The notes under the pieces: model-generated
Database searches by the model: none
What the model was told of the DNA's origin: nothing
The model's input: the letters and a program-made list of their open reading frames with translations, nothing else
Source: Nocardioides sp.
GTDB lineage: Bacteria; Actinomycetota; Actinomycetes; Propionibacteriales; Nocardioidaceae
Reading direction: 5' to 3'
NCBI RefSeq assembly: GCF_036274455.1
Contig: NZ_DASUFR010000076.1
Span: forward strand, 6,290 to 70,289
DNA: 64,000 bases
Made by a program: the position numbers and the translations under genes
Shown: piece by piece, positions 1-64,000 of the stretch
How the letters are laid out: every line of letters begins with the position of its first letter
How positions within the stretch are numbered: position 1 is the stretch's first letter

Positions 1-508
1 CCATCAGCCCGATCAGCACGTAGAGCAGCCGGCGCACGCTGCCGCGCCGGACCAGCATCACCACGAGGACGATGAGGATCCCGCCCAGCGCGGTGACCGC
101 GGACGCGTGTCCGGACGGGAACGACTTCGACGAGAGCAGAGCATCATCGAGCTGCCAGTCCGGCCGGGACCGGCCGACCAGCGCCTTGATCAGCGTGTAC
201 GTCGCCGTGGTCACGACCATCACGCCGGCGGTGAAGGCCGCGGCCCGGCGGTGGCCGCGCAACAGCATCAGGAGCGTGACGACCACGGTCATGATCGTCA
301 TGCCGGGCGTCGCGAAGACGACCTCGACGACCCGCAGCGGATGGATCAGCCAGTCGGAGTCCACGGCCCACTTCGCGGCGGGCGACCCCCGCTCGTCGAA
401 CCGCGCGACCGGCCCCCAGCCCTCGACGACGGCGGCCGTCACCAGGGCGAAGAGCAGGAAGGACAGCGTCGCCCACCCGAGGAGGACCTGACGCGACCGG
501 TCGAGCAC
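1..508 (-). CDS. PAP2-family membrane phosphatase (C-terminus runs off the window)
   Basis: Manual minus-strand translation from GTG508 (AGGAGG upstream): VLDRSRQVLLGWATLSFLLFALV...SFPSGHAS, the PAP2 motif, with hydrophobic helices. Not in the ORF track because it is truncated. Confidence 0.8.
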   Translation of the reverse strand, partial: MLDRSRQVLLGWATLSFLLFALVTAAVVEGWGPVARFDERGSPAAKWAVDSDWLIHPLRVVEVVFATPGMTIMTVVVTLLMLLRGHRRAAAFTAGVMVVTTATYTLIKALVGRSRPDWQLDDALLSSKSFPSGHASAVTALGGILIVLVVMLVRRGSVRRLLYVLIGLM

Positions 509-645
509 CTGGTCCTCCTGTGGAATCTGGATGCGGGCGACGCAAGCCCGAACGTTAGCCTTTCAATCGTGAACCACCCCCACGAAACCGTGCCGGACGA
601 GGCGCTGCGCGCACCCGGCGCACGTCTCCGCGGGGACGCCGCGAG

Positions 646-1923
646 ATGATCGACCCCCGCATCCTGCGAGAGCAGCCCGACCGCGTCCGCGCCGCCCAGG
701 CCAAGCGCGGGCTGTCCGACGCAGTGGTCGACGAGGCGCTGGCGGCCGACGAGCGGCGCCGGCAGGCGATCGCGGACTTCGAGACCAGACGTGCGGAGCA
801 GAAGGCCCTCAGCAAGCAGATCCCCCAGGCCCAGGGCGAGGAGAAGCAGCAGCTGCTCGAGCGCACCAAGGCGCTCTCGGCCGAGGTGAAGGCCGCCGAG
901 GCCACGCAGGGCGAGGCCGAGGCCGCCTGGCAGGCCGCGATGATGGCCATCCCCAACGTGGCCCACGACCAGGCGCCCGCCGGTGGTGAGGACGACTTCG
1001 TCGTGCTCGAGACCATCGGCACACCGCGCGACTTCACCGCCGAGGGGTTCGAGCCCCGTGACCACGTCGAGCTGGGCCGGATCCTCGGCGCCATCGACAT
1101 CGAGCGCGGCGCCAAGGTGTCGGGCTCACGCTTCTACTTCCTCACCGGCGTGGGCGCACAGCTCGAGCTGGCCCTGGTCAACCTGGCCATGGACCAGGCC
1201 CGGGACGCCGGCTTCACCCAGGTCATCGCGCCGTCCCTGGTGCGACCGCGCGCGATGGAGGGCACCGGCTTCCTCGGCCAGGCCGCCGACGACGTCTACC
1301 GGATCGAGGGCGAGGACCTCTACCTCGTCGGTACGTCGGAGGTGCCGATGGCGGCCTACCACTCCGACGAGATCCTCGATGCCTCGGCGCTGCCGCTGCG
1401 CTACGCCGCGTTCAGCCCGTGCTTCCGCAAGGAGGCCGGCTCGCACGGCAAGGACACCCGCGGGATCATCCGGGTGCACTGGTTCGACAAGGTGGAGATG
1501 TTCGTGTTCACCACGACCGAGGACTCCGACGCCGAGCACCGGCGGCTGCTGGAGTGGGAGAAGGAGTTCCTCGACAAGCTCGACCTCGCCTATCGCGTCA
1601 TCGACGTGGCTGCCGGCGACCTCGGGCTGTCGGCGGCCCGCAAGTTCGACTGCGAGGCCTGGATCCCCACCCAGGGCCGCTACCGCGAGCTCACCTCCAC
1701 CTCCAACTGCACCGAGTTCCAGAGCCGCCGCCTCGACATCAGGGGGCGGTTCCCCGACGGCACCCGGCCGGTTGCCACGCTCAACGGCACGCTCTGCGCG
1801 ATGACGCGCACGATCGTGGCCATCCTCGAGACCCACCAGAACGCCGACGGCTCGGTCACGCTGCCGCAGGCGCTGCGTCCCTACATGGGCGGCATCGAGG
1901 TCCTCAAGCCGGTACATGAGTAG
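646..1923 (+). CDS. serS: Serine--tRNA ligase
   Basis: N-terminal coiled coil, GTSEVP, FRKEAG...[35 protein letters not shown] class II motifs. Confidence 0.98.
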
Positions 1924-2740
1924 CGACGGCTGGGCACCCAAGCTGGTCGCCCTGGACATCGACGGGACATTGCTGAAGTGGGTCGAAGGCGCCGGCACGA
2001 CCCACGAGGAGATCGCGCCCGCCGTCGGTGACGCCGTACGCCGCGCCCGCGACGCCGGGTGTCACATCGTGCTCGCCAGCGGGCGCTCGCCCCACGGCAT
2101 GACGACGGTGGCCGACCGGCTGGGGCTCTACCTCGACGGCGAGCCGCTGTGGGTGGTCGCCAGCAACGGTGCGGTGGTCTTCCGCTACCCACCTCTCGAG
2201 GTGGTCCGCGAGGAGACCTTCGACGCCGCCCCCGCCGTGGCCGCGGTCCTCGAGCGCCACCCCAACGCACTGGTGGCGGTCGAGGAGCGCGGCGTCGGCT
2301 ACCGGGTCACCAAGGAGTTCCCGTTCGGGGAGCTGTCGGGCGAGATGATCCTCACCGAGGTCGACGACCTGGTCTCGGCGCCGGTCAGCCGGGTGATCAT
2401 CCGCGACCCCGAGGCGACGGCCGAGGACTTCGTGGCGCTCGCCAAGGAGCTCGGCCTGCACGGGACCGACTACGTCGTCGGCTGGACCGCCTGGCTGGAC
2501 CTGGCCCCCGTGGGTGTCTCCAAGGCGTCCGGCCTCGCCTACGTCGCCGAGCAGCTCGGCGTCGACGCGGCCGACGTGCTGGCCATCGGCGACGGACGCA
2601 ACGACATCGAGATGCTGCAGTGGGCCGGCCGGGGGGTGGCCATGGGACAGGCGGTCCAGCCGGTCCAGGACGTCGCCGACGCGGTCACCGGCACGGTCGG
2701 CGACGACGGCGCCGCCACCGAGCTGGCGAGGTACTTCTGA
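1916..2740 (+). CDS. Cof-type HAD hydrolase
   Basis: [32 protein letters not shown] motifs. Confidence 0.93.
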
Positions 2741-3225
2741 TGGCAGCCCTGCCGGACGTCGTCGAGACGGAGCGACTGCGGCTGCCGCTCTGGAGGGCCG
2801 CGGACGTGGCCGCGATCCGCGCCGGCGAGCGCCGTCCGGACTGGCACCTGCAGTTTCCGCGCGAGGAAGACACCTTGGCGGCGTCGCTCTGGCGCGAGGG
2901 CGACCCGTGGGCACCCCGGTCGATCAGCCGCGCAGACGTCGTGGTCGGGTCCATCGGGTTCTTCGGACCACCCGAGCCGGCCTCCGACGGCACCCCCGAG
3001 GTCGAGGTCGGCTACGGCCTGGTCGAGGACGCCCGTGGCGTCGGCTACGCCACCGAGGCCCTGCAGGCGATGGCGCGCGCCGCCGAGACAGCAGGCGCCC
3101 GGCTGCGCGCGAGTGTCAGCCCCGACAACCAGGCCAGCATCCGGGTGCTGGCCAGGTGCGGCTTCACCGAGCTCCGCGGGAGCAACGAGCACGGCGAGCT
3201 GGTGATGGTGCGGCCGCTCCGGTGA
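2740..3225 (+). CDS. GNAT N-acetyltransferase (RimJ/RimL-like)
   Basis: ATG overlaps the upstream TGA. ETERLRL...EVEVGYGLVEDARGVGYATEAL...NQASIRVLARCGF. Confidence 0.88.
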   Translation: MAALPDVVETERLRLPLWRAADVAAIRAGERRPDWHLQFPREEDTLAASLWREGDPWAPRSISRADVVVGSIGFFGPPEPASDGTPEVEVGYGLVEDARGVGYATEALQAMARAAETAGARLRASVSPDNQASIRVLARCGFTELRGSNEHGELVMVRPLR

Positions 3226-4010
3226 CTCCCAAGCTCGTGGCCACCGACCTCGACGGGACGCTGCTCGACAGTCGCGGGGAGCTGTCGGAGCGCACCCGCG
3301 CGGTACTCGACCGCCTGGACGCGGCCGGGGTGCCCCTCGTCGTCGTCACCGCCCGGCCGCTGCGCTGGATGACCGATCTCTGGCCGGTCGTGGGGCGGCA
3401 CGGCATCGGAGTCGTCTCCAACGGCGCGATCGTCTACGACGTCGCCGAGGCCCGGATCCACGAGCTCGAGGGGATCGAGGTCGAGGCGGGGCTCGCGCTC
3501 GTCGCGGCGATCCGCGAGCAGCTCCCCAACGCGGTGTTCGCCTTCGAGATGGTGTCGGGCTTCGCCCGGGAGCCCGCCTACGACGAGCCACACCACGTCC
3601 CGGACGGCAGCCCGTCCGGCACACCGGAGGAGGTGCTCACCGGTCCTGCGGTCAAGGTCCTCGTCAAGGCGCCCGGCTCCTCCCCGGCCGAGCTCCGCGC
3701 CGGCGTGGTCGCCGCGGTCGGCGACACGGCCACGCCCACCTGGTCCACCGCGGGGCTGGTCGAGATCAGCGCCGCGGGGGTGACGAAGGCCGCCGCGCTG
3801 GCCCGGGTGTGCGACCGCCTCGGGATCGCCGCGGCAGACGTCGTCGCCTTCGGCGACATGCCCAACGACCTCGCCCTGCTCGAGTGGGCGGGGACGTCGT
3901 ACGCCGTCGCCAACGCCGACCCGCAGGTGCTCGCCGTCGCCGACCACGTGACGGCGAGCAACGACGAGGACGGCGTGGCACTTGCCCTGACTGGCATCTT
4001 CGACTTGTGA
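3222..4010 (+). CDS. Second Cof-type HAD hydrolase
   Basis: GTG3222. LVATDLDGTLL, TKAAAL, AFGDMPNDLALL. Confidence 0.92.
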   Translation: MTPKLVATDLDGTLLDSRGELSERTRAVLDRLDAAGVPLVVVTARPLRWMTDLWPVVGRHGIGVVSNGAIVYDVAEARIHELEGIEVEAGLALVAAIREQLPNAVFAFEMVSGFAREPAYDEPHHVPDGSPSGTPEEVLTGPAVKVLVKAPGSSPAELRAGVVAAVGDTATPTWSTAGLVEISAAGVTKAAALARVCDRLGIAAADVVAFGDMPNDLALLEWAGTSYAVANADPQVLAVADHVTASNDEDGVALALTGIFDL

Positions 4011-4027
4011 TCTGCTCTCATGGCCGG

Positions 4028-4648
4028 GTGCTCCGACGCCTCCTGACCACGTTGGTGGGGATCGCGATCACCTCGCTCGCGGTGCTCGGGGCAGGCCTGC
4101 CCGCGCACGCCGCCAAGCCCGCCAAGCGGGCACCCGCGTGTCCCCCGGTGACGGTCAGGGACAGCACGAAGGCGGCCATGGCTGTGTTCAGCGGCACCGT
4201 CGACGACGTCCAGCGCGGCGCGCGCACCGACGGCGTGCCGGGCGCGATCTACGACCACACCGTGACGGTGGACCTCGTCTACCAGGGCAAGATCGACACC
4301 GAGACGGTCACCGTGCAGACCGACCGCAACAAGGTGGCCTGCAGCCTCGGGGCCCTGACCGTGGGCACGGAGTACATGTTCTTCGTCACCGGCACCGGCG
4401 AACCCTGGGTGGCCGGAGGCATGAGCGGCACCCGCGTCAACAACGACACCGTGACCGCGCAGGTGGTGCGGCTGCTGGGCGAGGGGAAGCCCACGAGCCA
4501 GCCGCCACCCGAGCCGGCGCAGTTCACCCCGGTGGGAGCCGGCGAGCCGCAGTCGTTCTCCCGGCTCGCCGCGCCCGGCGGCGCGCTGGTCCTGATCGGA
4601 CTGCTCGGGTTGCTGGTCGTGCGCGGGGTCAGCCGGCGTACGCCCTGA
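4028..4648 (+). CDS. Secreted/membrane-anchored protein with TIMP/NTR-like Cys-containing domain
   Basis: Signal peptide (..PAHA), ACPPV..AVFSGTV..CSLG..GTEYMFFV, C-terminal TM helix plus basic tail. Domain call is by motif resemblance only. Confidence 0.6.
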   Translation: MLRRLLTTLVGIAITSLAVLGAGLPAHAAKPAKRAPACPPVTVRDSTKAAMAVFSGTVDDVQRGARTDGVPGAIYDHTVTVDLVYQGKIDTETVTVQTDRNKVACSLGALTVGTEYMFFVTGTGEPWVAGGMSGTRVNNDTVTAQVVRLLGEGKPTSQPPPEPAQFTPVGAGEPQSFSRLAAPGGALVLIGLLGLLVVRGVSRRTP

Positions 4649-4652
4649 CGGG

Positions 4653-5237
4653 CTAGAGGTACATCCCGCCGGAGTCACCCGGCTGAGGCGGCTGCTGCTC
4701 GGCCGGCTGCTGTGGCTGGCTGGAGCCGACCGGTAGCCCGCGCCGCATCTGCTCGAACTGCGCCCGCGCGGCCATCTGCTGGGCGTAGATCGCGGTCTGG
4801 ATCCCGTGGAAGAGCCCCTCCAGCCAGCCGACCAGTTGGGCCTGGGCGATCCGAAGCTCCGCGTCGGACGGCGTCGCGTCGTCGGAGAACGGCAGGGCCA
4901 GCCGCTCGAGCTCCTCGACCAGGTCTGGAGACAGCCCGGCCTCGAGCTCGTGGACGGAGGCCTTGTGGATCTCCTTGAGCCGGTTGCGGCTGGCCTCGTC
5001 GAGCGGGGCGGACTTCACCTCCTCGAGAAGCTGGCGGATCATGCTCCCGATCCGCATCACCTTGGCCGGCTGCTCGACCTGGTCGGTGATCGACCGCTCG
5101 GGCTCCTCGTCCTCGCCGGACGCCTGCTCGACCAGCGCCGACTCGGGCACCGCCCCCAGCGGCTGTCCGTCGGGACCGACGATCACGACCTGACGCTCCT
5201 GCGGCTTCCGGGACCCGGATTCCTGCTGCTCGGTCAT
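4653..5237 (-). CDS. bpa: Bacterial proteasome activator Bpa/PafE
   Basis: EQPAKVMRIGSMIRQLLEEVK, ELRIAQAQLVGWLEGLFHGIQ, C-terminal HbYX motif GMYL. Confidence 0.93.
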   Translation of the reverse strand: MTEQQESGSRKPQERQVVIVGPDGQPLGAVPESALVEQASGEDEEPERSITDQVEQPAKVMRIGSMIRQLLEEVKSAPLDEASRNRLKEIHKASVHELEAGLSPDLVEELERLALPFSDDATPSDAELRIAQAQLVGWLEGLFHGIQTAIYAQQMAARAQFEQMRRGLPVGSSQPQQPAEQQPPQPGDSGGMYL

Positions 5238-5280
5238 AGCGCCACGGTATCCGGCGCCATGTCGGGGACACCTCGCGGCC

Positions 5281-6261
5281 TCAGCGCATGACCAGCAGGA
5301 TCTTCCCGGTGTGCGTCCCGGACTCCATGAGCTCGTGCGCCCGGCGTACGTCGTCGAGCGGGACCGTGGTGTCCACGATCTCGCGGACCCGACGCTCGGC
5401 CACGAGCGGCCAGACGTGCTCGACCACCGAGGCGCAGATCGCCGCCTTCTCCTCCGGCGGCCTCGCTCGCAGGGTGGTGCTGATGATCGCCCCGCGCTTG
5501 CGCATGAGGACGTTGAGGTCGAGCTCGCCACGAGTGCCGCCCTGCAGGCCGATGATCACGAGCCGCCCCTCGGTGGCGAGGGCCGCGACGTTGCGCTCGA
5601 GGTAGGCCGCGCCCATGTTGTCGAGGATCACGTCGGCGCCGGCGCCGCCGGTGTGCTCCTCGACCACCTCGACGAAGTCCTCCTCGTGGTAGTCGATCGC
5701 CACCTCCGCACCGAGCGTGCGACAGAAGTCCCGCTTCTCCGCCGTGCCGGCCGTGGTCACCACCCGCGCCCCGAGCTCGGTCGCGAGCTGGATGGCGAAG
5801 CTCCCGATCCCACCGGCGCCGCCGTGCACCAGCAGCACCTCGTCCGGCCGCAGCGCAGCCAGCATGAACAGGTTCGACCACACCGTGGCCGCCACCTCGG
5901 GCAGCGCCGCGGCGGCCACCAGGTCGACGCCCTCGGGCACCGGCATCAGCTGCCCGGCGGGCACCGTCACGTGGGTGGCGTAGGCACCGGCTGAGAGCAG
6001 CGCACACCCCTGGTCACCGACGGACCAGCCCTCGACGTCGGCGCCGACCGCGGTGACGGTCCCGCTGCACTCCATGCCCAGCACGTCGGACGCACCGGGC
6101 GGCGGCGGGTAGAAGCCCTGCCGCTGGAGCAGGTCCGCCCGGTTCAGGCCGGCGGCCGCCACCTCGAGCAGAACCTCGCCGCTGCCGGGCTCCGGGTCCG
6201 GCAGCTCCCGCACGGCGAGGACCTCGGGCCCGCCCGCCCCGTCGGCGAGGACGGCCCGCAC
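5281..6261 (-). CDS. NAD(P)H-quinone oxidoreductase (PIG3/zeta-crystallin type)
   Basis: NRADLLQRQGFYPPPPGASDVLGMECSG, LVHGGAGGIGS. Confidence 0.93.
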   Translation of the reverse strand: MRAVLADGAGGPEVLAVRELPDPEPGSGEVLLEVAAAGLNRADLLQRQGFYPPPPGASDVLGMECSGTVTAVGADVEGWSVGDQGCALLSAGAYATHVTVPAGQLMPVPEGVDLVAAAALPEVAATVWSNLFMLAALRPDEVLLVHGGAGGIGSFAIQLATELGARVVTTAGTAEKRDFCRTLGAEVAIDYHEEDFVEVVEEHTGGAGADVILDNMGAAYLERNVAALATEGRLVIIGLQGGTRGELDLNVLMRKRGAIISTTLRARPPEEKAAICASVVEHVWPLVAERRVREIVDTTVPLDDVRRAHELMESGTHTGKILLVMR

Positions 6262-6267
6262 GGGGGC

Positions 6268-6627
6268 CTAGACCTCTTCGTCGACGAGCTCGTCGGCCCG
6301 GTCGTCGATGTAGAGGTCGCCGGTGTGGTCGACGGAACGGTCGTCCGGGATCGGGTCGTCCACGTCATCGGGGTCGCGGGCGTCGGCCGGACGGTCCCAG
6401 CCCTCCGCCAGCTCCTGGGCGCGGGCGGCGAGCCGCTCGACCTCGTCCGGGTCGGCGTCCTGGGCGGCGGCGGCATAACCGAGGAGGTAGGCAGTGACGG
6501 GCGCCGCCAGTCGCTCGACGTTCTCGGCAGCGCACTTGGTGAGGTCGGCCAGCAGTCCCTCGTCGACCTCCACGTCCTCGAGATCGAGGACGTCGCTCAG
6601 CTCGTCGATCCAGTCGTGGAGGTTCAC
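6268..6627 (-). CDS. Small acidic protein, DUF6457-like
   Basis: NLHDWIDEL..LLADLTKCAAENVERLAAPVTAYLLG. This family commonly sits next to MobA-like genes. Confidence 0.7.
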   Translation of the reverse strand: MNLHDWIDELSDVLDLEDVEVDEGLLADLTKCAAENVERLAAPVTAYLLGYAAAAQDADPDEVERLAARAQELAEGWDRPADARDPDDVDDPIPDDRSVDHTGDLYIDDRADELVDEEV

Positions 6628-6686
6628 GGGTTCAGACTTCCGCGCAGATCGGCGTCTCGCAAGTTCCTTGTCTCGACCACCCCACC

Positions 6687-7253
6687 TCACCGGGTGAGGT
6701 CCCGGACATCGGCCCAGGTGTCCACGTCGCGGTGCTCTTGACCCTCGGCGGCGACCTCGGCCAGGTCGAGCGGCGCGAGCAGCCGGTGCAGGGCCAGGTT
6801 GTGCTGCTCCTCCAGCCCGGGTCGTACGCCGTCCAGCCGCGCGACGTCGAGCACCATCGCCAGCTGCCGTCGGCCGTCCGGCCCGACGAGCACCGCGCCG
6901 TCGTGGCCCTCCATCGCGGAGCGCAGCCGCCGGAAGGTGCGCGCGGTGAGGAAGGGCATGTCGCAGGCCAGCACCACGACGGTGCCGCGCGGGTCGAGGA
7001 GTGCGTCCCTGCCGGTGAGCAGGGCCGCGGCCGGGCCGCCCCCGCGCGGGTCCTCGCGGGTGAAGGTCACCGGTCGCTGCGTCGGCACCGGGTCACCGAC
7101 GACGACGACCTCGGCGGCGTCGATCACGGCGTCCAGCGCCCAGGTGAGGAGCGTGCGTCCGTGCAGCTCGAGCGAGGCCTTGTCGGCGCCGTCGAGCCGG
7201 ACCGCGCCACCGCCGGCGAGGACGACCGCGGTGAACGACCCGGGCGTGGACAC
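6687..7253 (-). CDS. MobA-like NTP transferase (molybdenum cofactor guanylyltransferase family)
   Basis: VVLAGGGAVRLDGADKA, GGPAAAL, LACDMPFL, DVDT motifs. Confidence 0.88.
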   Translation of the reverse strand: MSTPGSFTAVVLAGGGAVRLDGADKASLELHGRTLLTWALDAVIDAAEVVVVGDPVPTQRPVTFTREDPRGGGPAAALLTGRDALLDPRGTVVVLACDMPFLTARTFRRLRSAMEGHDGAVLVGPDGRRQLAMVLDVARLDGVRPGLEEQHNLALHRLLAPLDLAEVAAEGQEHRDVDTWADVRDLTR

Positions 7254-7298
7254 GGGTCAAGTGTGGCCGGTGGCCGGCGGCGCGGGACACTGGTGACC

Positions 7299-8057
7299 AT
7301 GCTCTCGGTCACGGTGGTCCAGGAGGCGTCGGGGCTCGACCCGGCCGCCAACCGCGCGCGGCTGCGTGAGCTGGTGCCCTCGGACAGCGACCTGGTGGTA
7401 CTTCCCGAGGCGTTCGCCCGGGACTTCGGGGAGGCCGGGTCAGACGTCAGCCCGTTCGCCGAGCCCCAGGACGGCCCGTTCGGGACCGAGCTCGCGAAGG
7501 TGGCGGCCGAGCACAACACGACCGTGGTCGCGGGGATGTTCGAGACCTCCGAGGATCCGGCCCGTCCCTACAACACTCTGCTGGTCCGGGGCGCCACCAC
7601 GGCGTCGTACCGCAAGATCCACCTCTACGACTCCTTCGGCTACCAGGAGTCCGGCTCCCTACACGCCGGCCCGCTGACCCCCGTGGTGGTCGACATCGCG
7701 GGCTTCCGGGTCGGGCTGATGACCTGCTACGACCTCCGCTTCCCCGAGCTCGGGCGGGCCCTGGTCGACCAGGGGTCGGAGGTGCTCGTGGTGCCGTCGG
7801 CCTGGGTGGCCGGGCCGCGCAAGGTCGAGCACTGGCGCACCCTGGTCCGCGCCCGGGCCATCGAGAACACGGTGTTCGTCGTCGCCGCCGGCCAGCCCGG
7901 ACCCCGCTACACCGGCCACTCGATGGTCATCGACCCGCGCGGAGACGTGCTGGCAGGGGCCGGCGACGGCCCGGACGTGCTGCGCGCCACCCTCGACCGC
8001 GGCGTCCTGGAGGAGGCCCGCGTGACCAACCCCTCGCTCGCCAACCGACGGTTGTAG
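7299..8057 (+). CDS. Carbon-nitrogen hydrolase (nitrilase superfamily)
   Basis: LVVLPE, YRKIHLYD, TCYDLRFPE catalytic E-K-C triad. Confidence 0.93.
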   Translation: MLSVTVVQEASGLDPAANRARLRELVPSDSDLVVLPEAFARDFGEAGSDVSPFAEPQDGPFGTELAKVAAEHNTTVVAGMFETSEDPARPYNTLLVRGATTASYRKIHLYDSFGYQESGSLHAGPLTPVVVDIAGFRVGLMTCYDLRFPELGRALVDQGSEVLVVPSAWVAGPRKVEHWRTLVRARAIENTVFVVAAGQPGPRYTGHSMVIDPRGDVLAGAGDGPDVLRATLDRGVLEEARVTNPSLANRRL

Positions 8058-8094
8058 CCGCGCGCCTCACCCCCTCTCTGTAATCTGTTCTGTC

Positions 8095-9294
8095 GTGCCA
8101 CGGACCGCCCCTCGACGACGCGCGACGCGCCACGAGCGGGTCCGGTCGCTCGACCGCGAGCCGGTGGTCGTCACGACCGCCGCTCGGCCGGCGCCCGACC
8201 CCGGGCCCGACCCCGGGCCCGACCCCGCGCCCGACCCCGAGCCGATGCGCGAGGAGGTCGTCCCCGGCCCCACGGGGGCAGCCGCCGGACCCGAGCTGAC
8301 GGTCTCCGTGCCCGACCGGGAGCCGGTCCAGAGCAGGCTGCTCGTCGCGCTCTGGGTCCTGGTCGTGGCCGGCGGGCTCGCGGCCCTGGTGGCGGCGATG
8401 ATCCCGCGAGGTCCGGACTGGCTCGACGGTGCCGGAGCGGTCGCCGTCGTCACGGCATACTCCTGGGCACTCGCGGCTCGCACCGGAGGCCGCCCGGTCA
8501 TCTTCGGCGGCCTGGCGCTGGTGCTGGGGTTGCTCGTCCTGCTGCTCGACCAGGACTACCTGTGCACCGGAGCCGCGGTCATGACCTGTGTGGTCTCGGC
8601 GGTGCTCGGGGTGATGGCGACCACTCCGGCGGTGCGGTTCTCCCGCGCCGCCCGGGAGTGCGTGGTCGCGGTGGTCATCGCGGCCATCGGGGCGATGGCC
8701 ACGATCGGCTTCGACCCCGTGGTGTCGGTCGTGCGGTTCGAGTACGTCACCCTCGGCCTGGCGATGCTGGGCGCCTTCGGCGTCGTCTACCGGCTCGGGG
8801 CCGGCCTGCACGGGCTCGGACGCCGCGGCCTGGTGGTGGTGGCGATCTGCGGGGTCCTGCTCGCGGTCACCCTGCTGTACGCCGAGATGCTGCGCCGCTA
8901 CGGTTCGCAGGACCTCGTCGACCACCTGCTCGGCGGGGTTCGGTGGAGCCGGGACCACCTCGGCGCCTTCCCGCGCCCGATCGAGGCCGTCCTCGGCGTA
9001 CCCGCGCTCGCCTGGGGCTGCCACATGCGCGCCCGGCGCCGGCAGGGGTGGTGGCTGTGCGCGTTCGGCGTCGCCGCGACGGCGCCGGTGGCCAACGCAC
9101 TGGTGAACCCGGCGATCTCGCTGCTCGAGTGCGGCCTCTCGGTCCTCTACGCCCTCGTCGTCGGCCTGGTCATCGGCTACGTCGTGATCCGCACCGACCT
9201 CGCGCTCACCGGCTCCCGCGGCCAGGGCGGCCGCCGGCTCGAGGAGGCCGCGGCGGTCCGCCCCGAGCCCCCGCGCACCGCTGCGCTGCTCTAG
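8095..9294 (+). CDS. Multi-pass membrane protein, unknown function
   Basis: About 10 hydrophobic segments after a Pro-rich N-terminus with (PDPG)n. Start uncertain. Confidence 0.75.
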   Translation: MPRTAPRRRATRHERVRSLDREPVVVTTAARPAPDPGPDPGPDPAPDPEPMREEVVPGPTGAAAGPELTVSVPDREPVQSRLLVALWVLVVAGGLAALVAAMIPRGPDWLDGAGAVAVVTAYSWALAARTGGRPVIFGGLALVLGLLVLLLDQDYLCTGAAVMTCVVSAVLGVMATTPAVRFSRAARECVVAVVIAAIGAMATIGFDPVVSVVRFEYVTLGLAMLGAFGVVYRLGAGLHGLGRRGLVVVAICGVLLAVTLLYAEMLRRYGSQDLVDHLLGGVRWSRDHLGAFPRPIEAVLGVPALAWGCHMRARRRQGWWLCAFGVAATAPVANALVNPAISLLECGLSVLYALVVGLVIGYVVIRTDLALTGSRGQGGRRLEEAAAVRPEPPRTAALL

Positions 9295-9386
9295 ATGCTC
9301 CCTACTAGCCAGCGGGGCGGGCACCGGCGGTGCCCACTAGGTTCTCTCGCATGGTCCGCGAACGGGTGTCCGAGGTCGTGGCGGAG

Positions 9387-9587
9387 ATGGTGGCCAATGT
9401 GCTGAGCGTCTCGGTCGCGCCAGGAGACCAGGTCTCGGCGGGCGACGTGGTCGTCGTCCTGGAGTCGATGAAGATGGAGATCCCGGTCATCGCCGAGGCC
9501 GACGGCACGGTGCGTGCGGTGAAGATCGCGCCGGCCGACGTGGTCCAGGACGGCGAGGTGATGCTCGAGCTGGTCCTGGACGACTGA
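9387..9587 (+). CDS. Biotin/lipoyl carrier protein
   Basis: ESMKMEIPV biotinylation motif. The start could be upstream (ORF opens at 9330). Confidence 0.85.
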   Translation: MVANVLSVSVAPGDQVSAGDVVVVLESMKMEIPVIAEADGTVRAVKIAPADVVQDGEVMLELVLDD

Positions 9588-9627
9588 GTCCTAGGATCGT
9601 CGGGTGCGCCGGTCCACCGGAGCGCAC

Positions 9628-9719
9628 GGAGGGGTGCCGGAGTGGCCGATCGGAACCGCCTTGAAAGCGGTCGCTGGCAGAGATGTCAGCCGCGGGTTCG
9701 AATCCCGCCCCCTCTGCCA
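9628..9719 (+). tRNA. tRNA-Ser(TGA)
   Basis: GGAGGGG/CCCCTCT acceptor stem, ACCGC-cttgaaa-GCGGT anticodon arm, long variable arm, GGTTCGAATCC, encoded CCA. Confidence 0.96.
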
Positions 9720-9731
9720 CCCCCTCTGCCA
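9708..9731 (+). repeat. Tandem 12-bp duplication of the tRNA-Ser 3' end (CCCCCTCTGCCA x2)
   Basis: Read directly: 9708-9719 and 9720-9731 are identical. Confidence 0.9.
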
Positions 9732-9751
9732 CGCCTGCAGTTGAGAGCGAC

Positions 9752-10135
9752 CTACTCCGAGCCGCCGAGCTCCAGCTCCACCTCGTCGTAGACCAGGTCG
9801 TTGATCCGCTGCACGTGCCGCTGGATGTCGACGACGAGCCGCTTGAGCTCGATCCGGGTGGCCTCGACATCCGGGGTCTCCAGGATCTGCGGCCCGAGGA
9901 TGCTGAGCCGGGACAGCAGCGCGTTGCGCTCCCGGAACGCAGACCCACCGCGCGCGGCGAGCCACCCGTCGTCAGACCCGGCAGCCTCGCCGACCAGCGC
10001 GTCACGCACACCGCCCATCCGCTGCCGAACCAGCCACCGCCAGTTCCCCAGCGGGATGCCGGGCTTGCGGGGGGAGTCGAGGGCGGCATCGAGCGCCTTG
10101 AGGGCGCCGGGGAGGGCGGGCGGAACGGTGGGCAT
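9752..10135 (-). CDS. Hypothetical helical protein ending ELELGGSE
   Basis: 127-aa ORF with high-GC3 codon pattern, MPTVPPALPG...YDEVELELGGSE. Confidence 0.7.
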   Translation of the reverse strand: MPTVPPALPGALKALDAALDSPRKPGIPLGNWRWLVRQRMGGVRDALVGEAAGSDDGWLAARGGSAFRERNALLSRLSILGPQILETPDVEATRIELKRLVVDIQRHVQRINDLVYDEVELELGGSE

Positions 10136-10234
10136 CGGCGGCCTCCTAGGCCGGGGTCTTCGAGTGTGACCGAGCTCACTGGTACTCACAAGTCCCGGTT
10201 TGGGCGCTGAGACCGTTCCCGGTTCAATCAGTTC

Positions 10235-10696
10235 GTGCCCTCGACCGAACCCACCGTCTACCGGCTGGCGCCTGCGTTCGTAGCCAGGTTGCTGGGGCTG
10301 GTGCTGGTCGGGCTGGCCGTCGTGGTGTTCGTCGGTACGGCGGTCGTCGCGATCGCCGGCCTCTCCCTCGACGTGCTGGTCGTGGTCGTCCTCCTCGGCG
10401 TTGTCGCAGGGGTCGCGTCCGGGTGGTGGCTGCGCAGCAGGGCGTGGGTGCTGCGCTGCACCGACGACGGCTATCGGGTGCGGCTGGTGCGGGGCGCCGG
10501 CGTCACCGAGGCCCGCTGGAGCGCGGTGGATGACGCCGTGACGTCGTACCGGCGGGACGTGGCCTGCCTGGAGCTGCGGCTGAGTGACGGTCGGACCACG
10601 ACGATCCCGGTCGGGGTCCTCGACGTCGACAAGGAGCAGCTCGTCCGCGAGGTCCAGGCGCGGCTGCAGCAAGGCCACGGTCTGCATCCGCTCTAG
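10235..10696 (+). CDS. Membrane protein (two TM helices plus PH-like beta domain)
   Basis: Two hydrophobic helices followed by DDGYRVRLVRGAGV..LELRLSDGRTTTIPV. Confidence 0.75.
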   Translation: MPSTEPTVYRLAPAFVARLLGLVLVGLAVVVFVGTAVVAIAGLSLDVLVVVVLLGVVAGVASGWWLRSRAWVLRCTDDGYRVRLVRGAGVTEARWSAVDDAVTSYRRDVACLELRLSDGRTTTIPVGVLDVDKEQLVREVQARLQQGHGLHPL

Positions 10697-10768
10697 GAGC
10701 AGCCTCCTGGCCGTGGACTCTTGCGGACAATTACGCAGGAGCCGCGGGCTGCTTGTACCCTCCTCGGC

Positions 10769-10858
10769 GGAGGCGTCGCCTAGTCCGGTCTATGGCGCCC
10801 GCCTGCTAAGCGGGTTTGGGTCAACAGCCCATCGCGGGTTCAAATCCCGCCGCCTCCG
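10769..10858 (+). tRNA. tRNA-Ser(GCT)
   Basis: GGAGGCG/CGCCTCC acceptor stem, CCCGC-ctGCTaa-GCGGG anticodon arm, long variable arm, GGTTCAAATCC. Confidence 0.96.
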
Positions 10859-10879
10859 CAGAGGTCGTCACTGCGACCC

Positions 10880-10910
10880 GACGGCTCCCGGCCACGGTCC
10901 GGGAGCCGTC
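10880..10910 (+). terminator. Hairpin after tRNA-Ser(GCT)
   Basis: GACGGCTCCCGG / CCGGGAGCCGTC 12-bp perfect stem. Confidence 0.7.
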
Positions 10911-11310
10911 GCGCATTCCGGCTCAGGGTGGGAAAGTGGCGAAAAAGTTGTCACGTCGGGCGTGTCGGCGGCCGTACCGGGCCACCTGGACGCGTTGCTC
11001 GCGTCCGCGTGCCCGACGGAGCCGCTTCCGAGGGCCAGAAGGTGCAGTGGTCGCGACGGGACTTGCTGCAGCGCCCGCCCTCGATCCGGGCTCCTGGCGT
11101 CGTCACTGGGGTCCCAGCAGCCCCAGAAGCGCTCACGACCCCAAGGTGGGCATGACGCTACGGCGCGTGGGTCAAGTATCAACGAACTGCATGTTTTTGC
11201 AATGCAGATTTGTGAGGCAGCCGTGGACTCACGCCTTGCCTGACCCTGCAGACAGACTACCGGAGTGGGGCCGTTCCGTGGGCCCAGCAAGAGACCGAAG
11301 TGGGGAGACC

Positions 11311-11451
11311 ATGAAGAAGATCGTGCGCAGGATTGCCGTCGTCATCGGTGCGGTGGCAGTGTCCGCCGGCCTCCTTGGCGCCACGGCGGCGCCGTCGCAG
11401 GCAGCGGCGCACTCGGTCAGCCGCTCAGCGTTGGACACCCAGTGGGGCTGA
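11311..11451 (+). CDS. 46-aa secreted micropeptide 1 (..LDTQWG)
   Basis: GGGGAG RBS, then MKKIVRRIAVVIGAVAVSAGLLGATAAPSQAAAHSVSRSALDTQWG: basic n-region, hydrophobic h-region, Ala-rich cleavage site. Confidence 0.8.
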   Translation: MKKIVRRIAVVIGAVAVSAGLLGATAAPSQAAAHSVSRSALDTQWG

Positions 11452-11471
11452 CCTGACCGATACCCAGTCTT

Positions 11472-11535
11472 GAGACGGGGACCCGACTTTCCCCCCACTT
11501 GTCCGGTCCCAGCGCCTACCCCCCAGGCCCGTCTC
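11472..11535 (+). ncRNA. 6C-like structured RNA element (two C6-loop hairpins)
   Basis: Closing stem GAGACG/CGTCTC. Hairpin GGGACCcGAC-tttCCCCCCactt-GTCcGGTCCC and hairpin GCCT-aCCCCCC-AGGC. Rfam match not tested. Confidence 0.5.
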
Positions 11536-11540
11536 AACCA

Positions 11541-11576
11541 CACGAGGGCAGTGACCGCAGGGTCGCTGCCCTCGTG
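11541..11576 (+). terminator. Strong hairpin after the peptide 1 / 6C-like element
   Basis: CACGAGGGCAGTGACC-gcag-GGTCGCTGCCCTCGTG. Confidence 0.75.
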
Positions 11577-11643
11577 ACATTTCTCGGGTGCACACGGAAC
11601 GCCCGAGAAGGCGCCGGCGGGGTGAGCGGGACCCGGGCCTGCC

Positions 11644-12660
11644 TCACTCCGCCGGCTCGCCCTCGATCTCCTCCTGGCCCGAGATGCCCATCCGGCCCAT
11701 CGTGTAGCCGAGCTGGAAGCGCGTGTCCGCGTCGTAGTCGGCCTTCAGGTCGGCGACGTAGCCGGCGTAGGTGCGCGGGCTGACCCCCAGCCGCTTGGCG
11801 CTCACCGGGTCGCTGTGGCCCTCGATCAGCATCCGCATGGTCATCGCCCGCTGCTCGGCGGCGATGTCCTTCAGCAGCGACGTCTCGCGGTTGGTGAAGG
11901 GACGGCCGCGCTCCCAGGACCGCTCGAAGACGTCGACGAGGAACGCGACCACCGCGGGCTCGCGCACGATCACCGCCACACCGGGCTCGTCGCGGTTCGG
12001 GATCACCGCGACCCGGCGGTCGACCACGATCATCCGGTTGAAGAACTCATCGAGGGTGCGCACCTCGGCGCCGCGGGCGGTGACGGCCGCGACGTACTTG
12101 TGCGTCACCGAGCTGCGCCGGGCACTGTGCTGGTAGAGCGTGCGCATGGTGGCGCCGCGCTCGAGCAGCTCGATGTCGCGGAGCGCGGCTCGGGCCAGCT
12201 GGCGGGCGTTGCGGCCCGCCTCGGGCTGCGCGGTGAAGATCTCCTCCTCGCACTCGGCCACCAGCTGGTCGAGGACGCTGTTGATCAGGTCGAGGTTGCG
12301 CAGGTAGGTGAACGGGCCGCGCGCCGAGGACTGCGGGGCCCGTCGCCAGCTCTGGGCCAGGTTGGTGAAGGCGGAGTTCCACTGCGAGCTCTCGGAGAGC
12401 AGCTTGGCGGCCTCCTGGCTCAGCGGCGAGACGATCCGGCTCTGGACGCTGGTGGGGTCCTCGGGCTCCCACTGGTCCTGCTCGCGGTTGAAGGTGAGCA
12501 GCCCCATCTCGACCAGGAGGTCGAAGGCCTTGCGCAGCTCGCCGTCCTCGGCGATGCGGTAGTCGTTGGCCGGGATCCCGCCCCGCTGGCAGATCTCCTC
12601 ATAGAGCTTGGTGGCGTCGTCCTCGAACACGGCGCGCTCGTCGGGCCCGTAGCTCGGCAT
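11644..12660 (-). CDS. TrmB/LuxR-type transcriptional regulator (N-terminal wHTH, PLD-like middle domain, C-terminal LuxR HTH)
   Basis: MRTLYQHSAR..VRTLDEFFNRMIVVDRRVAVIP middle domain. MLIEGHSDPVSAKRLGVSPRTYAGYVADL..TRFQLG LuxR-like HTH. Confidence 0.85.
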   Translation of the reverse strand: MPSYGPDERAVFEDDATKLYEEICQRGGIPANDYRIAEDGELRKAFDLLVEMGLLTFNREQDQWEPEDPTSVQSRIVSPLSQEAAKLLSESSQWNSAFTNLAQSWRRAPQSSARGPFTYLRNLDLINSVLDQLVAECEEEIFTAQPEAGRNARQLARAALRDIELLERGATMRTLYQHSARRSSVTHKYVAAVTARGAEVRTLDEFFNRMIVVDRRVAVIPNRDEPGVAVIVREPAVVAFLVDVFERSWERGRPFTNRETSLLKDIAAEQRAMTMRMLIEGHSDPVSAKRLGVSPRTYAGYVADLKADYDADTRFQLGYTMGRMGISGQEEIEGEPAE

Positions 12661-12753
12661 GGCTCACCACCCCTCGACGGCCGCAACTTTGTGCAACGCC
12701 GATGATCCCACACGGGCGTCGCGTCGTGAGGCCCGTGTGGCCCGTGAGGCTCC

Positions 12754-14220
12754 TCAGGAGAGGCTGCTGGGCGACTGCGACGGAGTCGTCCGGGGGGAGC
12801 CCTCCGGCGGCGTACCGATCACCGGGACGCGTCCGGCCGGCACCTGCTCCGGAGTGGTGCGCGGCGCCGAGGCAGGCGGGGTGACCACGGGGAGACGCGA
12901 GGTGAGGCCTGCGGAGGCAGCGGCCCGGTGGAAGGCGTCTGCCGACTCGGCGACCAGCCCGGCCTGGGCGGCGAGCGTCCCGATCTCGAACCAGACCTGA
13001 GCGGCCTCGCGATCGGCGCCCGCGCCCGTCAGCGTCACGATCGCGCGGCGGTACCAGGCCTTGGCGTCCTCGTGGTCCCCGATGCTCCACGCGACCTGGC
13101 CGAGCAGCACGAGTGCGTCCACGCTGACCAGCGGGAGCTCTTCGTCGGCGTCGGCGAGCACCTGGAGGGCGTGCTGCTGGGCCTCTTCCGCCTGCCCCTC
13201 GAGGAGCAGCGCCTGCGCGCGGACCAGCCCGTTGCGGGCCCGGTCGACGGGCGAGGCCTCGCTCCAGTCGAGCTCCAGGTCGGCCATCCGGATCTGCTCC
13301 TTGGCGTCCTCGAGCCTCGGCGGGTCGGCGCGGAGCATGATCGAGCTCAGCTGGATCCGGAGCCGTCCGACGTCGCGGACCCGCTCGGTGTTCTCCAGCA
13401 GGTGCAGCGCACGCTTGGCCAGCGGCAGGGCGCCTGCGACGTCGCCCGCCTCGGCGCGGATGGCGCTCGCGTTCCAGTAGGCCGAGGCGCGAGCCACCGG
13501 CGAGCTGAGCCGCTCGGACTCGGCGATGGCCCGGTCGCACAGCTCCGCGGCCTCGGCCGCACGCCCCGACATGAACAGGGCTGCCGCCAGCGTGACCGAG
13601 AGCCGGATGCCTTCCTCGCTCCCGAGGACGTCGGGCGGCTGCTCGTCGACGAGCCGCTGGGCGACCGCGATGGCCCGCTCGAACTGCCCCTGCTCCCGCC
13701 AGATGCGGCACAGGGCGGTCGCGACCTTGAGCCGCGTGCCGACCTCGGGCGCGTCGTTGAGGAGCTGCTGCAGGGCGCCTACGGCGGTGGGGTCACCGAG
13801 GGCGTCCAGCGCGGCAGCCTCGGCGTAGCGGGCTCGGATCGTGCCCCCGGGAACGGTGTCCAACCCGGGGGAGCCGAGCGCCTCGCGAGCCAGCCTGAGC
13901 GCGTTGTCCGCCTCCCCGCCGGCGAGCGAGAGGTCCGCATGGTCGAGAAGGAGCTCGAGCCGCTGGGCGTCCTCCCAGCCGTCCCCGAGCACCAGGAACT
14001 CGACCGTGACGCCGAGCCGCGCGGCGAGGATGCCGAGCAGCTCGACGTTGGGCCGCCGCTGTCCACTCTCGATGCGGGACACGAATCCGACGGAGGCGTC
14101 CGGGCCGGCCAGCTCGGGCTGGGTGAGACCGGCTGCGACGCGCGCCGCCCTGATGCGAGCGCCCAGTACCGCGGGGTCCAGTGCGGTGAGCTGGTGCGCG
14201 AGCTCAGGCGACATGGGCAC
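12754..14220 (-). CDS. XRE-family HTH + TPR-like repeat regulator
   Basis: LGARIRAARVAAGLTQPELA..VSRIESGQRRP..LAARLGV XRE HTH, then repeated helix pairs (ARASAYWNAS, AAQVWFEIGTL). Confidence 0.85.
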   Translation of the reverse strand: MPMSPELAHQLTALDPAVLGARIRAARVAAGLTQPELAGPDASVGFVSRIESGQRRPNVELLGILAARLGVTVEFLVLGDGWEDAQRLELLLDHADLSLAGGEADNALRLAREALGSPGLDTVPGGTIRARYAEAAALDALGDPTAVGALQQLLNDAPEVGTRLKVATALCRIWREQGQFERAIAVAQRLVDEQPPDVLGSEEGIRLSVTLAAALFMSGRAAEAAELCDRAIAESERLSSPVARASAYWNASAIRAEAGDVAGALPLAKRALHLLENTERVRDVGRLRIQLSSIMLRADPPRLEDAKEQIRMADLELDWSEASPVDRARNGLVRAQALLLEGQAEEAQQHALQVLADADEELPLVSVDALVLLGQVAWSIGDHEDAKAWYRRAIVTLTGAGADREAAQVWFEIGTLAAQAGLVAESADAFHRAAASAGLTSRLPVVTPPASAPRTTPEQVPAGRVPVIGTPPEGSPRTTPSQSPSSLS

Positions 14221-14351
14221 ATCTTGCCGGATTTTTCCGCCGAAGTGGGCAACTACTTCATTTTGGGGACGCGTGGGGCGGGTGTGACGCGATTTGCTTG
14301 CGCTGACTCATGCGGTGGGAACCACCCACCGTCCTGACGCGAGGAGTCCAC

Positions 14352-14492
14352 ATGAGGAGCAAGTCCGTTCGCCTGACGGTCGCGGGCCTGGTTGCTGTCC
14401 TGAGCGTGCTCGGCCTGAGCCAGACCTCGGCAGACGCGAAGGTCATCAACCACCACCACGTGTCCAAGGTCGGCCCGTCCTGGTGCTGCTGA
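14352..14492 (+). CDS. 46-aa secreted micropeptide 2 (..GPSWCC)
   Basis: GAGGAG RBS, then MRSKSVRLTVAGLVAVLSVLGLSQTSADAKVINHHHVSKVGPSWCC: signal peptide with ADA cleavage site. Confidence 0.8.
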   Translation: MRSKSVRLTVAGLVAVLSVLGLSQTSADAKVINHHHVSKVGPSWCC

Positions 14493-14519
14493 CGTAACTA
14501 GCTGAACAAGGGGTCCGCA

Positions 14520-14543
14520 GGGCCGGGAGAGGGGACCCGGCCC
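14520..14543 (+). terminator. Hairpin after peptide 2
   Basis: GGGCCGGG-agagggga-CCCGGCCC. Confidence 0.6.
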
Positions 14544-14821
14544 CTTGAGGCATGCCCAAGTGGTATGGACCGAAGGAGACAGTTGCCAGAAGTTGCCGTA
14601 TGGTTGGCAACGCAGCCTCGCGGCGACCCTGTCTCCAAGCACAGGCCCCCCACCGCGCGCGAGACTTCGTCAGGAAATGGCCTGGCGCCGGGAGCCCCCC
14701 ACATGCACCCCCGGCGCCGGGCATCCTGGCAGCCAACAGCAGTCGGCACCGACCCCCAGGGGCCGGTGCCACTCTGCTTGTCTCAGGACCGTTCGGGCCC
14801 GGCTGGTGCCGGGCCCGGAGG

Positions 14822-16657
14822 TCACTCCTCGTCCAGGGCCTTGGCCACGCGCCGGTGCGCGTCCCAGATGACCTCGGGCAGCCGGTCGAACTGCTCGAGG
14901 TGCTTCTCTCGGAAGCCCATCTCCTGGCGCCAGCGGTCCACGTCGATGGTGAGGATCGCCTCGAGGTCCTCCTCGCTGATCTCCAGTCCGTCGAGGTTGA
15001 GCTCCTCGGCCTTCGGCACGATGCCGACCGGGGTCTGCCGGCCGGTGACCTCGCCGTTCTTGAGCTGCGCCAGCCACAGCAGCGCCCGCAGGTTCTCGCG
15101 GTAGCCCGGCCAGCGGAAGTGGCCGTCCTCGGGGTCGCGCTGGAACCAGTTGACGTGGGCGAAGATCGGCTGGTGCTCGGCGGCCCCGATCACGTCGAGC
15201 CAGTGCTGGGCGTAGTCGCCCTCGCCGTAGGACATGAACGGGCGGTTGGACATCGGGTCGTAGCGCAGTTGGCCGTCGACGCCCTCAGCGGCGAAGGTGG
15301 CCTCGGCGCCCAGGGTCAGGCCGTCGTAGACGCCCTCGGCCAGGTCGGTGATCGCGCGGATCAGCGGCTCGCGGTCGCGCGTGCGGCCGCCGAAGATGAC
15401 CGCGTCCACGTGGACCCCGCCGGGGTTCTCGTAGTCGACCGCGACGTTGGGGACGTTGGCCAGCGTCGTGGTGAACCGGCTGTTGGGGTGCGCCCAGGGG
15501 TCGTCCTTCTCCTCGTCCGTGCGGTCGGCGATGGGCAGGCCCTTCCAGTCCAGCCAGCCGGTGACGTCGGCCGGCGGCTCGGAGGTGCGGCCCTCCCACC
15601 AGACCTCCTGGGTGGTGGGGTTGTACGCGACGTTGGTGAAGATCGTGCCGGTGCCCGGGCGGATCGCGTCCAGCGCCGTGGGGTTGGTCAGCTCGTTGGT
15701 GTCCTTGGCCACGCCGAAGACGCCGTTCTCCGGGTTGAACGCCATCACCCGGCCGGACTCCTCGTCCACCCACAGCCAGGCGATGTCGTCGCCGTAGAAC
15801 TCGACGTGGTAGCGGTCGCCGAGGGCGTCGGGCGGCAGGGTCATCGCCAGGTTGGTCTTGCCCGAGGCGCTCGGGAAGCCGCCCGCGATGTGGTAGCGCC
15901 GGCCGGTCTGGTGATCGACGACCCCGAGCAGCATGAACTGCTCGCCGAGGAAGCCGTTCTTCCAGCCGTCGTACATGGCCTGGCGCAGGCCGTGGGCGAT
16001 CTTGCCGAGCAGGGCGTTGCCGCCGTACGACGAGCCGAAGTGGAGGATCGTGCGCTCGTCCGCGACGGTGATGAAGTAGCGCTTGTCGTCCGGCGTGCCC
16101 TGGCCGAGGTTGGGCAGGTCGCCGGTCACGTGCACCGCGCGCACGAAGGAGTTCTGGTCGGCGAGGTTGTCGACATGGTCCTTGCCGACCCGGGCCATGC
16201 GGATCACGTGCAGCACGACGGGGCGGCAGTCGGTGATCTGGACCCCCGCGGCGAACTGCTCCAGCGGCGATCCGGGCGGTGCCATCAGATAGGGGATGAC
16301 GTACATCGTCCTGCCGCGCGACTGGCCGGCGACCAGCGTGTTGTACAGCTCCTTCATCTCCGAGGCCGGGCGCCAGTTGTTGTAGACGCCCTTGTCGTTC
16401 GGGTCGCTGGTGGCGACGATCGTGCGCTCCTCGGAGCGCGCGGTGTCCTTGACGTAGGAGCGGGAGTAGTAGCGACCCTCGCCGGCCGGCAGGAGCTCGC
16501 CGGCGTCGAGGGACTCCTGCACGAGGCGGGCGTCGTCGGCGGTGCTGACGACCTCGATCCGGTCCGGCTGGGTGATCGCGGCCCAGTGGGCGACGTACTC
16601 GCGCACCTGCTGGTTCTTGATCCCAGCGTCGTCGAGGGCTGCTTCAACGTCCGTCAT
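14822..16657 (-). CDS. pckG: Phosphoenolpyruvate carboxykinase (GTP)
   Basis: DTARSEERT, FGSSYGGNALLGK, FPSASGKTNLAM P-loop, GDDIAW, NPENGVFGVA, HPNSRFT. Note Ser where many homologues have Cys (SACGKT). Confidence 0.95.
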   Translation of the reverse strand: MTDVEAALDDAGIKNQQVREYVAHWAAITQPDRIEVVSTADDARLVQESLDAGELLPAGEGRYYSRSYVKDTARSEERTIVATSDPNDKGVYNNWRPASEMKELYNTLVAGQSRGRTMYVIPYLMAPPGSPLEQFAAGVQITDCRPVVLHVIRMARVGKDHVDNLADQNSFVRAVHVTGDLPNLGQGTPDDKRYFITVADERTILHFGSSYGGNALLGKIAHGLRQAMYDGWKNGFLGEQFMLLGVVDHQTGRRYHIAGGFPSASGKTNLAMTLPPDALGDRYHVEFYGDDIAWLWVDEESGRVMAFNPENGVFGVAKDTNELTNPTALDAIRPGTGTIFTNVAYNPTTQEVWWEGRTSEPPADVTGWLDWKGLPIADRTDEEKDDPWAHPNSRFTTTLANVPNVAVDYENPGGVHVDAVIFGGRTRDREPLIRAITDLAEGVYDGLTLGAEATFAAEGVDGQLRYDPMSNRPFMSYGEGDYAQHWLDVIGAAEHQPIFAHVNWFQRDPEDGHFRWPGYRENLRALLWLAQLKNGEVTGRQTPVGIVPKAEELNLDGLEISEEDLEAILTIDVDRWRQEMGFREKHLEQFDRLPEVIWDAHRRVAKALDEE

Positions 16658-16959
16658 CTCAAGCGAGTCCTTCTGTCGAGCTCAACACATGGTCGGCGGA
16701 TGGCGCGGCGTCGTTGTCGCGGCTCGTCCCGAATACCCAAGATTCGCCGCGGTGTGCGGCGCATCGGGAGGCCGACGCTACCGGTGTCCGGAGCCCGTAC
16801 ATATTGGATCGGTCCAAGCCATATGGCGCGCGTCACACTGCCGTCGCGCCAGCGCCCGGAGCCGCTCGGGCCGTCGGCGGTCAGCGATTCGGAGCCCTCT
16901 GCAGGGGTCGGCTATCCTCGTGCAGTCCTGCGGCGTGCCAGGTTGCCGCCGGCGGACAG

Positions 16960-17032
16960 GCGCCCGTAGCTCAACGGATAGAGCATCTGACTACGGATCA
17001 GAAGGTTTGGGGTTCGAATCCCTACGGGCGCG
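16960..17032 (+). tRNA. tRNA-Arg(ACG)
   Basis: GCGCCCG/CGGGCGC acceptor stem, TCTGA-ctACGga-TCAGA anticodon arm, GGTTCGAATCC. Confidence 0.97.
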
Positions 17033-17049
17033 CAGGACTTGTCCCTCGA

Positions 17050-17086
17050 ACAGCCCCGAACGGCATCGACGCCGTTCAGGGGTTGT
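17050..17086 (+). terminator. Hairpin after tRNA-Arg
   Basis: ACAGCCCCGAACGGC-atcgac-GCCGTTCAGGGGTTGT. Confidence 0.7.
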
Positions 17087-17119
17087 CGTCGTCTCCCGGC
17101 GCGACGGACCGGGAGCCGG

Positions 17120-17386
17120 TCAGCTGCTCGCGCGGGCCCGGCCCGACCACCAGCGCCAGCCGGCGGTCACCAGGAGCGCACCCACGATCGAACCGATGAT
17201 GCCGCTGGCGCGCAGCTCGAGGCCGTCACCGGCGAGCAGGCTGATGAGCAGCCCGCCCACGAAGGAGCCGACCAGCCCCGCGGGCAGGGCGAGGGTCCAG
17301 TTGATCCGGCCGTCCTCCCGGCCGAGGATCAGCTGCGCGGCGGCACCGATGAGCATCCCGAACAGGATCAGGGCGAGGATCAGCAT
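17120..17386 (-). CDS. GlsB/YeaQ/YmgE family stress membrane protein
   Basis: IGAAAQLIL..GLVGSFVGG..GIIGSIVGALLV. Confidence 0.88.
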   Translation of the reverse strand: MLILALILFGMLIGAAAQLILGREDGRINWTLALPAGLVGSFVGGLLISLLAGDGLELRASGIIGSIVGALLVTAGWRWWSGRARASS

Positions 17387-17556
17387 GCGAGGAGCGTAGG
17401 GGTCTATCGTCGACGCCCCGCCACCCGGACCGGGTGAGCCGCTCGTGCCCCGGCGGCCGGCTGGTCACACGCGGGCGGCGTACCTCGTCTCGAGTGGGAA
17501 GACCACGCGGTGCGCGAGGACCGCGCCGCGTCCTCGATGCGAGAAGGGTGAGGGAT

Positions 17557-17760
17557 GTGCCGTTGATCCGAGTGTCGATGTTCCCCGGCCGGGACGAGAG
17601 CCAGAAGGCCGAGCTGGTCGGCCGCCTGACCGAGACCTTCCTCGAGGTCTGTGGACGGCCCGGTCAGTCCGCAGCCGGCGTGTGGGTGATCATCGACGAG
17701 GTGCCCGCGCACAACTGGGGCGTCGGCGGCGAGGTCGCTGCCCGCGAGAGCGATGTATGA
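17557..17760 (+). CDS. 4-oxalocrotonate tautomerase family protein
   Basis: After the initiator, Pro1: PLIRVSMFPGRDESQKAEL..VWVIIDEV..NWGVGG. Confidence 0.88.
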   Translation: MPLIRVSMFPGRDESQKAELVGRLTETFLEVCGRPGQSAAGVWVIIDEVPAHNWGVGGEVAARESDV

Positions 17761-17846
17761 CGGTCTGTTGACTGCCGTAACGACAGGGTCATAGCCTCGA
17801 ACCGTCCGCCGCGGCACGGGCGGCGGGCTGCGAGGGAGGGCACCGG

Positions 17847-19514
17847 ATGAGCCAGCCGACGACCGGGCCGACACTGTCCCCGTCCGCGCACGTCGACACC
17901 TTCTGCCGCGACAACCTGCCGCCCGCGGACACCTGGCCCGAGCTGCTCTTCGAGCTGCCCGAGCTCGACTACCCGCAGCGGCTCAACTGCGGCGTCGAGC
18001 TCCTCGACCGGGTGGCGCAGCGGCTGGGCCCGGATCGTCCGTGCCTGCTGGCGCCGGACGCGGAGCCCTGGTCCTACGGGCAGCTGCAGCGGCTCTCCGA
18101 CCAGCTGGCGCGGGTCCTGGTCGAGGACCACGGGATCGTGCCGGGCAACCGGGTCCTGATGCGGGGGCCGAACAACCAGTGGCTGGCGGCGTGCTGGTTC
18201 GCGGTGATGAAGGCCGGCGCGGTTGCGGTGACGACGATGCCGATGCTGCGGGCCGGCGAGCTGACCACCATCTGCGAGATCGCGTCGGTGGACCTCGCGC
18301 TGTGCGACAGCCGGGTGCTCGACGACCTCGTCGCCTCCGGCATGGTCGGCGACCGCATCGTCCCCTATGGGCCCGATACCGCGCTGGCCGAGGCCGCGGC
18401 GAGCAAGCCGGCGGAGTTCGATGCGGTGGAGACCTCCGCCGACGACGTCGCGATGCTGGCCTTCACCTCGGGGACGACCGGCCGCCCCAAGGCGACCATG
18501 CACTTCCATCGGGACCTGCTGGCGATCGCCGACACGTTCTCGGCCCACGTCCTCAAGCCCACCGCCGACGACGTCTTCACCGGTACGCCGCCGCTGGCCT
18601 TCACCTTCGGGCTGGGCGGCCTCCTGGTCTTTCCCATGCGCGTCGGCGCCGCCACGCTGCTGGTGGAGAAGGCGACTCCGGACCAGCTCGCCGACCTCAT
18701 CGCCGAACATGGCGTGTCGGTGTGCTTCACCGCGCCCACCGCCTACCGCGCCATGCTCACCTCGGGTAAGGCGGCCCAGCTCTCACGGCTCCGGCGTGCC
18801 GTCTCCGCCGGCGAGCACCTCCCGGTCGCCACGTGGCACGCCGTCCACGACGCCACCGGCGTACGCCTCATCGACGGCATCGGGGCCACCGAGCTGCTGC
18901 ACATCTTCGTCGGCTCCTCCGACGAGGACATCAGGCCCGGCTCGACCGGGCGGCCGGTGCCGGGCTACCGGGCCGCGGTCCTCGACCCGGAGGGCCGGCC
19001 GCTCCCGCCGGGCGAGCCCGGCCGGCTCGCCGTCAAAGGCCCGACCGGCTGCCGCTACCTCAACGACCCGAGACAGGCCGCCTACGTCCAGCACGGCTGG
19101 AACATCACCGGCGACACCTTCGTCCAGGACGACGACGGCTACTTCTGGTACCGCGCCCGCAGCGACGACATGATCGTGTCCTCGGGCTACAACATCGCCG
19201 GCCCCGAGGTCGAGGAAGCCCTGCTGTCCCACCCCGACGTGCAGGAGTGCGGTGTGGTCGGGCTGCCCGACGAGGCGCGCGGGCAGGTCGTCACCGCGTT
19301 CGTGGTCCCGCGGGCAGGCGTGGCCGGCGACCCCGACCTGGCGCAGGCCCTGCAGGCCTTCGTCAAGGAGTCGATCGCGCCGTACAAGTACCCGCGGCGG
19401 GTGGTCTTCGTCGACCAGCTGCCCAAGACCTCGACGGGCAAGCTGCAGCGGTTCCGGTTGCGCGAGCTCGGCGGCGTCGAGTCGGCGGTGGCCTCCGGCC
19501 CGGTGCCTGGCTGA
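17847..19514 (+). CDS. Aromatic acid--CoA ligase (2-aminobenzoate-CoA ligase-like)
   Basis: FTSGTTGRPKATMHFHRD, PPLAFTFGLGG, DGIGATE, KTSTGKLQRF. Confidence 0.9.
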   Translation: MSQPTTGPTLSPSAHVDTFCRDNLPPADTWPELLFELPELDYPQRLNCGVELLDRVAQRLGPDRPCLLAPDAEPWSYGQLQRLSDQLARVLVEDHGIVPGNRVLMRGPNNQWLAACWFAVMKAGAVAVTTMPMLRAGELTTICEIASVDLALCDSRVLDDLVASGMVGDRIVPYGPDTALAEAAASKPAEFDAVETSADDVAMLAFTSGTTGRPKATMHFHRDLLAIADTFSAHVLKPTADDVFTGTPPLAFTFGLGGLLVFPMRVGAATLLVEKATPDQLADLIAEHGVSVCFTAPTAYRAMLTSGKAAQLSRLRRAVSAGEHLPVATWHAVHDATGVRLIDGIGATELLHIFVGSSDEDIRPGSTGRPVPGYRAAVLDPEGRPLPPGEPGRLAVKGPTGCRYLNDPRQAAYVQHGWNITGDTFVQDDDGYFWYRARSDDMIVSSGYNIAGPEVEEALLSHPDVQECGVVGLPDEARGQVVTAFVVPRAGVAGDPDLAQALQAFVKESIAPYKYPRRVVFVDQLPKTSTGKLQRFRLRELGGVESAVASGPVPG

Positions 19515-19536
19515 TGTCCAGCTTTGTGTCGTTTGT

Positions 19537-19575
19537 TTGACGGAGATCCAAGAAGCGCAATATCTTCTGGATCTC
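19537..19575 (+). promoter_or_regulatory. Sigma-A-like promoter overlapped by an inverted repeat (candidate repressor operator)
   Basis: TTGACG-N18-TATCTT, with GAGATCCA(A)GAAG / CTTCTGGATCTC inverted repeat spanning the spacer and -10. Confidence 0.55.
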
Positions 19576-19594
19576 GGACGAGGGAGGTCACAGC

Positions 19595-21970
19595 GTGCGC
19601 ATCGCGGTGATCGGCGGCGGCCCGGGTGGGCTCTACTTCTCGGCCCTGGTCATGCAGCTCGACCCCAGCCACGAGGTCACTGTCTGGGAGCGCAACGCCG
19701 CCGACGACACCTTCGGCTTCGGTGTCGTGTTCTCCGATGAGACCCTCGGCGGCATCGAGCACGCCGATCCGCTGGTCCACGAGTGGATGGAGCGCGAGTT
19801 CGCGCGCTGGGACGACATCGACGTGACCTTCCGCGGACAGACCATCACCAGCGGCGGCCACGGCTTCGCAGCCATGAGCCGCCGACGGCTGCTCGAGCTG
19901 CTCCAGGAGCGCTGTCGCGACCTCGGGGTGACGCTGCACTTCCTCTCCGAGGCGCCCGACGTCGCCGAGCTCGCGCGGACCCACGACCTGGTGGTGGCCG
20001 CCGACGGCCTCAACTCCACCGTCCGGGCGAGGTACGCCGACACCTTCGGGCCGAGCATCGACGTCCGCCGCTGCAAGTACATGTGGCTGGGCACCAGCAA
20101 GGTCTTCGACGCGTTCAAGTTCGACATCCGCGAGACGCCGTACGGCGTGATGCAGGTCCACGGCTACCCCTACGACGCCCACGGGAGCACGTTCATCGTC
20201 GAGATGAACGAGGAGGTCTGGCGGGCTGCCGGCTTCGACGCCTTCGCCACCCAGGAGTTCGCCCCCGGCCAGTCCGACGAGAAGTCGATCGCCAAGGTGA
20301 CCGAGCTGTTCGCCGACGTCCTCGACGGTCACGAGGTGATGGCCAACAACTCCAGGTGGATCAGCTTCAGCACGGTCCGCAACGAGACCTGGCGGCACGA
20401 CAACGTCGTGCTGCTCGGCGACGCCGCGCACACCGCCCACTTCTCCATCGGCTCGGGCACCAAGCTCGCGATGGAGGACGCCCTCTCGCTGGCCGCGTGC
20501 CTGCACGAGGGCCACGACCTCACCGGCGCCCTGGAGGCCTACGAGACCGAGCGCAAGGCCGTGGTCCTCTCCACCCAGCGCGCCGCGCAGGCCAGCCTGG
20601 AGTGGTTCGAGAACCTCGGTCAGTACGTCCACCAGGACCCGTGGCAGTTCGCGTTCAACATCATGACCCGCAGCCGTCGGGTCACCTACGAGAACCTCAA
20701 GCTCCGCGACCCCGAGTTCGTGGCCCGGGTCGACAGGTGGTTCGGCGAGCACACCGGCGACACCAGGGAGGACGGCGCCGACGTGCCGCCGATGTTCCGG
20801 CCCTTCACGCTCGGCGGGCTGGAGCTCGTCAACCGGGTCGTGGTCTCGCCGATGGACATGTACTGCGCCGTGGACGGCTACGCCAACGACTTCCACCTCG
20901 TGCACCTCGGCGGCAAGGCGCTCGGTGGCGCCGGGCTGGTGATGACCGAGATGGTCTGCGTGTCCGCCCAGGGGCGCATCAGCCCCGGCTGCACCGGGAT
21001 CTGGTCCGACGACCGGGCCGAGGCCTGGCGCCGGGTCACCGACTTCGTGCACGCCGAGAGCGCAGCGAAGATCGGCATCCAGCTGGGCCACTCCGGGCGC
21101 AAGGGCTCCACCAAGCTGATGTGGGAGGGCATCGACCTCCCCCTCGACGAGGGCAACTGGGAGGTCGTCGCCCCCTCTGCACTGCCCTACCGGGAGGGCG
21201 TCAACCAGGTGCCCCGCGAGCTCGACGCAGCGGACCTCGCCCGGATCAAGCAGGAGTTCGTCGACGCCGCCCGGCGCGCCGACGACGCCGGCTTCGACCT
21301 GCTCGAGCTGCACTGCGCCCACGGCTACCTGCTCTCCTCCTTCATCTCACCGGTCACCAACCGGCGCACCGACGGCTACGGCGGCGACCTCGCGGCGCGA
21401 CTGCGCTACCCGCTCGAGGTGTTCACCGCGATGCGGGAGGTGTGGCCGGCGCACAAGCCGATGACCGTGCGGATCTCGGCCACCGACTGGGTCGACGACG
21501 GGATCACCGGTGGCGACGCGGTGCTGATCGCAGAGGCGTTCAAGGCCGTCGGCTGTGCGGCCATCGACGTGTCGACCGGCCAGGTCACCCCCGACGAGCG
21601 GCCGGCGTTCGGCCGCTCCTACCAGACGCCGTACGCCGACCGGATCCGCAACACCGTCGACATCGCGACGATCGCGGTCGGCGTGATCTCGTCCTACGAC
21701 GACGTCAACTCCCTGCTGCTGGCCGGCCGCGCCGATCTCTGCGCGCTCGGCCGGGTGCACCTCTACGACCCGAGCTGGACCCTCCACGCGGCTGCCGAGC
21801 AGGAGTACACCGGCCCCGGCGTGCGCTGGCCCCTACCGTGGCAGGCCGGCCAGCGTCGCCCGCAGACCGGCCGCACCGACGGCCCGAAGCCGCGCCTGGA
21901 GCTGATCCGCCACGGACCGGCCGGCACCAGGCACGCGCGCTGGCGGCCATCGGAGAGCATGGACCGGTGA
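19595..21970 (+). CDS. Bifunctional salicylyl/anthraniloyl-CoA hydroxylase-reductase (FAD monooxygenase + OYE-type domain)
   Basis: IGGGPGGL, TFGFGVVFSDETL, GDAAHTAHFSIGSGTKLAMED, then VVSPMDMY..ELHCAHGYLLSSFISP. Confidence 0.93.
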   Translation: MRIAVIGGGPGGLYFSALVMQLDPSHEVTVWERNAADDTFGFGVVFSDETLGGIEHADPLVHEWMEREFARWDDIDVTFRGQTITSGGHGFAAMSRRRLLELLQERCRDLGVTLHFLSEAPDVAELARTHDLVVAADGLNSTVRARYADTFGPSIDVRRCKYMWLGTSKVFDAFKFDIRETPYGVMQVHGYPYDAHGSTFIVEMNEEVWRAAGFDAFATQEFAPGQSDEKSIAKVTELFADVLDGHEVMANNSRWISFSTVRNETWRHDNVVLLGDAAHTAHFSIGSGTKLAMEDALSLAACLHEGHDLTGALEAYETERKAVVLSTQRAAQASLEWFENLGQYVHQDPWQFAFNIMTRSRRVTYENLKLRDPEFVARVDRWFGEHTGDTREDGADVPPMFRPFTLGGLELVNRVVVSPMDMYCAVDGYANDFHLVHLGGKALGGAGLVMTEMVCVSAQGRISPGCTGIWSDDRAEAWRRVTDFVHAESAAKIGIQLGHSGRKGSTKLMWEGIDLPLDEGNWEVVAPSALPYREGVNQVPRELDAADLARIKQEFVDAARRADDAGFDLLELHCAHGYLLSSFISPVTNRRTDGYGGDLAARLRYPLEVFTAMREVWPAHKPMTVRISATDWVDDGITGGDAVLIAEAFKAVGCAAIDVSTGQVTPDERPAFGRSYQTPYADRIRNTVDIATIAVGVISSYDDVNSLLLAGRADLCALGRVHLYDPSWTLHAAAEQEYTGPGVRWPLPWQAGQRRPQTGRTDGPKPRLELIRHGPAGTRHARWRPSESMDR

Positions 21971-23115
21971 ACCTCCCCGAGGACGAGCGAGAGTTCTGCG
22001 CCTGGGCCCGCGAGCTGGCCGTGACCGAGCTACTCCCCCTGGCCGAGCAGGGGGACGAGGGGCGGGTCAACCGGCCCCTCCTGCGGGCGATGGGCCGGCT
22101 CGGGCTGCTCCGCGCGCTCTTCGGAGGCGCGCCGGAGTCGGCACCCGAGGACGCGGCGGCCACCCAGCTGTGCCTGCTGCGCGAGACCATCGCCGCGCTC
22201 TCCACCGAGGCGGAGACCGCACTGGCCCTCCAGGGGCTGGGCAGCTACCCCATCCTGCAGTCGGGCCGTCCCGACACTGTCCGGCGCTGGATCCCGGGAG
22301 TCGTGAGCGGTGAGGTGGTCGCCTCCTTCGCGCTCACCGAGCCCGGTGCCGGCTCGGACGCCGCGGCGCTCGCCCTCGCCGCGGAGGCCGACGGTGACGG
22401 CTGGCGCCTGCACGGCGAGAAGGCGTGGATCTCCAACGCTCCAGAGGCCGACGTCTACACGGTCTTCGCACGCACGACGCCGGACACCCGGGCTCGTGGC
22501 GTCACAGCGTTCGCGGTGCCCGGGGACGCCGCCGGGCTCACCGGTGAGCACCTCGACCTCCTGTCGCCCCATCCGATCGGCAGGCTGCGCTTCGACGGCG
22601 TGCGGGTCGGTCCGGACGACGTGCTCGGGGAGGTCGACGGCGGCTTCCGGGTCGCGATGCGCACCCTCGACCTGTTCCGACCGAGCGTGGGGGCCTTCAC
22701 CCTGGGGATGGCCCGAGCCGCGCTCGACGCCACCATCGACCACGTGGCGACGCGGGAGGCCTACGGCGGCCACCTCGCCGACCAGCAGGCCGTCGCCCAC
22801 CACCTCGCGCGGATGGCGACCCGGCTGGAGGCCGCCCGGCACCTGGTCTACGCCGCCGCCCGCGCGTACGACGCCGGGAGCCCGCAGGGCGAGGTCACGA
22901 AGTCGGCAGCGATGGCGAAGTACTTCGCCACCGAGTCGGCCCAGGCCATCGTCGACCAGTGCGTCCAGCTCCACGGTGCCCGTGCCCTGGAGCGGGGCCA
23001 CCTGCTCGAGCACCTCTACCGCGACGTCCGGGCGCCGCGGATCTACGAGGGCGCCACCGACGTCCAGCTCTCGATCATCGCCCGCGAGCTGCTCCGCGAA
23101 AGGACCACGCCGTGA
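21967..23115 (+). CDS. Acyl-CoA dehydrogenase
   Basis: GTG overlaps the upstream stop. FALTEPGAGSD, GEKAWISNAP, RAPRIYEGATDVQ. Confidence 0.92.
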   Translation: MNLPEDEREFCAWARELAVTELLPLAEQGDEGRVNRPLLRAMGRLGLLRALFGGAPESAPEDAAATQLCLLRETIAALSTEAETALALQGLGSYPILQSGRPDTVRRWIPGVVSGEVVASFALTEPGAGSDAAALALAAEADGDGWRLHGEKAWISNAPEADVYTVFARTTPDTRARGVTAFAVPGDAAGLTGEHLDLLSPHPIGRLRFDGVRVGPDDVLGEVDGGFRVAMRTLDLFRPSVGAFTLGMARAALDATIDHVATREAYGGHLADQQAVAHHLARMATRLEAARHLVYAAARAYDAGSPQGEVTKSAAMAKYFATESAQAIVDQCVQLHGARALERGHLLEHLYRDVRAPRIYEGATDVQLSIIARELLRERTTP

Positions 23116-23939
23116 ACCGATTCCGAGCCTCCGCGCCGCTGACGGAGCGATGGGACCACTTCGACCTCGCGATCGAGGAGGGCGTCGCGCGGGTCACGCT
23201 CAACCGGCCCGAGAAGCTCAACCCGCTGACCTTCGAGTCCTACGCCGACCTCCGTGACCTCCTCGCGGAGCTGCCGCACCACGAGGACGTCAAGGTCCTC
23301 GTGATCCAGGGGGAGGGCCGGGGCTTCTGCGGTGGCGGCGACGTCAACGAGATCATCGGCGAGCTGATCACCATGCGGGCCGGCGACCTGATGAGGTTCA
23401 CCAAGATGACCGGGGACGTCATCCGGGCCATGCGCGAGTGCCCGATCCCGATCATCGTCAAGGTGCAGGGCATCGCCGCCGGCGCCGGCGCGGTGATCGC
23501 CCTCGCCGCGGACTTCCGCGTCGTGGGCCGCGCGGGCCGGTTCGCGTTCCTGTTCACCAAGGTCGGCCTGTCCGGCGGCGACATGGGGGCGGCCTACCTG
23601 CTCCCGCGGGTGGTGGGGCTCTCCCGGGCCACCTCCCTGCTGATGCTGGGCGACACCATCGACGCCGAGACCGCCGACCGCTACGGGCTGGTGTCCCAGC
23701 TCGTCGACGACGACGCCCTCGACGAGGCGGTGTCCGCCCTGGCGGATCGGCTGGCCGCCGGCCCGACGCTGGCCCTCGCGCAGACCAAGTCGCTGCTGAC
23801 CAGGGAGCTCGACATGTCGCTCTCGTCCGCGACCGAGCTCGACGCGATGACGCAGGCCCTCCTGATGACCACCGCCGACCACGCCGAGTTCCACGCGGCG
23901 TTCAACGAGGGACGACCGCCCGCGTGGAAGGGCGAGTAG
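23112..23939 (+). CDS. Enoyl-CoA hydratase family protein
   Basis: TLNRPEKLNPL, GFCGGGDV, GIAAGAG, DMGAAYLLPRVVG. Confidence 0.92.
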   Translation: MNRFRASAPLTERWDHFDLAIEEGVARVTLNRPEKLNPLTFESYADLRDLLAELPHHEDVKVLVIQGEGRGFCGGGDVNEIIGELITMRAGDLMRFTKMTGDVIRAMRECPIPIIVKVQGIAAGAGAVIALAADFRVVGRAGRFAFLFTKVGLSGGDMGAAYLLPRVVGLSRATSLLMLGDTIDAETADRYGLVSQLVDDDALDEAVSALADRLAAGPTLALAQTKSLLTRELDMSLSSATELDAMTQALLMTTADHAEFHAAFNEGRPPAWKGE

Positions 23940-23945
23940 GCGTCG

Positions 23946-24344
23946 TCAGTCGGGCAGGACGGCGTACCCCTGCACCTCGACCAGCGCCTCGGCGTCCCAC
24001 AGCCGGGTGACGCCGATCCCGGCCGTCGCCGGGTAGGTGTCTCCCACGAGCCGTCTCCAGACCTGGCCGATCGCGCGCGAGTTGGCGCGGTAGTCGTCCA
24101 TGTCGACGATGTAGATCGTCAGGCCCGCGAGCTGCTCCGGCGAGCCGCCGGCCGCGGCCAGCGCGACGAGGAGGTTGCCGAGGGCCTGCTCGAACTGCTC
24201 GACCACGCCGGCGCCGGTGATCCGGCCGTCGGCGTCGAGCGCGGTCTGGCCGGCGAGGAAGACGACACGGCCGCGGCCGACCACCGCGTGGGAGAACCCA
24301 CGCGGCGTCGCCAGCTCCGGCGGGTTCACGAACTCCAGGCTCAT
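23946..24344 (-). CDS. RidA/YjgF family protein
   Basis: GFSHAV..FLAGQTA..YPATAGIGVTRL..LVEVQG. Confidence 0.9.
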   Translation of the reverse strand: MSLEFVNPPELATPRGFSHAVVGRGRVVFLAGQTALDADGRITGAGVVEQFEQALGNLLVALAAAGGSPEQLAGLTIYIVDMDDYRANSRAIGQVWRRLVGDTYPATAGIGVTRLWDAEALVEVQGYAVLPD

Positions 24345-24357
24345 GGGCCCAGTCTCA

Positions 24358-25116
24358 CTACTGGAGTCCTCCTCCGTCGACGACGAGGGCCTGGCCGGAG
24401 ATCCCCGGGTTCGACACGCACGCCCAGACGGCCGCCACCACCTCGTCCACCGTGACCAGCCGCTGGTGGGGTTGCTTGCGCTCCAGCTCGCGCCGGGCCT
24501 CGTCGCGGGTGCGCCCGGTCCGCTCGGCGATGACCTCGATGGTGTGGTCGGTCATCGGGGTGTCGACGTACCCGGGGCAGACCGCGTTGACCGTCACGCC
24601 CTTGGTGGCCAGTTCTGCGGCCGCGGACCGCACCACACCGAGGACGCCGTGCTTGCTCGCGGTGTACGCCGCGACGTAGGGCTCGCCGCGCTTCGCGACC
24701 ACCGAGGCGACCACCACGATCGAGCCACCGCCGCGGTCGACCATCGCCGGGACCGCCCTGCGGATGCACCGGAACGGCGCGGTGAGGTTGAGTGCGAGCA
24801 TCTCCTCCCACATCTCGTCCGAGGTCGCGGCCAGCGGCGCCGAGGCGCCTGCGCCGGCGCAGGCCACCAGGACGTCGACCGGCCCCCACTCGTGCTCGAC
24901 CGCGGCGAACACCTCGTCCACCGCCGACGTGCTCGTGATGTCGCGCGCCAGGACCAGGGTCGGTCCGCTGCACAGGGCGGCGGTCTCGTGCAGCTGGGCC
25001 TCGGTCCGGGACACGAGCCCGACGGCGTGGCCCTCGGCGCTGAGCCGGGCCGCCACGCCGCGGCCGATGCCGCGTCCCGCCCCGGTGACCAGCGCGACCC
25101 GGCCCTCATCCGCCAC
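24358..25116 (-). CDS. Short-chain dehydrogenase/reductase
   Basis: VTGAGRGIG, YTASKHG, VNAVCPGYVDT. GTG25116 has a GGGAGG RBS. Confidence 0.92.
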   Translation of the reverse strand: MADEGRVALVTGAGRGIGRGVAARLSAEGHAVGLVSRTEAQLHETAALCSGPTLVLARDITSTSAVDEVFAAVEHEWGPVDVLVACAGAGASAPLAATSDEMWEEMLALNLTAPFRCIRRAVPAMVDRGGGSIVVVASVVAKRGEPYVAAYTASKHGVLGVVRSAAAELATKGVTVNAVCPGYVDTPMTDHTIEVIAERTGRTRDEARRELERKQPHQRLVTVDEVVAAVWACVSNPGISGQALVVDGGGLQ

Positions 25117-25174
25117 GGTTCGAACCTCCCATTGCTGTGTGACGAGCGTCAACCGAGTGACATGGGCAGCGTGC

Positions 25175-25984
25175 TCACGCGTGGATGGTCCGCAGCGCGT
25201 GCTCGCGGGCCGGAGACCGGAGCAGCGCGTCGAGGTCGGTGAACAGGTCCGCCGCGCGCCGGCCGACCCAGTCCGCGGGCAGGACCTCGGCCGGCAGCCC
25301 GGGGTCGCGGTAAGGCAGCCGCCGCCACTCGGTGAGCATGGGGAGGTAGGTGCAGAACGCCTGCCGGGGCAGGTCGCCGGAGCCCTTGAGGCGTGCGGGC
25401 GTGTCGCGGTACGTGGCGACGAACTCGTCGTACTCGCGCTGGATGGCGGGCAGGTCCCACCACTCGGCCACCCGGGGGCGCAGCTCGTCGGCGTCCGTCG
25501 CGCGAGTCCGGAAGATGTCGACGTACTGCCGCAGCCCGATCCGCTCGATCGTCTCGCCCGCGACCTCCTCCATGGTGCCCGGAGCCGCCCAGACGCCCGG
25601 CGCGACGGTGCCGAACCCCATTCCGCTCAGCGTGCTGCGCAGCCGGTGGCGGCGGTCGCGCTCGGTCTCCGGGATCGAGAACACCACCAGCACCAGGCCG
25701 TCGGAGAGATGCGCACGCTGGTGCTTGAAGATCCGGGTGTCGCCCTCGCGCAGGACCTCGAGTGCGGAGTCCGACAGGCGGTAGCCGGCCGTGCCGTCCA
25801 CCTTGAGCGACTCCAGGACTCCGCGGCGCTTGAGCCGGGAGATCGACGAGCGGACCCCGGCCGGCTCGGCGTCCAGGTCGGACAGCAGCTGGACGACGGA
25901 CGCCACCGAGAGCCAGTTGTGCTCGTCGCGCGCGTAGAGCCCGTACAGCGTGAGGATCAGCTGTCGGGGCGCGAGGTCCGGCAT
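25175..25984 (-). CDS. PaaX family transcriptional regulator
   Basis: LILTLYGLY..VRSSISRLKRRG, LVVFSIPETERDRRHRLR..GFG, WRRLPYRDPGLPAEVLPADW. Confidence 0.92.
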   Translation of the reverse strand: MPDLAPRQLILTLYGLYARDEHNWLSVASVVQLLSDLDAEPAGVRSSISRLKRRGVLESLKVDGTAGYRLSDSALEVLREGDTRIFKHQRAHLSDGLVLVVFSIPETERDRRHRLRSTLSGMGFGTVAPGVWAAPGTMEEVAGETIERIGLRQYVDIFRTRATDADELRPRVAEWWDLPAIQREYDEFVATYRDTPARLKGSGDLPRQAFCTYLPMLTEWRRLPYRDPGLPAEVLPADWVGRRAADLFTDLDALLRSPAREHALRTIHA

Positions 25985-26105
25985 GTCAGCACCTTAGGCG
26001 CCGCAGGTGCCCATGACGTTGCGGTGACGGGCGTCACGGTGGCTTCGTGCGCGCGCTGATGGGACCGGCCCCCTGGGGGGAGGTGGGGGGCCGGCCTCCA
26101 GGTGG

Positions 26106-26576
26106 TCAGCCGGCGTACTGGCCGACCTCGTAGTTCCCCGCCGGCTGCTGGGTGATGACGTTGAGCCGGTTGTAGAACTGGATCATCGCGATCACGAAGA
26201 CCAGCGCCGCGAGCTGCTCCTCGTCGAAGTGCTTGGAAGCGTTCAGCCACACGTCCTCCGGGACGTGGCCGCGGTCGGTGATGCGGGTGCCGGCCTCGGT
26301 CAGCTCGAGCGCCGCCTTCTCGGCGTCGGTGAAGCAGGTGGCCTCGCGCCAGCCGGCGACGAGGTTCAGCCGGTGCTGGTCCTCCCCGGCATGCAAGGCC
26401 TCCTTGAGGTGCATGTCGATGCAGAAGCCGCAGCCGTTGATCTGGCTGGCGCGCAGCCGGACGAGCTCCTGCAGGGTGGTCGGCAGGACGGAGTCCGGCA
26501 CGTGGCTGGCGCCGGCCACTCGCATGATCTGCTTCGAGACCGACTGGTGCGCCATGAAGTCGAGTCGTGCGTCCAT
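26106..26576 (-). CDS. Carboxymuconolactone decarboxylase (CMD/AhpD-like) family protein
   Basis: ELVRLRASQINGCGFCIDMH CxxC motif, AWREA-like WREAT. Confidence 0.92.
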   Translation of the reverse strand: MDARLDFMAHQSVSKQIMRVAGASHVPDSVLPTTLQELVRLRASQINGCGFCIDMHLKEALHAGEDQHRLNLVAGWREATCFTDAEKAALELTEAGTRITDRGHVPEDVWLNASKHFDEEQLAALVFVIAMIQFYNRLNVITQQPAGNYEVGQYAG

Positions 26577-26618
26577 CGGGGGTCTCCCGTTCGTCGAGAT
26601 TTATTCGGTCGACCAGGT

Positions 26619-26645
26619 GACGAGGCAGTGGCACAGGATGTGATG
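26619..26645 (-). promoter_or_regulatory. ECF41-type promoter for the CMD gene
   Basis: Minus strand CATCACA-N16-CGTC, compared with the ECF41 consensus TGTCACA-N16-CGTC. Confidence 0.65.
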
Positions 26646-26657
26646 TGAGGCGAGCCA

Positions 26658-26684
26658 CCTCACAGACCGGCCGCCTGTCTCGTC
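26658..26684 (+). promoter_or_regulatory. ECF41-type autoregulatory promoter for the sigma gene
   Basis: CCTCACA-N16-CGTC. Confidence 0.65.
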
Positions 26685-26721
26685 TTCATGGGGAGACCAG
26701 CGGCGAAGGGAGCAGAGGACG

Positions 26722-27618
26722 ATGACGAGCAACACCGCCACTCACGACGTGGAGGCGGACCGCCGGCGGCTGATCAACGTCGCCTACCGGCTCCTCGGCT
26801 CGGTGGCCGACGCCGAGGACGCCGTGCAGGAGGCCTACATCCGGTGGTACGCCCTCACCCCCGAGTCCCGGGAGGCGATCGAGACCCCCACTGCCTGGCT
26901 CACGACCGTCACCAGCCGGATCTGTCTCGACCAGCTCGGATCGGCGCGTGCGCGCAGGGAGCGGTACGTCGGGCAGTGGCTTCCCGAGCCGGTGCCGGAC
27001 CGCACCGAGTGGGCCAGCGCCGACGCAGGTGTCGACCCCGCCGAGCGGATCACCCTCGATGAGTCGATCGACATGGCGTTCCTGGTGGTGCTCGACTCGA
27101 TGAGCCCGGCCGAACGCGTCGCCTTCCTCCTCCACGACGTCTTCCGCTACCCCTTCGACGAGGTGGCCGAGATCGTCGGCCGCACGCCGGCGGCCTGCCG
27201 GCAGCTCGCCTCCACTGCACGTCGGAAGGTCCGGGACACCCGGCCGGTCGCGGCGCCGAGCGCTCGACGCGCCGAGGTGGTGCGCGAGTTCAAGCAGGCG
27301 TGGGAGGCCATGGACATCGAGGCGCTGCTCGGCATCCTCGACCCCGACGTCGTCGCGGTGGCCGACGGCGGTGGGCGGGTCGCGGCCGCGCTCGCGCCGA
27401 TCGAGGGGCCCGAGATCATCGCGGAGTTCATGGTCTCGCTGGCCCGGCGGAGCACCGACCTGCGGATCGAGGAGCGCGCCGTCAACGGGCAGCCCGGCCT
27501 CGTGGCCCGTCAGGACGACGAGACGATCACGGTCTTCGCCTTCGACGTGGCCGACGGCCGGATCACCCGGATCTGGGCGGTGCGCAACCCCGACAAGCTG
27601 CGCCAGTGGAACGCCTGA
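26722..27618 (+). CDS. sigJ: ECF41 RNA polymerase sigma factor (SigJ family, SnoaL-like C-terminal extension)
   Basis: AYRLLGSVADAEDAVQEA, YVGQWLPEP (WLPEP), DGGG, NPDKL signature motifs. Confidence 0.92.
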   Translation: MTSNTATHDVEADRRRLINVAYRLLGSVADAEDAVQEAYIRWYALTPESREAIETPTAWLTTVTSRICLDQLGSARARRERYVGQWLPEPVPDRTEWASADAGVDPAERITLDESIDMAFLVVLDSMSPAERVAFLLHDVFRYPFDEVAEIVGRTPAACRQLASTARRKVRDTRPVAAPSARRAEVVREFKQAWEAMDIEALLGILDPDVVAVADGGGRVAAALAPIEGPEIIAEFMVSLARRSTDLRIEERAVNGQPGLVARQDDETITVFAFDVADGRITRIWAVRNPDKLRQWNA

Positions 27619-27629
27619 TCAACCCCGGG

Positions 27630-29195
27630 TCAGTCGTCCTCCCAGTAGGGCCCGTAGTTCCAGTTCGGGTGGTAGACCAGGCTCGGGTCCACGGTCACGT
27701 GCTTGCGCGTCCCGGTCCGGTAGGTCACGACCTTCTCGCCGTCCGGGCCCATCCGCACGACCGGCACCCGGAAGTGGGTGTAGGTCGTGGTGTAGGCGTT
27801 GCGGGAGTTGCCCGGTCGCCATTCGAAGTTGAACTGCTTGAGGTACTGGCGGGTGACCTGCTTGCCGATCACGTTGACCAGGATCTCGTCGTTGTAGGCG
27901 CCGAGCGCGCCCCAGTTCTCCGAGCCGGTGAACACCAACCGCGCGTGCGGGTTGCCCGCGTAGTTGCCCTCGATGATCAGGAACTTCTGGTGGGAGTAGT
28001 AGTCGAGGGAGAGGTCGACCTTGCCGTCCGGGTTGGGCACCGGGTCGCTGTCCGGGTGGTAGTCGAAGCCCGTGGACCGCAGCGGCAGCCGTCCGCGAGG
28101 CGTCTTCGCGCCGAGGTGTCCCTTCGTGATCGCGCCGACCAGCCCGAAGCTGAACCGGGCGTTGCAGCCCTCGGCGAACTTCCGCCGGTAGGCGTCGGCG
28201 AGGTAGTTGCCCCGACGGCCGCGGATCGTGTGCATGTTCACCGCGAGCTTGGTCCGGATCCGCCTGCCGTTGGGCAGCGTGGTGAGGCACTGCACCCGGT
28301 CGAGGATCTTGATGATCGGGTCGTTGCCCGGGCCGAGGTAGCGCGGGAAGGTGACGGTCGTCCCGGAGTCGACGGCGTCGTCGCACGAGACGCCGTTGGC
28401 CGGGATGCCGCAGAAGTCGGGCAGCGGCGGCTGCTGCTTCTCGTAGTCCTTCGCCATGTCGTCGAAGAGCGCGACGTACTGGTTGAACAGCGGCTTGTCG
28501 CCGTCCATCAGGTAGAGGTCGTTCCACTGGTGCCGCATGGCGTTCATGGTCAGGTTGTGCGAGCCGAAGAAAAGCGCCCACTTGGACCCGCCGGTCTTGG
28601 TGAATGTGTAGAACTTCGTGTGCAGGAACCGCTTGCGGTTGTCGGTCCGGCAGCCCGAATGGCACTTGTAGATGAAGTCCCGCTTCTTGGTGTTGGTCCC
28701 CAGGTAGCCGCGCAGCATCTTCATGGCCCTGGTGTCCTGGTGGTCGTTGAGCAGGATCTGGATGTGCACGCCGCGCTTCTTGGCGGCGATCAGCGCCCTG
28801 GCCACCGGGATCCGGTCGAAGGAGTAGAGCGCGATCCTGATGACCGCGCCCTTCTTGGTCGCCTTGATCGCACGCATGACCTGGCGCTCGATCCTCATCC
28901 GGGCCGTCCAGCTGCCGCGAGGGTTGTTGAAGTAGGCACCGGTCGGCACGTGGTAGCGCCCGCCGCCCTTCCCCTTGGCCTTCTCCGGCTCCGCCGCGGG
29001 CCTGTTCCGGTGGCGTCCGTGCCGGTCAGCCCGGTCCGTGGTCGACGCGGGGGACAACGCCGAGGAGAACGTCGCGCCGGACGACCCGCCGGCCCGGTCG
29101 TCGGGTGTCGCGCCCGCGGAGGTGGGCTGGCTGGCCATGGTCAGGACGAGGACCGCCGACACGACGGCAGCGATGACCGGGACTTTCTTCACGTG
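27630..29195 (-). CDS. Secreted phospholipase D-like domain protein
   Basis: Signal peptide. Two HxK motifs (HTKFYTF..GSHNLT, HQKFLIIE..GSENW). Start uncertain (29195 or 29231). Confidence 0.8.
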   Translation of the reverse strand, partial: HVKKVPVIAAVVSAVLVLTMASQPTSAGATPDDRAGGSSGATFSSALSPASTTDRADRHGRHRNRPAAEPEKAKGKGGGRYHVPTGAYFNNPRGSWTARMRIERQVMRAIKATKKGAVIRIALYSFDRIPVARALIAAKKRGVHIQILLNDHQDTRAMKMLRGYLGTNTKKRDFIYKCHSGCRTDNRKRFLHTKFYTFTKTGGSKWALFFGSHNLTMNAMRHQWNDLYLMDGDKPLFNQYVALFDDMAKDYEKQQPPLPDFCGIPANGVSCDDAVDSGTTVTFPRYLGPGNDPIIKILDRVQCLTTLPNGRRIRTKLAVNMHTIRGRRGNYLADAYRRKFAEGCNARFSFGLVGAITKGHLGAKTPRGRLPLRSTGFDYHPDSDPVPNPDGKVDLSLDYYSHQKFLIIEGNYAGNPHARLVFTGSENWGALGAYNDEILVNVIGKQVTRQYLKQFNFEWRPGNSRNAYTTTYTHFRVPVVRMGPDGEKVVTYRTGTRKHVTVDPSLVYHPNWNYGPYWEDD

Positions 29196-29471
29196 CACCC
29201 TTTCCGACCGGAGACTCCCTCCGCACATCAAATGACGCGCGAAAGGCCCCCGAGGTTCGCTCTCCCTGAGCGCATTGTGCGCGATGCTGCAGAAAAGTCT
29301 TCATTGGCACGCGATGACTGGCAGGAACCCGGCAGGTCAACATTGCACAAAGGGATGGTTGACGGGGTCAATGACTTGCGTTGGGGTCCGTTCAGGGCGA
29401 GCTCGGGGGAATCCCGGGTGACGAACGGGGCTTGTAGTGGGTAGAAAAAGGTCCGGCAAGGAGGAGGATCG

Positions 29472-30293
29472 ATGACGACGTTGCACCCGGGTCAGGCACC
29501 GGTCACGACTCCGGTGCGCCGCTCGGCCCGCAGCATCGCCGCGGTCCGGACCGTCGGGCCGCACGTCCTCCGGGCCGGCCTCGAACTGCTCCTCGTGCTC
29601 GCTATGTTCGAGTTCTACCGCTACGGGCGGCTGCTCTCGCGCGGTGAGACCGCGTCGGCGTACGCCCACGCCCTCCGGGTCCACCACCTCGAGCACAACC
29701 TGCACCTGCCCTCCGAGGCGACGTTGCAGTCGCTGGTTCCCTCGGACGCACTCCTGCACGCGGCGAACATCTACTACTTCTCGGTGCACTTCCCGGCCAT
29801 GATCGCCTTCCTGGTCTGGGGCTACCTGTTCCGGCCCCGCGAGCAGTACCACTGGGCGCGCAACCTGGTCGCGCTGCTGACCGGCGCGGCGCTGATCGTG
29901 CACATCGCCTACCCCCTGGCGCCACCGCGGATGTTCCCCCAGTGGGGGTTCGTCGACACGATGTCGACCTTCGGTCCCAACGCCTACGCCGGGACGAGCG
30001 GTGCCATGGCCAACCAGTTCGCGGCCATGCCCAGCCTGCACATCGGGTGGGCGGCGCTCATCGCCTACGTCATCCACCGCACCGGGCCGCGCTGGCTTGC
30101 GTGGGTCGCGACCGCTCACCTGGCGATCACGGTGGTGGTGGTCGTGGTGACGGCCAACCACTACTGGCTGGACGGGGTCGTGGCCCTGATGCTGCTCGCC
30201 GCGGCGATCATCGTGCTTCCCGGGCCCAAGGCTGAGCGAAGCGATCCCGAACCGGAGCCGGTGGTGTCACCTCGGCCCCACGAGGGCGGCTGA
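29472..30293 (+). CDS. PAP2-like membrane protein (AUR1/IPC-synthase-like)
   Basis: YPLAPPRM, NQFAAMPSLHIGWA, TANHYWLDG. Confidence 0.88.
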   Translation: MTTLHPGQAPVTTPVRRSARSIAAVRTVGPHVLRAGLELLLVLAMFEFYRYGRLLSRGETASAYAHALRVHHLEHNLHLPSEATLQSLVPSDALLHAANIYYFSVHFPAMIAFLVWGYLFRPREQYHWARNLVALLTGAALIVHIAYPLAPPRMFPQWGFVDTMSTFGPNAYAGTSGAMANQFAAMPSLHIGWAALIAYVIHRTGPRWLAWVATAHLAITVVVVVVTANHYWLDGVVALMLLAAAIIVLPGPKAERSDPEPEPVVSPRPHEGG

Positions 30294-30307
30294 CCGACCG
30301 AGGGCGC

Positions 30308-30658
30308 TCAGACCGGGAGCCGGTCGGCGCGGGCCGCGACCAGCTCGGCGGGCGCCGTCAGCCGCCAGGCCTCGAAGGTGAGCTCGGCCAGCTCGTCGCG
30401 ATCGACCCCGTCGAGGCGGACCACGACCCAGCCGAAACCGCCGGAGGTGTACTGCACCTCGAAGACCTCCGGCCGCTCGGCGACCAGGGCGAGCTGCTCG
30501 GCGATCGTCTGCTTCAGTCCGACGGTGGACGTCCGCGGCCAGAGGTAGCCGAAGGTGCGGCGGCCCACGTCGAAGGCCGACCACCGCTCGCGGTCGCGCT
30601 GGGTGACGTCGTCGAGCTGGTGGACCAGCTCGATGAAGTCCGCGATCTCGCACGGCAC
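30308..30658 (-). CDS. MmcQ/YjbR family protein
   Basis: FDVGRRTF..ALVAERPEVF..FGWVVVRLDGVDRDELAELTFEAWRLTAP. Confidence 0.8.
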   Translation of the reverse strand: MPCEIADFIELVHQLDDVTQRDRERWSAFDVGRRTFGYLWPRTSTVGLKQTIAEQLALVAERPEVFEVQYTSGGFGWVVVRLDGVDRDELAELTFEAWRLTAPAELVAARADRLPV

Positions 30659-31048
30659 ACACGGCAGGCTAGACGGACCCCGTATCTCCACGGGTGACGT
30701 CCAGGCATCGCTCGCTCCCCGGAGGGTCCGGAGTCGAGCCATACCAAGCGGGTCATCCCATGGAGCCTCGGGAACACGGCGCACCATCCGCCGACATCGG
30801 CTCGGGTGTTGCAGTTGCCCCCCGGGGTATCGGTAGCGTGCAGCGGAAGGGACGTCGGCATCGGTAAGGCGCGCTACCTCAAGCCGCAGTGGACGACGTT
30901 CACGATGTCGACACTCTCCCCGCAACGGCTGGCGAACCACCCGCCGCCGACCTGCCTGCGGGGCCGGGGCTGAGCCAGCTTCGACGGGCGGTGTGTGGCC
31001 GTCGGCGATCGGGCACCGGTCGGGCGACAGTCGAACCCGGAGGTCTCC

Positions 31049-31414
31049 ATGGGCGCTGCCTACGTGTTGGTCATCCTGGTCGTCGCCGCCCTGGTCGTCG
31101 GCGGCATCCTGCTCTCGCGGCTGGGGAAGGATCGGGCCGCGCGGCACGAGGAGGTGACGTCGGCGCGGCACACGCTCCGCTACGACGTACCGGTCGGGCA
31201 GGACCCCGCCGCCGTCCTCGTCGCCCTCTCGCGCGGTGGCTTCGAGGCGGTGGCCGACCCGGTCGACAACCACGCCCTCACGATCGTGCTCCCCATCGGC
31301 ACCGAGCAGCGCGAGGAGGTCCGGGTGGTCCTGGAGAACGAGGCCGGACAGACCCTCGACCCCCAGGACGACCACGTGCCCGGCGGCCCCGTGCGGTTCG
31401 CCGACGAGCGCTGA
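31049..31414 (+). CDS. Small membrane-anchored hypothetical protein
   Basis: GGAGG RBS, N-terminal TM helix, ends PVRFADER. Confidence 0.7.
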   Translation: MGAAYVLVILVVAALVVGGILLSRLGKDRAARHEEVTSARHTLRYDVPVGQDPAAVLVALSRGGFEAVADPVDNHALTIVLPIGTEQREEVRVVLENEAGQTLDPQDDHVPGGPVRFADER

Positions 31415-31427
31415 GCAGCGGCCGGAC

Positions 31428-33575
31428 CTACCCTTCGTGACCGCTGCCCGCGCCGGCGGCGACCGGCTCGGGCTCGGGTCTCTTCTCGTCCCCGTGGCCG
31501 GGCCACCAGGCCGCGTGGCCGATAAGTGCCGTCAGCGCCGGGGTGAAGAACATCGCCATGACGAACGCCGACACCGCGATCCCGAACGCGAGGGCGAAGC
31601 CCATGGACAGGAAGAACGCGTTGCCCGCCAGCATCAGTGAGGCGAAGGTCCCGGACAGGATCAGGCCGGCGGCGGCGATGGTCGGGCCGCCGTGCTTGAC
31701 CGCCTCGGCTGCCGCCGGTCTGGGTTCCAGCCCTTCTCGTGCCTCCTCGCGGAGCCGGGCGATCATCAAGATGTTGTAGTCGGTGCCCAGCGCCACCACG
31801 AAGAGGTAGACGTAGATCGGCAAGAGGAACAGCAGCCCCGCGTCGCCCTTGAGGTTCTGGAAGACCAGGGCCGTGGCACCCAGGGTGGCGCCGAAGCCGA
31901 GGGCGACCGAGGCCATGAGGTACCACGGCGCGACCAGGCTCCTCAGCAGCAGCGCGAGGATCAGCATGATCACGAAGAAGGCCACCGGGAAGACGACCGC
32001 GTAGTCACGGTTCATCGCGGCCTGGAAGTCGACGTAGACCGAGGTGGTGCCGCCGACCAGCGCCTCGGTCCCCTCCGGCGCCGCCTCGTGGGCCGTGTCG
32101 CGGATCGGGCCCTTGACCGCGGCGATCGCGGCGTCGGACGCGGGGTCGCTCTCGAGGTAGACGTTGAACTGGGCGACTGTCCCGTCGTCGTTGGGCTTCG
32201 GGGGCAGGACCTGGGCCACGCCGTCGGCGTCACCGAGTGCTTCCTGGTAGGCCGTGAGGTCCTCCTGGCTCAGCGGCTGGCCGTCCGTGGATCGCAGGAA
32301 CACCGTGGTCGGGTCGGTGGCGCCTGGTGGGAAGCCCTTCTCCAGGGTCCGGAGCGCCACCGCGGACTCGACGTCGCCAGAGGTGCTGCTGCCGCCGAGG
32401 TCGAACGACGGGTTGAACGAGAACGCCGCGAGCGCGAGCAGCGCAAGCACGCCGCCCGAGATGCCGGCGTACCGGACCGGGTGCCGGGAGAGCGACTGGC
32501 CGACGGCGGCGAACCGCGCGGCCTCGGGCTCGACGAGGTACTTCTTCGACGGCCAGAACAGCGCGCGGCCGAGCACGGACGCGAGCGCGGGGATCAGGGT
32601 CAGCGCCGCGAGCAGGGTCACCGCCACGGCGATGGCCAGCGCCGGCCCGATCGACCGGAAGATGCCCAGCGAGCTGAGGACCAGCGCCATGAAGGCCACG
32701 ATCACCGCGCCGCCCGCCGAGGCGATCGCCTCGCCCGCGCGCTCCAGCGCGTGCGCGACGGCCGCGCGCTTGTCCTCGCCCTCCCGCAGCCGCTCGCGGT
32801 ATCGGAAGAGGAAGAACAGGATGTAGTCGGTGCCGATGCCGAACAGGACGACGACCAGGATCGTCTCGATGTCCTGGCTCGCCTTGAGGTCGAAGAGCTT
32901 GTTCGCGGTGGCGATCAGCCCGGTCGACACCGGAGTCAGGATGAAGCCGACCGTCAGCAGCGGGAGCAGGCAGATCAGGACGCTGCGGAAGATGATGGCC
33001 AGCAGCACGAGGATGAGCAGCGCCGTGGCGAGGCCGACGATCAGCAGCGCCCTGTTGCCGGACTCCTGCTGGTCGTAGCCCTGGGCGACGGTGCCCGTGA
33101 CGCCGTACCGGATGTCTCCGGTCACGGCCTTCTCGAGGTCGGCCCGCAGCGCCTTGACCGCGTCGAACGACGGTTGGTCGTAGCCGGTCACGTCGTCGGA
33201 CAGCCCGACCACGGCGAGCTGCACGAGACCGTTCTCAGACGGGGGCTGCACCTGGATGCCGGTGAACGCCTTCTCCAGGTTGCCGCTCAGCCCGTCGACC
33301 ACCTGCGTGATCTCGGCCTGGTCGTCGGCGGTGAGCCTGCCGCCGTCCTTGCGGTCGAAGACGACGATCGCGCCGACCTGGCTGCTCTGCGGGAAGGCCT
33401 TGTCCTGCAGGTTGAAGGCCCGGATCGACTCGTAGTGGCCGGGCAGGAACTCGGCCTGGTCCTGGGTGGCCTTGAACGGCGGGGCGAGGGCGATGACCAG
33501 GCCGGCGAAGACGACCCACGCGGCGATGACGTACCACGGATGACGAGATGCGAGACGGCCGAGGGCACCGAACAT
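31428..33575 (-). CDS. MMPL/RND family transporter
   Basis: Two halves with FGIGTDY and VALGTDYNIL motifs, about 12 TM helices. Confidence 0.93.
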   Translation of the reverse strand: MFGALGRLASRHPWYVIAAWVVFAGLVIALAPPFKATQDQAEFLPGHYESIRAFNLQDKAFPQSSQVGAIVVFDRKDGGRLTADDQAEITQVVDGLSGNLEKAFTGIQVQPPSENGLVQLAVVGLSDDVTGYDQPSFDAVKALRADLEKAVTGDIRYGVTGTVAQGYDQQESGNRALLIVGLATALLILVLLAIIFRSVLICLLPLLTVGFILTPVSTGLIATANKLFDLKASQDIETILVVVLFGIGTDYILFFLFRYRERLREGEDKRAAVAHALERAGEAIASAGGAVIVAFMALVLSSLGIFRSIGPALAIAVAVTLLAALTLIPALASVLGRALFWPSKKYLVEPEAARFAAVGQSLSRHPVRYAGISGGVLALLALAAFSFNPSFDLGGSSTSGDVESAVALRTLEKGFPPGATDPTTVFLRSTDGQPLSQEDLTAYQEALGDADGVAQVLPPKPNDDGTVAQFNVYLESDPASDAAIAAVKGPIRDTAHEAAPEGTEALVGGTTSVYVDFQAAMNRDYAVVFPVAFFVIMLILALLLRSLVAPWYLMASVALGFGATLGATALVFQNLKGDAGLLFLLPIYVYLFVVALGTDYNILMIARLREEAREGLEPRPAAAEAVKHGGPTIAAAGLILSGTFASLMLAGNAFFLSMGFALAFGIAVSAFVMAMFFTPALTALIGHAAWWPGHGDEKRPEPEPVAAGAGSGHEG

Positions 33576-33648
33576 GCCCGAAACGGTATCGGCCCGATGA
33601 CGTGTCGAGCTCGGCCGGGTCAGGAGCCCTTGTCGACCAACGGCTGGG

Positions 33649-34830
33649 TCACAGCGTGACCCGGAGGATCCGGTCGTCGCCGGGCCGTGGGGTGGTGCGG
33701 CCGTCGCGGTTCGACGTGGTCACCCACAGTGATCCGTCCGGGGCGAGCGCCACGGACCGGAGCCGGCCGTGGTCGCCGGCGAAGTGCTGCCTGGTCCTGC
33801 CGCGGTCGGGTCCGTCGAGCACGACCGACCACACGCACTCACCCTGGAGGGCGCCGAGCCAGGCCCGGCCGGCGGCGATGGCGATGCCGCTGGGGGAGCA
33901 CTCGTCGACCGGCCACTGGGCCAGCGGGTCGGCGTACCCACCCGGGCCGTCGGCGCCCTCGACGTAGGGCCAGCCGTAGTCCTTGCCGCGGCGGAGGAGG
34001 TTGAGCTCGTCGGCGCCCTTGTCGCCGAACTCCGAGGCCCAGAGGCGGCCCCGCTCGTCGAACCGGATGCCCTCGACGTTGCGGTGGCCGTAGGTCCACA
34101 CCTCGTTGCCGAACGGGTTCCCGCGCCCCGGCTTGCCCGCGTCGGTCAGCCGGAGCACCTTGCCGTTGAGGGACCGCTTGTCCGGGGCACTCGCGGTGTT
34201 CTCCGCGTCCCCGGTCGAGGCGTAGAGCATCCCGTCGGGTCCGAAGACCAGGCCGCCGCCGTTGTGGTGGGTCGAGGTGGCGATGCCGGTCAGGATCGGC
34301 TCGGGCCGGCCGAGGCCTCCGTCGTAGGTCATCCGGACGATACGGTTGTCGTCGTCGGTCGACAGGTAGGCGTAGAGCAGGCCGTTGGTCGCGAAGTCGG
34401 GGTGCAGGGCCAGCCCGAGCAGCCCGGTCTCGCCGCCCTCGTCGACCCGGGACCGTACGTCGAGGTGCCCGACGACCTTCTTGCGCCCCTGGCTCACGAC
34501 GTAGAGGGCGCCGGTGTCGCGTGCGCCGACGAGCGCCGATCCGTCGGGGAGGAAGGCGATGCCCCACGGCACCGGGATCCCGTCCACGACGGTGTCGGCG
34601 ATCCTCGGGCGGACCGCGGTGCCCGTGCTGGTCGATGGGGCAGCGGTCGTGGGGGTCGCGGGCGTGGAGGGAGCCGTCGTGGTCGGAGGTGGCGTTGCGG
34701 AGCCGGTCGGGGGAGCGGAGGAGCGCCGACCGGGGGTGGCGGAGTCGTCGCCGCTGCACGCCGCCAGCGCCAGCAGCGAGGCCCCTGCACCGCCGCGCAG
34801 CAGGCCACGTCGACTCGTGCGCGCGCCCAT
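33649..34830 (-). CDS. PQQ-dependent sugar (glucose/sorbosone) dehydrogenase-like lipoprotein, Tat-type signal
   Basis: SRRGLL..LAACS lipobox, PWGIAFLPDG, GETGLLGLALHPDF, HNGGGL, YGHRNVEG. Confidence 0.9.
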   Translation of the reverse strand: MGARTSRRGLLRGGAGASLLALAACSGDDSATPGRRSSAPPTGSATPPPTTTAPSTPATPTTAAPSTSTGTAVRPRIADTVVDGIPVPWGIAFLPDGSALVGARDTGALYVVSQGRKKVVGHLDVRSRVDEGGETGLLGLALHPDFATNGLLYAYLSTDDDNRIVRMTYDGGLGRPEPILTGIATSTHHNGGGLVFGPDGMLYASTGDAENTASAPDKRSLNGKVLRLTDAGKPGRGNPFGNEVWTYGHRNVEGIRFDERGRLWASEFGDKGADELNLLRRGKDYGWPYVEGADGPGGYADPLAQWPVDECSPSGIAIAAGRAWLGALQGECVWSVVLDGPDRGRTRQHFAGDHGRLRSVALAPDGSLWVTTSNRDGRTTPRPGDDRILRVTL

Positions 34831-34853
34831 GGGCCGAGCGTAGGTTGCCCATC

Positions 34854-36146
34854 ATGGACACCGAGGAGCTCGAACCCATCGAGACCGCCTCGCTGGACGA
34901 GCTGCGGGCCCTGCAGACCGAGCGCCTGGGGGCGACTCTCCAGCACACCTACGCGAACGTGCCGCACTACCGGAAGGCGTGGGACGCGGCGGGCATCCAC
35001 CCCGACGACATCCGCGATCTCTCGGACCTGGCGCGGCTGCCCTTCACGAGCAAGGCCGACCTGCGGGACAACTACCCGTTCGGGATGTTCGCGGTGCCGC
35101 GCGAGCAGGTGGTGCGCATCCACGCGTCGAGCGGCACGACCGGCCAGCCCACCGTGGTGGGCTACACCGCCGAGGACGTCGACATGTGGGCCACGGTGAT
35201 GGCCCGCAGCATCCGTGCAGCGGGTGGACGTCCCGGGGACGTGCTGCACAACGCCTACGGCTACGGGCTGTTCACCGGTGGTCTCGGCGCGCACTACGGG
35301 GCGGAGAAGCTGGGCTGCACCGTGGTGCCGGTCTCGGGCGGGATGACCGAGCGCCAGGTCCGGCTGATCACCGACTTCGGGCCGCGGATCATCATGGTGA
35401 CGCCGTCGTACATGCTCGCGATCGTCGACGAGATGCGCCGCCAGGGGCTCGACCCGAAGGAGTCGTCGCTGCAGATCGGGATCTTCGGGGCCGAGCCGTG
35501 GACCGACCAGATGCGCGCGGAGATGGAGGAGATCCTCGGCATCGAGGCGGTCGACATCTACGGCCTGTCCGAGGTGATCGGCCCCGGAGTCGCCCAGGAG
35601 TGCGTGGAGACCAAGGACGGGCTCCACGTCTGGGAGGACCACTTCTACCCTGAGGTGGTCGACCCCGTGACCGGTGAGGTCCTGCCCGACGGGGAGAAGG
35701 GCGAGCTGGTGTTCACCTCGCTGACCAAGCAGGCGATGCCGGTGATCCGCTATCGGACCCGCGACCTGACCCGGTTGCTGCCGGGGACCGCGCGGACCAT
35801 GCGCCGGATGGAGAAGGTCACCGGCCGCACCGACGACATGATCATCCTGCGCGGGGTCAATCTCTTCCCCACCCAGATCGAGGAGCTGCTGCTGACGCTG
35901 CCCGCGCTGTCCCCGCACTTCCAGTGCGTGCTGCGGCGGCCGGGGACACTCGACGAGATGTCGGTGCGCGTGGAACGTCGCGACGACGCCTCTCCCGACG
36001 ACGGCGCTGCCGCCGGCGCCGAGCTCCAGCGCATGGTCAAGGCCGGCATCGGCGTCACGGTCGCCGTCGAGGTCGTCGACCCGGACGGCATCGAGCGTTC
36101 GGTCGGCAAGATGCGCCGGATCGTCGACGAGCGCCCTCCTCGGTGA
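34854..36146 (+). CDS. paaK: Phenylacetate--CoA ligase
   Basis: NYPFGMFAVP, HASSGTTGQPT, AYGYGLFTGGLGAHYG, DIYGLSEVIGPG. Confidence 0.95.
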   Translation: MDTEELEPIETASLDELRALQTERLGATLQHTYANVPHYRKAWDAAGIHPDDIRDLSDLARLPFTSKADLRDNYPFGMFAVPREQVVRIHASSGTTGQPTVVGYTAEDVDMWATVMARSIRAAGGRPGDVLHNAYGYGLFTGGLGAHYGAEKLGCTVVPVSGGMTERQVRLITDFGPRIIMVTPSYMLAIVDEMRRQGLDPKESSLQIGIFGAEPWTDQMRAEMEEILGIEAVDIYGLSEVIGPGVAQECVETKDGLHVWEDHFYPEVVDPVTGEVLPDGEKGELVFTSLTKQAMPVIRYRTRDLTRLLPGTARTMRRMEKVTGRTDDMIILRGVNLFPTQIEELLLTLPALSPHFQCVLRRPGTLDEMSVRVERRDDASPDDGAAAGAELQRMVKAGIGVTVAVEVVDPDGIERSVGKMRRIVDERPPR

Positions 36147-36156
36147 CCGGCCCCGT

Positions 36157-36234
36157 CGCTTGTAACTGACTGTTCGGTCTTCTTCCATGCGGATACAACC
36201 GCATGCCAGATGCCCGGACGGTCAGTTACAAGCG
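36157..36234. repeat. Miniature inverted-repeat element between convergent genes
   Basis: CGCTTGTAACTGAC (36157-70) / GTCAGTTACAAGCG (36221-34) perfect 14-bp IR, with inner CATGCGG-atacaa-CCGCATG. Confidence 0.85.
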
Positions 36235-36254
36235 GGGCGCGGGTCGAGGGAAGA

Positions 36255-36887
36255 TCAGGCGATCCAAGCGAACGTGGCCAGCACCGATGCGATGAGCTCG
36301 GGGTTGGTGGCGGCGTTCCTCTTGTCGAGGATGAAGTCGAGGCCGACATTGCGATCGTTGCGCACCGTGGTGATGGTGTCGTACTCCGAACGGTCGCCCG
36401 GCACCGTGTAGTGGATGTGGAAGGCGGCGACGCCGTCGAGCTGGACGTCGGGCAGCCGGCTGGCTCGAGCGCCCTCGGGCAGGTTCTTCAGCGCGCTCTG
36501 GGCCTGGACGTCGAGCGGAGCGCCACCGCTGATGTCGCCGCTGTCGACCAGGTTGACCGAGTTGCGGTGGGTCCGGTCGGTCGCCGCCGAGGCGTAGTCG
36601 ACGAGGTCGTCCATGTGCTTCCAGCCGAGCGGCGCCCGGATCGTCGAGGACGCCTCGGTGAGCTGGATCCCGGCCGCCGGGGTGATCGAGGGGGCCGACG
36701 GGCTGGTCTCCGCCGGGCTGGTCTGCTGCGTGGGGCTGCTCGTGGGGGCCGGCGAAGTGCCAGCGGTTGGCGTGCCGGACGGGTCCGGGTCGGAGCCGCC
36801 GCAGCCGGCCGCGCCGGTGAGCAGCACGGCGGAGAGGAGTGCGGCGGCCGGGGCCGCGCCGACGGCGTACCGGCGTGTCCGAGTCAC
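36255..36887 (-). CDS. Lipoprotein with S/T/P-rich linker and PsbP-like (alpha/beta) domain
   Basis: GGAGG RBS, GTG start, lipobox AAGC, then IRAPLGWK..QLDGVAAFHIHY..IASVLATFAW. Fold call is by resemblance only. Confidence 0.7.
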   Translation of the reverse strand: MTRTRRYAVGAAPAAALLSAVLLTGAAGCGGSDPDPSGTPTAGTSPAPTSSPTQQTSPAETSPSAPSITPAAGIQLTEASSTIRAPLGWKHMDDLVDYASAATDRTHRNSVNLVDSGDISGGAPLDVQAQSALKNLPEGARASRLPDVQLDGVAAFHIHYTVPGDRSEYDTITTVRNDRNVGLDFILDKRNAATNPELIASVLATFAWIA

Positions 36888-37102
36888 GTGGTCCTCCTGA
36901 TCAGGGCCTGGTCCGCGGGCAGCGCCGGGGCACGCAGGGGACCCGGTTCCACCGCGGTTCACCGTAGCGCGGTGCCCGGAAGGGACGGACGACGTGCGGC
37001 TGAGGGGAACCCGTGATGGAATCTGCGCGTCGTTTGGTTTGTCTTGACCGCGCCGGGGTAGCAGTCCCGTACCCGGCACACGAACTCTCGGGAGCGACGA
37101 AC

Positions 37103-37516
37103 ATGGTCCTTCTTGACACCGCAGGAGCGGTGGCTGCGCTGCCCTCCCTCGGCATCTCCGAGGAGCTGGCCGGCGACCTGAAGAAATTCCTCACCTCGAG
37201 CGCCGGCGAGCTGCAGGACTCGACCCCGGAGCAAACCGGTTCTCACGCGTTCGGCACCTCGCCCGCCAGCCTCCAGTGCGCGAGCGACGCCGCCAAGGCC
37301 CGCACCCACGTCGCGAAGGCGATCACCGACATGGCCGCCGGGCTCGTGGGCTACGAGCAGGTCGTCACCGACCTCTACAAGAACGTCCACGAGGTCGACG
37401 ACGTCGCCCAGGCCGACCTCGTGAAGAAGGCCGCCCAGGCCAACGCGTGCGTGGCGCCCTCGTTCGCCTCGCCCAGCGCGTGCACGCTGCCCGGCAGCAG
37501 CACGGAGGATCGCTGA
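37103..37516 (+). CDS. Small helical protein, type VII secretion (EspC/WXG100-like) candidate
   Basis: 137 aa, amphipathic helices flanking a central HAFG motif, cotranscribed with the next gene. Start could be 37013. Confidence 0.55.
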   Translation: MVLLDTAGAVAALPSLGISEELAGDLKKFLTSSAGELQDSTPEQTGSHAFGTSPASLQCASDAAKARTHVAKAITDMAAGLVGYEQVVTDLYKNVHEVDDVAQADLVKKAAQANACVAPSFASPSACTLPGSSTEDR

Positions 37517-37519
37517 CCG

Positions 37520-38815
37520 ATGCTCGGACCCAAGCAGCAGCTCCTGGCGTCCTACATCGCCAGCGCGGACGACACCTCCCTCGACGGTGCCAGCACCCAG
37601 TGGAAGACCGGTGAGGGGCTGCTGCGCCGGCTGGCCACCGAGCTCGACACCAAGGCCCAGAACATCGGCAAGGACGAGCGGTTCAGCGGCGAGTCCGCCC
37701 AGGCCGCCAGCCAGGCGTTCACCAAGTCAGCGAAGAAGATGAACGACCGCGCCGACGAGATGCGCGACGGTGCTGGCGCCTTCACCGCGGCGGCGCACGC
37801 CGTACGCCAGGCCAAGAAGGCGAGCGGCGGCTTCTCGAAGCACTCCGGGGAGCAGCCACCCCAGCAGCCGCCGGACCTCAACGACGTCAAGGCCCAGAAG
37901 GACTGGAAGACGCAGAACAACACCTTCTGGCACAATTACAACAGCCGCGAGGGCGACGCCGCGGACGCGATCACGGCGCTGCAGGACAACCACCGGACGC
38001 AGGCCGCGGTGTTCGCGAAGATCCACGGCGAGACGCCGCCCCCGCCGCCCGGCGGTGGCGGCGGCACCAACAACCCGATCCGGCCGGGCACCCCCTACAC
38101 CCCCACCCACGTGCCGGACCACCCCGTCGGGACCGGACACGTCACCGACCCGTCCAGCCACGGCAACCACGACACTCCCGCCGGCGGCATCGACCACCCG
38201 CCGGTGGTCGATCCGCCGCCGTGGGACCCGCCGACGCACACCCAGCTGCCCCCGGGCACGCCGGGCGTTCCGCAGGGCCCCCACCCGACCACGCCGCTGC
38301 CCGGCGGGACCTTCCCCGGCGGGACGCTGCCCGGCGCCGGCCCCGGCGGCATCGGTGGTGGACCTTCGGCGATAGGTGGGATCGGCGCGGTGGCCGGAGG
38401 CGCGCTCGGTGGGGCGGCGGCAGCCGGACTGGCCGGCGGCCTCGGCGGCGGGATCAACGGCCTGGTGCCCATGGGCGGTGCCAGCGGCATCCGGGGTGGC
38501 CTCTCCGCCAGTGGTGTCCGTGGCATCGGTGCCACCTCACGCGTCGGTGCCGGCTCGGTCCTCGGCCGGGGTGGCACTGCCAGCGGCCGTGCAGGCGCCG
38601 GCGGCATGTCCACCCGCAGCGGCGGTCGTAGCGGGAGCCGGTCGGCCGGCACCCGCGGTTCCCGTGGCCGCTCCGGCGGACGTGGCGCAGGCGCCGGAGC
38701 CGGCTCGGGCCGCGGCGGCAAGGACAAGAAGCGCCACGGCGAGGAGCGCGACCTCTTCGACGACGGCAGCGACTGGATCGACGACGAGGACGCCGCCCCG
38801 GGCGTGCTGGATTAG
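37520..38815 (+). CDS. PPE/EspB-like type VII secretion substrate candidate
   Basis: Helical N-terminal domain with QWKTG, Pro-rich then Gly-rich low-complexity regions, acidic tail DWIDDEDAAPGVLD. Confidence 0.65.
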   Translation: MLGPKQQLLASYIASADDTSLDGASTQWKTGEGLLRRLATELDTKAQNIGKDERFSGESAQAASQAFTKSAKKMNDRADEMRDGAGAFTAAAHAVRQAKKASGGFSKHSGEQPPQQPPDLNDVKAQKDWKTQNNTFWHNYNSREGDAADAITALQDNHRTQAAVFAKIHGETPPPPPGGGGGTNNPIRPGTPYTPTHVPDHPVGTGHVTDPSSHGNHDTPAGGIDHPPVVDPPPWDPPTHTQLPPGTPGVPQGPHPTTPLPGGTFPGGTLPGAGPGGIGGGPSAIGGIGAVAGGALGGAAAAGLAGGLGGGINGLVPMGGASGIRGGLSASGVRGIGATSRVGAGSVLGRGGTASGRAGAGGMSTRSGGRSGSRSAGTRGSRGRSGGRGAGAGAGSGRGGKDKKRHGEERDLFDDGSDWIDDEDAAPGVLD

Positions 38816-38817
38816 CT

Positions 38818-38933
38818 GGGGTCCGGGTCGTCGTTCGTGGCACCGGGTCGGGCCGGGTCCGGGGGCTGTCCCCCGGAGCCTCCCCGTCCCCGTCCCGCTG
38901 ACGATGCCGGAACGAAGACCCAGACCCAACCCC
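38818..38933. repeat. REP-like hairpin element, copy 1
   Basis: Imperfect IR GGGTCCGGGTCGTCGTTC..GAACGAAGACCCAGACCC. Right arm is shared with 53845-53936. Confidence 0.65.
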
Positions 38934-38939
38934 ACAACC

Positions 38940-40982
38940 TCAGGCTGGTGGCGGCCACTCCTTGGCGACGAGGGTGAGGACGTCGTAGGTGGCGACCGGG
39001 TCGCCGGCCTCGTTGGTGACGACGGCGTCCCAGCGGACCTCGCCGTAGTCGGCACTGGTGCGCGGGGTGATCTGCTTGACGGTCAGTGTCACCGCGATGG
39101 CGTCGTCGGCCTTGACCGGGGTCAGGAAGCGCAGGTTGTCGACGCCGAAGTTGGCGAGCACCGGACCCGGGTCGGGGTCGACGAACAGCCCGGCCGCCAG
39201 GGAGACGACCAGGTAGCCGTGGGCCACGATGCCGCCGAAGAGCGGGTTCTTGGCGGCCGCCTCGGGGTCGGTGTGGGCGTAGAACGTGTCGCCGGTGAAC
39301 TCCGCGAAGTGGTCGATGTCGGCGAGCGAGACCCGACGCGGCGCGGAGGCGATGGTGTCGCCGACGCGCAGCTCGGCCAGGCTCTTGCGGAACGGGTGCA
39401 CACCGTCGTCACGACGCTCGGAGCCGGTGGTCCACCGGCCGGTGATCGCGGTGAGCATGTCGGGTGAGCCCTGGATCGCGGTTCGCTGCATGTGGTGCAG
39501 CACGCCCCGCACCCCGCCGAGCTCCTCGCCACCGCCGGCCCGGCCGGGGCCGCCGTGGACGAGCACTGGGAGCGGCGAGCCGTGGCCGGTGTTCTCGGCC
39601 GCGTCGTCGCGGTCGAGGACGAGGATCCGGCCGTGGTACGGCGCCAGCCCGAGCACCAGCCGCCGGGCCACGTCACGGTCGTGGGTGACCACCGAGCCGG
39701 CCAGGCTGCCCTTGCCCTGCGCGGCCAGCGCGACCGCGTCCTCGACATCGTCGTAGGCGATGAGGGTGCTGACCGGGCCGAACGCCTCCACGTCGTGCGG
39801 CTCGACCGCGCCGTCGGCCGCCTGGAGCAGGACCGGCGAGATGAAGGCACCGCGCTCGCCGTCGGCGTCGACCACGTCGACGTGGTCCGGGTCGCCGTAC
39901 ACGACCTCGGCCGAGGCGCGCAGGGACTGGATCGCCTTCCGCACCTCCTCGCGCTGGTCGAGGCTCACCAGCGCACCCATCCGCACCTCGTCGGAGCGTG
40001 GGTTGCCCACGGTGGTCCTCTCGAGCCGGGCCACGATGGCGTCGGCAACCGCGTCGAGCCGGTCGCGAGGCACGATGACGCGCCGGATCGCGGTGCACTT
40101 CTGGCCCGCCTTGACCGTCATCTCGGTGACCACGCCCTTGACGAACAGGTCGAGCTCCGGGTCGTCGGCGGTGACGTCCGGGCCGAGGATCGAGCAGTTG
40201 AGCGAGTCGGCCTCGACGTTGAGCTCGACGCCGCCGTGCAGCACGTTGGTGTGGTTGCGCAGCAGCCCGGCGGTGTGCGCGGAACCGGTGAACGCGACCT
40301 GGTCCTGGACGGTCAGCTCGTCGAGCAGCCCCTGCGGGCTGCCACAGAGCAGCTGCAGCGTCCCCTCGGGGAGGAGCCCGGACTCGATGATCCGGCGTAC
40401 GACGGCCTGGGTGAGGTAGGCCGTCTGGGCCGCCGGCTTCACGATCGACGGCACGCCGGCCAGGAACGCCGGGGCGAGCTTCTCCAGCATCCCCCAGACC
40501 GGGAAGTTGAAGGCGTTGATCTGCACCGCGACACCGGGTCGCGAGGTGTAGACGTGCTGGCCCAGGAACGTGCCGCCCCGGCCGAGCCGCTCGGGGCCGC
40601 CGTCGAGGTAGACGGTGTCGTTGGGCATCTCGCGGGTGCCCTTGCTGGCGATGGAGAAGACGGTCCCGATGCCGCCGTCGATGTCCACCGCAGAGTCGCG
40701 CGTGGTCGCCCCGGTCGCGTAGGAGAGGTCGTAGAAGACGTCCTTGTGCTCGGTCAGGTCCTTCGCCATCGCCTTGAGCAGCCCCGCCCGCTCGTGGAAG
40801 GTGAGCTCGCGCAACGCCGGGCCGCCGACCGTGCGGGCGTGGTGGACCATCGCGCCGAGGTCGAGGCCAGTGGAGCTGATCCGCGCGACCTCCTCGCCGG
40901 TGCTCGCGTCGAGCAGCGGGCGACCCTCGTCGGTAGCGGTGAACCAACGTCCGGCGGCATAGCTCTCGAGCTGTCGAGTCAT
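38940..40982 (-). CDS. paaZ: Phenylacetate degradation bifunctional protein (ALDH + MaoC)
   Basis: QINAFNFPVWGMLEK, EADSLN, KAGQKCTAIRR, EAFGPVST, C-terminal MaoC FAEFTGDTFYAH. Confidence 0.95.
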   Translation of the reverse strand: MTRQLESYAAGRWFTATDEGRPLLDASTGEEVARISSTGLDLGAMVHHARTVGGPALRELTFHERAGLLKAMAKDLTEHKDVFYDLSYATGATTRDSAVDIDGGIGTVFSIASKGTREMPNDTVYLDGGPERLGRGGTFLGQHVYTSRPGVAVQINAFNFPVWGMLEKLAPAFLAGVPSIVKPAAQTAYLTQAVVRRIIESGLLPEGTLQLLCGSPQGLLDELTVQDQVAFTGSAHTAGLLRNHTNVLHGGVELNVEADSLNCSILGPDVTADDPELDLFVKGVVTEMTVKAGQKCTAIRRVIVPRDRLDAVADAIVARLERTTVGNPRSDEVRMGALVSLDQREEVRKAIQSLRASAEVVYGDPDHVDVVDADGERGAFISPVLLQAADGAVEPHDVEAFGPVSTLIAYDDVEDAVALAAQGKGSLAGSVVTHDRDVARRLVLGLAPYHGRILVLDRDDAAENTGHGSPLPVLVHGGPGRAGGGEELGGVRGVLHHMQRTAIQGSPDMLTAITGRWTTGSERRDDGVHPFRKSLAELRVGDTIASAPRRVSLADIDHFAEFTGDTFYAHTDPEAAAKNPLFGGIVAHGYLVVSLAAGLFVDPDPGPVLANFGVDNLRFLTPVKADDAIAVTLTVKQITPRTSADYGEVRWDAVVTNEAGDPVATYDVLTLVAKEWPPPA

Positions 40983-40996
40983 GCCTCCACGCTAGA

Positions 40997-41010
40997 GCCG
41001 ACCGATCGGT
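40997..41010. promoter_or_regulatory. Candidate PaaR (TetR)-type operator upstream of paaZ
   Basis: GCCGA-CCGA-TCGGT, resembling ACCGA-N4-TCGGT, lying just upstream of a TAGCGT -10 (minus strand). Confidence 0.55.
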
Positions 41011-41029
41011 CAGTAAATCCGGCCTGGCG

Positions 41030-41515
41030 CCGGTGGCTGAGGTATGAGGCCGTTCACGGTCGAGCCTCGAAGCCTCCGCAGGGTGGGCGCCCGGGCAAGT
41101 CCCAGCGCCGGGTCGCCGGGCTTCGAGGCTCGGCGCTGGGGCGCCTCGCACCTCAGCCACCGTGGTGGGCCGTCGCTGGTCGAGCCTGTCGAGACCTCCG
41201 CAGGGTAGGCACCCGCGTAGGTCCCGGCCCCGGGTCACCGGGCTTCGAGGCTCGGCGCTGGGGCGCCTCGCACCTCAGCCACCGTGCTGGTCGAGCTTGT
41301 CGAGACCTCCGCAGGGCAGCACCCGCGTAGGTCCCGGCCCCGGGTCACCGGGCTTCGAGGCTCGGCGCTGGGGCGCCTCGCACCTCAGCCACCGTGGTGG
41401 GCCGCCGCTGGTCGAGCCTGTCGAGACCTCCGCAGGGTAGGCACCCGCTCGACCTCCGCTGGTCGAGCCTGTCGAGACCTCCGCAGCGATGGCACCCGCG
41501 CAAACCTCAGCCATC
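41030..41515. repeat. Mosaic REP/BIME-like repeat cluster
   Basis: GGGCTTCGAGGCTCGGCGCTGGGGCGCCTCGCACCTCAGCCACCG at 41118, 41240 and 41350, plus an inverted copy near 41030-41075. CTGGTCGAGC(C/T)TGTCGAGACCTCCGCAG occurs four times. Confidence 0.9.
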
Positions 41516-41587
41516 GTGGCAGGTTCGGTGCAGCAAGTCGCGCCGGAGCAGCCGTTTTGTCTTCCATGGCGTGGATACCGACGGCCC

Positions 41588-44500
41588 GTGGTGGAGTTCC
41601 TGGGGTGGCCGCTGGTGCGGCAGGTCACCGGGCGGGACCGCCTTGGCCGCGGCAGTGCGGTGCAGTCGCAGCGCAGCAGGACCCTCGAGCCGCGCACCGT
41701 CACCGCCGACCGGGTCGTCGACTCGGTCTGCCCCTTCTGCGCGGTCGGGTGCGCGCAGAAGGTCTTCGTCAAGGACGAGAAGGTCATCCAGATCGAGGGC
41801 AATCCGGCCAGCCCGATCTCGCGCGGGCGGCTGTGTCCGAAGGGAAGCGCCAGCAAGCAGCTGGTCACCTCGCAGACCCGCGTGACCAAGGTCCGCTACC
41901 GGCGGCCATACGGCACCGACTGGGAGGACCTCGACCTCGACACCGCGATGGACATGATCGCGGACCGGGTCATCAAGACCCGCAGGGACTACTGGCAGTG
42001 GGAGTCCGAGGGGCACCGCACCCGCCGGACCATGGGCATCGCCAGCCTCGGAGGAGCGACCCTCGACAACGAGGAGAACTACCTCATGAAGAAGCTCTAC
42101 ACGGCGATGGGTGCGATCCAGATCGAGAACCAGGCGCGGATATGACACTCCTCCACGGTCCCCGGTCTGGGGACCTCGTTCGGCCGTGGTGGCGCAACGA
42201 CCAACCTGATGGACCTGCAGAACGCTGACTGCATCCTGATCGAGGGCTCCAACATGGCCGAGGCCCACCCGGTGGGTTTCCAGTGGGTGGTGGAGGCCAA
42301 GCGACGCGGTGCCACGGTGATCCACGTCGACCCGCGCTTCACCCGGACCTCCGCGCTGGCCGACGTGCATGTCCCGATCCGGGCCGGGTCCGACATCGCC
42401 TGGCTCGGCGGGCTGGTCAACCACGTGCTCCAGCACGACCTCGACTTCCGCGAGTACGTCGTCGCCTACACCAATGCTGCCAACATCATCGACGGCGAGT
42501 TCAAGGACACCGAGGACCTCGACGGACTCTTCTCCGGCTTCGACCCCGAGACCGGCCACTACGACCCGCTCAGCTGGCACTACGAGCCTCCCGAGGAGCT
42601 GTCCGAGGACGACCGCCGGCACCTGCGCGAGGTCGAGGAGGACCGGGCCTCCGAGTCGTCGGGTGAGGGCCACAAGAAGTCGCACCAGGCGGCCCGGTCG
42701 GAGAGCCACGGCTCCGGAGGCGCCCCGGTGCTCTGGAAGGGGCGCCGCGACGAGACCCTCCAGCACCCGCGCTGCGTCTTCCAGCTCCTCAAGCGGCACT
42801 TCGCCCGCTACACCCCGGAGCTCGTGCAGGAGGTCTGCGGCATCGAGCCGGAACAGCTCCGCCGGGTGGCCGACGCGCTCACCGGCAACAGCGGCCGCGA
42901 GCGGACCACGGCCTTCTGCTACGCCGTCGGCTGGACCCACCACACCACCGGGGCACAGATGATCCGCGCTGCCGCGATCCTGCAGACACTGCTCGGCAAC
43001 ATCGGCCGGCCCGGTGGCGGCATCCTCGCCCTGCGCGGCCACGCCAGCATCCAGGGGTCGACCGACATCCCGACCCTGTTCAACATCCTCCCCGGCTACC
43101 TGCCGATGCCCCAGACGTCGCACCAGAGCCTCGACGAGTGGGTCGAGGCCGACGAGGGCGCGGCCGGCTTCTGGGGCAACGTGCGCCCCTACGCCGTGAG
43201 CCTGCTGAAGTCCTACTGGGGCGACGCGGCCACCGCCGGCAACGACTTCTGCTTCGACTACCTGCCCCGCGTCACCGGCGACCACTCGACCTACAGCACC
43301 GTGAAGTCCCAGATCGAGGGTGGCTGCAAGGGCTACTTCCTGGTCGGCGAGAACCCCGCCGTCGGGTCCGCCAACGGCAAGATGCAGCGGCTGGGGCTCG
43401 CCAACCTCGACTGGCTGGTCGTCCGCGACCTGCAGATGATCGAGTCCGCGACGTTCTGGCAGGACGGGCCCGAGATCGAGACTGGCGAGCTGGTCACGGA
43501 GGAGATCGGCACCGAGGTCTTCTTCCTGCCCGCCGCCTCGCACGTCGAGAAGGCCGGCTCCTTCACCCAGACCCAGCGGATGCTGCAGTGGCGCGACAAG
43601 GCGGTCGAGCCACCGGGCGACGCGCGCAGCGAGCTGTGGTTCTACGTCGAGCTGGGCAACCGGATCCGGGCCAGGCTGGCCGGATCGAGCGACGAGATGG
43701 ACCGCCCGCTGCTCGACCTCGCCTGGGACTACCCCTACGACGAGCAGGGCGAGCCGAGCGGTGAGCAGGTGCTCCGCGAGATCAACGGGACCGGGCCGGA
43801 CGGCGCGGCGTTGTCGGCGTACACCGATCTGAAGGCCGACGGTACGACGGCCTGCGGGTGCTGGATCTACTGCGGCGTCTACGCCGGCGAGCACAACCAC
43901 GCCCGGGACCGGACGCCGCACTGGGAGCAGGACGTGGTCGCCTCGGAATGGGGCTGGGTGTGGCCGGCGAACCGGCGGATCCTCTACAACCGCGCCTCGG
44001 CGGCGCCCGACGGGACGCCGTGGAGCGAGCGGAAGAAGTACGTGTGGTGGGACGCCGACGCCGACGACGGCAAGGGCCGCTGGGTCGGCCGCGACGTCCC
44101 GGACTTCATCCCCGACCGCGCGCCGGACTTCGTCCCCGAGCCCGGCGCCAACGGACCCGACGCGATCGGTGGCCAGGACCCGTTCATCATGCAGACCGAC
44201 GGCAAGGCGTGGCTCTTCGCGCCGGTGGGGTTGGCCGACGGGCCGATGCCGACGCACTACGAGCCGCCCGAGTCGCCGGTGCGCAACCCGCTCTACGGGC
44301 AGCAGAACAACCCGAGTCGGCGCAAGCTCGACCATCCCGTGAACGCGATCAACCCGAGCTGGAGCGAGGTCTTCCCCTATGTGTTCACCAGCTACCGGCT
44401 CACCGAGCACCACACCGCCGGCGCGATGAGCCGGACCCTGCCCTACCTCACCGAGCTGCAGCCGGAGCCGTTCTGCGAGGTGTCGCCCCGGCTGGCAGCG

Positions 44501-44857
44501 GAGAGAGGCCTCGAGCACCTCGGCTGGGCCACCATCGTCACCAACCGGACCGCGATCGAGGCCCGGGTGCTCGTCACCGACCGGCTCCGCTCGTTGCGGC
44601 TCGGGGACCGCTGGGTGGAGCAGGTGGGACTGCCCTACCACTGGGGCCGCAACGGCATCACCCAGGGCGACTCGCCCAACGACCTGGTCAACATCACCAT
44701 GGACCCCAACGTCTACATCCAGGACAAGGTCGGCACCTGCGACATCCGGCCCGGGCGCCGGCCGCGCGGCGCCGCGCTGATGGCGTACGTCGAGGGCTAC
44801 CGCCGCCGCTCGGGCATCGACCTCGCGCACCCCGAGGACGGAGGCGCGGACCGATGA
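41588..44857 (+). CDS. fdnG: Formate dehydrogenase alpha subunit, selenocysteine-containing (in-frame UGA at 42143-42145)
   Basis: CPFCAVGC..CPKG Fe-S motif. ENQARI-TGA-HSSTVPGLGTSFGRGG continues in frame into the 42209 ORF. TSYRLTEHH C-terminal motif. Start approximate. Confidence 0.88.
42157..42175 (+). promoter_or_regulatory. Bacterial SECIS hairpin
   Basis: GGTCCCC-GGTCT-GGGGACC starting 11 nt after the UGA. Loop resembles the E. coli fdhF/fdnG SECIS GGUC(U). Confidence 0.75.
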
Positions 44858-45804
44858 GCCTCTTCTCCGACATCTTCTCCGAGGGCCGGCTGTGGGGTCG
44901 GCTCGACGACGTGACCGGCGACGCCGGCTACGACGAGCACCCGCCGCGGATGGGCTTCTTCACCGACACCTCGGTCTGCATCGGCTGCAAGGCCTGCGAG
45001 GTCGCGTGCAAGGAGTGGAACGAGGTCCCGGACGACGGCTACCTGTTGACCGGGATGTCCTACGACAACACCGGTGCGCTCGGGGCCAGCACCTGGCGGC
45101 ACGTCGCGTTCGTCGAGAAACCCTTCGAGACGGTCGCAGACCGACCTCCTCAGGGACCACCGGTCACGGACCTGGGGATGCCCGGGGTCGGTCCGCCCGC
45201 CCGCGAGGACACCGCGGCCGAGTCCGGGGACGGCGCGATGCGCTGGCTGATGTCGTCCGACGTGTGCAAGCACTGCACCCACGCCGGCTGCCTCGACGTC
45301 TGCCCGACCGGTGCACTGTTCCGCACCGAGTTCGGCACCGTCGTGGTCCAGCCCGACGTCTGCAACGGCTGCGGCTACTGCGTCGCGGCGTGCCCCTACG
45401 GCGTGATCGACCTGCGCGAGGGCGACGGCCGCGCGTTCAAGTGCACGCTCTGCTACGACCGGCTCAAGGAGGGGCAGACCCCTGCGTGCGCGCAGGCGTG
45501 CCCGACCGAGTCGATCCAGTTCGGCGAGGTCAGCGAGCTGCGCCTGCGCGCCGCGAACCGGCTGCAGGAGCTCGAGGACCAGGGCGTCGACGTGGCCCGG
45601 CTCTACGGCGCGGACCCCGACGACGGCGTCGGCGGCGACGGCGCCTTCTTCCTGCTCCTCGACGAACCCGAGGTCTACGGCCTGCCGCCCGACCCCGTCG
45701 TCCCGACCCGGTCGCTCGCCTCGGTCTGGAAGCACGTCGGGTACGCCGCGGCGACGGTGGCCGGGATCGGTGTCGCGTCGTTCCTCGGGAGGCGGCGTCC
45801 GTGA
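44854..45804 (+). CDS. Formate dehydrogenase beta (4x[4Fe-4S]) subunit
   Basis: CIGCKACEVACKEWN, CKHCTHAGCLDVCP, CNGCGYCVAACP, KCTLCYDR..CAQACP. Confidence 0.92.
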   Translation: MSLFSDIFSEGRLWGRLDDVTGDAGYDEHPPRMGFFTDTSVCIGCKACEVACKEWNEVPDDGYLLTGMSYDNTGALGASTWRHVAFVEKPFETVADRPPQGPPVTDLGMPGVGPPAREDTAAESGDGAMRWLMSSDVCKHCTHAGCLDVCPTGALFRTEFGTVVVQPDVCNGCGYCVAACPYGVIDLREGDGRAFKCTLCYDRLKEGQTPACAQACPTESIQFGEVSELRLRAANRLQELEDQGVDVARLYGADPDDGVGGDGAFFLLLDEPEVYGLPPDPVVPTRSLASVWKHVGYAAATVAGIGVASFLGRRRP

Positions 45805-46757
45805 GCGGGGCAGCGAGCGGGCGCGGCGAGGCCGCGATGGTCCCCCAGGTGGATTTCGAGTCCTACTACGGGCGCCAGATCATCAAGACCCCGACGTGGA
45901 AGACCCCGGACGTCCCGCTCTACCTGTTCCTCGGCGGTCTGGCCGGTGCCTCTGCGGTGCTGGCCGAAGGGGCGTCCCTGCGCGACCTGCCGAGGCTGGA
46001 GACGGTGGCGCGGGGCGCCGCCGCGAGCGGCGCCGGGCTCGGCACCGTCTTCCTCGTCCACGACCTGGGCCGGCCCGAGAGGTTCCTCAACATGCTGCGC
46101 GTGTTCAAGCCGACCTCGCCGCTCTCGGTCGGGTCGTTCATCCTGGCGCCGTTCTCGCCGCTCGCGATCATCGCCTTCGGCTCGAAGCTCACCGGATGGT
46201 TCCCGCGGCTGGGCCGGCTGGCCGGCGTCGGCGCCGCCGCGTTCGGGCCGGCGCTCGCGACGTACACAGCGGCCCTGCTCGGCAACACGGTGGTGCCGGC
46301 CTGGCACGAGGCGCACCGCGAGCTGCCGTTCGTCTTCGGCGGGTCCGGCGCGCAGGCGGCCGGTGGCGTGGCGATGCTGCTGGTGCCGATCGACCAGGCC
46401 GGGCCGGCGCGCCGGCTGGCCCTGATGGGGGCCGCGGTCGAGATCGTCGCCGCGGAGTCGATCCTGCGGCAGCGCGGCCTCGCGGCCGAGCCGTATGAGA
46501 CCGGCCGACCCGGCCGGCTGATGCGGGTCGCCAGGTCTGCCACCACCCTGGCCAGCGTCGCGACCGTCCTGGGCGGCCGCCGTTCGCGCGTGCTGTCCGC
46601 GCTGGCCGGGGCGACCTACGTCGCCGCGTCGGTCACGACCCGGTTCGGGATCTTCGAGGCGGGGCTCGCCTCCGCGCGCGACCCGAAGTACACCGTCGTG
46701 CCGCAGCGTGAACGGCTCAGGCAGCGTCAGGATGCGTCGGCCAAGATGACCACGTGA
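45801..46757 (+). CDS. NrfD/PsrC family membrane anchor
   Basis: YLFLGGLAGAS, DLGRPERFLNMLRVFKPTSPLSVGS. Confidence 0.9.
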   Translation: MSGAASGRGEAAMVPQVDFESYYGRQIIKTPTWKTPDVPLYLFLGGLAGASAVLAEGASLRDLPRLETVARGAAASGAGLGTVFLVHDLGRPERFLNMLRVFKPTSPLSVGSFILAPFSPLAIIAFGSKLTGWFPRLGRLAGVGAAAFGPALATYTAALLGNTVVPAWHEAHRELPFVFGGSGAQAAGGVAMLLVPIDQAGPARRLALMGAAVEIVAAESILRQRGLAAEPYETGRPGRLMRVARSATTLASVATVLGGRRSRVLSALAGATYVAASVTTRFGIFEAGLASARDPKYTVVPQRERLRQRQDASAKMTT

Positions 46758-47755
46758 CCTCCTCGCCCGACGTCGCGCAGCTTCGCCTCACCCAGTACGC
46801 CGCGGGAGGTGGTTGTGCCTGCAAGGTCCCTCCCGGAGAGCTGGAGCGGGTGCTCGGCGACCTCTTGCCGGCCTCCGGGCCGGACCTGCTGGTCGGCGTC
46901 GAGACCGGCGACGACGCCGCCGTGGTGCGCGTCGACGGTGACCGCGCCGTCGTGCTGACGACCGACTTCTTCACGCCGGTGGTGGACGACCCCTTCGACT
47001 GGGGCCGGATCGCGGCGGCCAACGCGCTCAGCGACGTCTACGCGATGGGCGGCGAGCCACTCGTCGCCGTCAACCTGCTGGGGTGGCCGCGCGACCGGAT
47101 CCCCTTCGACGTGGCGGCCGAGGTGCTCCGGGGCGGAGCCACGGTGGCCGCGGCGGCAGGCTGCCACCTGGCCGGAGGGCACAGCATCGACGACCCCGAG
47201 CCGAAGTACGGCCTGGCGGTCACCGGGGTGGCTGACCCCGGCCGCCTGCTGCGCAACGACACTGGCCGGCCGGGCGTGCCGCTCACGCTCACCAAGCCGC
47301 TCGGCGTGGGCGTGCTCAACAACCGGCACAAGGCCACCGGCGAGGTGTTCCCCGAGGCGATCGAGTCGATGACCGCGCTGAACCGCGACGCCTCGCGGGC
47401 CGCGCTGGCCGCCGGCGTCACCTGCGCGACCGACGTGACCGGCTTCGGCCTCCTCGGTCACCTGCACAAGCTGTGCCGGGCCAGCGGCGTGACCGCCGTG
47501 GTCGACTCCTCGGCGGTGCCCTACCTGCCCGCCGCCAGGGAGTCGTACGCCGAGGGGTACGTGCCCGGCGGCAGCCGCCGCAACCTCGACTGGGTGCGCC
47601 CGCACGTCGACTCCGGGGTCGACGAGGACGAGCTGGTGCTGCTGGCCGATGCGCAGACCTCCGGTGGCCTGCTGGTCGCCGGCGAGCTGCCCGGCCACCC
47701 CGTGATCGGCGAGCTCGTCCCCGCGGAGGCCGGCGTCACGATCCGAGTGCGGTGA
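46754..47755 (+). CDS. selD: Selenide, water dikinase (Cys form)
   Basis: LTQYAAGGGCACKV, TTDFFTPVVDDP, NALSDVYAMGG, TDVTGFGLLGH, DAQTSGGLL. Confidence 0.95.
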   Translation: MTSSPDVAQLRLTQYAAGGGCACKVPPGELERVLGDLLPASGPDLLVGVETGDDAAVVRVDGDRAVVLTTDFFTPVVDDPFDWGRIAAANALSDVYAMGGEPLVAVNLLGWPRDRIPFDVAAEVLRGGATVAAAAGCHLAGGHSIDDPEPKYGLAVTGVADPGRLLRNDTGRPGVPLTLTKPLGVGVLNNRHKATGEVFPEAIESMTALNRDASRAALAAGVTCATDVTGFGLLGHLHKLCRASGVTAVVDSSAVPYLPAARESYAEGYVPGGSRRNLDWVRPHVDSGVDEDELVLLADAQTSGGLLVAGELPGHPVIGELVPAEAGVTIRVR

Positions 47756-47774
47756 AGGCGGGTACAGGCTCGAC

Positions 47775-49979
47775 GTGAACCCTCGCCGCGTCCCCCGGAG
47801 CACCTACCGGCTCCAGCTGACCTCGGACTTCGACCTGTTCGAGGCCGCACGGCGGCTGCCGTACCTGCACGAGCTCGGCGTCGACTGGGTCTACCTCTCG
47901 CCGCTGCTGGCGGCGGAGGCCGGCAGCGACCACGGCTACGACGTGGCGGTGCATACCCGGGAGGACCCGGAGCGGGGCGGGTCCTCCGGCCTCGAGGCGC
48001 TCGCGTCGGTGGCCCACGGCCTGGACATGGGAGTCCTGGTCGACATCGTCCCCAACCACGTCGGGGTGGCGAACCCGCGACCGGCCACGTGGTGGTGGGA
48101 CGTCCTCGAGCACGGGCCCGGCTCGCGGTTCGCGTCGTACTTCGACATCGACTGGGAGGCCGGCGGCGGTCGCCTGCTGCTGCCCGTGGTCGGCGACGGC
48201 GACGAGGGCTCGGTCGAGGTCCTTCCCGAGGAGCGCGCGGTCGTCTACCACGACCTGCGGCTGCCGATGGCGCCCGGCTCGACCGACCTCGCGGCACAGC
48301 ACTACGAGCTCGTGTCGTGGCGGCGCGGCGACAGCGAGCTGAACTACCGGCGGTTCTTCACCGTCACGACGCTTGCCGGGCTGCGGGTGGAGGACCCGGA
48401 GGTCTTCGAGGACTCGCATGGGGAGATCCGGCGCTGGTTCGAGGTCGGCCTGGTCGACGGGCTGCGGGTCGACCACCCGGACGGGCTGCGCGACCCGGGC
48501 GACTACCTCGACCGGCTGGCCAAGCTGACCGACGGGTCCTACGTCGTGGTCGAGAAGATCCTGGAGCCGGGCGAGTCGCTGCCCTCGACCTGGGCCACCG
48601 CCGGCACCACCGGCTACGACGTCCTCGCCCTGGTCGACCGGGTGCTCACCGACCCCGGCGGCGAGGCCGAGCTCGACGACGTGTCGGGTTCGGTCGACTT
48701 CGCCGCGCTGAGCCACGACACCAAGCGGTCCGTGGCCGACGGGTCGCTCCAGGCGGAGGTGCGCCGGATCGTCCGGGAGCTGCCGCCGGACGGCCTCCCC
48801 GACGACCTCGTGCGCGACGCGGTGGCGGAGCTGCTGGCCTGCTTCCCGGTCTATCGCTCCTACCTGCCGTTGGGGGTCGAGCACCTGGTGCTCGCCTTCG
48901 CGACGGCGCGGGCCCGCCGGCCCGACCTGCTGGTGGGGCTGGACGCACTGGAGCCGGTCCTGTCGGACCCGGCCCAGCCCGCGGCTCTGCGGTTCCAGCA
49001 GACCAGCGGGATGGTCATGGCCAAGGGCGTGGAGGACTGCGCCTTCTACCGGCACTCCCGGCTCACCTCGCTCAACGAGGTCGGCGGCGACCCCGGCGTC
49101 TTCTCCCTCTCGGTCGAGGAGTTCCACGAGGCGATGGTGCGCCGGCAGGCCGGGTGGCCGGACGCGATGACCGCACTGTCGACCCACGACACCAAGCGCA
49201 GCGAGGACGTGCGGGCCCGGCTCGCGGTGCTGGCCGAGGTGCCGTCGCCGTGGGCGGCGGCGCTGGAGCTCTTCCTCCGGCAGGCACCACTGCCCGACCC
49301 GGTCTTCGGGAACCTCCTGTGGCAGGCCGCCGTCGGGGCCTGGCCCATCTCCCGCGAGCGGCTGCACGCCTACGCCGAGAAGGCGATGCGTGAGGCGGGC
49401 GACCACACGACATGGACCGACCCGGACGAGGACTACGAGCGCGCGGTGCACGCCGCGGTCGACGCGGCGTACGACGACGAGGCGGTCGGCAGGACCATCG
49501 CCGAGGTCGTGGGGCTCGTCGAGGGGCCGGGCCGCAGCAACTCGCTCTCCGCCAAGCTGCTGTCGCTGACGCTGCCCGGGGTGCCGGACGTCTACCAGGG
49601 CAGCGAGCTCGGCGACCTGAGCCTGGTCGACCCCGACAACCGGCGTCCGGTGGACTTCGACGAGGCCGAGGCGAGCCTGGCCAGGGGTGACAACCCCAAG
49701 CAGGCGCTGACCGCGCGGGCGCTGCGGCTGCGGCGGGACCGGCCCGAGCTGTTCACGTCCTACGCACCGTTGAGTGCCGACGGCGAGGCGGCCGAGCACG
49801 TGCTCGCCTTCGACCGCGGCGGCGCGGTCACGGTGGTGACCAGGCTGCCGCTGGGGCTGGCCCGGAAGGGCGGCTGGGGCGACACGACGCTGGCCCTGAC
49901 CGACGGGAGCAGCCGCCGGGTGGCTGACCTGCTCGGTGACCAGCCTGCCGTCGTGCTCGTCCCGGAGGACCTCTCGTGA
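47775..49979 (+). CDS. treY: Malto-oligosyltrehalose synthase
   Basis: STYRLQL, SDHGYDV, DIVPNHV, RVDHPDGL, STHDTKRSED, LVDPDNRRPVD. Confidence 0.96.
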   Translation: MNPRRVPRSTYRLQLTSDFDLFEAARRLPYLHELGVDWVYLSPLLAAEAGSDHGYDVAVHTREDPERGGSSGLEALASVAHGLDMGVLVDIVPNHVGVANPRPATWWWDVLEHGPGSRFASYFDIDWEAGGGRLLLPVVGDGDEGSVEVLPEERAVVYHDLRLPMAPGSTDLAAQHYELVSWRRGDSELNYRRFFTVTTLAGLRVEDPEVFEDSHGEIRRWFEVGLVDGLRVDHPDGLRDPGDYLDRLAKLTDGSYVVVEKILEPGESLPSTWATAGTTGYDVLALVDRVLTDPGGEAELDDVSGSVDFAALSHDTKRSVADGSLQAEVRRIVRELPPDGLPDDLVRDAVAELLACFPVYRSYLPLGVEHLVLAFATARARRPDLLVGLDALEPVLSDPAQPAALRFQQTSGMVMAKGVEDCAFYRHSRLTSLNEVGGDPGVFSLSVEEFHEAMVRRQAGWPDAMTALSTHDTKRSEDVRARLAVLAEVPSPWAAALELFLRQAPLPDPVFGNLLWQAAVGAWPISRERLHAYAEKAMREAGDHTTWTDPDEDYERAVHAAVDAAYDDEAVGRTIAEVVGLVEGPGRSNSLSAKLLSLTLPGVPDVYQGSELGDLSLVDPDNRRPVDFDEAEASLARGDNPKQALTARALRLRRDRPELFTSYAPLSADGEAAEHVLAFDRGGAVTVVTRLPLGLARKGGWGDTTLALTDGSSRRVADLLGDQPAVVLVPEDLS

Positions 49980-51736
49980 GCTCTCCACAGCGCGGCCCGT
50001 TCGACGTCTGGGCGCCGCGTGCCTCCCGGATGCGACTGTCCGTGGGCGATGCGATCCTCGACATGGTCCGTGGCGATGACGACTGGTGGACGCCGGCGGA
50101 CCACGACCTGGCGCTCTCTCGGGAGGAGACCGACTACGGCTACCTGATCGACGACTCGGACACATCGCGACCCGACCCGCGGTCGCGGCGTCAGCCGGCG
50201 GGCGTCCACCAGCGCTCGCGAACCTACGACGCGTCCCGCTTCACGTGGACCGACGACGCGTGGACCGGCCGCCAGCTCGCCGGCTCGATGATCTATGAGC
50301 TACACGTCGGCACGTTCACCCCGGAGGGCACCTTCGACGCCGCGCTGACCCGCCTCGACCACCTGCGCAGCATCGGGGTGGACTTCGTGGAGCTGATGCC
50401 GGTCAACGCCGTCAACGGCACCCATAACTGGGGCTACGACGGGGTGCTCTGGTACGCCGTGCACGAGCCGTACGGCGGACCGGAGGGCTACCAGCGGTTC
50501 GTCGACGGCTGCCACGCGGCGGGCCTGGGCGTGATCCAGGACGTGGTCTACAACCACCTCGGCCCGTCGGGGAACTACCTGCCCGAGTTCGGGCCCTACC
50601 TCAAGGAGGGCGCGAACACCTGGGGCGACCTGGTCAACCTCGACGGCGACGGCGCGGCCGAGGTCCGTCGCTACATCCTCGACAACGCGCTGATGTGGCT
50701 GGCGGACTACCACGTGGACGGTCTGCGGCTGGACGCGGTGCACGCCCTCGAGGACGGCTCGAAGCCGCACCTGCTGGAGGAGCTCGCGGTGGAGGTGGCC
50801 GCGCTGTCGGCACACCTGCGTCGCCCGCTCGTCCTCGTCGCCGAGTCCGACCTCAACGACCCGGTCCTGGTGACGCCGCGGGAGGCGGGCGGCTTCGGGC
50901 TCGATGCGCAGTGGAGCGACGACTTCCACCACGCCCTGCACGTCGCCCTCACCGGCGAGACACACGGCTACTACGCGGACTTCGAGCCGCTCGGGGCGCT
51001 GGCCAAGGTGTGCGAGCGCGGCTTCTTCCACGACGGGACCTACTCGTCGTTCCGTGGCCGCGACCACGGTGTCCCCGTCGATACCCGGGCGATGCCGGCC
51101 TGGCGGCTGGTCGTGGCCAGCCAGAACCACGACCAGGTCGGCAACCGGGCCACGGGCGACCGGATCACCGAGTCGCTCGACGAGGACCAGCTGGCCTGCG
51201 CCGCCATGGTCACCCTGTGCGCGCCGTTCACGCCGATGCTGTTCCAGGGGGAGGAGTGGGCGGCGTCCACGCCGTTCCAGTTCTTCACCTCCCACCCGGA
51301 GGAGGAGCTGGGCCGCGCCACCGCCGAGGGCCGGATCGAGGAGTTCGCCCGGCACGGCTGGGACCGCGACGCCGTGCCCGACCCCCAGGACCCGGCGACC
51401 TTCGAGCGGTCGAAGCTGGACTGGTCGGAGCTCGAGTCGCGCCGCGGCCAGCGGATGCTCGCGTTCTACCGGGACCTGGCCCGGCTCCGGCGCGAGTTCC
51501 CGCAGCTCACCGACCCGTCCTTCGCGGGCGTGGCCTGCCGGGCCGACGAGGCCGCGCGGTTCTTCACGATGCAGCGAGGACGGCTGCTGGTGCTCGTCAA
51601 CTTCGGGGACCAGCCGATGGCCGCCGAGCTGGGCGACGTCGAGGTGCTCTTCGAGACCGCGTCCGGGGTGGACAGCCACCACCGGGTGCTGCGGGTGCCG
51701 CCGCACGCCGGGGCCCTCGTCCGGCTGCCGGCCTGA
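49976..51736 (+). CDS. treZ: Malto-oligosyltrehalose trehalohydrolase
   Basis: IYELHVGTFT, WGYDGV, DVVYNHLGP, RLDAVHA, QNHDQVGNRA, FQGEEW. Confidence 0.96.
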   Translation: MSSPQRGPFDVWAPRASRMRLSVGDAILDMVRGDDDWWTPADHDLALSREETDYGYLIDDSDTSRPDPRSRRQPAGVHQRSRTYDASRFTWTDDAWTGRQLAGSMIYELHVGTFTPEGTFDAALTRLDHLRSIGVDFVELMPVNAVNGTHNWGYDGVLWYAVHEPYGGPEGYQRFVDGCHAAGLGVIQDVVYNHLGPSGNYLPEFGPYLKEGANTWGDLVNLDGDGAAEVRRYILDNALMWLADYHVDGLRLDAVHALEDGSKPHLLEELAVEVAALSAHLRRPLVLVAESDLNDPVLVTPREAGGFGLDAQWSDDFHHALHVALTGETHGYYADFEPLGALAKVCERGFFHDGTYSSFRGRDHGVPVDTRAMPAWRLVVASQNHDQVGNRATGDRITESLDEDQLACAAMVTLCAPFTPMLFQGEEWAASTPFQFFTSHPEEELGRATAEGRIEEFARHGWDRDAVPDPQDPATFERSKLDWSELESRRGQRMLAFYRDLARLRREFPQLTDPSFAGVACRADEAARFFTMQRGRLLVLVNFGDQPMAAELGDVEVLFETASGVDSHHRVLRVPPHAGALVRLPA

Positions 51737-51749
51737 CCGCGCGACGGGG

Positions 51750-53330
51750 TCAGGGGCGGCGCAGCCGGAGCCGATCGTGCAGCACCGCGGCCCGCGCGGC
51801 ATTGCTCCCGGCGGCTCCGTGGACACCGCCGCCCGGGTGCGCGGAGGCCGAGCCGAGGTAGAGGCCGCCGATGCCCGTCTCGGCACGGCCGAGCCCTGGG
51901 ACCGGGCGGAAGACCAGCTCCTGGTGCAGCTGCGAGGTGCCACCGCCGACGGCACCGCCGACCAGGTTCGCGTTGCGAGCCTCGAGCTCGCGCGGGCCCA
52001 GCACCCGGCGGGCCAGGACGGTGCTGCCGAAGCCCGGAGCCAGCCGCTCGATCCGGGCCTGCATCCGATCGGCGAACCGCTCGCAGTCGTCGTGGTCCCA
52101 GATCCCTCGCACGTCACCCCCGCCGGCGTCGGTCCGCGTCTCCTGGGGGACATGGGTGTATGCCCAGAACGACTCGGTTCCCGCGGGCGAGCGCGTCGGA
52201 TCGGTCGTGGTCATCTGCCCGGCGAGCATGAACGGCGCCGCCGGGACGGCACCCGCCTGCACCTGGCCCAGCGCCTCCTGCATCTGGCCGATCGAGTCGG
52301 CGACGTGGACCGTGCCCGGAGCGTGGGCCGGCTCGGTCAGCCAGGGGATCGGCGCGTTGAGCGCCCAGTCGACCTTCACGGTGCCCGGGTCCATCTCGAA
52401 CCGCTCCATGCCGCGGGCCACCCGAGGGGGTACGTCGTCCGGGTGCAGCAGCCGGCCGAACAGGTGGGGCGCCACGACGTCGGCGACCACGGCACGCCGG
52501 GCCCGGACCCGTCGGGTCGACGTCCGGACGCCGGTGGCGCGGCCCCCGGCCACGTCGATCCCGATCACCTCCGCGTCGCAGCGGAGCTCGCCTCCGCGAT
52601 CGGTGAACCGCCTGCCGAGGGCGTCGGCGAGCCGGCCCGCACCGCCCTGCGGCACCGGGTAGCCCACGGTCTGGCCGAGCATGGTCATCAGCAGCCCGAG
52701 CAGCCCCGAGCCGGGGGCGTCGAGGGGGATGTCGGCGTGCCCGGCGTTGCCGGCGAGCAGGATCCCCGGGCCGACGCCCGCGAAGCGGTTGCGGCCGAGC
52801 TCGGCGGCCGGAGTGAGCAGGTCGCGGACGAACGCCAGCCCCCCGACCCGGCGCAGCCGGGCCAGCAGGGACAGCGCCGGCCGGACCGGAGGGAACGGTC
52901 GCAGCAACGCACCCAGGAGCTGGTCGCCGATCGTGTCCCACTGGGCGCAGAGCTCGAGCCAGGCCGCGCCGTCGCCGGGGTGCTGGGCGTCGGCGAGCCG
53001 CGCGGTCACCTCGCGGTCGCGGTGCAGGAGGGCCCAACTCCCGTCGGTGAAGGGGTGGCCCAGAACCGCCGGGGCGTGCCGCCACGTGAGCCCGTGCTCC
53101 TCCAGCCCCAGCGACCGGACGGTGGGCGAGGCGGCCGCGAGCGGGTAGAAGGCGCTGAACGTGTCGTGCACGAAGCCGGGCTGCACGTCCTCGGCGCTGG
53201 CCACCGCACCGCCGATCGCGGGCTGCGCCTCGAGCACGAGCACCGACCAGCCATGGTCGGCCAACAGGTTCGCCGCCACCAGTCCGTTGGGGCCGGCCCC
53301 GATGACGACGGCGTCGTAGTCGGACCTCAC
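51750..53330 (-). CDS. Phytoene desaturase-like NAD(P)/FAD oxidoreductase
   Basis: IGAGPNGLVAA, HDTFSAFYPL, YLGSASAHPGGGVHG. Confidence 0.9.
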   Translation of the reverse strand: MRSDYDAVVIGAGPNGLVAANLLADHGWSVLVLEAQPAIGGAVASAEDVQPGFVHDTFSAFYPLAAASPTVRSLGLEEHGLTWRHAPAVLGHPFTDGSWALLHRDREVTARLADAQHPGDGAAWLELCAQWDTIGDQLLGALLRPFPPVRPALSLLARLRRVGGLAFVRDLLTPAAELGRNRFAGVGPGILLAGNAGHADIPLDAPGSGLLGLLMTMLGQTVGYPVPQGGAGRLADALGRRFTDRGGELRCDAEVIGIDVAGGRATGVRTSTRRVRARRAVVADVVAPHLFGRLLHPDDVPPRVARGMERFEMDPGTVKVDWALNAPIPWLTEPAHAPGTVHVADSIGQMQEALGQVQAGAVPAAPFMLAGQMTTTDPTRSPAGTESFWAYTHVPQETRTDAGGGDVRGIWDHDDCERFADRMQARIERLAPGFGSTVLARRVLGPRELEARNANLVGGAVGGGTSQLHQELVFRPVPGLGRAETGIGGLYLGSASAHPGGGVHGAAGSNAARAAVLHDRLRLRRP

Positions 53331-53345
53331 CTGCGGTTCACGGGC

Positions 53346-53792
53346 TCACGCGGCCCGGGTGGCGCGCCGTTCGACGAGGAAGGCGAGCCGGCGCAGGCTC
53401 TCCACGTTGCGCCAGGTCAGCAACGGGTCCTGGGCCACGCGCGGCACCAGTGCCCCCGGCCCTGAGACGGCCTGCTCCTCCATCACGACCTCAGTATCGG
53501 CGCCCTTGGGGCGAAGCGTGATCGCGACGTCGGCCCGGCCGGCGGGCCAGGCGTGTGCGTTCAGCTTCAGCCGCGCACCGGGCACGCTCTCCTCGACCTC
53601 GGTGCGGTCGTCCAGGGTCAGCGGCCAGGTACCGACCGAGTGGTGCAGCCGGGTGCCCGGCGCCGGCCACCCGTCGTCGACCTCCCGCATCCGTGTCGCC
53701 CCCACCACCCAGAGGGGGTAGAGCCAGCCGTCGGCCAGCACGTCCCAGATCTGCTCGGGCGTCGCCCGCATCACTCGCGTCGTGGTGCTCAT
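53346..53792 (-). CDS. SRPBCC family protein
   Basis: IWDVLADGWLYPLWVVGA..WPAPGTRLHHSVG. Confidence 0.88.
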   Translation of the reverse strand: MSTTTRVMRATPEQIWDVLADGWLYPLWVVGATRMREVDDGWPAPGTRLHHSVGTWPLTLDDRTEVEESVPGARLKLNAHAWPAGRADVAITLRPKGADTEVVMEEQAVSGPGALVPRVAQDPLLTWRNVESLRRLAFLVERRATRAA

Positions 53793-53844
53793 GAGGAGGG
53801 GGTAACCCGGCGGCCGCCGGGTATTCGGCTGGGGCGAGTTTGGG

Positions 53845-53936
53845 GGGTTGGGGCTGGGTCTGCGTTTGTCGCACCCCGGTCGGCCCGCCGTCCGCCGGCC
53901 CGCTGACGGAGCGACGAACGAAGACCCGGCCAACCC
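53845..53936. repeat. REP-like hairpin element, copy 2
   Basis: GGGTTGG..GGGTCT.CGTTTGTCGC / GCGACGAACGAAGACCC.GCCAACCC imperfect IR. Confidence 0.65.
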
Positions 53937-54887
53937 TCACCCACGCAGCTGGGGCAGGACGTCGCGTCCGTACGCCTCGATCATCGCGAGGTAGTGGGGG
54001 CCCATGTTGGCGACGTAGACCTCGTCATAGCCCGCGTCGACATAGCTCCGCATCTGCTCGACGTGCGCGTCGAGGTCGTTGCCGGCCACGATGCTCTCGG
54101 CGGTCGACTCGCGGGTGACCAGCTGCGCGGCCTGCTCGAAGTGCTTCGGGCTGGGTAGGACCTGGGACAGCTCGCCGGGCAGCCCGGAGTTGGCCCAGAG
54201 CCGGTGGGCGTGGTCGATGCCCTCGTCCTTCGAGTCGGCCCAGGCGACCTTGACCCCGCCCTGGCAGGGCTTGCCGCCCGACTTCTCCTTGAACTCCCGG
54301 ACCGTGTCGGCGTCGTCGGAGGTGTTGATGAACCCGTCGCCGATCCGGGCGGCCACCTCGAGGGCCTTGGGGCCGAACGCCGAGACGTACACCGGGACCG
54401 GCTCGTCGGGCAGGGTGTAGATCCGGGCGGTGTCGAGGTCGTAGTGTTCGCCCCGGACCGTCACCACCTCACCGGACCAGAGCCGGCGCATGAGCTCCAC
54501 CGCCTCCTCGAGCATCTCGAGGCGGATGTCCTCCGAGGGCCACGCGTCGCCGAGGACGTGCTCGTTGAGGGCCTCGCCGGTGCCGACCCCGAGCACGAAC
54601 TTCCCCTGCAGCTGGACCGCGGCGGTCGCGGCCGCCTGGGCGACGATCGCGGGGTGGACCCGGGTGGTCGGGCACGTCACCGCCGTGGTCACGGGCAGCG
54701 AGCAGGCCTGGGACAGCGCGCCGATCATGCCCCAGACGAACGGGCTCTCACCCTGCTCGTCGTTCCAGGGGTGGAAGTGGTCGCTGATCCAGATCCCGTC
54801 GAAGCCGGCCTTCTCCGCGGCGACCGCCTGCTCGATCAGCTCGGCGGGGGAGTACTCCTCACAGGACAGGAAGTATCCGAAGCGCAT
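53937..54887 (-). CDS. F420-dependent LLM-class oxidoreductase (Fgd-like)
   Basis: FLSCEE, WISDHFHPW, TAVTCPT, GVGTGEALNEH. Confidence 0.92.
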   Translation of the reverse strand: MRFGYFLSCEEYSPAELIEQAVAAEKAGFDGIWISDHFHPWNDEQGESPFVWGMIGALSQACSLPVTTAVTCPTTRVHPAIVAQAAATAAVQLQGKFVLGVGTGEALNEHVLGDAWPSEDIRLEMLEEAVELMRRLWSGEVVTVRGEHYDLDTARIYTLPDEPVPVYVSAFGPKALEVAARIGDGFINTSDDADTVREFKEKSGGKPCQGGVKVAWADSKDEGIDHAHRLWANSGLPGELSQVLPSPKHFEQAAQLVTRESTAESIVAGNDLDAHVEQMRSYVDAGYDEVYVANMGPHYLAMIEAYGRDVLPQLRG

Positions 54888-54920
54888 GCGAGACGGGTAC
54901 CCACCGGGCGCCGCGCCCCG

Positions 54921-55394
54921 TCACCAGCTGGCGTCGGGCCACTCCGCCTCGGCGCGCTCGTGGGCCGCGCGGGAGAACGCGGTCAGCGCCTCGACCACCG
55001 CCTCGACCTGGTCGGGGGAGAGCTCGCGGAGGACCGCAGCGACCTCGCGGCGGCGGTGCTCGGTGACCGCGTCGACCAGCCGCCGCCCCGCGGCAGTGAT
55101 CGTGACGTGCACCGCGCGCCCGTCGGAGTCCGACCTGGACCGCCGGACCAGGTCGAGCCGTTGCAGCCGGTCACACACGCGGGTGGCGTTGGAGGGGTTG
55201 ACCCCCAGCTGCTGGGCGAGGGTGCCGATGGCCTGCGGACCGTTGGCGGCCAGCAGGACCAGCACGCGATGCTGCGGAATGGTGACCGGGACGGGCGCCG
55301 CCTCCACCGAGCGGATGGCGATGCCGACCAGGGCACGGCTCGCGGTCACGAACGCCGCGGCCAGCTCCTCGATGTCCTTGTTGGTTGTCGGCAT
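54921..55394 (-). CDS. MarR family regulator
   Basis: TIPQHRVLVLL..LAQQLGVNPSNATRVCDRL..DGRAVHVTIT. Confidence 0.9.
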   Translation of the reverse strand: MPTTNKDIEELAAAFVTASRALVGIAIRSVEAAPVPVTIPQHRVLVLLAANGPQAIGTLAQQLGVNPSNATRVCDRLQRLDLVRRSRSDSDGRAVHVTITAAGRRLVDAVTEHRRREVAAVLRELSPDQVEAVVEALTAFSRAAHERAEAEWPDASW

Positions 55395-55635
55395 GACGGT
55401 CAGTATCGGGCAACAGAACGTCCGGCGGTGGCAAGCGCGCGAGATCCGGCGCCGGCCAGTCCCCCGACTGCCAGCCCCGCGACGGCCAGCCGCCCCCCGA
55501 CGACTGGCCGCGCCCGGAGGAGACCACGCCGTCCGTGCTGCGGCACCGGTCCTCCCTTCGCAGATGCTTGCGTTGTGGCAATGTTTGCGCACAGGCACAG
55601 GTTTTGTCATCCCCCTGTCCGGTCACCGGACGTGC

Positions 55636-56562
55636 ATGAATCGAACTCCCCACTCGGTCGTGGTGACCGGCGCCTCGGGCGGCATCGGCCGTGCCACGGC
55701 CCGCGAGCTGGGTCGACGCGGTGAGCGGGTCGCGCTGCTGGCCCGTGGTGAGACCGGTCTCGTCGCGGCCGCCCGCGAGGTCGAGCAGGCGGGCGGCCGG
55801 CCGCTCGTCGTGCCAGTCGACGTGGCCGACCACGAGGCGGTCGAGGCCGCTGCCGACCGGATCGAGGAGGAGCTCGGTCCGATCGGCGTCTGGGTCAACG
55901 TGGCGTTCACGTCGGTCTTCGCCCGCTTCGAGGACATCGAGCCCGACGAGTTCCGCCGGGTCACCGATGTGACCTACCACGGCTACGTCAACGGCACCCG
56001 AGCCGCGCTGCGCCGGATGCGGCGCCGCGACCGCGGGGTGATCGTCCAGGTCGGCTCGGCTCTCGGCCATCGCGGCATCCCGCTGCAGTCGGCCTACTGC
56101 GGTGCCAAGCACGCGCTGGAGGGGTTCCACGAGTCACTGCGCACCGAGCTGATGCACGACGGCAGCCGGATCAAGGTCACCATCGTCGAGATGCCGGCGG
56201 TGAACACGCCGCAGTTCTCCTGGGTGCTGAACCGGCTCCCGCACCAGGCCCAGCCGGTCCCGCCGATCTACCAGCCCGAGGTCGCCGCCCGCGGCGTGCT
56301 CCGCGCGATCGACCACCCCGGGCGGCGGGCCCGCTGGGTCGGGCTCAGCACCGCCGGCACGATCGTGGCCAACCGGTTCGCCGGCGGGCTGCTCGACCGC
56401 TACCTCGCCCGGACCGGCTTCTCCTCGCAGCAGACCTCGCAGCCGCGTGACCCCGACCAGCCCGAGAACCTGTGGACGCCTGCCGACGGCCGCGAGGGTC
56501 GCGACTTCGGTGCGCACGGCGCCTTCGACGACCGGGCCCACGAGCGGGGGTTCATCGGATGA
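55636..56562 (+). CDS. SDR oxidoreductase with C-terminal extension
   Basis: VVTGASGGIG, YCGAKH, PAVNTPQF, PPIYQPE. Confidence 0.92.
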   Translation: MNRTPHSVVVTGASGGIGRATARELGRRGERVALLARGETGLVAAAREVEQAGGRPLVVPVDVADHEAVEAAADRIEEELGPIGVWVNVAFTSVFARFEDIEPDEFRRVTDVTYHGYVNGTRAALRRMRRRDRGVIVQVGSALGHRGIPLQSAYCGAKHALEGFHESLRTELMHDGSRIKVTIVEMPAVNTPQFSWVLNRLPHQAQPVPPIYQPEVAARGVLRAIDHPGRRARWVGLSTAGTIVANRFAGGLLDRYLARTGFSSQQTSQPRDPDQPENLWTPADGREGRDFGAHGAFDDRAHERGFIG

Positions 56563-56894
56563 CGCCCCGCCCCGTCGACCTGGCCCGGCTGGGTGTCGGC
56601 GCCTGGGCCCTCGCCCGCCCGCTGGACGTCCTGCACCTCGTCGGCAACGACGACGGCACCGGGCCGCGGCTCGCGACGCGGGTCCTCGGCGCCCGGTACG
56701 TCGCCCAGTCCGCTGCCGGCCTGCTCCTACGGCGGCGCCGGCTGCCGTGGCTGGACGGCGCGGTCGATGTCGCGCACGCCGCCTCGATGCTGGGCGTCGC
56801 CTTGACGTTCCCCGGCCACCGTCGGCTCGCGCTGACCAGCGGTGCCGTCGCGCTCGGTTTCGCCGCGGCCGACCTCCGCGAGCCGCTGCGGTGA
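56559..56894 (+). CDS. Small membrane protein
   Basis: ATGA-coupled. RVLGARYVAQ..AVDVAHAASM. Confidence 0.75.
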   Translation: MTPRPVDLARLGVGAWALARPLDVLHLVGNDDGTGPRLATRVLGARYVAQSAAGLLLRRRRLPWLDGAVDVAHAASMLGVALTFPGHRRLALTSGAVALGFAAADLREPLR

Positions 56895-59860
56895 CGACGC
56901 TCCTCCTCGACCAGTCCCTCGCACGCGCCGAGCGCGAGCTCCGCTCCCGCGTGGACGGCGAGGTCTGCTTCGACGCCGGCACCCGCGCGGCGTACTCCAC
57001 CGACGCGTCGAACTTCCGGCAGGTGCCGATCGCCGTGGTCCAGCCGCGCACCGTAGAGGCGGTTGTCGAGGCGGTTGCGGTCTGCCACGGGCACGGCCTC
57101 CCGGTCGTGTCCCGTGGGGGCGGCACCAGCCTGGCCGGGCAGTGCACCAACGAGGCCGTGGTCATCGACCTCTCCCGGCACTGCCACCGCCTGGTGTCGG
57201 TCGACGTCGAGCGGCGCCGCTGCGTGGTGGAGCCGGGCATCGTGCTCGACTCGCTCAACGCGCAGCTCGAACCCGCCGGCCTGCGGTTCGGGCCGGAGCC
57301 GGCCACCCATCCCAACTGCACGCTCGGCGGGATGATCGGCAACAACTCCTGCGGGGCCACCGCCCAGCGCACCGGGAAGGTCGTCGACAACGTCGTCTCG
57401 CTCGAGGTCCTGCTGCACGACGGCACCCGGTTCACCGCGCGCCAGCTGGACGACGACGAGTACGCCGAGGTGGCGGCGCGTGGCGACCGGGTGGCCGAGC
57501 TGCACCGGATCCTGCGCCGGCTCCGCGACGACCACGCCGACCTGATCCGGCAGCGCTACCCGGACATCCCGCGCCGCGTCTCCGGCTACAACCTCGACTC
57601 GCTGCTGCCCGAGCACGGCTTCGACGTGGCCGGCTTCCTGGTCGGCAGCGAGGCGACGCTCGTCACCGTCCTGCGGGCCGAGCTCGAGCTGGTCCCCGTG
57701 GTCAGGGCCCGGACGCTGGTGGTGCTGGGGTTCCCCGACGTCTGCACCGCCGCGGACGCCGTGCCCGCCATCGTCGAGCACGAGCCGATCGCGCTCGAGG
57801 GGCTGGACAGGTACCTCATCCGCGACGAGCAGCTCAAGGGCATGAACCACGACGCCCTCGACGAGCTCCCCGACGGCACCGGCTTCCTCATGGTCCAGTT
57901 CGGCGGCGAGGACGCCGACGAGGCCGACGACCGGGCCCACCGGATGCTCACCGCGATCGGCGACAGCGAGCACGACCCCACCGTGGCCTTCCTCGACGAC
58001 CCCAGGCACGAGGACGAGCTCTGGGCGGTCCGCGAGGCCGGGCTCGGTGCCACCGCCCACGTGCCCCACAAACCCGACACGTTCGAGGGCTGGGAGGACT
58101 CCGCCGTCCCGGTCGAGCGGCTCGGCGACTACCTGCGCGACCTGCGCGGGCTGTACGCCGAGTTCGGCTACGTCACCGACACCGGGCCTGCCCTCTACGG
58201 CCACTTCGGCCAGGGCTGCGTGCACACCCGGATCCCGTTCGACCTCTACTCCACGGAGGGTGTCGGGACCTACCGGCGGTTCATGGAGCGCGCGGCCGAC
58301 CTCGTGGCCTCCTACGGCGGGTCCCTGTCCGGTGAGCACGGCGACGGGCAGAGCCGCGGCGAGCTGCTGCGGCGGATGTTCGGCGACGAGGTGGTCCGGC
58401 TCTTCGAGGAGGTCAAGGCCGCCTTCGACCCCGACCACCTGATGAACCCCGGCAAGGTCGTCGCACCGGCCGCGCTGGACGAGCACCTCCGCCTCGGCGG
58501 CGACTGGGCACCTCGGCAGCCGCTCCCGCTGCACTTCGACTTCCCCGAGGACGGCCACTCCTTCGCCGAGGCGGCCAACCGGTGCGTCGGGGTCGGGAAG
58601 TGCCGGCAGCACGGGCACGACGCCGGCCAGGTGATGTGTCCGTCGTACCAGGCGACCGGCGACGAGCGGCACTCCACCCGCGGCCGGGCCCGGCTGCTGT
58701 TCGAGATGCTCGACGGGCACGGCGACGGGCCGATCAAGGACGGGTGGCGCTCGCAGGACGTGCTCGAGGCACTCGACCTGTGCCTGGCCTGCAAGGGCTG
58801 CAAGTCCGACTGCCCGGCCAACGTCGACATGGCGACCTACAAGGCCGAGTTCCTCGCCCAGCACTACCGGCACCGGCTGCGCCCGCGCGCCGACTACGTG
58901 ACCGGCTGGCTGCCGGCGGCCGCCCGGGCCGTCGACCTGCTGGGCGCCGCCCGCGTGGTCAACGGCCTGGCGCGCGTCACGCCGGTGCGGAGGCTGGGCT
59001 CCCGGCTGGCGGGCCTCGAGGACCGGGACCCGCCCGAGCTCGCCAGCCCCACGCTCCGGTCGTGGTGGAGGCGCCGCACGCCGGTCAAGGGGTGGCCGGC
59101 GACGCAGGGGCGGGTGCTGCTCTTCCCCGACACGTTCACCAACTACTTCCACCCGCACGTCGGCCGCGCGGCGGTCGAGGTCCTGGAGGCAGCCGGCTGG
59201 GAGGTCGAGCTGCCGACAGAGCCGCTCTGCTGCGGGCTCACCTGGATCTCCACCGGCCAGCTCGACGTGGCGAAGCGGAGGCTGCGGCGCACCGTCGACG
59301 CCCTCGCACCCCACGTCCGCCACGGTGGGCTGGTCGTCGGTCTCGAGCCCAGCTGCACGTCGGTGCTGCGGGCCGACGCCAAGGAGCTGTTCTCCGGCGA
59401 CCTCGACGTCGACCGGCTCAAGGACCACACCGTGACGCTGGCCGAGCTGCTCACCCGGCACACCGACGGCTGGGACCCACCCCGCCTCGACGGCACCCGC
59501 GGGCTGGCCCAGGTGCACTGCCACCAGCACGCCGTCCTCGGCTGGGACGCCGACCGCGAGCTGCTGGCGAGCGCCGGGGCCGGGGTCGAGCGACTCGACT
59601 CCGGCTGCTGCGGGCTGGCCGGCAACTTCGGCTTCACCGCCGGCCACGGCGAGGTGAGCGAGGCCTGTGCCGAGCAGGTGCTCCTGCCCCGCCTGCGTGC
59701 CGCCGAGGAGGGCACCGTCGTGCTGGCGGACGGTTTCTCGTGCCGCACCCAGATCCACCAGCTCGACAGCGGGGGGCACGAGGGCCGCCACCTCGCGGAG
59801 CTGCTCGCCGCGCACCTCCCGCCATCCGCAGGACGTCCACCCGAAAGGAGCACCCGATGA
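56891..59860 (+). CDS. FAD-binding and Fe-S (GlcD/GlcF-like fusion) oxidoreductase
   Basis: RGGGTSLAGQ, GGMIGNN, SGEHGDG, CVGVGKC, CLACKGCKSDCP, CCG motifs. Confidence 0.93.
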   Translation: MTTLLLDQSLARAERELRSRVDGEVCFDAGTRAAYSTDASNFRQVPIAVVQPRTVEAVVEAVAVCHGHGLPVVSRGGGTSLAGQCTNEAVVIDLSRHCHRLVSVDVERRRCVVEPGIVLDSLNAQLEPAGLRFGPEPATHPNCTLGGMIGNNSCGATAQRTGKVVDNVVSLEVLLHDGTRFTARQLDDDEYAEVAARGDRVAELHRILRRLRDDHADLIRQRYPDIPRRVSGYNLDSLLPEHGFDVAGFLVGSEATLVTVLRAELELVPVVRARTLVVLGFPDVCTAADAVPAIVEHEPIALEGLDRYLIRDEQLKGMNHDALDELPDGTGFLMVQFGGEDADEADDRAHRMLTAIGDSEHDPTVAFLDDPRHEDELWAVREAGLGATAHVPHKPDTFEGWEDSAVPVERLGDYLRDLRGLYAEFGYVTDTGPALYGHFGQGCVHTRIPFDLYSTEGVGTYRRFMERAADLVASYGGSLSGEHGDGQSRGELLRRMFGDEVVRLFEEVKAAFDPDHLMNPGKVVAPAALDEHLRLGGDWAPRQPLPLHFDFPEDGHSFAEAANRCVGVGKCRQHGHDAGQVMCPSYQATGDERHSTRGRARLLFEMLDGHGDGPIKDGWRSQDVLEALDLCLACKGCKSDCPANVDMATYKAEFLAQHYRHRLRPRADYVTGWLPAAARAVDLLGAARVVNGLARVTPVRRLGSRLAGLEDRDPPELASPTLRSWWRRRTPVKGWPATQGRVLLFPDTFTNYFHPHVGRAAVEVLEAAGWEVELPTEPLCCGLTWISTGQLDVAKRRLRRTVDALAPHVRHGGLVVGLEPSCTSVLRADAKELFSGDLDVDRLKDHTVTLAELLTRHTDGWDPPRLDGTRGLAQVHCHQHAVLGWDADRELLASAGAGVERLDSGCCGLAGNFGFTAGHGEVSEACAEQVLLPRLRAAEEGTVVLADGFSCRTQIHQLDSGGHEGRHLAELLAAHLPPSAGRPPERSTR

Positions 59861-61644
59861 CCACCGTTGCCGACCAGCTGCTGTCCAGGTTGAGGGAATG
59901 GGGGGTCGAGCAGGTCTTCGGCTACCCCGGCGACGGGATCAACGGGATCCTCGGCGCGTTCTCCCGGGCCGGAGACCAGCCGCGGTTCATCCAGAGTCGG
60001 CACGAGGAGATGAGCGCCTTCGAGGCGGTCGGGTTCGCGAAGTTCGGCGATCGCCCCGGCGTCTGCATGGCCACCTCCGGACCGGGGGCGATCCACCTCC
60101 TCAACGGTCTCTACGACGCCAAGCTCGACCATGTCCCGGTCGTGGCCATCGTGGGCCAGACCAACCGGACCGCGATGGGCGGCAACTACCAGCAGGAGGT
60201 GGACCTGCTCAGCCTGTTCAAGGACGTCGCCAGCGACTACGTGCAGATGGTGACCGTGCCCGAGCAGCTGCCCAACGTTGTGGACAGGGCGATGCGGATC
60301 GCGATGACCCGGCACGCTCCGACCGCGCTGATCATCCCCAACGACGTCCAGGAGCTGGACTACTCCGCGCCCACGCACGCGTTCAAGATGGTGCCCTCGA
60401 GCCTGGGCATGACCTGGCCGCGTAGCGCGGGCGCTGCTGACGCCGTGGCCCGGGCGGCCGAGCTCCTGAACGCCGGCTCCAGGGTCGCCGTCCTCGTCGG
60501 CCAGGGCGCCCGTGGCGCCGAGGCCGAGCTGCGACAGGTGGCCGACCTGCTCGGCGCCGGCGTGGCCAAGGCGCTGCTCGGCAAGGACGTGCTGAGCGAC
60601 GAGCTGCCCTGGGTGACCGGCTCGATCGGGCTGCTCGGCACCCGGCCGAGCTACGAGATGATGCGGGGCTGCGACACCCTGCTGACCGTCGGGTCCAACT
60701 TCCCGTACACGCAGTTCATGCCGGAGCTCGACCAGGCGCGCGCGGTCCAGATCGACATCGACGGCACCATGATCGGGATGCGCTACCCCTACGAGGTCAA
60801 CCTCGTGGGCGACGCCGCGGCCACCCTGCGCGAGCTGATCCCTCTCCTCGAGCGCAAGGAGGACCGCTCCTGGCAGGAGAAGATCATCGCGGACGTCGAG
60901 CGCTGGTGGGACACGATGGAGCGCGAGGCGCGCGTGTCGGCCGCCCCGGTCAACCCGATGCGGATCTTCAGCGAGTTCTCGGTCGAGGCGCCGCACGACG
61001 CGATGATCGCCGCGGACAGCGGGTCGGCGGCGAACTGGTACGCCCGCCAGGTCCGGATGCGGGGTGCGATGCGCGGCACCCTGTCGGGCACGCTCGCCAC
61101 GATGGGACCCGCGGTGCCCTACGCCATCGGCGCCAAGTTCGCCCACCCCGACCGCCCGGCGATCGCCTTCGAGGGCGACGGGGCCATGCAGATGAACGGG
61201 TTGGCCGAGCTGATCACCGTCGCCCGCTACTGGTCGGAGTGGAGCGACCCGCGGCTCGTGGTGGCCGTGCTGCACAACAACGACCTCAACCAGGTGACCT
61301 GGGAGCTGCGGGCGATGGGCGGGACGCCGAAGTTCGTGGAGTCGCAGGCGCTGCCCGACGTGTCGTACGCCGGGTTCGCCGCCTCGGTGGGGCTCGGCGC
61401 GCTCACCATCACCGACCCGGACGAGCTGGCCGGAGCGTGGAAGACGGCGCTCACCGCCGACCGCCCCTACGTCCTGGACATCCACTGCGACCCCGACGTG
61501 CCGCCGATCCCCCCGCACGCGGACCTCGCGCAGATGAAGGCGACGGCGCAGGCGCTCATCAAGGGCGACACCAGCCGGTGGGGTGTCATCCGGGAGGGGA
61601 TCAAGACCAAGGCGCAGGAGCTGTTCTCCAGCGACGACTCGTGA
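59857..61644 (+). CDS. Thiamine pyrophosphate-dependent enzyme (pyruvate oxidase-like)
   Basis: FGYPGDGING, RHEE, TSGPGAIH, GDGAMQMNG..NN. Confidence 0.93.
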   Translation: MTTVADQLLSRLREWGVEQVFGYPGDGINGILGAFSRAGDQPRFIQSRHEEMSAFEAVGFAKFGDRPGVCMATSGPGAIHLLNGLYDAKLDHVPVVAIVGQTNRTAMGGNYQQEVDLLSLFKDVASDYVQMVTVPEQLPNVVDRAMRIAMTRHAPTALIIPNDVQELDYSAPTHAFKMVPSSLGMTWPRSAGAADAVARAAELLNAGSRVAVLVGQGARGAEAELRQVADLLGAGVAKALLGKDVLSDELPWVTGSIGLLGTRPSYEMMRGCDTLLTVGSNFPYTQFMPELDQARAVQIDIDGTMIGMRYPYEVNLVGDAAATLRELIPLLERKEDRSWQEKIIADVERWWDTMEREARVSAAPVNPMRIFSEFSVEAPHDAMIAADSGSAANWYARQVRMRGAMRGTLSGTLATMGPAVPYAIGAKFAHPDRPAIAFEGDGAMQMNGLAELITVARYWSEWSDPRLVVAVLHNNDLNQVTWELRAMGGTPKFVESQALPDVSYAGFAASVGLGALTITDPDELAGAWKTALTADRPYVLDIHCDPDVPPIPPHADLAQMKATAQALIKGDTSRWGVIREGIKTKAQELFSSDDS

Positions 61645-62747
61645 GCGACGGCCCGGTCGTCTCCGGGGTGCGCCCATCGGCGTACGAGATCCCGACAGAC
61701 GTGCCGGAGGCGGACGGCACCCTGGAGTGGGACAGCACCACGCTGGTCCTGGTTGAGGTCGACGGTGCCGGGCGCACCGGTATCGGCTGGACCTACGCGC
61801 CCTCCGCCGCGGCCGTGGTGGTGGAGGACCTGCTCGGCCCGGCCGTGACGGGCCGCTGCGCACTGGACGTGGAGGCCGCCTGGTCGGCGATGGTGCGGGC
61901 GGTTCGCAACGCCGGACGGCCAGGGCTGGTGGGCATGGCGCTGTCCGCGGTCGACATCGCGCTGTGGGACCTCGCGGGCAGGCTGCTGGAGCAGTCGCTC
62001 CCGGAGCTGTGGGGGGCCACGCCGGCGTCGGTCGAGCTCTACGGCAGCGGCGGCTTCACGTCCTACGACCACGACCGGCTGGACGCGCAGGTCGCGGGCT
62101 GGCTGGAGGCCGGCTTCGACAAGGTGAAGATCAAGATCGGTGAGTCGTGGGGGAGCCGGGTCGAGCGCGACCTGGCCCGGACCGCACAGGTCCGCCGGCT
62201 CGCCGACGAATCTACGTCAGAGCCTGTCGAGGTCTTCGTCGACGCCAACGGCGGCTACGGCCGGGACCAGGCGTGCGAGGTGGGGACCCGCCTCGACGAC
62301 CTCGGCGTGAGCTGGTTCGAAGAGCCGGTGAGCTCCGACGACCACGACGGGCTCGACGCCGTCCGGAGCTCGGTCCGCGCCGACGTCGCCGCAGGGGAGT
62401 ACGGCTCCGACCTCGCCTACGCCGTCCACCTGGCCCCGCACGTCGACTGCTTGCAGCTCGACGTGACCCGGTGCGGCGGCTACACCGAGTGGCGGCGGAT
62501 CGCCGCCGACCCGGCGCTGGCCGGCACCGACCTGTCCGGCCACTGTGCGCCGTACCTCTCCCTGCCCGTCGCTGCCGTCACCCCGCGGCTGCGGCACGTG
62601 GAGTACTTCCACGACCACGTGCGCGTCGAGCGCAGCCTGTTCGACGGGTGGGCGGAGCCGCACGGCGGCCGGCTGCTGGCACCGAGCGCGCCCGGGCACG
62701 GGCTCACCGTCCGAGCCCGGGACGCGGCGCGCCACCGGGTCCGCTGA
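61641..62747 (+). CDS. Mandelate racemase/muconate-lactonizing (enolase superfamily) protein
   Basis: KVKIK, VDANG, WFEEP, AGEY, QLDVTRCGG. Confidence 0.9.
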   Translation: MSDGPVVSGVRPSAYEIPTDVPEADGTLEWDSTTLVLVEVDGAGRTGIGWTYAPSAAAVVVEDLLGPAVTGRCALDVEAAWSAMVRAVRNAGRPGLVGMALSAVDIALWDLAGRLLEQSLPELWGATPASVELYGSGGFTSYDHDRLDAQVAGWLEAGFDKVKIKIGESWGSRVERDLARTAQVRRLADESTSEPVEVFVDANGGYGRDQACEVGTRLDDLGVSWFEEPVSSDDHDGLDAVRSSVRADVAAGEYGSDLAYAVHLAPHVDCLQLDVTRCGGYTEWRRIAADPALAGTDLSGHCAPYLSLPVAAVTPRLRHVEYFHDHVRVERSLFDGWAEPHGGRLLAPSAPGHGLTVRARDAARHRVR

Positions 62748-62773
62748 GCGTGTGGGGCGGTCTTTGACTCTTC

Positions 62774-63037
62774 TGACGGATCCGTGGGTGCCCGCGCGCC
62801 TACCGGATCGCCACCAGCCCCCGTCGGTGGGTTTGCGGAGGCAGATCGGCACCTGGTGCCGGAGAACCTCGGCAAAGCCCGGGTCCACCGGATGTGCGGC
62901 GTGCTACGCGCGCGGCCGCCCACCCGCCCACCCACGGATGCGGCACAAGAGCCGCAAATTCGTCACCAGGAGCCAAGGATGTGGGCAAATCCGTTGTGAC
63001 GCGATCCGGGAGGCGCGCGGGCATCCACGGTCCGTCA
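62774..63037. repeat. About 260-bp element with about 40-bp imperfect terminal inverted repeats (MITE-like)
   Basis: Left TGACGGATCCGTGGGTGCCCGCGCGCCTACCGGATCGC vs reverse complement of right arm TGACGGACCGTGGATGCCCGCGCGCCTCCCGGATCGC. Confidence 0.8.
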
Positions 63038-63100
63038 CCAGGCCGGTTTTCACCTGTCGGGGTGGGCTTCGGCGCGCGACCCGGCGGTCACCGGCCAGTC

Positions 63101-64000
63101 ATGCGAGCAGTCACCTGGCAGGGCACCAAGGACATCCGGGTCGAGCACGTGCCGGACCCGAAGGTCGAGGAGGACACCGACATCGTCATCCGGGTGACGT
63201 CGACCGGGCTGTGCGGCTCCGACCTGCACCTCTACGAGGTCCTGGCGCCGTTCATGGAGCCGGGCGACATCGTCGGCCACGAGCCGATGGGCGTGGTCGA
63301 GGAGGTCGGGCAGGGCATCCACCACCTCGACGTCGGGGACCGCGTGGTCGTCCCGTTCAACGTCTCCTGCGGCCACTGCTGGATGTGCGAGCACCGGCTG
63401 CAGAGCCAGTGTGAGACCACGCAGAACCGCGAGTTCGGCACCGGCGCGAGCCTGCTCGGCTACAGCAAGCTCTACGGCCAGGTGCCGGGTGGCCAGGCGG
63501 AGTACCTCCGGGTGCCGCACGCCGACTACGGCGCGGTCAAGGTGCCCAACGGTCCGGTCGACGACCGCTACCTCTTCCTCAGCGACGTGCTCCCGACCGC
63601 CTGGCAGGCGGTTGAGTACGCCGACATCCCGGACGGCGGCACCGTGCTGGTACTCGGTGCCGGGCCGATCGGCGACATGGCGGCCCGGATCGCCATGCAC
63701 CGCGGCCACCGCACCCTGGTCGCCGACCTCGTCCAGGAGCGGCTGCAGCGGGTGGCCGGCCGTGGCGCGGAGGCCTTCGACGTGACCGGTCTCGATGCCG
63801 CGGGCGTCGCCGAGGTCGTCCGCGACAGGACCGACGGCCGCGGCGCCGACGCCGTCATCGAGGCGGTCGGCATGGAGGCGCACGGCTCCGGTGGGATCAA
63901 GGCGGTGCAGAAGGTGGTCGGCCTGCTCCCGGACCGGCTCGCCGAGCCGCTGATGATGAAGGCCGGCACCGACCGGCTCGAGGCGCTGATCACGGCGTTC
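63101..64000 (+). CDS. Zinc-dependent alcohol dehydrogenase (glutathione-independent formaldehyde dehydrogenase-like), partial
   Basis: Manual translation MRAVTWQG..TGLCGSDLHLY..GHEPMG..CGHCWMC..QC..SDVLPTAWQA..GAGPIG. Confidence 0.92.
   Translation, partial: MRAVTWQGTKDIRVEHVPDPKVEEDTDIVIRVTSTGLCGSDLHLYEVLAPFMEPGDIVGHEPMGVVEEVGQGIHHLDVGDRVVVPFNVSCGHCWMCEHRLQSQCETTQNREFGTGASLLGYSKLYGQVPGGQAEYLRVPHADYGAVKVPNGPVDDRYLFLSDVLPTAWQAVEYADIPDGGTVLVLGAGPIGDMAARIAMHRGHRTLVADLVQERLQRVAGRGAEAFDVTGLDAAGVAEVVRDRTDGRGADAVIEAVGMEAHGSGGIKAVQKVVGLLPDRLAEPLMMKAGTDRLEALITAF

Follow-up and report, generated by a model that had tools for sequence, protein, structure and literature searches.

What does a 46-codon reading frame ending in DTQWG do beside, and tail to tail with, a regulator gene in a Nocardioides chromosome? 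We approached this question in a 64-kb stretch of Nocardioides sp. DNA (the window), for which a preliminary description had pointed to a signal-peptide ORF of this kind and to a convergent regulator with a TrmB/PLD-like region and a LuxR-type C-terminal helix-turn-helix (HTH).

The peptide gene, its upstream region, and the regulator

The peptide gene (pep1) comprises the following features.

11311-11451, plus strand: pep1 peptide gene, 46 aa plus stop (ORF call, coding signature, and orthologues)
11311-11403, plus strand: signal peptide, predicted Sec-type, M1-A31 (sequence features)
11434-11448, plus strand: core motif D42-T-Q-W45-G46 (alignment A1)

The interval 11311-11451 (+) translates as MKKIVRRIAVVIGAVAVSAGLLGATAAPSQAAAHSVSRSALDTQWG followed by a stop, in which a basic n-region (KKIVRR), a hydrophobic core (IAVVIGAVAVSAGLLGA), and a c-region (TAAPSQA) with an A-x-A site can be read ahead of the C-terminal DTQWG. 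The predicted cleavage site follows A31 or, possibly, A33. In alignment A1, residues A31 and W45 are invariant, and R6, G20, A26, P28, A29, and D42 are at least 90% conserved.

Spurious ORFs are abundant in high-GC genomes, and pep1 might be regarded as one of them, yet our data leave this explanation with a negligible probability. The GC content of codon positions 1/2/3 is 0.60/0.59/0.85 across 79 orthologues, and the substitutions among 13 close relatives are distributed 255/185/731 over the same positions. In addition, the frame, the signal peptide, and the motif are conserved over 60-89% regulator identity, and a profile search returned 450 matching small proteins, of which the named ones are all "hypothetical protein" from Nocardioides. 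A homologue is also transcribed. Since the sequencing runs covering the window are DNA only (soil metagenome), expression was read from the homologue on the Streptomyces ambofaciens plasmid pSAM1, where the peptide gene yields a discrete ~290-nt transcript on the correct strand, ~10-fold over the regulator mRNA. Given the codon signature, the conservation, the 450 members, and the transcribed homologue, a chance open frame was rejected; pep1 is a real gene under purifying selection, and the ORF noted in the preliminary description is a genuine 46-aa gene. Pfam and NCBIfam contained no match for either small peptide of the locus (pep1, and pep2 described below).

A comparison of orthologous upstream regions uncovered several conserved elements 5' of pep1, and a strong hairpin lies between pep1 and the regulator.

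11187-11207, plus strand: AT-rich palindrome CTGCAT-N9-ATGCAG, ~105 nt 5' of the pep1 start codon, candidate operator
11212-11232, plus strand: second inverted repeat GTGAG-N11-CTCAC, kept in closer Nocardioides loci
11253-11258, plus strand: -10-like hexamer CAGACT (orthologous upstream comparison)
11267-11285, plus strand: hairpin/palindrome GGGGCC-GTTCCGT-GGGCCC in the presumed 5' UTR of pep1
11297-11307, plus strand: purine-rich Shine-Dalgarno-like stretch GTGGGGAG (read from sequence)
11541-11576, no strand assigned: hairpin in the gap separating the convergent pep1 and regulator genes, stem of 16 bp (RNAfold dG -37.5 kcal/mol)

The palindrome at 11187-11207 is conserved 5' of the peptide gene across Nocardioides loci, and the regulator may bind it as an operator. 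Its sole exact copy in the 64-kb window is its own site, and since no second good match was found there, it was rejected as a marker of a regulon within the window. Peptide genes of Kitasatospora carry an analogous 30-bp palindrome 5' of the promoter (GTGTCATCTC..GAGATGACAC), which is common to all motif groups of that genus; an inverted-repeat scan of the intergenic regions of phage Chymera and pSAM1 revealed merely short, unconvincing palindromes. The hexamer occurs at a fixed position across loci as (C/G/A)AGACT or ACACT. Because consensus scans of 11000-14900 for promoters (sigma-70) gave no match, as did those for terminators, CAGACT is only tentatively read as a -10 element. The GGGCCATTCCGTGGGCCC element (11267-11285) is kept in most Nocardioides loci and forms a stem-loop by folding, and the Shine-Dalgarno-like stretch is conserved as AAGGTGGGGA among pep1 orthologues. 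The hairpin at 11541-11576 is probably a bidirectional terminator, which the simple terminator scan missed because it has no T-run.

The regulator is convergent with pep1 across a gap of 192 nt and is organized as follows.

11644-12660, minus strand: regulator, 338 aa, N-terminal part TrmB/TrmBL2-like, LuxR-type HTH after it
12463-12645, minus strand: N-terminal winged-helix domain, aa 6-66 (AF2 secondary structure and TrmBL2/TrmB fold match)
12340-12456, minus strand: long helix, aa 69-107, counterpart of the TrmB dimerisation helix
11908-12312, minus strand: PLD-like alpha/beta domain, aa 117-251 (Foldseek: Nuc 1byr, NucT, and 2f5t)
11692-11874, minus strand: C-terminal four-helix HTH of the LuxR/GerE type, aa 263-323 (AF2 helices; Pfam)

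In Pfam, the window regulator matched HTH_23 alone (19.6 bits, below the cut-off) and none of the TrmB or Regulator_TrmB models, and a PDB sequence search returned nothing. Given these near-empty Pfam/NCBIfam and empty PDB results, the fold was taken from an AlphaFold2 (AF2) model (pLDDT 89) and from Foldseek, which aligned the model with TrmBL2 (5bpd, E 3e-12 over 272 columns), TrmB (3qph, 6.6e-9), the PLD-fold protein Nuc (1byr, 5.9e-7), and the TrmB sugar-binding domain (2f5t, E 2.8e-6). The GerE model scores above its 23.5-bit cut-off in homologues (P0283, 24.3; P0374, 29.3; P0333, 29.1; and P0351, 27.5), and distant ones give weak Regulator_TrmB (16-17 bits, cut-off 22.2) and DUF7436 matches. 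Relatives are named "LuxR family" or "LuxR C-terminal-related" at NCBI and "sugar-specific transcriptional regulator TrmB" at JGI. Taken together, the model, the Foldseek matches, and the GerE domain of homologues agree with the architecture that the preliminary description had proposed. The PLD-like domain carries the family motifs TAQPxxGR, RTLYQHSAR, and VRTLDEFFNRMIVVDRR; since not every aligned family member keeps the His of YQH, catalysis by this domain seems unlikely. The most conserved segment is the recognition-helix block (0.93). The family comprises 4043 representatives (50%-identity clusters, E<=1e-3), and as comparison of the regulators and the peptide with PHROGs and PADLOC gave nothing meaningful, the pair does not belong to a catalogued phage-protein family or defence system.

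Linkage, motif anatomy, and cassette replacement

For the analysis of linkage, we called any signal-peptide-like ORF of 25-100 aa containing [DE]xxW, a rule for which pep1 is the sole match in all 64 kb of the window. In 78 of the 80 Nocardioides loci, the regulator is adjoined by a convergent signal-peptide ORF that carries the motif, and the pair persists where the downstream neighbour is a different one (L024, L034, and L072). It is also found in 69 of 80 further Nocardioidaceae loci, Marmoricola included. Among 88 loci of distant homologues (Streptomyces, Kitasatospora, Amycolatopsis, and Nonomuraea), the strict rule detected the pair in 43 (29 convergent and 14 divergent), and a relaxed rule added ~22 more, bringing the total to about 65. 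In these 88 loci, 43 matches fall within 500 nt of the regulator (116 kb) versus 2 elsewhere (272 kb), i.e., 0.37/kb versus 0.007/kb, an enrichment of ~50-fold. The pairing of peptide and regulator is far beyond chance. The preliminary description had suggested that signal-peptide ORFs with DxxW tails recur next to regulators of this kind in actinomycetes; when measured, this recurrence is strong.

Roughly one-quarter to one-half of the Streptomyces-type regulator loci showed no peptide by the filters used. A search with the A4 group of homologues yielded 8 loci only, and one with the A6 group returned Nocardioidaceae again, with no new lineage and nothing from viral contigs. Within Nocardioides, the motif hardly varies (D[ST][STQ]WG, window included) and the pair is located in a syntenic core region adjoining PEPCK; the local evidence taken alone would therefore fit a conserved neighbourhood.

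The same set of loci bears on the identity of the receptor. The neighbouring XRE-HTH+TPR protein (12754-14220), two genes from pep1, combines an XRE HTH with TPR repeats in an RRNPP-like architecture, and its top PDB sequence match is the HTH of PlcR (E 2.6e-6), so that it might be thought to sense pep1 in the window. We consider this highly improbable, as the gene occurs in 12 of the 80 Nocardioides loci versus 78 of 80 for pep1 with the TrmB/LuxR regulator, and it is accompanied by a divergent small secreted ORF of its own (pep2, C-terminal ..WCC). The XRE-TPR protein was rejected as the pep1 receptor on these two grounds.

Mobile elements carry the pair as well. It is present on 14 of 19 IMG/VR contigs and on pSAM1, and in the temperate phage Chymera, gp29 is a regulator homologue (hhalign 99.8%) while in gp30 the signal peptide leads into one DPGWG unit, which a spacer separates from a second. 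The two Chymera genes are located two genes from the integrase gene gp32. Over all loci, roughly 250 regulator-peptide pairs were assembled.

Across genera, plasmids, and phage, the conserved unit is five residues long, D-[ST]-x-W-x, and is present in 1-5 copies per precursor. The first copy directly adjoins the signal-peptidase site and the last one usually forms the C-terminus, with unconserved spacers between copies; in some precursors, the motif stands at each end of a mature region of 25-40 aa. Copies within one precursor are nearly always identical (DTIWN x2, DSAWT x2, DTVWT x3, DLGWD x3, and DLIWG x5), and positions 2, 3, and 5 vary between lineages. Judged from these sequences, repeated units separated by unconserved spacers would be an anatomy typical of processed signalling peptides. 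Most Nocardioides precursors have the motif directly after the signal-peptidase site, followed by a tail such as CGGxCRxx, and genera outside Nocardioides have 2-5 copies. Because of the CGGxC tails in many Nocardioides precursors, the active peptide may exceed five residues and is possibly disulfide-looped. In some Streptomyces loci, leaderless ORFs of ~29 aa ending in DSAWG occur, a misfit with a Sec-export model.

The preliminary description had emphasized a near-terminal Trp, and this holds for the clade of the window, to which the C-terminal DxxWG is restricted. It does not extend to the family, where the motif mostly follows the cleavage site or is multi-copy: a C-terminal "W[G..]$" rule catches just 4 of 80 loci, and the motif is therefore not generally terminal.

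Kitasatospora offers a closer view of how motif and regulator vary. The loci compared have flanking dnaJ, hspR, and NDT-like genes that are at least 94% identical, and the conserved neighbours in this genus are these genes and paralogous regulators. Regulators are 93% identical when the motif is the same (19 pairs) versus 60% when it differs (41 pairs), and permutation of the labels gave 0 of 2000 outcomes as extreme as the observed effect. In the extreme case (L116 versus L151), the flanks are 97.7% and the regulators 46.7% identical, with the motifs DSAW and DSHW, respectively. Motif and regulator are swapped jointly as a cassette inside near-identical flanks. Identity between motif groups is 74% for the HTH, 62% for the PLD-like domain, 49% for the long helix, and 44% for the N-terminal winged helix, which is the most variable domain of the regulator. 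With the HTH and the palindrome constant between motif groups, the divergence lies outside DNA recognition. The co-divergence of motif and regulator could in part be a consequence of their linkage in an island that evolves fast.

A peptide-signalling model and its alternatives

The reading that best fits these observations, to which we give slightly better than even chances, is that the product of pep1 may be secreted and processed into a peptide that the cognate cytoplasmic regulator then senses. The 46-aa precursor would leave the cell by the Sec route, signal peptidase I would cleave it past the conserved A-x-A site, and extracellular proteolysis would then release a short D-[ST]-x-W-x peptide, here DTQWG. 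The peptide would build up outside the cell and be re-imported, most plausibly via an oligopeptide permease, to bind the TrmB/PLD-like regulator in the cytoplasm, outside its HTH. The LuxR-type HTH would in turn act at the palindrome 5' of the peptide promoter and at further targets, which would close an autoregulatory loop. That the peptide is secreted, processed, imported, and bound directly by the regulator is our inference, as are its exact mature form, the sign of regulation, and the regulon. The modelled TrmB/TrmBL2 and PLD-like fold, which suggests the architecture of a ligand sensor, argues for the scheme, and the lack of a processing protease or permease linked to the locus counts against it.

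Another explanation is that the peptide is not a ligand of the regulator but its output, i.e., a small secreted effector with antimicrobial, surface-active, or adhesive properties. The palindrome and the conserved HTH mark the peptide gene only as a likely target, the high and discrete expression on pSAM1 suits an effector as well as a signal, the CGGxC tails of Nocardioides resemble small disulfide peptides, and the motif is constant among Nocardioides. An effector role nevertheless seems unlikely to us, for it leaves unexplained why the domains that do not bind DNA are swapped with a five-residue motif while HTH and operator stay constant, why the sole conserved part is a five-residue unit in 2-5 identical repeats with unconserved spacers, and why the pair is retained next to the integrase of a temperate phage.

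Modification of the Trp also has to be weighed, with pep1 as the precursor of a Trp-modified pheromone or RiPP (through ComX-like prenylation or other Trp chemistry) and the enzyme acting in trans. Its invariant Trp is compatible with this idea, and the 29-aa variants that have no leader and a DSAWG end resemble leader-plus-core precursors. We rate it as improbable, however, and the data give no sign of a modified Trp. The called genes scanned in the window (~0.6-2.7 kb and 5.3-24 kb) encode SerRS, HAD, ADH, CN-hydrolase, a membrane protein, a biotinyl carrier, two tRNA-Ser, bPH_6, XRE-TPR, PEPCK, AMP-binding, oxidoreductase, and ECH products, and include no prenyltransferase, radical SAM, or tailoring enzyme and neither ComQ nor ComP, in line with the earlier statement that no modifying enzyme is encoded here. 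Tailoring enzymes are likewise absent from the conserved Kitasatospora neighbours and the genes flanking the Chymera pair. Moreover, a Sec leader with a signal-peptidase site abutting the motif is neither a RiPP nor a ComX feature, and ComX systems are defined by adjacent comQ and comP.

Alternatively, a membrane receptor encoded elsewhere could sense the peptide outside the cell, with the adjacent regulator merely tuning production. Precursors whose mature region of 25-40 aa carries the motif at each end could make longer, non-imported ligands, and no permease is present at the locus, as would suit such a receptor. Against this, no histidine kinase or membrane sensor was seen in the window, in Kitasatospora locus L109, or among the Chymera neighbours, and it is the soluble regulator that diverges in step with the motif; we accordingly give external sensing a low probability. 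Returning to intracellular sensing by the cognate regulator, the Sec leaders, the 1-5 tandem units, the cytoplasmic receptor-like partner, and the cassette swap point to an unmodified peptide in the style of RRNPP and arbitrium systems and not to a ComX-style lipopeptide.

On a broader scale, the module may represent an unrecognised, phylum-wide form of peptide communication in Actinomycetota, with secreted D-x-x-W-x peptides, of which one precursor would often yield several, cytoplasmic TrmB/PLD-LuxR receptors, and pherotype-like chromosomal cassettes, in which the copies in the lysogeny region of Chymera and on ~90-kb Streptomyces plasmids of prophage-like content would be an arbitrium analogue. 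We propose this tentatively, at a little under even chances. In agreement with the preliminary description, which knew of no established function, we found no description or function of the module in the full-text literature, a body that leaves subscription journals outside its coverage. Actinomycete communication is held to use small molecules, e.g., gamma-butyrolactones. The RRNPP literature likewise describes Actinomycetota signals as small molecules rather than peptides and treats genetically encoded peptides read by intracellular receptors as a hallmark of Bacillota, and known RRNPP systems are also found on plasmids and phages (PMC10075063). If our proposal is correct, a module widespread in Streptomyces, Kitasatospora, Nocardioides, plasmids, and phages would change the small-molecule-only view, the TrmB/PLD fold would gain a new ligand-binding role, and orthogonal peptide-regulator pairs would become available for synthetic biology in antibiotic producers. 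It also raises the question of whether temperate actinophages count their own infections by peptide, like SPbeta phages. The predicted five-residue ligands are cheap to synthesise, which makes the hypothesis directly testable.

Comparison with known systems

The preliminary description had drawn an analogy with the ComX pheromone of Bacillus. ComX has an essential Trp, requires the adjacent prenyltransferase ComQ, and has the membrane kinase ComP as its sensor. The ComQXPA system resembles the present one in its short peptide with a Trp near the C-terminus and in its pherotype polymorphism. The pep1 precursor, however, has a Sec-type leader that ComX does not have, and with ComQ and ComP not found among the genes scanned, the analogy fails and membership in this family was rejected.

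With the LuxR family, LuxR solos included, the regulator shares the C-terminal GerE-type four-helix HTH and a palindromic candidate operator 5' of the signal gene, but it has no Autoind_bind (AHL), REC, or MalT-type N-terminal domain, and its sensor part is TrmB/PLD-like. That part recalls the TrmB family (TrmB, TrmBL1/Tgr, and TrmBL2), archaeal sugar-sensing regulators with which it shares the N-terminal winged helix, the long helix, and the PLD-like domain. It differs from them in having a helical LuxR/GerE HTH (263-323) instead of the C-terminal beta-barrel sugar-binding subdomain, in its bacterial host, and in its proposed ligand, a peptide and not a sugar.

The Chymera pair, placed in the lysogeny region near the integrase, resembles in its position the arbitrium system (AimR/AimP) of SPbeta-like Bacillus phages. 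AimR, in contrast, is a TPR protein and AimP has a single C-terminal hexapeptide; furthermore, the window copy is chromosomal, in a core region, and an aimX-like output was not identified here.

The RRNPP systems (Rap/Phr, NprR/NprX, PlcR/PapR, PrgX, and Rgg/SHP) provide a set of parallels in organization: a small propeptide gene beside a cytoplasmic one-component receptor-regulator, a propeptide whose sequence features indicate an export signal and a short active unit close to the C-terminus, convergent or divergent arrangements as in rgg/shp, joint allelic "pherotype" diversification of peptide and receptor, and carriage by plasmids and phages. They differ from the present system in their receptors, as AF2, Foldseek, and Pfam revealed no TPR domain in the regulator, which joins TrmB/TrmBL2 and PLD-like parts to a LuxR-type HTH; in the host phylum, which is Actinomycetota here; and in the peptides, which here share an invariant D...W core and often come in several copies. 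On the modelled fold, the TrmB/PLD-LuxR receptors thus appear unrelated to the TPR receptors of Bacillota.

The pep1 gene and its setting

The peptide gene pep1 and the gene for the regulator, a 338-aa TrmB/PLD-like protein with a LuxR-type HTH, are convergent, with a 192-nt spacer between them. The window has a G+C composition of 70-74%, its nearest relatives are Nocardioides/Nocardioidaceae genomes (regulator identity, 62-89%), and its sequence was present in DNA runs of soil and farm metagenomes alone. The pair is surrounded by housekeeping genes; further neighbours encode a HAD hydrolase, an ADH, an Lnt-like CN-hydrolase, a membrane protein, a biotinyl carrier, a bPH_6 protein, PEPCK, an acyl-CoA ligase, an oxidoreductase, and an enoyl-CoA hydratase.

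Features at and around the pep1 locus (window coordinates)
646-1923: seryl-tRNA synthetase gene
9628-9719 and 10769-10859: tRNA-Ser genes (anticodons TGA and GCT) on either side of the bPH_6 gene, a short way upstream of the peptide locus
11187-11207: conserved Nocardioides palindrome CTGCAT-N9-ATGCAG, upstream of the peptide gene
11311-11451, plus strand: pep1, encoding MKKIVRRIAVVIGAVAVSAGLLGATAAPSQAAAHSVSRSALDTQWG
11541-11576: hairpin in the pep1-regulator spacer (16-bp stem, dG -37.5)
11644-12660, minus strand: regulator gene
12754-14220, minus strand: XRE-HTH+TPR protein of RRNPP-like architecture (best PDB sequence match, the PlcR HTH)
14352-14492, plus strand: 46-aa predicted secreted ORF, MRSKSVRLTVAGLVAVLSVLGLSQTSADA|KVINHHHVSKVGPSWCC, divergent from the XRE-TPR gene

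The pep1 product has a basic n-region, then a hydrophobic core of 17 residues and an A-x-A site, and ends with DTQWG. A profile search of 5.8 billion proteins returned 450 family members of about 40-50 aa each; none of these matches carries a Pfam domain and every named one is a Nocardioides "hypothetical protein." A chance ORF was considered as a rival reading. Across 79 orthologous ORFs, codon positions 1/2/3 have a G+C content of 0.60/0.59/0.85, and the first 27 codons of 13 close relatives show 255/185/731 substitutions at these positions. In addition, an alignment of 40 orthologues shows no variation at A31 (position -1 of the A-x-A site) or W45 and conservation of at least 90% at R6, G20, A26, P28, A29, and D42. 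Our data show that pep1 is a genuine gene.

After the palindrome at 11187-11207 come another inverted repeat, the -10-like CAGACT, and, in the 5' UTR, a conserved hairpin. In most Nocardioides loci, this hairpin/palindrome, GGGCC-(A/G)TTCCGT-GGGCCC (11267-11285 in the window), lies between the presumed promoter and the peptide RBS; it could act as a second operator or as an RNA structure.

Immediately upstream, the XRE-TPR gene and the 46-aa ORF, whose relatives terminate in (W/V/L)CC(GS/R)?, form a second candidate peptide-receptor pair. A rival reading, considered very unlikely, takes the XRE-TPR protein as the receptor of the pep1 peptide. This second pair is confined to the ~12 closest Nocardioides loci, a distribution that marks it as an insertion.

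A GTP-type PEPCK gene (14822-16657, minus strand, in the window) lies just upstream of the regulator, on the same strand, in most Nocardioides. This position is filled from two very different lineages, with 72-90% versus 38-40% identity to the window PEPCK (Nocardioides loci L001-L080, around 2000-3900). Since TrmB-family regulators control gluconeogenesis in archaea, PEPCK might, by analogy, be a target of the regulator.

Recurrence of the pair and architecture of the regulator

The preliminary description had stated that DxxW signal-peptide ORFs recur beside such regulators in actinomycetes, and this holds. A convergent signal-peptide ORF lies 16-270 nt past the regulator stop in 78 of 80 Nocardioides loci (one of the two misses has a flank of only 155 nt), and a second Nocardioidaceae sample, Marmoricola included, has the pair in 69 of 80. 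The Nocardioides region is syntenic, so pairing there, taken alone, could be neighbourhood conservation. The upstream gene varies, being a PEPCK orthologue, the 38-40% identical paralogue, or the inserted XRE-TPR gene, and three loci without the usual downstream gene still retain the pair.

The decisive test is provided by distant homologues in other contexts, namely 88 loci of Streptomyces, Kitasatospora, Amycolatopsis, and Nonomuraea whose regulators are ~30-35% identical to that of the window. A strict rule (signal-peptide-like ORF of 25-100 aa with [DE]xxW) yielded 43 ORFs within 500 nt of the regulator (0.37/kb), 29 convergent and 14 divergent, versus 2 in the other 272 kb (0.007/kb); over the entire 64-kb window, pep1 was its only match. 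A relaxed scan added ~22 ORFs, including precursors with five copies and 29-aa ORFs that have no leader and end in DSAWG. For many Streptomyces-type regulators, no peptide was found with the filters used.

In Pfam, the regulator has a single match (HTH_23, 19.6 bits), and neither NCBIfam nor a PDB sequence search gave any. An AlphaFold2 model built from 64 homologues (pLDDT 89) comprises four parts:

Residues 6-66: winged helix
Residues 69-107: long helix
Residues 117-251: alpha/beta domain
Residues 263-323: four-helix bundle

With Foldseek, the first three parts match TrmBL2 (5bpd, E 3e-12), TrmB (3qph, 6.6e-9), the PLD-fold Nuc (1byr, 5.9e-7), and the TrmB sugar-binding domain (2f5t), while the bundle aligns with a segment that exceeds the Pfam GerE cut-off in more distant homologues. 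Relatives are labelled either "TrmB" or "LuxR family," depending on the source. Given this fold, the GerE segment, and these names, the initial assignment as a TrmB-PLD-LuxR protein was right. This large family has 4043 representatives (50% identity clustering) at E<=1e-3 and 1562 at E<=1e-10.

Precursor anatomy and co-diversification

The D-x-x-W "tail" had to be recast: the window peptide does end in DTQWG, but the conserved feature is a five-residue unit, D-[ST]-x-W-x (the motif), and not a tail. D1 and W4 are fixed, and positions 2, 3, and 5 vary between lineages. In most Nocardioides, the motif directly follows the A-x-A site (..APAQA|DSSWG..) and precedes a tail that varies and often consists of CGGxC and basic residues; in the clade of the window, the motif is C-terminal, and the residue before it is usually Arg or Lys. 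Precursors outside Nocardioides carry 2-5 copies separated by unconserved spacers; the first copy occupies the signal-peptidase site, and the last one the C-terminus (DTIWN...DTIWN, DSAWT...DSAWT, DTVWT x3, DLGWD x3, DLIWG x5, NGDTGWG x5, and KKDSGW x3). Copies within one precursor are almost always identical. This anatomy is that of a precursor from which one short peptide is cut in several copies.

Many Nocardioides precursors (L019, L022-L024, L033-L037, and others) run on past DSSWG with C-G-G-x-C and a basic tail, e.g., DSSWGCGGYCRVAR. A small disulfide loop could arise between the two Cys, in which case the mature product may have roughly 14 residues instead of five; such tails suggest longer, possibly looped products in some lineages. 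ORFs of ~29 aa without a signal peptide and ending in ..DSAWG (e.g., MYRTVSAAHTCFPERTRHVKRARKDSAWG) occur about 200-350 nt upstream of the regulator in L102, L103, L110-L112, L117, L131-L133, L138, L150, L152, L154, and L158, and may be a leaderless variant of the peptide with another export route or an intracellular role.

In Kitasatospora (L101-L159; e.g., L109, 3940-5566), two to three paralogous family regulators cluster round one peptide gene downstream of dnaJ-hspR, in the order dnaJ-hspR-REG1, convergent peptide gene, NDT-like gene, and convergent paralogue REG2. The cluster includes a 216-aa gene that is highly conserved and weakly matches Nuc_deoxyrib_tr. All motif groups (loci with the same motif variant) keep a 30-bp palindrome, GTGTCATCTCnCTGCnTGGCAGnGAGATGACAC, which is located ~130 nt ahead of the start codon of the peptide gene and immediately upstream of a -35/-10-like pair.

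Flanking genes are 85-100% identical between Kitasatospora species; REG1 and REG2 are not. Among pairs with flanks at least 94% identical, regulator identity is 93% if the motif is the same (n = 19) versus 60% if it differs (n = 41). Regression on flank identity gave a motif term of +0.25, matched by none of 2000 label permutations. For example, L116 (DSAW) and L151 (DSHW) have flanks 97.7% and regulators 46.7% identical. Peptide and regulator have therefore been exchanged as a single cassette, as happens at the pherotype loci comQXP, agr, and comCD.

Could the peptide be a mere output of the regulator? Between motif groups, identity is 74% in the C-terminal HTH, 62% in the PLD-like domain, 49% in the long helix, and 44% in the N-terminal domain, and the recognition-helix block scores 0.93. 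Divergence is concentrated outside DNA recognition; constant DNA recognition with variable peptide and sensor domains is what would be predicted for a ligand-receptor specificity pair, not for a plain regulator-target pair. Within Nocardioides, the motif is without diversification and the pair sits in a core region, a caveat on the signalling reading; the CGGxC tails, the leaderless ORFs, and the many Streptomyces-type regulators without a peptide by these filters are caveats as well.

Mobile elements, expression, and known systems

An IMG/VR scan identified 19 regulator homologues, 14 of them with a divergent upstream signal-peptide ORF in which D[TS]xWG or D[TS]xWN occurs two or three times. 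One of these pairs is on pSAM1 (L268; S. ambofaciens ATCC 23877), an 89.7-kb member of a group of 88-94-kb Streptomyces plasmids, where both genes are recorded as "hypothetical":

8156-8383, minus strand: pSAM1 peptide gene (DTAWG x3)
8692-9759, plus strand: pSAM1 regulator gene

Public RNA-seq of this strain contains a discrete ~290-nt transcript across the peptide gene. Assembled RNA contig depth is 79 for the peptide gene versus ~7.5 for the regulator (roughly 10-fold), and a stranded run gave 21-47x versus 1-8x on the flanks, on the expected strand. Expression of the module (peptide gene plus adjoining regulator gene) is observed, as are its genetics, anatomy, and co-diversification. The temperate Streptomyces phage Chymera (L269, NC_073457) also holds the pair (2050-3325): gp29 is a full-length regulator-family member (hhalign probability 99.8%, E 8e-30), and the divergent gp30, MRMGQRVIKIVTAVLFSAAAVVGVTATAQA|DPGWGRSAPEVTTTVTPTPSEPTNDPGWG, has DPGWG x2 after its signal peptide.

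The best-supported reading, which we place slightly on the probable side, is that the module serves cognate peptide-and-receptor communication. We infer its secretion, mature form, import, binding, and regulon. The precursor would be exported by Sec, signal-peptidase cleavage would bare the motif Asp, and the peptide, further trimmed, would accumulate, be taken back into the cell, and bind the TrmB/PLD-like part of the regulator, which would then act through its conserved HTH at the palindrome. Sensing by an extracellular receptor is a rival to the last steps; the partner exchanged together with the peptide is the HTH-bearing regulator. Another rival is a Trp-modified RiPP or ComX-like product. 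W4 is fixed, and no peptide-tailoring enzyme was seen among the window genes scanned.

No account of the motif, of the peptide family, or of the pairing was found in full-text literature, with subscription journals outside its coverage. According to the RRNPP survey (PMC10075063), the signals known from actinomycetes are small molecules. The ComX-type Trp modification raised in the preliminary description was not upheld. The module is unlike ComX in having a Sec leader and neither comQ nor comP. In structure, the regulator is related to TrmB/TrmBL2, with the sugar-binding barrel lost and a LuxR HTH gained. The Chymera pair lies two genes away from the tyrosine integrase gp32, a layout similar to that of arbitrium. 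The module would work like RRNPP/arbitrium systems but is not a member, because its receptor lacks TPRs; it would represent peptide signalling via an intracellular receptor, with an unrelated receptor fold, in a new phylum.

Follow-up and report, generated by a model that had tools for sequence, protein, structure and literature searches.

The locus examined here raises a simple question: is the region behind a very short open reading frame of Nocardioides sp. a structured RNA with a role of its own and, if so, does it belong to the 6C RNAs of Actinobacteria? An earlier note on the window, by which we mean the whole stretch of 64,000 nucleotides that was analysed, had placed in the 3' UTR of a peptide gene a 6C-like RNA, a three-way junction with two hairpins each exposing six Cs, followed by a strong terminator hairpin. 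The 6C RNAs were defined by two hairpins with at least six Cs in each loop, by covarying stems and by their occurrence in Actinobacteria, and they lie 200-300 nt from chromosome-partitioning or pilus-assembly genes (PMC1950547). In S. coelicolor 6C is a distinct sRNA species (PMC2602773), in C. glutamicum its gene has a strong promoter of its own (PMC5014011), and its C-rich loops bind G-rich ribosome-binding sites directly, without a chaperone (PMC6486639). Little is known of the regulatory RNAs of the high-G+C Gram-positives, and the mechanism of action has been studied for only a few of them, 6C included.

The features of the locus are collected in Table 1. In the RNAfold prediction the region behind the ORF forms a closed three-way junction, in which an outer stem carries two hairpins of unequal length and each of the hairpin loops presents a run of Cs. 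Both the sequence and the fold thus confirm the junction drawn in the earlier note. Its distance of 20 nt from the stop codon is also correct when counted to position 11472; the folded outer stem begins 18 nt past the TGA. The core folds at -28.9 kcal/mol (z = -5.0; RNAfold), and none of 200 shuffled sequences was as stable. Core and terminator-like hairpin together reach -65.3 kcal/mol (z = -6.9), again with no shuffle as stable. A pair of C6 runs at this spacing is common by chance, at least one being found in 73 of 100 shuffles of the window. The significance of the element therefore rests on its structure and its conservation.

Table 1. Features of the locus and of other parts of the window, with strand and basis or remark
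Feature	Position	Strand	Basis or remark
tRNA-Ser(TGA)	9628-9719		flanks the locus
tRNA-Ser(GCT)	10769-10859		flanks the locus
21-bp palindrome CTGCAT-N9-ATGCAG, upstream of peptide gene	11187-11207	+	sequence; candidate operator or promoter element
5'-UTR hairpin, GGGCC / GGCCC stem, loop GUUCCGUG	11268-11285	+	conservation and UTR fold
Ribosome-binding region AAGUGGGGAG of peptide gene	11298-11307	+	proposed loop-1 partner
Peptide ORF, 46 codons + stop	11311-11451	+	Sec-type signal peptide (ending …APSQA) and mature part of ~15 aa ending DTQWG
Stop codon TGA of peptide ORF	11449-11451	+	read directly
Three-way-junction RNA with two C loops	11470-11537	+	folds, covariation, R1 model (134 bits), metatranscriptome contigs
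Outer stem, 8 bp	11470-11477/11530-11537	+	RNAfold
Hairpin 1, 6 + 3 bp around a C·C mismatch	11478-11483/11505-11510 and 11485-11487/11501-11503	+	
Loop of hairpin 1, UUUCCCCCCACUU, 13 nt	11488-11500	+	
Hairpin 2, 4 bp	11514-11517/11525-11528	+	
Loop of hairpin 2, ACCCCCC, 7 nt	11518-11524	+	
C runs of exactly six	11491-11496 and 11519-11524	+	both inside predicted loops
G+C-rich terminator-like hairpin, 16 bp (11541-11576), then tail ACAUUUCUC	11541-11585	+	fold and covariation
G+C-rich hairpin CCGGCGGGGUGAG…CUCACUCCGCCGG	11612-11658		overlaps stop codon of regulator gene
LuxR-type HTH regulator, 338 aa, convergent	11644-12660	-	weak HTH_23 / FixJ-type C-terminal HTH matches; synteny anchor
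XRE-HTH + TPR regulator, 488 aa	12754-14220	-	divergent from second peptide gene
Second small secreted-peptide gene	14352-14492		product ends …VGPSWCC
3' region of second peptide gene, ~330 nt	14500-14830	+	highly structured, z = -4.0
Single-stranded CCCCCCAC	14645-14655		upstream of the long hairpin
Long hairpin CAGGAAAUGGCCUGGCGCCGGG-AGCCCCCCACAUGCAC-CCCGGCGCCGGGCAUCCUG	14672-14731		near-invariant; loop again with CCCCCCAC
tRNA-Arg(ACG)	16960-17033		flanks the locus
Molybdopterin oxidoreductase, formate-dehydrogenase-like	41489-44857	+	Fe4S4, Molybdopterin and Molydop_binding domains
In-frame TGA	42143-42145		joins two ORFs
Hairpin directly after the in-frame TGA	42150-42175		Rfam SECIS_3 below threshold (33.9 vs 63 bits)

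The comparison with related genomes is decisive; 80 Nocardioides genome loci were fetched with the convergent regulator gene as the anchor. A search by regular expression recovered the element from 44 of these 80 loci, with position and strand unchanged. The covariance model R1, for which 33 diverse copies were used, detected it in 59 of the 80 as well as in the window, and in 82 metagenome contigs (E <= 1e-6, one per contig). Each locus has one copy, on the strand of the ORF only; the R1 matches on the opposite strand correspond to the near-palindromic terminator alone. In 142 of 142 members, the window included, the junction lies between the stop codon and the terminator-like hairpin, and no copy turned up in any other genomic setting.

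The stems of the element covary. In the 33-sequence alignment 93.8% of the cells are standard pairs and 15 of the 35 pairs have changed on both sides. The covariation score is 0.211, compared with a shuffle mean of 0.106, and none of 500 shuffles reached either this score or the number of compensatory pairs. Control alignments in which the partners were slid by 1-3 columns were 30-42% paired, and RNAalifold agrees with the covariation result. The outer stem has two-sided changes of the type GC↔CG and hairpin 1 has those of the types AU↔GC and CG↔GC; eight pairs of the terminator-like hairpin have also changed on both sides. Hairpin 2 contributes little covariation, two of its four pairs being invariant and one covarying. 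Across 60 copies the outer stem changes from GAGAC/GUCUC to GAGCC/GGCUC and to GAGUC/GACUC. About 33 G-U pairs, counted by hand in the per-pair table, would become A-C mismatches if the opposite strand were read; they fit the + strand only.

The metagenome contigs were also scanned with a pattern that fixed the stems and left the loops free. R1 confirms 82 of its 97 matches as true members; the remaining 15 are long, lack C runs and are due to chance. Five or more consecutive Cs are present in both loops in 75 of the 82 members and in one loop in 7, and no member is without such a run. The loop runs span five to eight Cs, and loop 1 nearly always reads C5-7 followed by AC. Some divergent members lack the C run in one loop, and one genome locus (L029) lacks it in both, with the junction retained. 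This suggests that the fold may matter independently of the loops.

The element is also found in RNA. At least 14 metatranscriptome runs from different studies, mostly of soil, hold the sequence of the junction and the terminator-like hairpin, and the exact sequence of the window is present in soil metagenome runs. Contigs from the RNA libraries span the junction and the terminator and reach the ends of the upstream peptide ORFs of related strains, which read …DSSWGR*, …WGR* and …KKDSSWPW*. The element is thus transcribed, and it shares one RNA molecule with the ORF. Depth and ends of these contigs reflect differences between species and so are uninformative on a separate 3' fragment. A promoter directly upstream of the junction was considered and rejected: this stretch is the variable C-terminal part of the coding region plus a linker, its 10-40 nt vary between loci, and no conserved -10/-35 or other promoter was found between the ORF and the junction. 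The earlier note had named a lack of compensatory changes and a lack of transcription as the findings that would count against it; both points were examined, and fifteen compensatory pairs and the metatranscriptome contigs were found. The junction is almost certainly a functional structured RNA, and the element, which is transcribed and lies in the 3' UTR of the peptide mRNA, represents a real genus-level RNA family that had not been described before, with 142 examples.

The hairpin that begins 3 nt after the junction had been taken for a strong terminator, and its stem is conserved. Fifteen pairs of the 16-bp stem are 97% paired, and 8 of them show compensatory changes. The tail, however, has only three Us, and a simple promoter and terminator scan of positions 10800-12000 found nothing; the terminator was thus assessed by folding and covariation instead. 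A similar hairpin is also present in some loci without the junction, for example L035. The regulator gene runs toward the hairpin from the opposite strand, and the second G+C-rich hairpin, which overlaps the stop codon of that gene (Table 1), may be the regulator gene's own terminator; Rfam gave only chance-level miRNA matches there.

The gene in front of the junction is a genuine peptide gene, as the earlier note supposed: its ORF is conserved, and RNA contigs join it to the element. Its product is MKKIVRRIAVVIGAVAVSAGLLGATAAPSQA followed by AAHSVSRSALDTQWG, the signal peptide and the mature part, respectively. In every locus examined the ORF is kept, with the signal peptide and a D(S/T)(S/Q)W(G/P) motif. 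In the common layout M-x-x-x-R-(K/R) precedes a hydrophobic core and a cleavage site of the AxA type; the mature part behind them is short (10-30 aa) and variable and bears D(S/T)(S/Q/G)W(G/P), in many cases as SWGCGGYC, which has two Cys residues. Among the metagenome members, an ORF with the same SW signature ends 3-45 nt upstream of the element in 77 of 82, the 77 being those with readable upstream sequence, and the same linkage holds in the genome loci. The motif is repeated in tandem in some peptides, three times as KKDSSWGY in L014 and twice in L019, L067, L107 and L155, as in the precursors of processed signalling peptides. No Pfam or NCBIfam family matched either of the two peptides of the window, and the database homologues, all from Nocardioides, are named 'hypothetical protein' only. 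Judged from its sequence features, the host ORF is a member of an unannotated family of small secreted peptides.

In all 80 genome loci the peptide gene is convergent with the conserved LuxR-type regulator gene. Homologues of this regulator in Nocardioides are 77-94% identical, and some are named LuxR family; the protein of the window is 86% identical to that of N. halotolerans. The palindrome upstream of the peptide gene keeps its core TGCA-N-TGCAATGCA in 28 of 28 aligned loci, with or without the RNA, and is, by its sequence, a candidate operator for the adjoining regulator. The simple promoter scan called no sigma-70-type promoter. Directly upstream of the ribosome-binding site, nearly all loci keep a 5'-UTR hairpin GGGCC-AUUCCGUG-GGCCC, conserved as GGGCCAUUCCGUGGGCCC with wobble and compensatory variants and predicted to be paired in the UTR fold. 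The near neighbours of the RNA are a tRNA-Ser gene, a PH-domain protein, the LuxR-type regulator, the XRE-TPR regulator and PEP carboxykinase, while serS, a HAD hydrolase, a dehydrogenase and a nitrilase-type gene lie farther away. Three tRNA genes flank the locus (Table 1), and the tRNA-Ser(GCT) upstream of the peptide gene lies within the conserved synteny of related genomes.

The peptide gene is kept without the junction in 21 loci. In a neighbour-joining tree of the regulator these loci form two blocks nested among the carriers, which suggests that they arose by loss of the junction; gain of the junction may be the alternative. Two of them, L026 and L038, have a plain hairpin, GAGACGGGC-UAGUC-GCCCGUCUC, at the junction's place, about 60 nt past the peptide stop codon. 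This hairpin may be an ancestral or a collapsed state of the element. It has a repeated GAGACGGGCU and lies in the position that the junction's outer stem would occupy.

A probable function is suggested by the loops. Loop 1 (CCCCCCAC) is complementary to the ribosome-binding site of the peptide gene itself (AAGUGGGG). The predicted duplex has 8 contiguous pairs (AAGUGGGG:CCCCACUU) and an energy of -16.1 kcal/mol, the best among the 42 predicted start regions in the window. The next-best energy, -13.3 kcal/mol, is that of a set which includes the site of the adjoining regulator (GAGGGGUGG), and a scan of the window for other targets of the loops gave scattered G-rich sites only. In the minimum-energy fold of the whole mRNA, the ribosome-binding region pairs with loop 1 and with the 3' strand of hairpin 1. 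An extended pairing of 13 bp between this region and the same strand was rejected as idiosyncratic to the window, since relatives were found on inspection to be without it.

The comparison of loci with and without the RNA is consistent with this pairing in part. The ribosome-binding site of the peptide gene contains GGG in 42 of 54 loci with the RNA and in 4 of 20 without it. Carrier sites are of the GGUGGGG, AAGUGGGG or GGAGGG type and non-carrier sites are GGUGUG or GUUGG; metagenome members have mostly GGUGG(G/A). The mean duplex energy with loop 1 is -11.7 kcal/mol in the first group and -6.1 kcal/mol in the second (Mann-Whitney p = 3e-7, a value that ignores phylogeny). The co-occurrence is in fact largely phylogenetic: the loci without the RNA form only about two blocks in the regulator tree, so that it reflects about two independent events. 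The pattern also has exceptions: the RNA occurs together with GGUGUG in L043, the clade of L060, L069 and L075 combines C loops with GGAGA, and L067 has GGGG and no RNA. Across loci no clear covariation was seen between variants of loop 1 and variants of the ribosome-binding site, and the loop changes in L003 and L008 (CAC to CAA or CAU) have no matching change in the site. The possibility that the regulator's site also tracks the RNA was rejected; it is G-rich in both groups (mean -12.9 against -10.4 kcal/mol, with uncertain start codons). Since many ribosome-binding sites in these genomes are rich in G, the complementarity has little specificity.

On these grounds, we favour the proposal that the C-rich loops act as anti-Shine-Dalgarno sequences on G-rich ribosome-binding sites, as do those of 6C and of RNAIII. 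The best candidate target would be the peptide mRNA's own site (GUGGGG), with pairing either in cis, between the 3' UTR and the 5' UTR of one molecule, or in trans, by a 3' fragment that is stable. Such pairing would feed back on translation or stability of the peptide mRNA, and the G-rich site of the LuxR-type regulator and other G-run sites might be additional targets. To this proposal, which draws on computed duplexes and on analogy, we would give an even chance of being correct.

Other explanations of the junction have to be weighed against it. The frequency of C6-N-C6 spacings in shuffled sequence would be in keeping with a chance structure in G+C-rich intergenic DNA; this is refuted by 141 independent homologues with compensatory changes that the shuffles do not reproduce and by the observed transcription, and its probability is negligible. 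The junction could also be the Nocardioides orthologue of 6C, that is, a true and diverged member of RF01066 that has moved behind a peptide gene. It shares with the known 6C RNAs (mycobacterial B11 / ncRv13660c, S. coelicolor scr3558, C. glutamicum cgb_03605) the actinobacterial host, two loops of about six Cs and the covarying stems, all of which belong to the original verbal definition of 6C (PMC1950547). In addition, 6C is the only Rfam family that aligns both loops, and no canonical 6C was found in the 64-kb window (RF01066, no match at E <= 1). The match itself is weak, however. The search with the Rfam 6C model, which had been proposed as a check, gave 19.9 bits and E = 3.2 in a 551-nt search, below the gathering score of 47; six further members are also below the gathering threshold. 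At that threshold Rfam found no family in the window and none in 20 related loci, among them 6 carriers of the element, and no other Rfam family matches the junction by gathering or E-value threshold. The alignment to 6C deletes nearly all of the model's 13-bp second stem. Whereas 6C consists of two long tandem hairpins of about 12 and about 13 bp with no closing stem, the junction is a closed three-way structure with a closing stem of 7-8 bp and a second hairpin of 3-4 bp. Its setting is different as well: no chromosome-partition or pilus-assembly genes were found within about 8 kb, and in place of a free-standing gene with its own promoter, as in C. glutamicum (PMC5014011), the junction is co-transcribed with the peptide ORF that ends 3-45 nt before it. 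Unlike 6C, it is known so far from Nocardioides-type genomes only. We therefore regard orthology as decidedly unlikely, and the junction is treated as a new family that resembles 6C in design; the two may have a distant common ancestry. The description of the element as 6C-like thus survives as the best available mechanistic analogy (PMC6486639), with C loops likely acting in both RNAs on G-rich ribosome-binding sites without a chaperone (PMC6486639, PMC1950547), and it does not extend to membership in the 6C family.

It could further be argued that the loops have no pairing partner and that the junction is a cis-acting element for stability or termination at the 3' end, in which junction and terminator would shield the short mRNA from 3'-to-5' exonucleases or insulate it from the convergent regulator gene. 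The constant placement between stop codon and terminator of the same ORF agrees with this, as do the survival of the junction architecture after loss of one or both C runs and the plain hairpin that occupies its place in L026 and L038; stem-loops are also known to stabilise 6C-type RNAs (PMC5014011). Such an element would require stems, however, and not specific loop sequences, while the loops are among the most conserved positions, with their C runs and the AC of loop 1 kept, and the junction-less loci manage with little or no such structure. This explanation is unlikely, in our judgement. A role as a platform for a protein, without base-pairing, appears very improbable. The protein might be one that binds C-rich RNA, Rho, or one that exports or localises the peptide mRNA. 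Two identical short loop motifs in a fixed geometry are typical of the sites of dimeric RNA-binding proteins, the tie to one gene family is strict, and Rho prefers C-rich RNA. Against it, the loci examined show no gene for a candidate protein that comes and goes with the element, the regulator and peptide genes being present either way; the Cs are embedded in a G+C-rich structure with an intrinsic-type terminator behind it, whereas sites of Rho loading are unstructured; and complementarity to ribosome-binding sites is the simpler explanation.

The pairing of C loops with ribosome-binding sites has parallels outside the Actinobacteria. RNAIII of S. aureus, the dual-function effector of agr quorum sensing (RF00503), codes for a small exported peptide, and the C-rich loops of its downstream hairpins target G-rich ribosome-binding sites (PMC2837412). 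The Nocardioides transcript likewise codes for a peptide and carries C-rich loops downstream, with binding to ribosome-binding sites here only predicted, and both loci have an adjoining gene for a transcription regulator. With about 115 nt, the structured 3' domain is much smaller than RNAIII with its 514 nt. The Nocardioides product carries a Sec signal peptide, and Rfam gave no match to RF00503 at the thresholds used. By analogy, the locus might be an actinobacterial counterpart of the agr/RNAIII logic, with a secreted signalling peptide, its mature part ending in D(S/T)SWG, on an mRNA whose 3' domain regulates; the two C loops would then repress or activate their own message, the adjoining regulator and other mRNAs with G-run sites. 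We consider this wider reading doubtful. If it were true, a single molecule would link the peptide signal with regulation by RNA.

Enterobacterial 3'-UTR-derived sRNAs such as CpxQ, SdhX and DapZ (review cited in PMC5014011) share the terminator of the parent mRNA and have their module between stop codon and intrinsic terminator, as here. With the junction in this position, any stable 3' fragment would carry the seed loops. The seed lies in hairpin loops in the junction and in the single-stranded 5' end in sRNAs of the CpxQ, SdhX and DapZ type, and the host here belongs to the high-G+C Gram-positives, in which RNAs of this kind have been reported to pair without a chaperone (PMC6486639). In Firmicutes, RsaE/RoxS and further sRNAs with a UCCC motif also have unpaired C-rich anti-Shine-Dalgarno seeds (PMC2837412); they belong to other phyla and other sequence families and are independent genes without a peptide ORF.

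As a second family with the two-C-loop device, structurally distinct from 6C, the junction would be the first such RNA tied obligatorily to a coding gene, that of a small peptide which is secreted and may serve as a signal. The 142 examples and their strong covariation already allow a family description in the style of Rfam. The proposed contact between a 3'-UTR loop and a ribosome-binding site is a simple hypothesis that can be tested in soil bacteria that are culturable and non-pathogenic. The element also draws attention to an unannotated peptide family beside a conserved LuxR-type regulator.

Other features of the window were observed as well. A second small secreted-peptide gene is divergent from the XRE-TPR regulator gene, and its relatives end in WCC, CCGS or CCR. 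The arrangement is reminiscent of the RRNPP-type peptide-sensing cassettes (weak AimR-family match, E = 0.013). The 3' region of this gene (Table 1) is again highly structured, and the structure is conserved in 9 close relatives. No Rfam family matched this region, and R1 gave only 14.7 bits. If the wider RNAIII-like reading were true, this second peptide gene with another CCCCCCAC loop behind it would make it a recurring design. Elsewhere in the window, the gene for a molybdopterin oxidoreductase is made of two ORFs joined by an in-frame TGA with a hairpin directly behind it, and this TGA is probably a selenocysteine codon.
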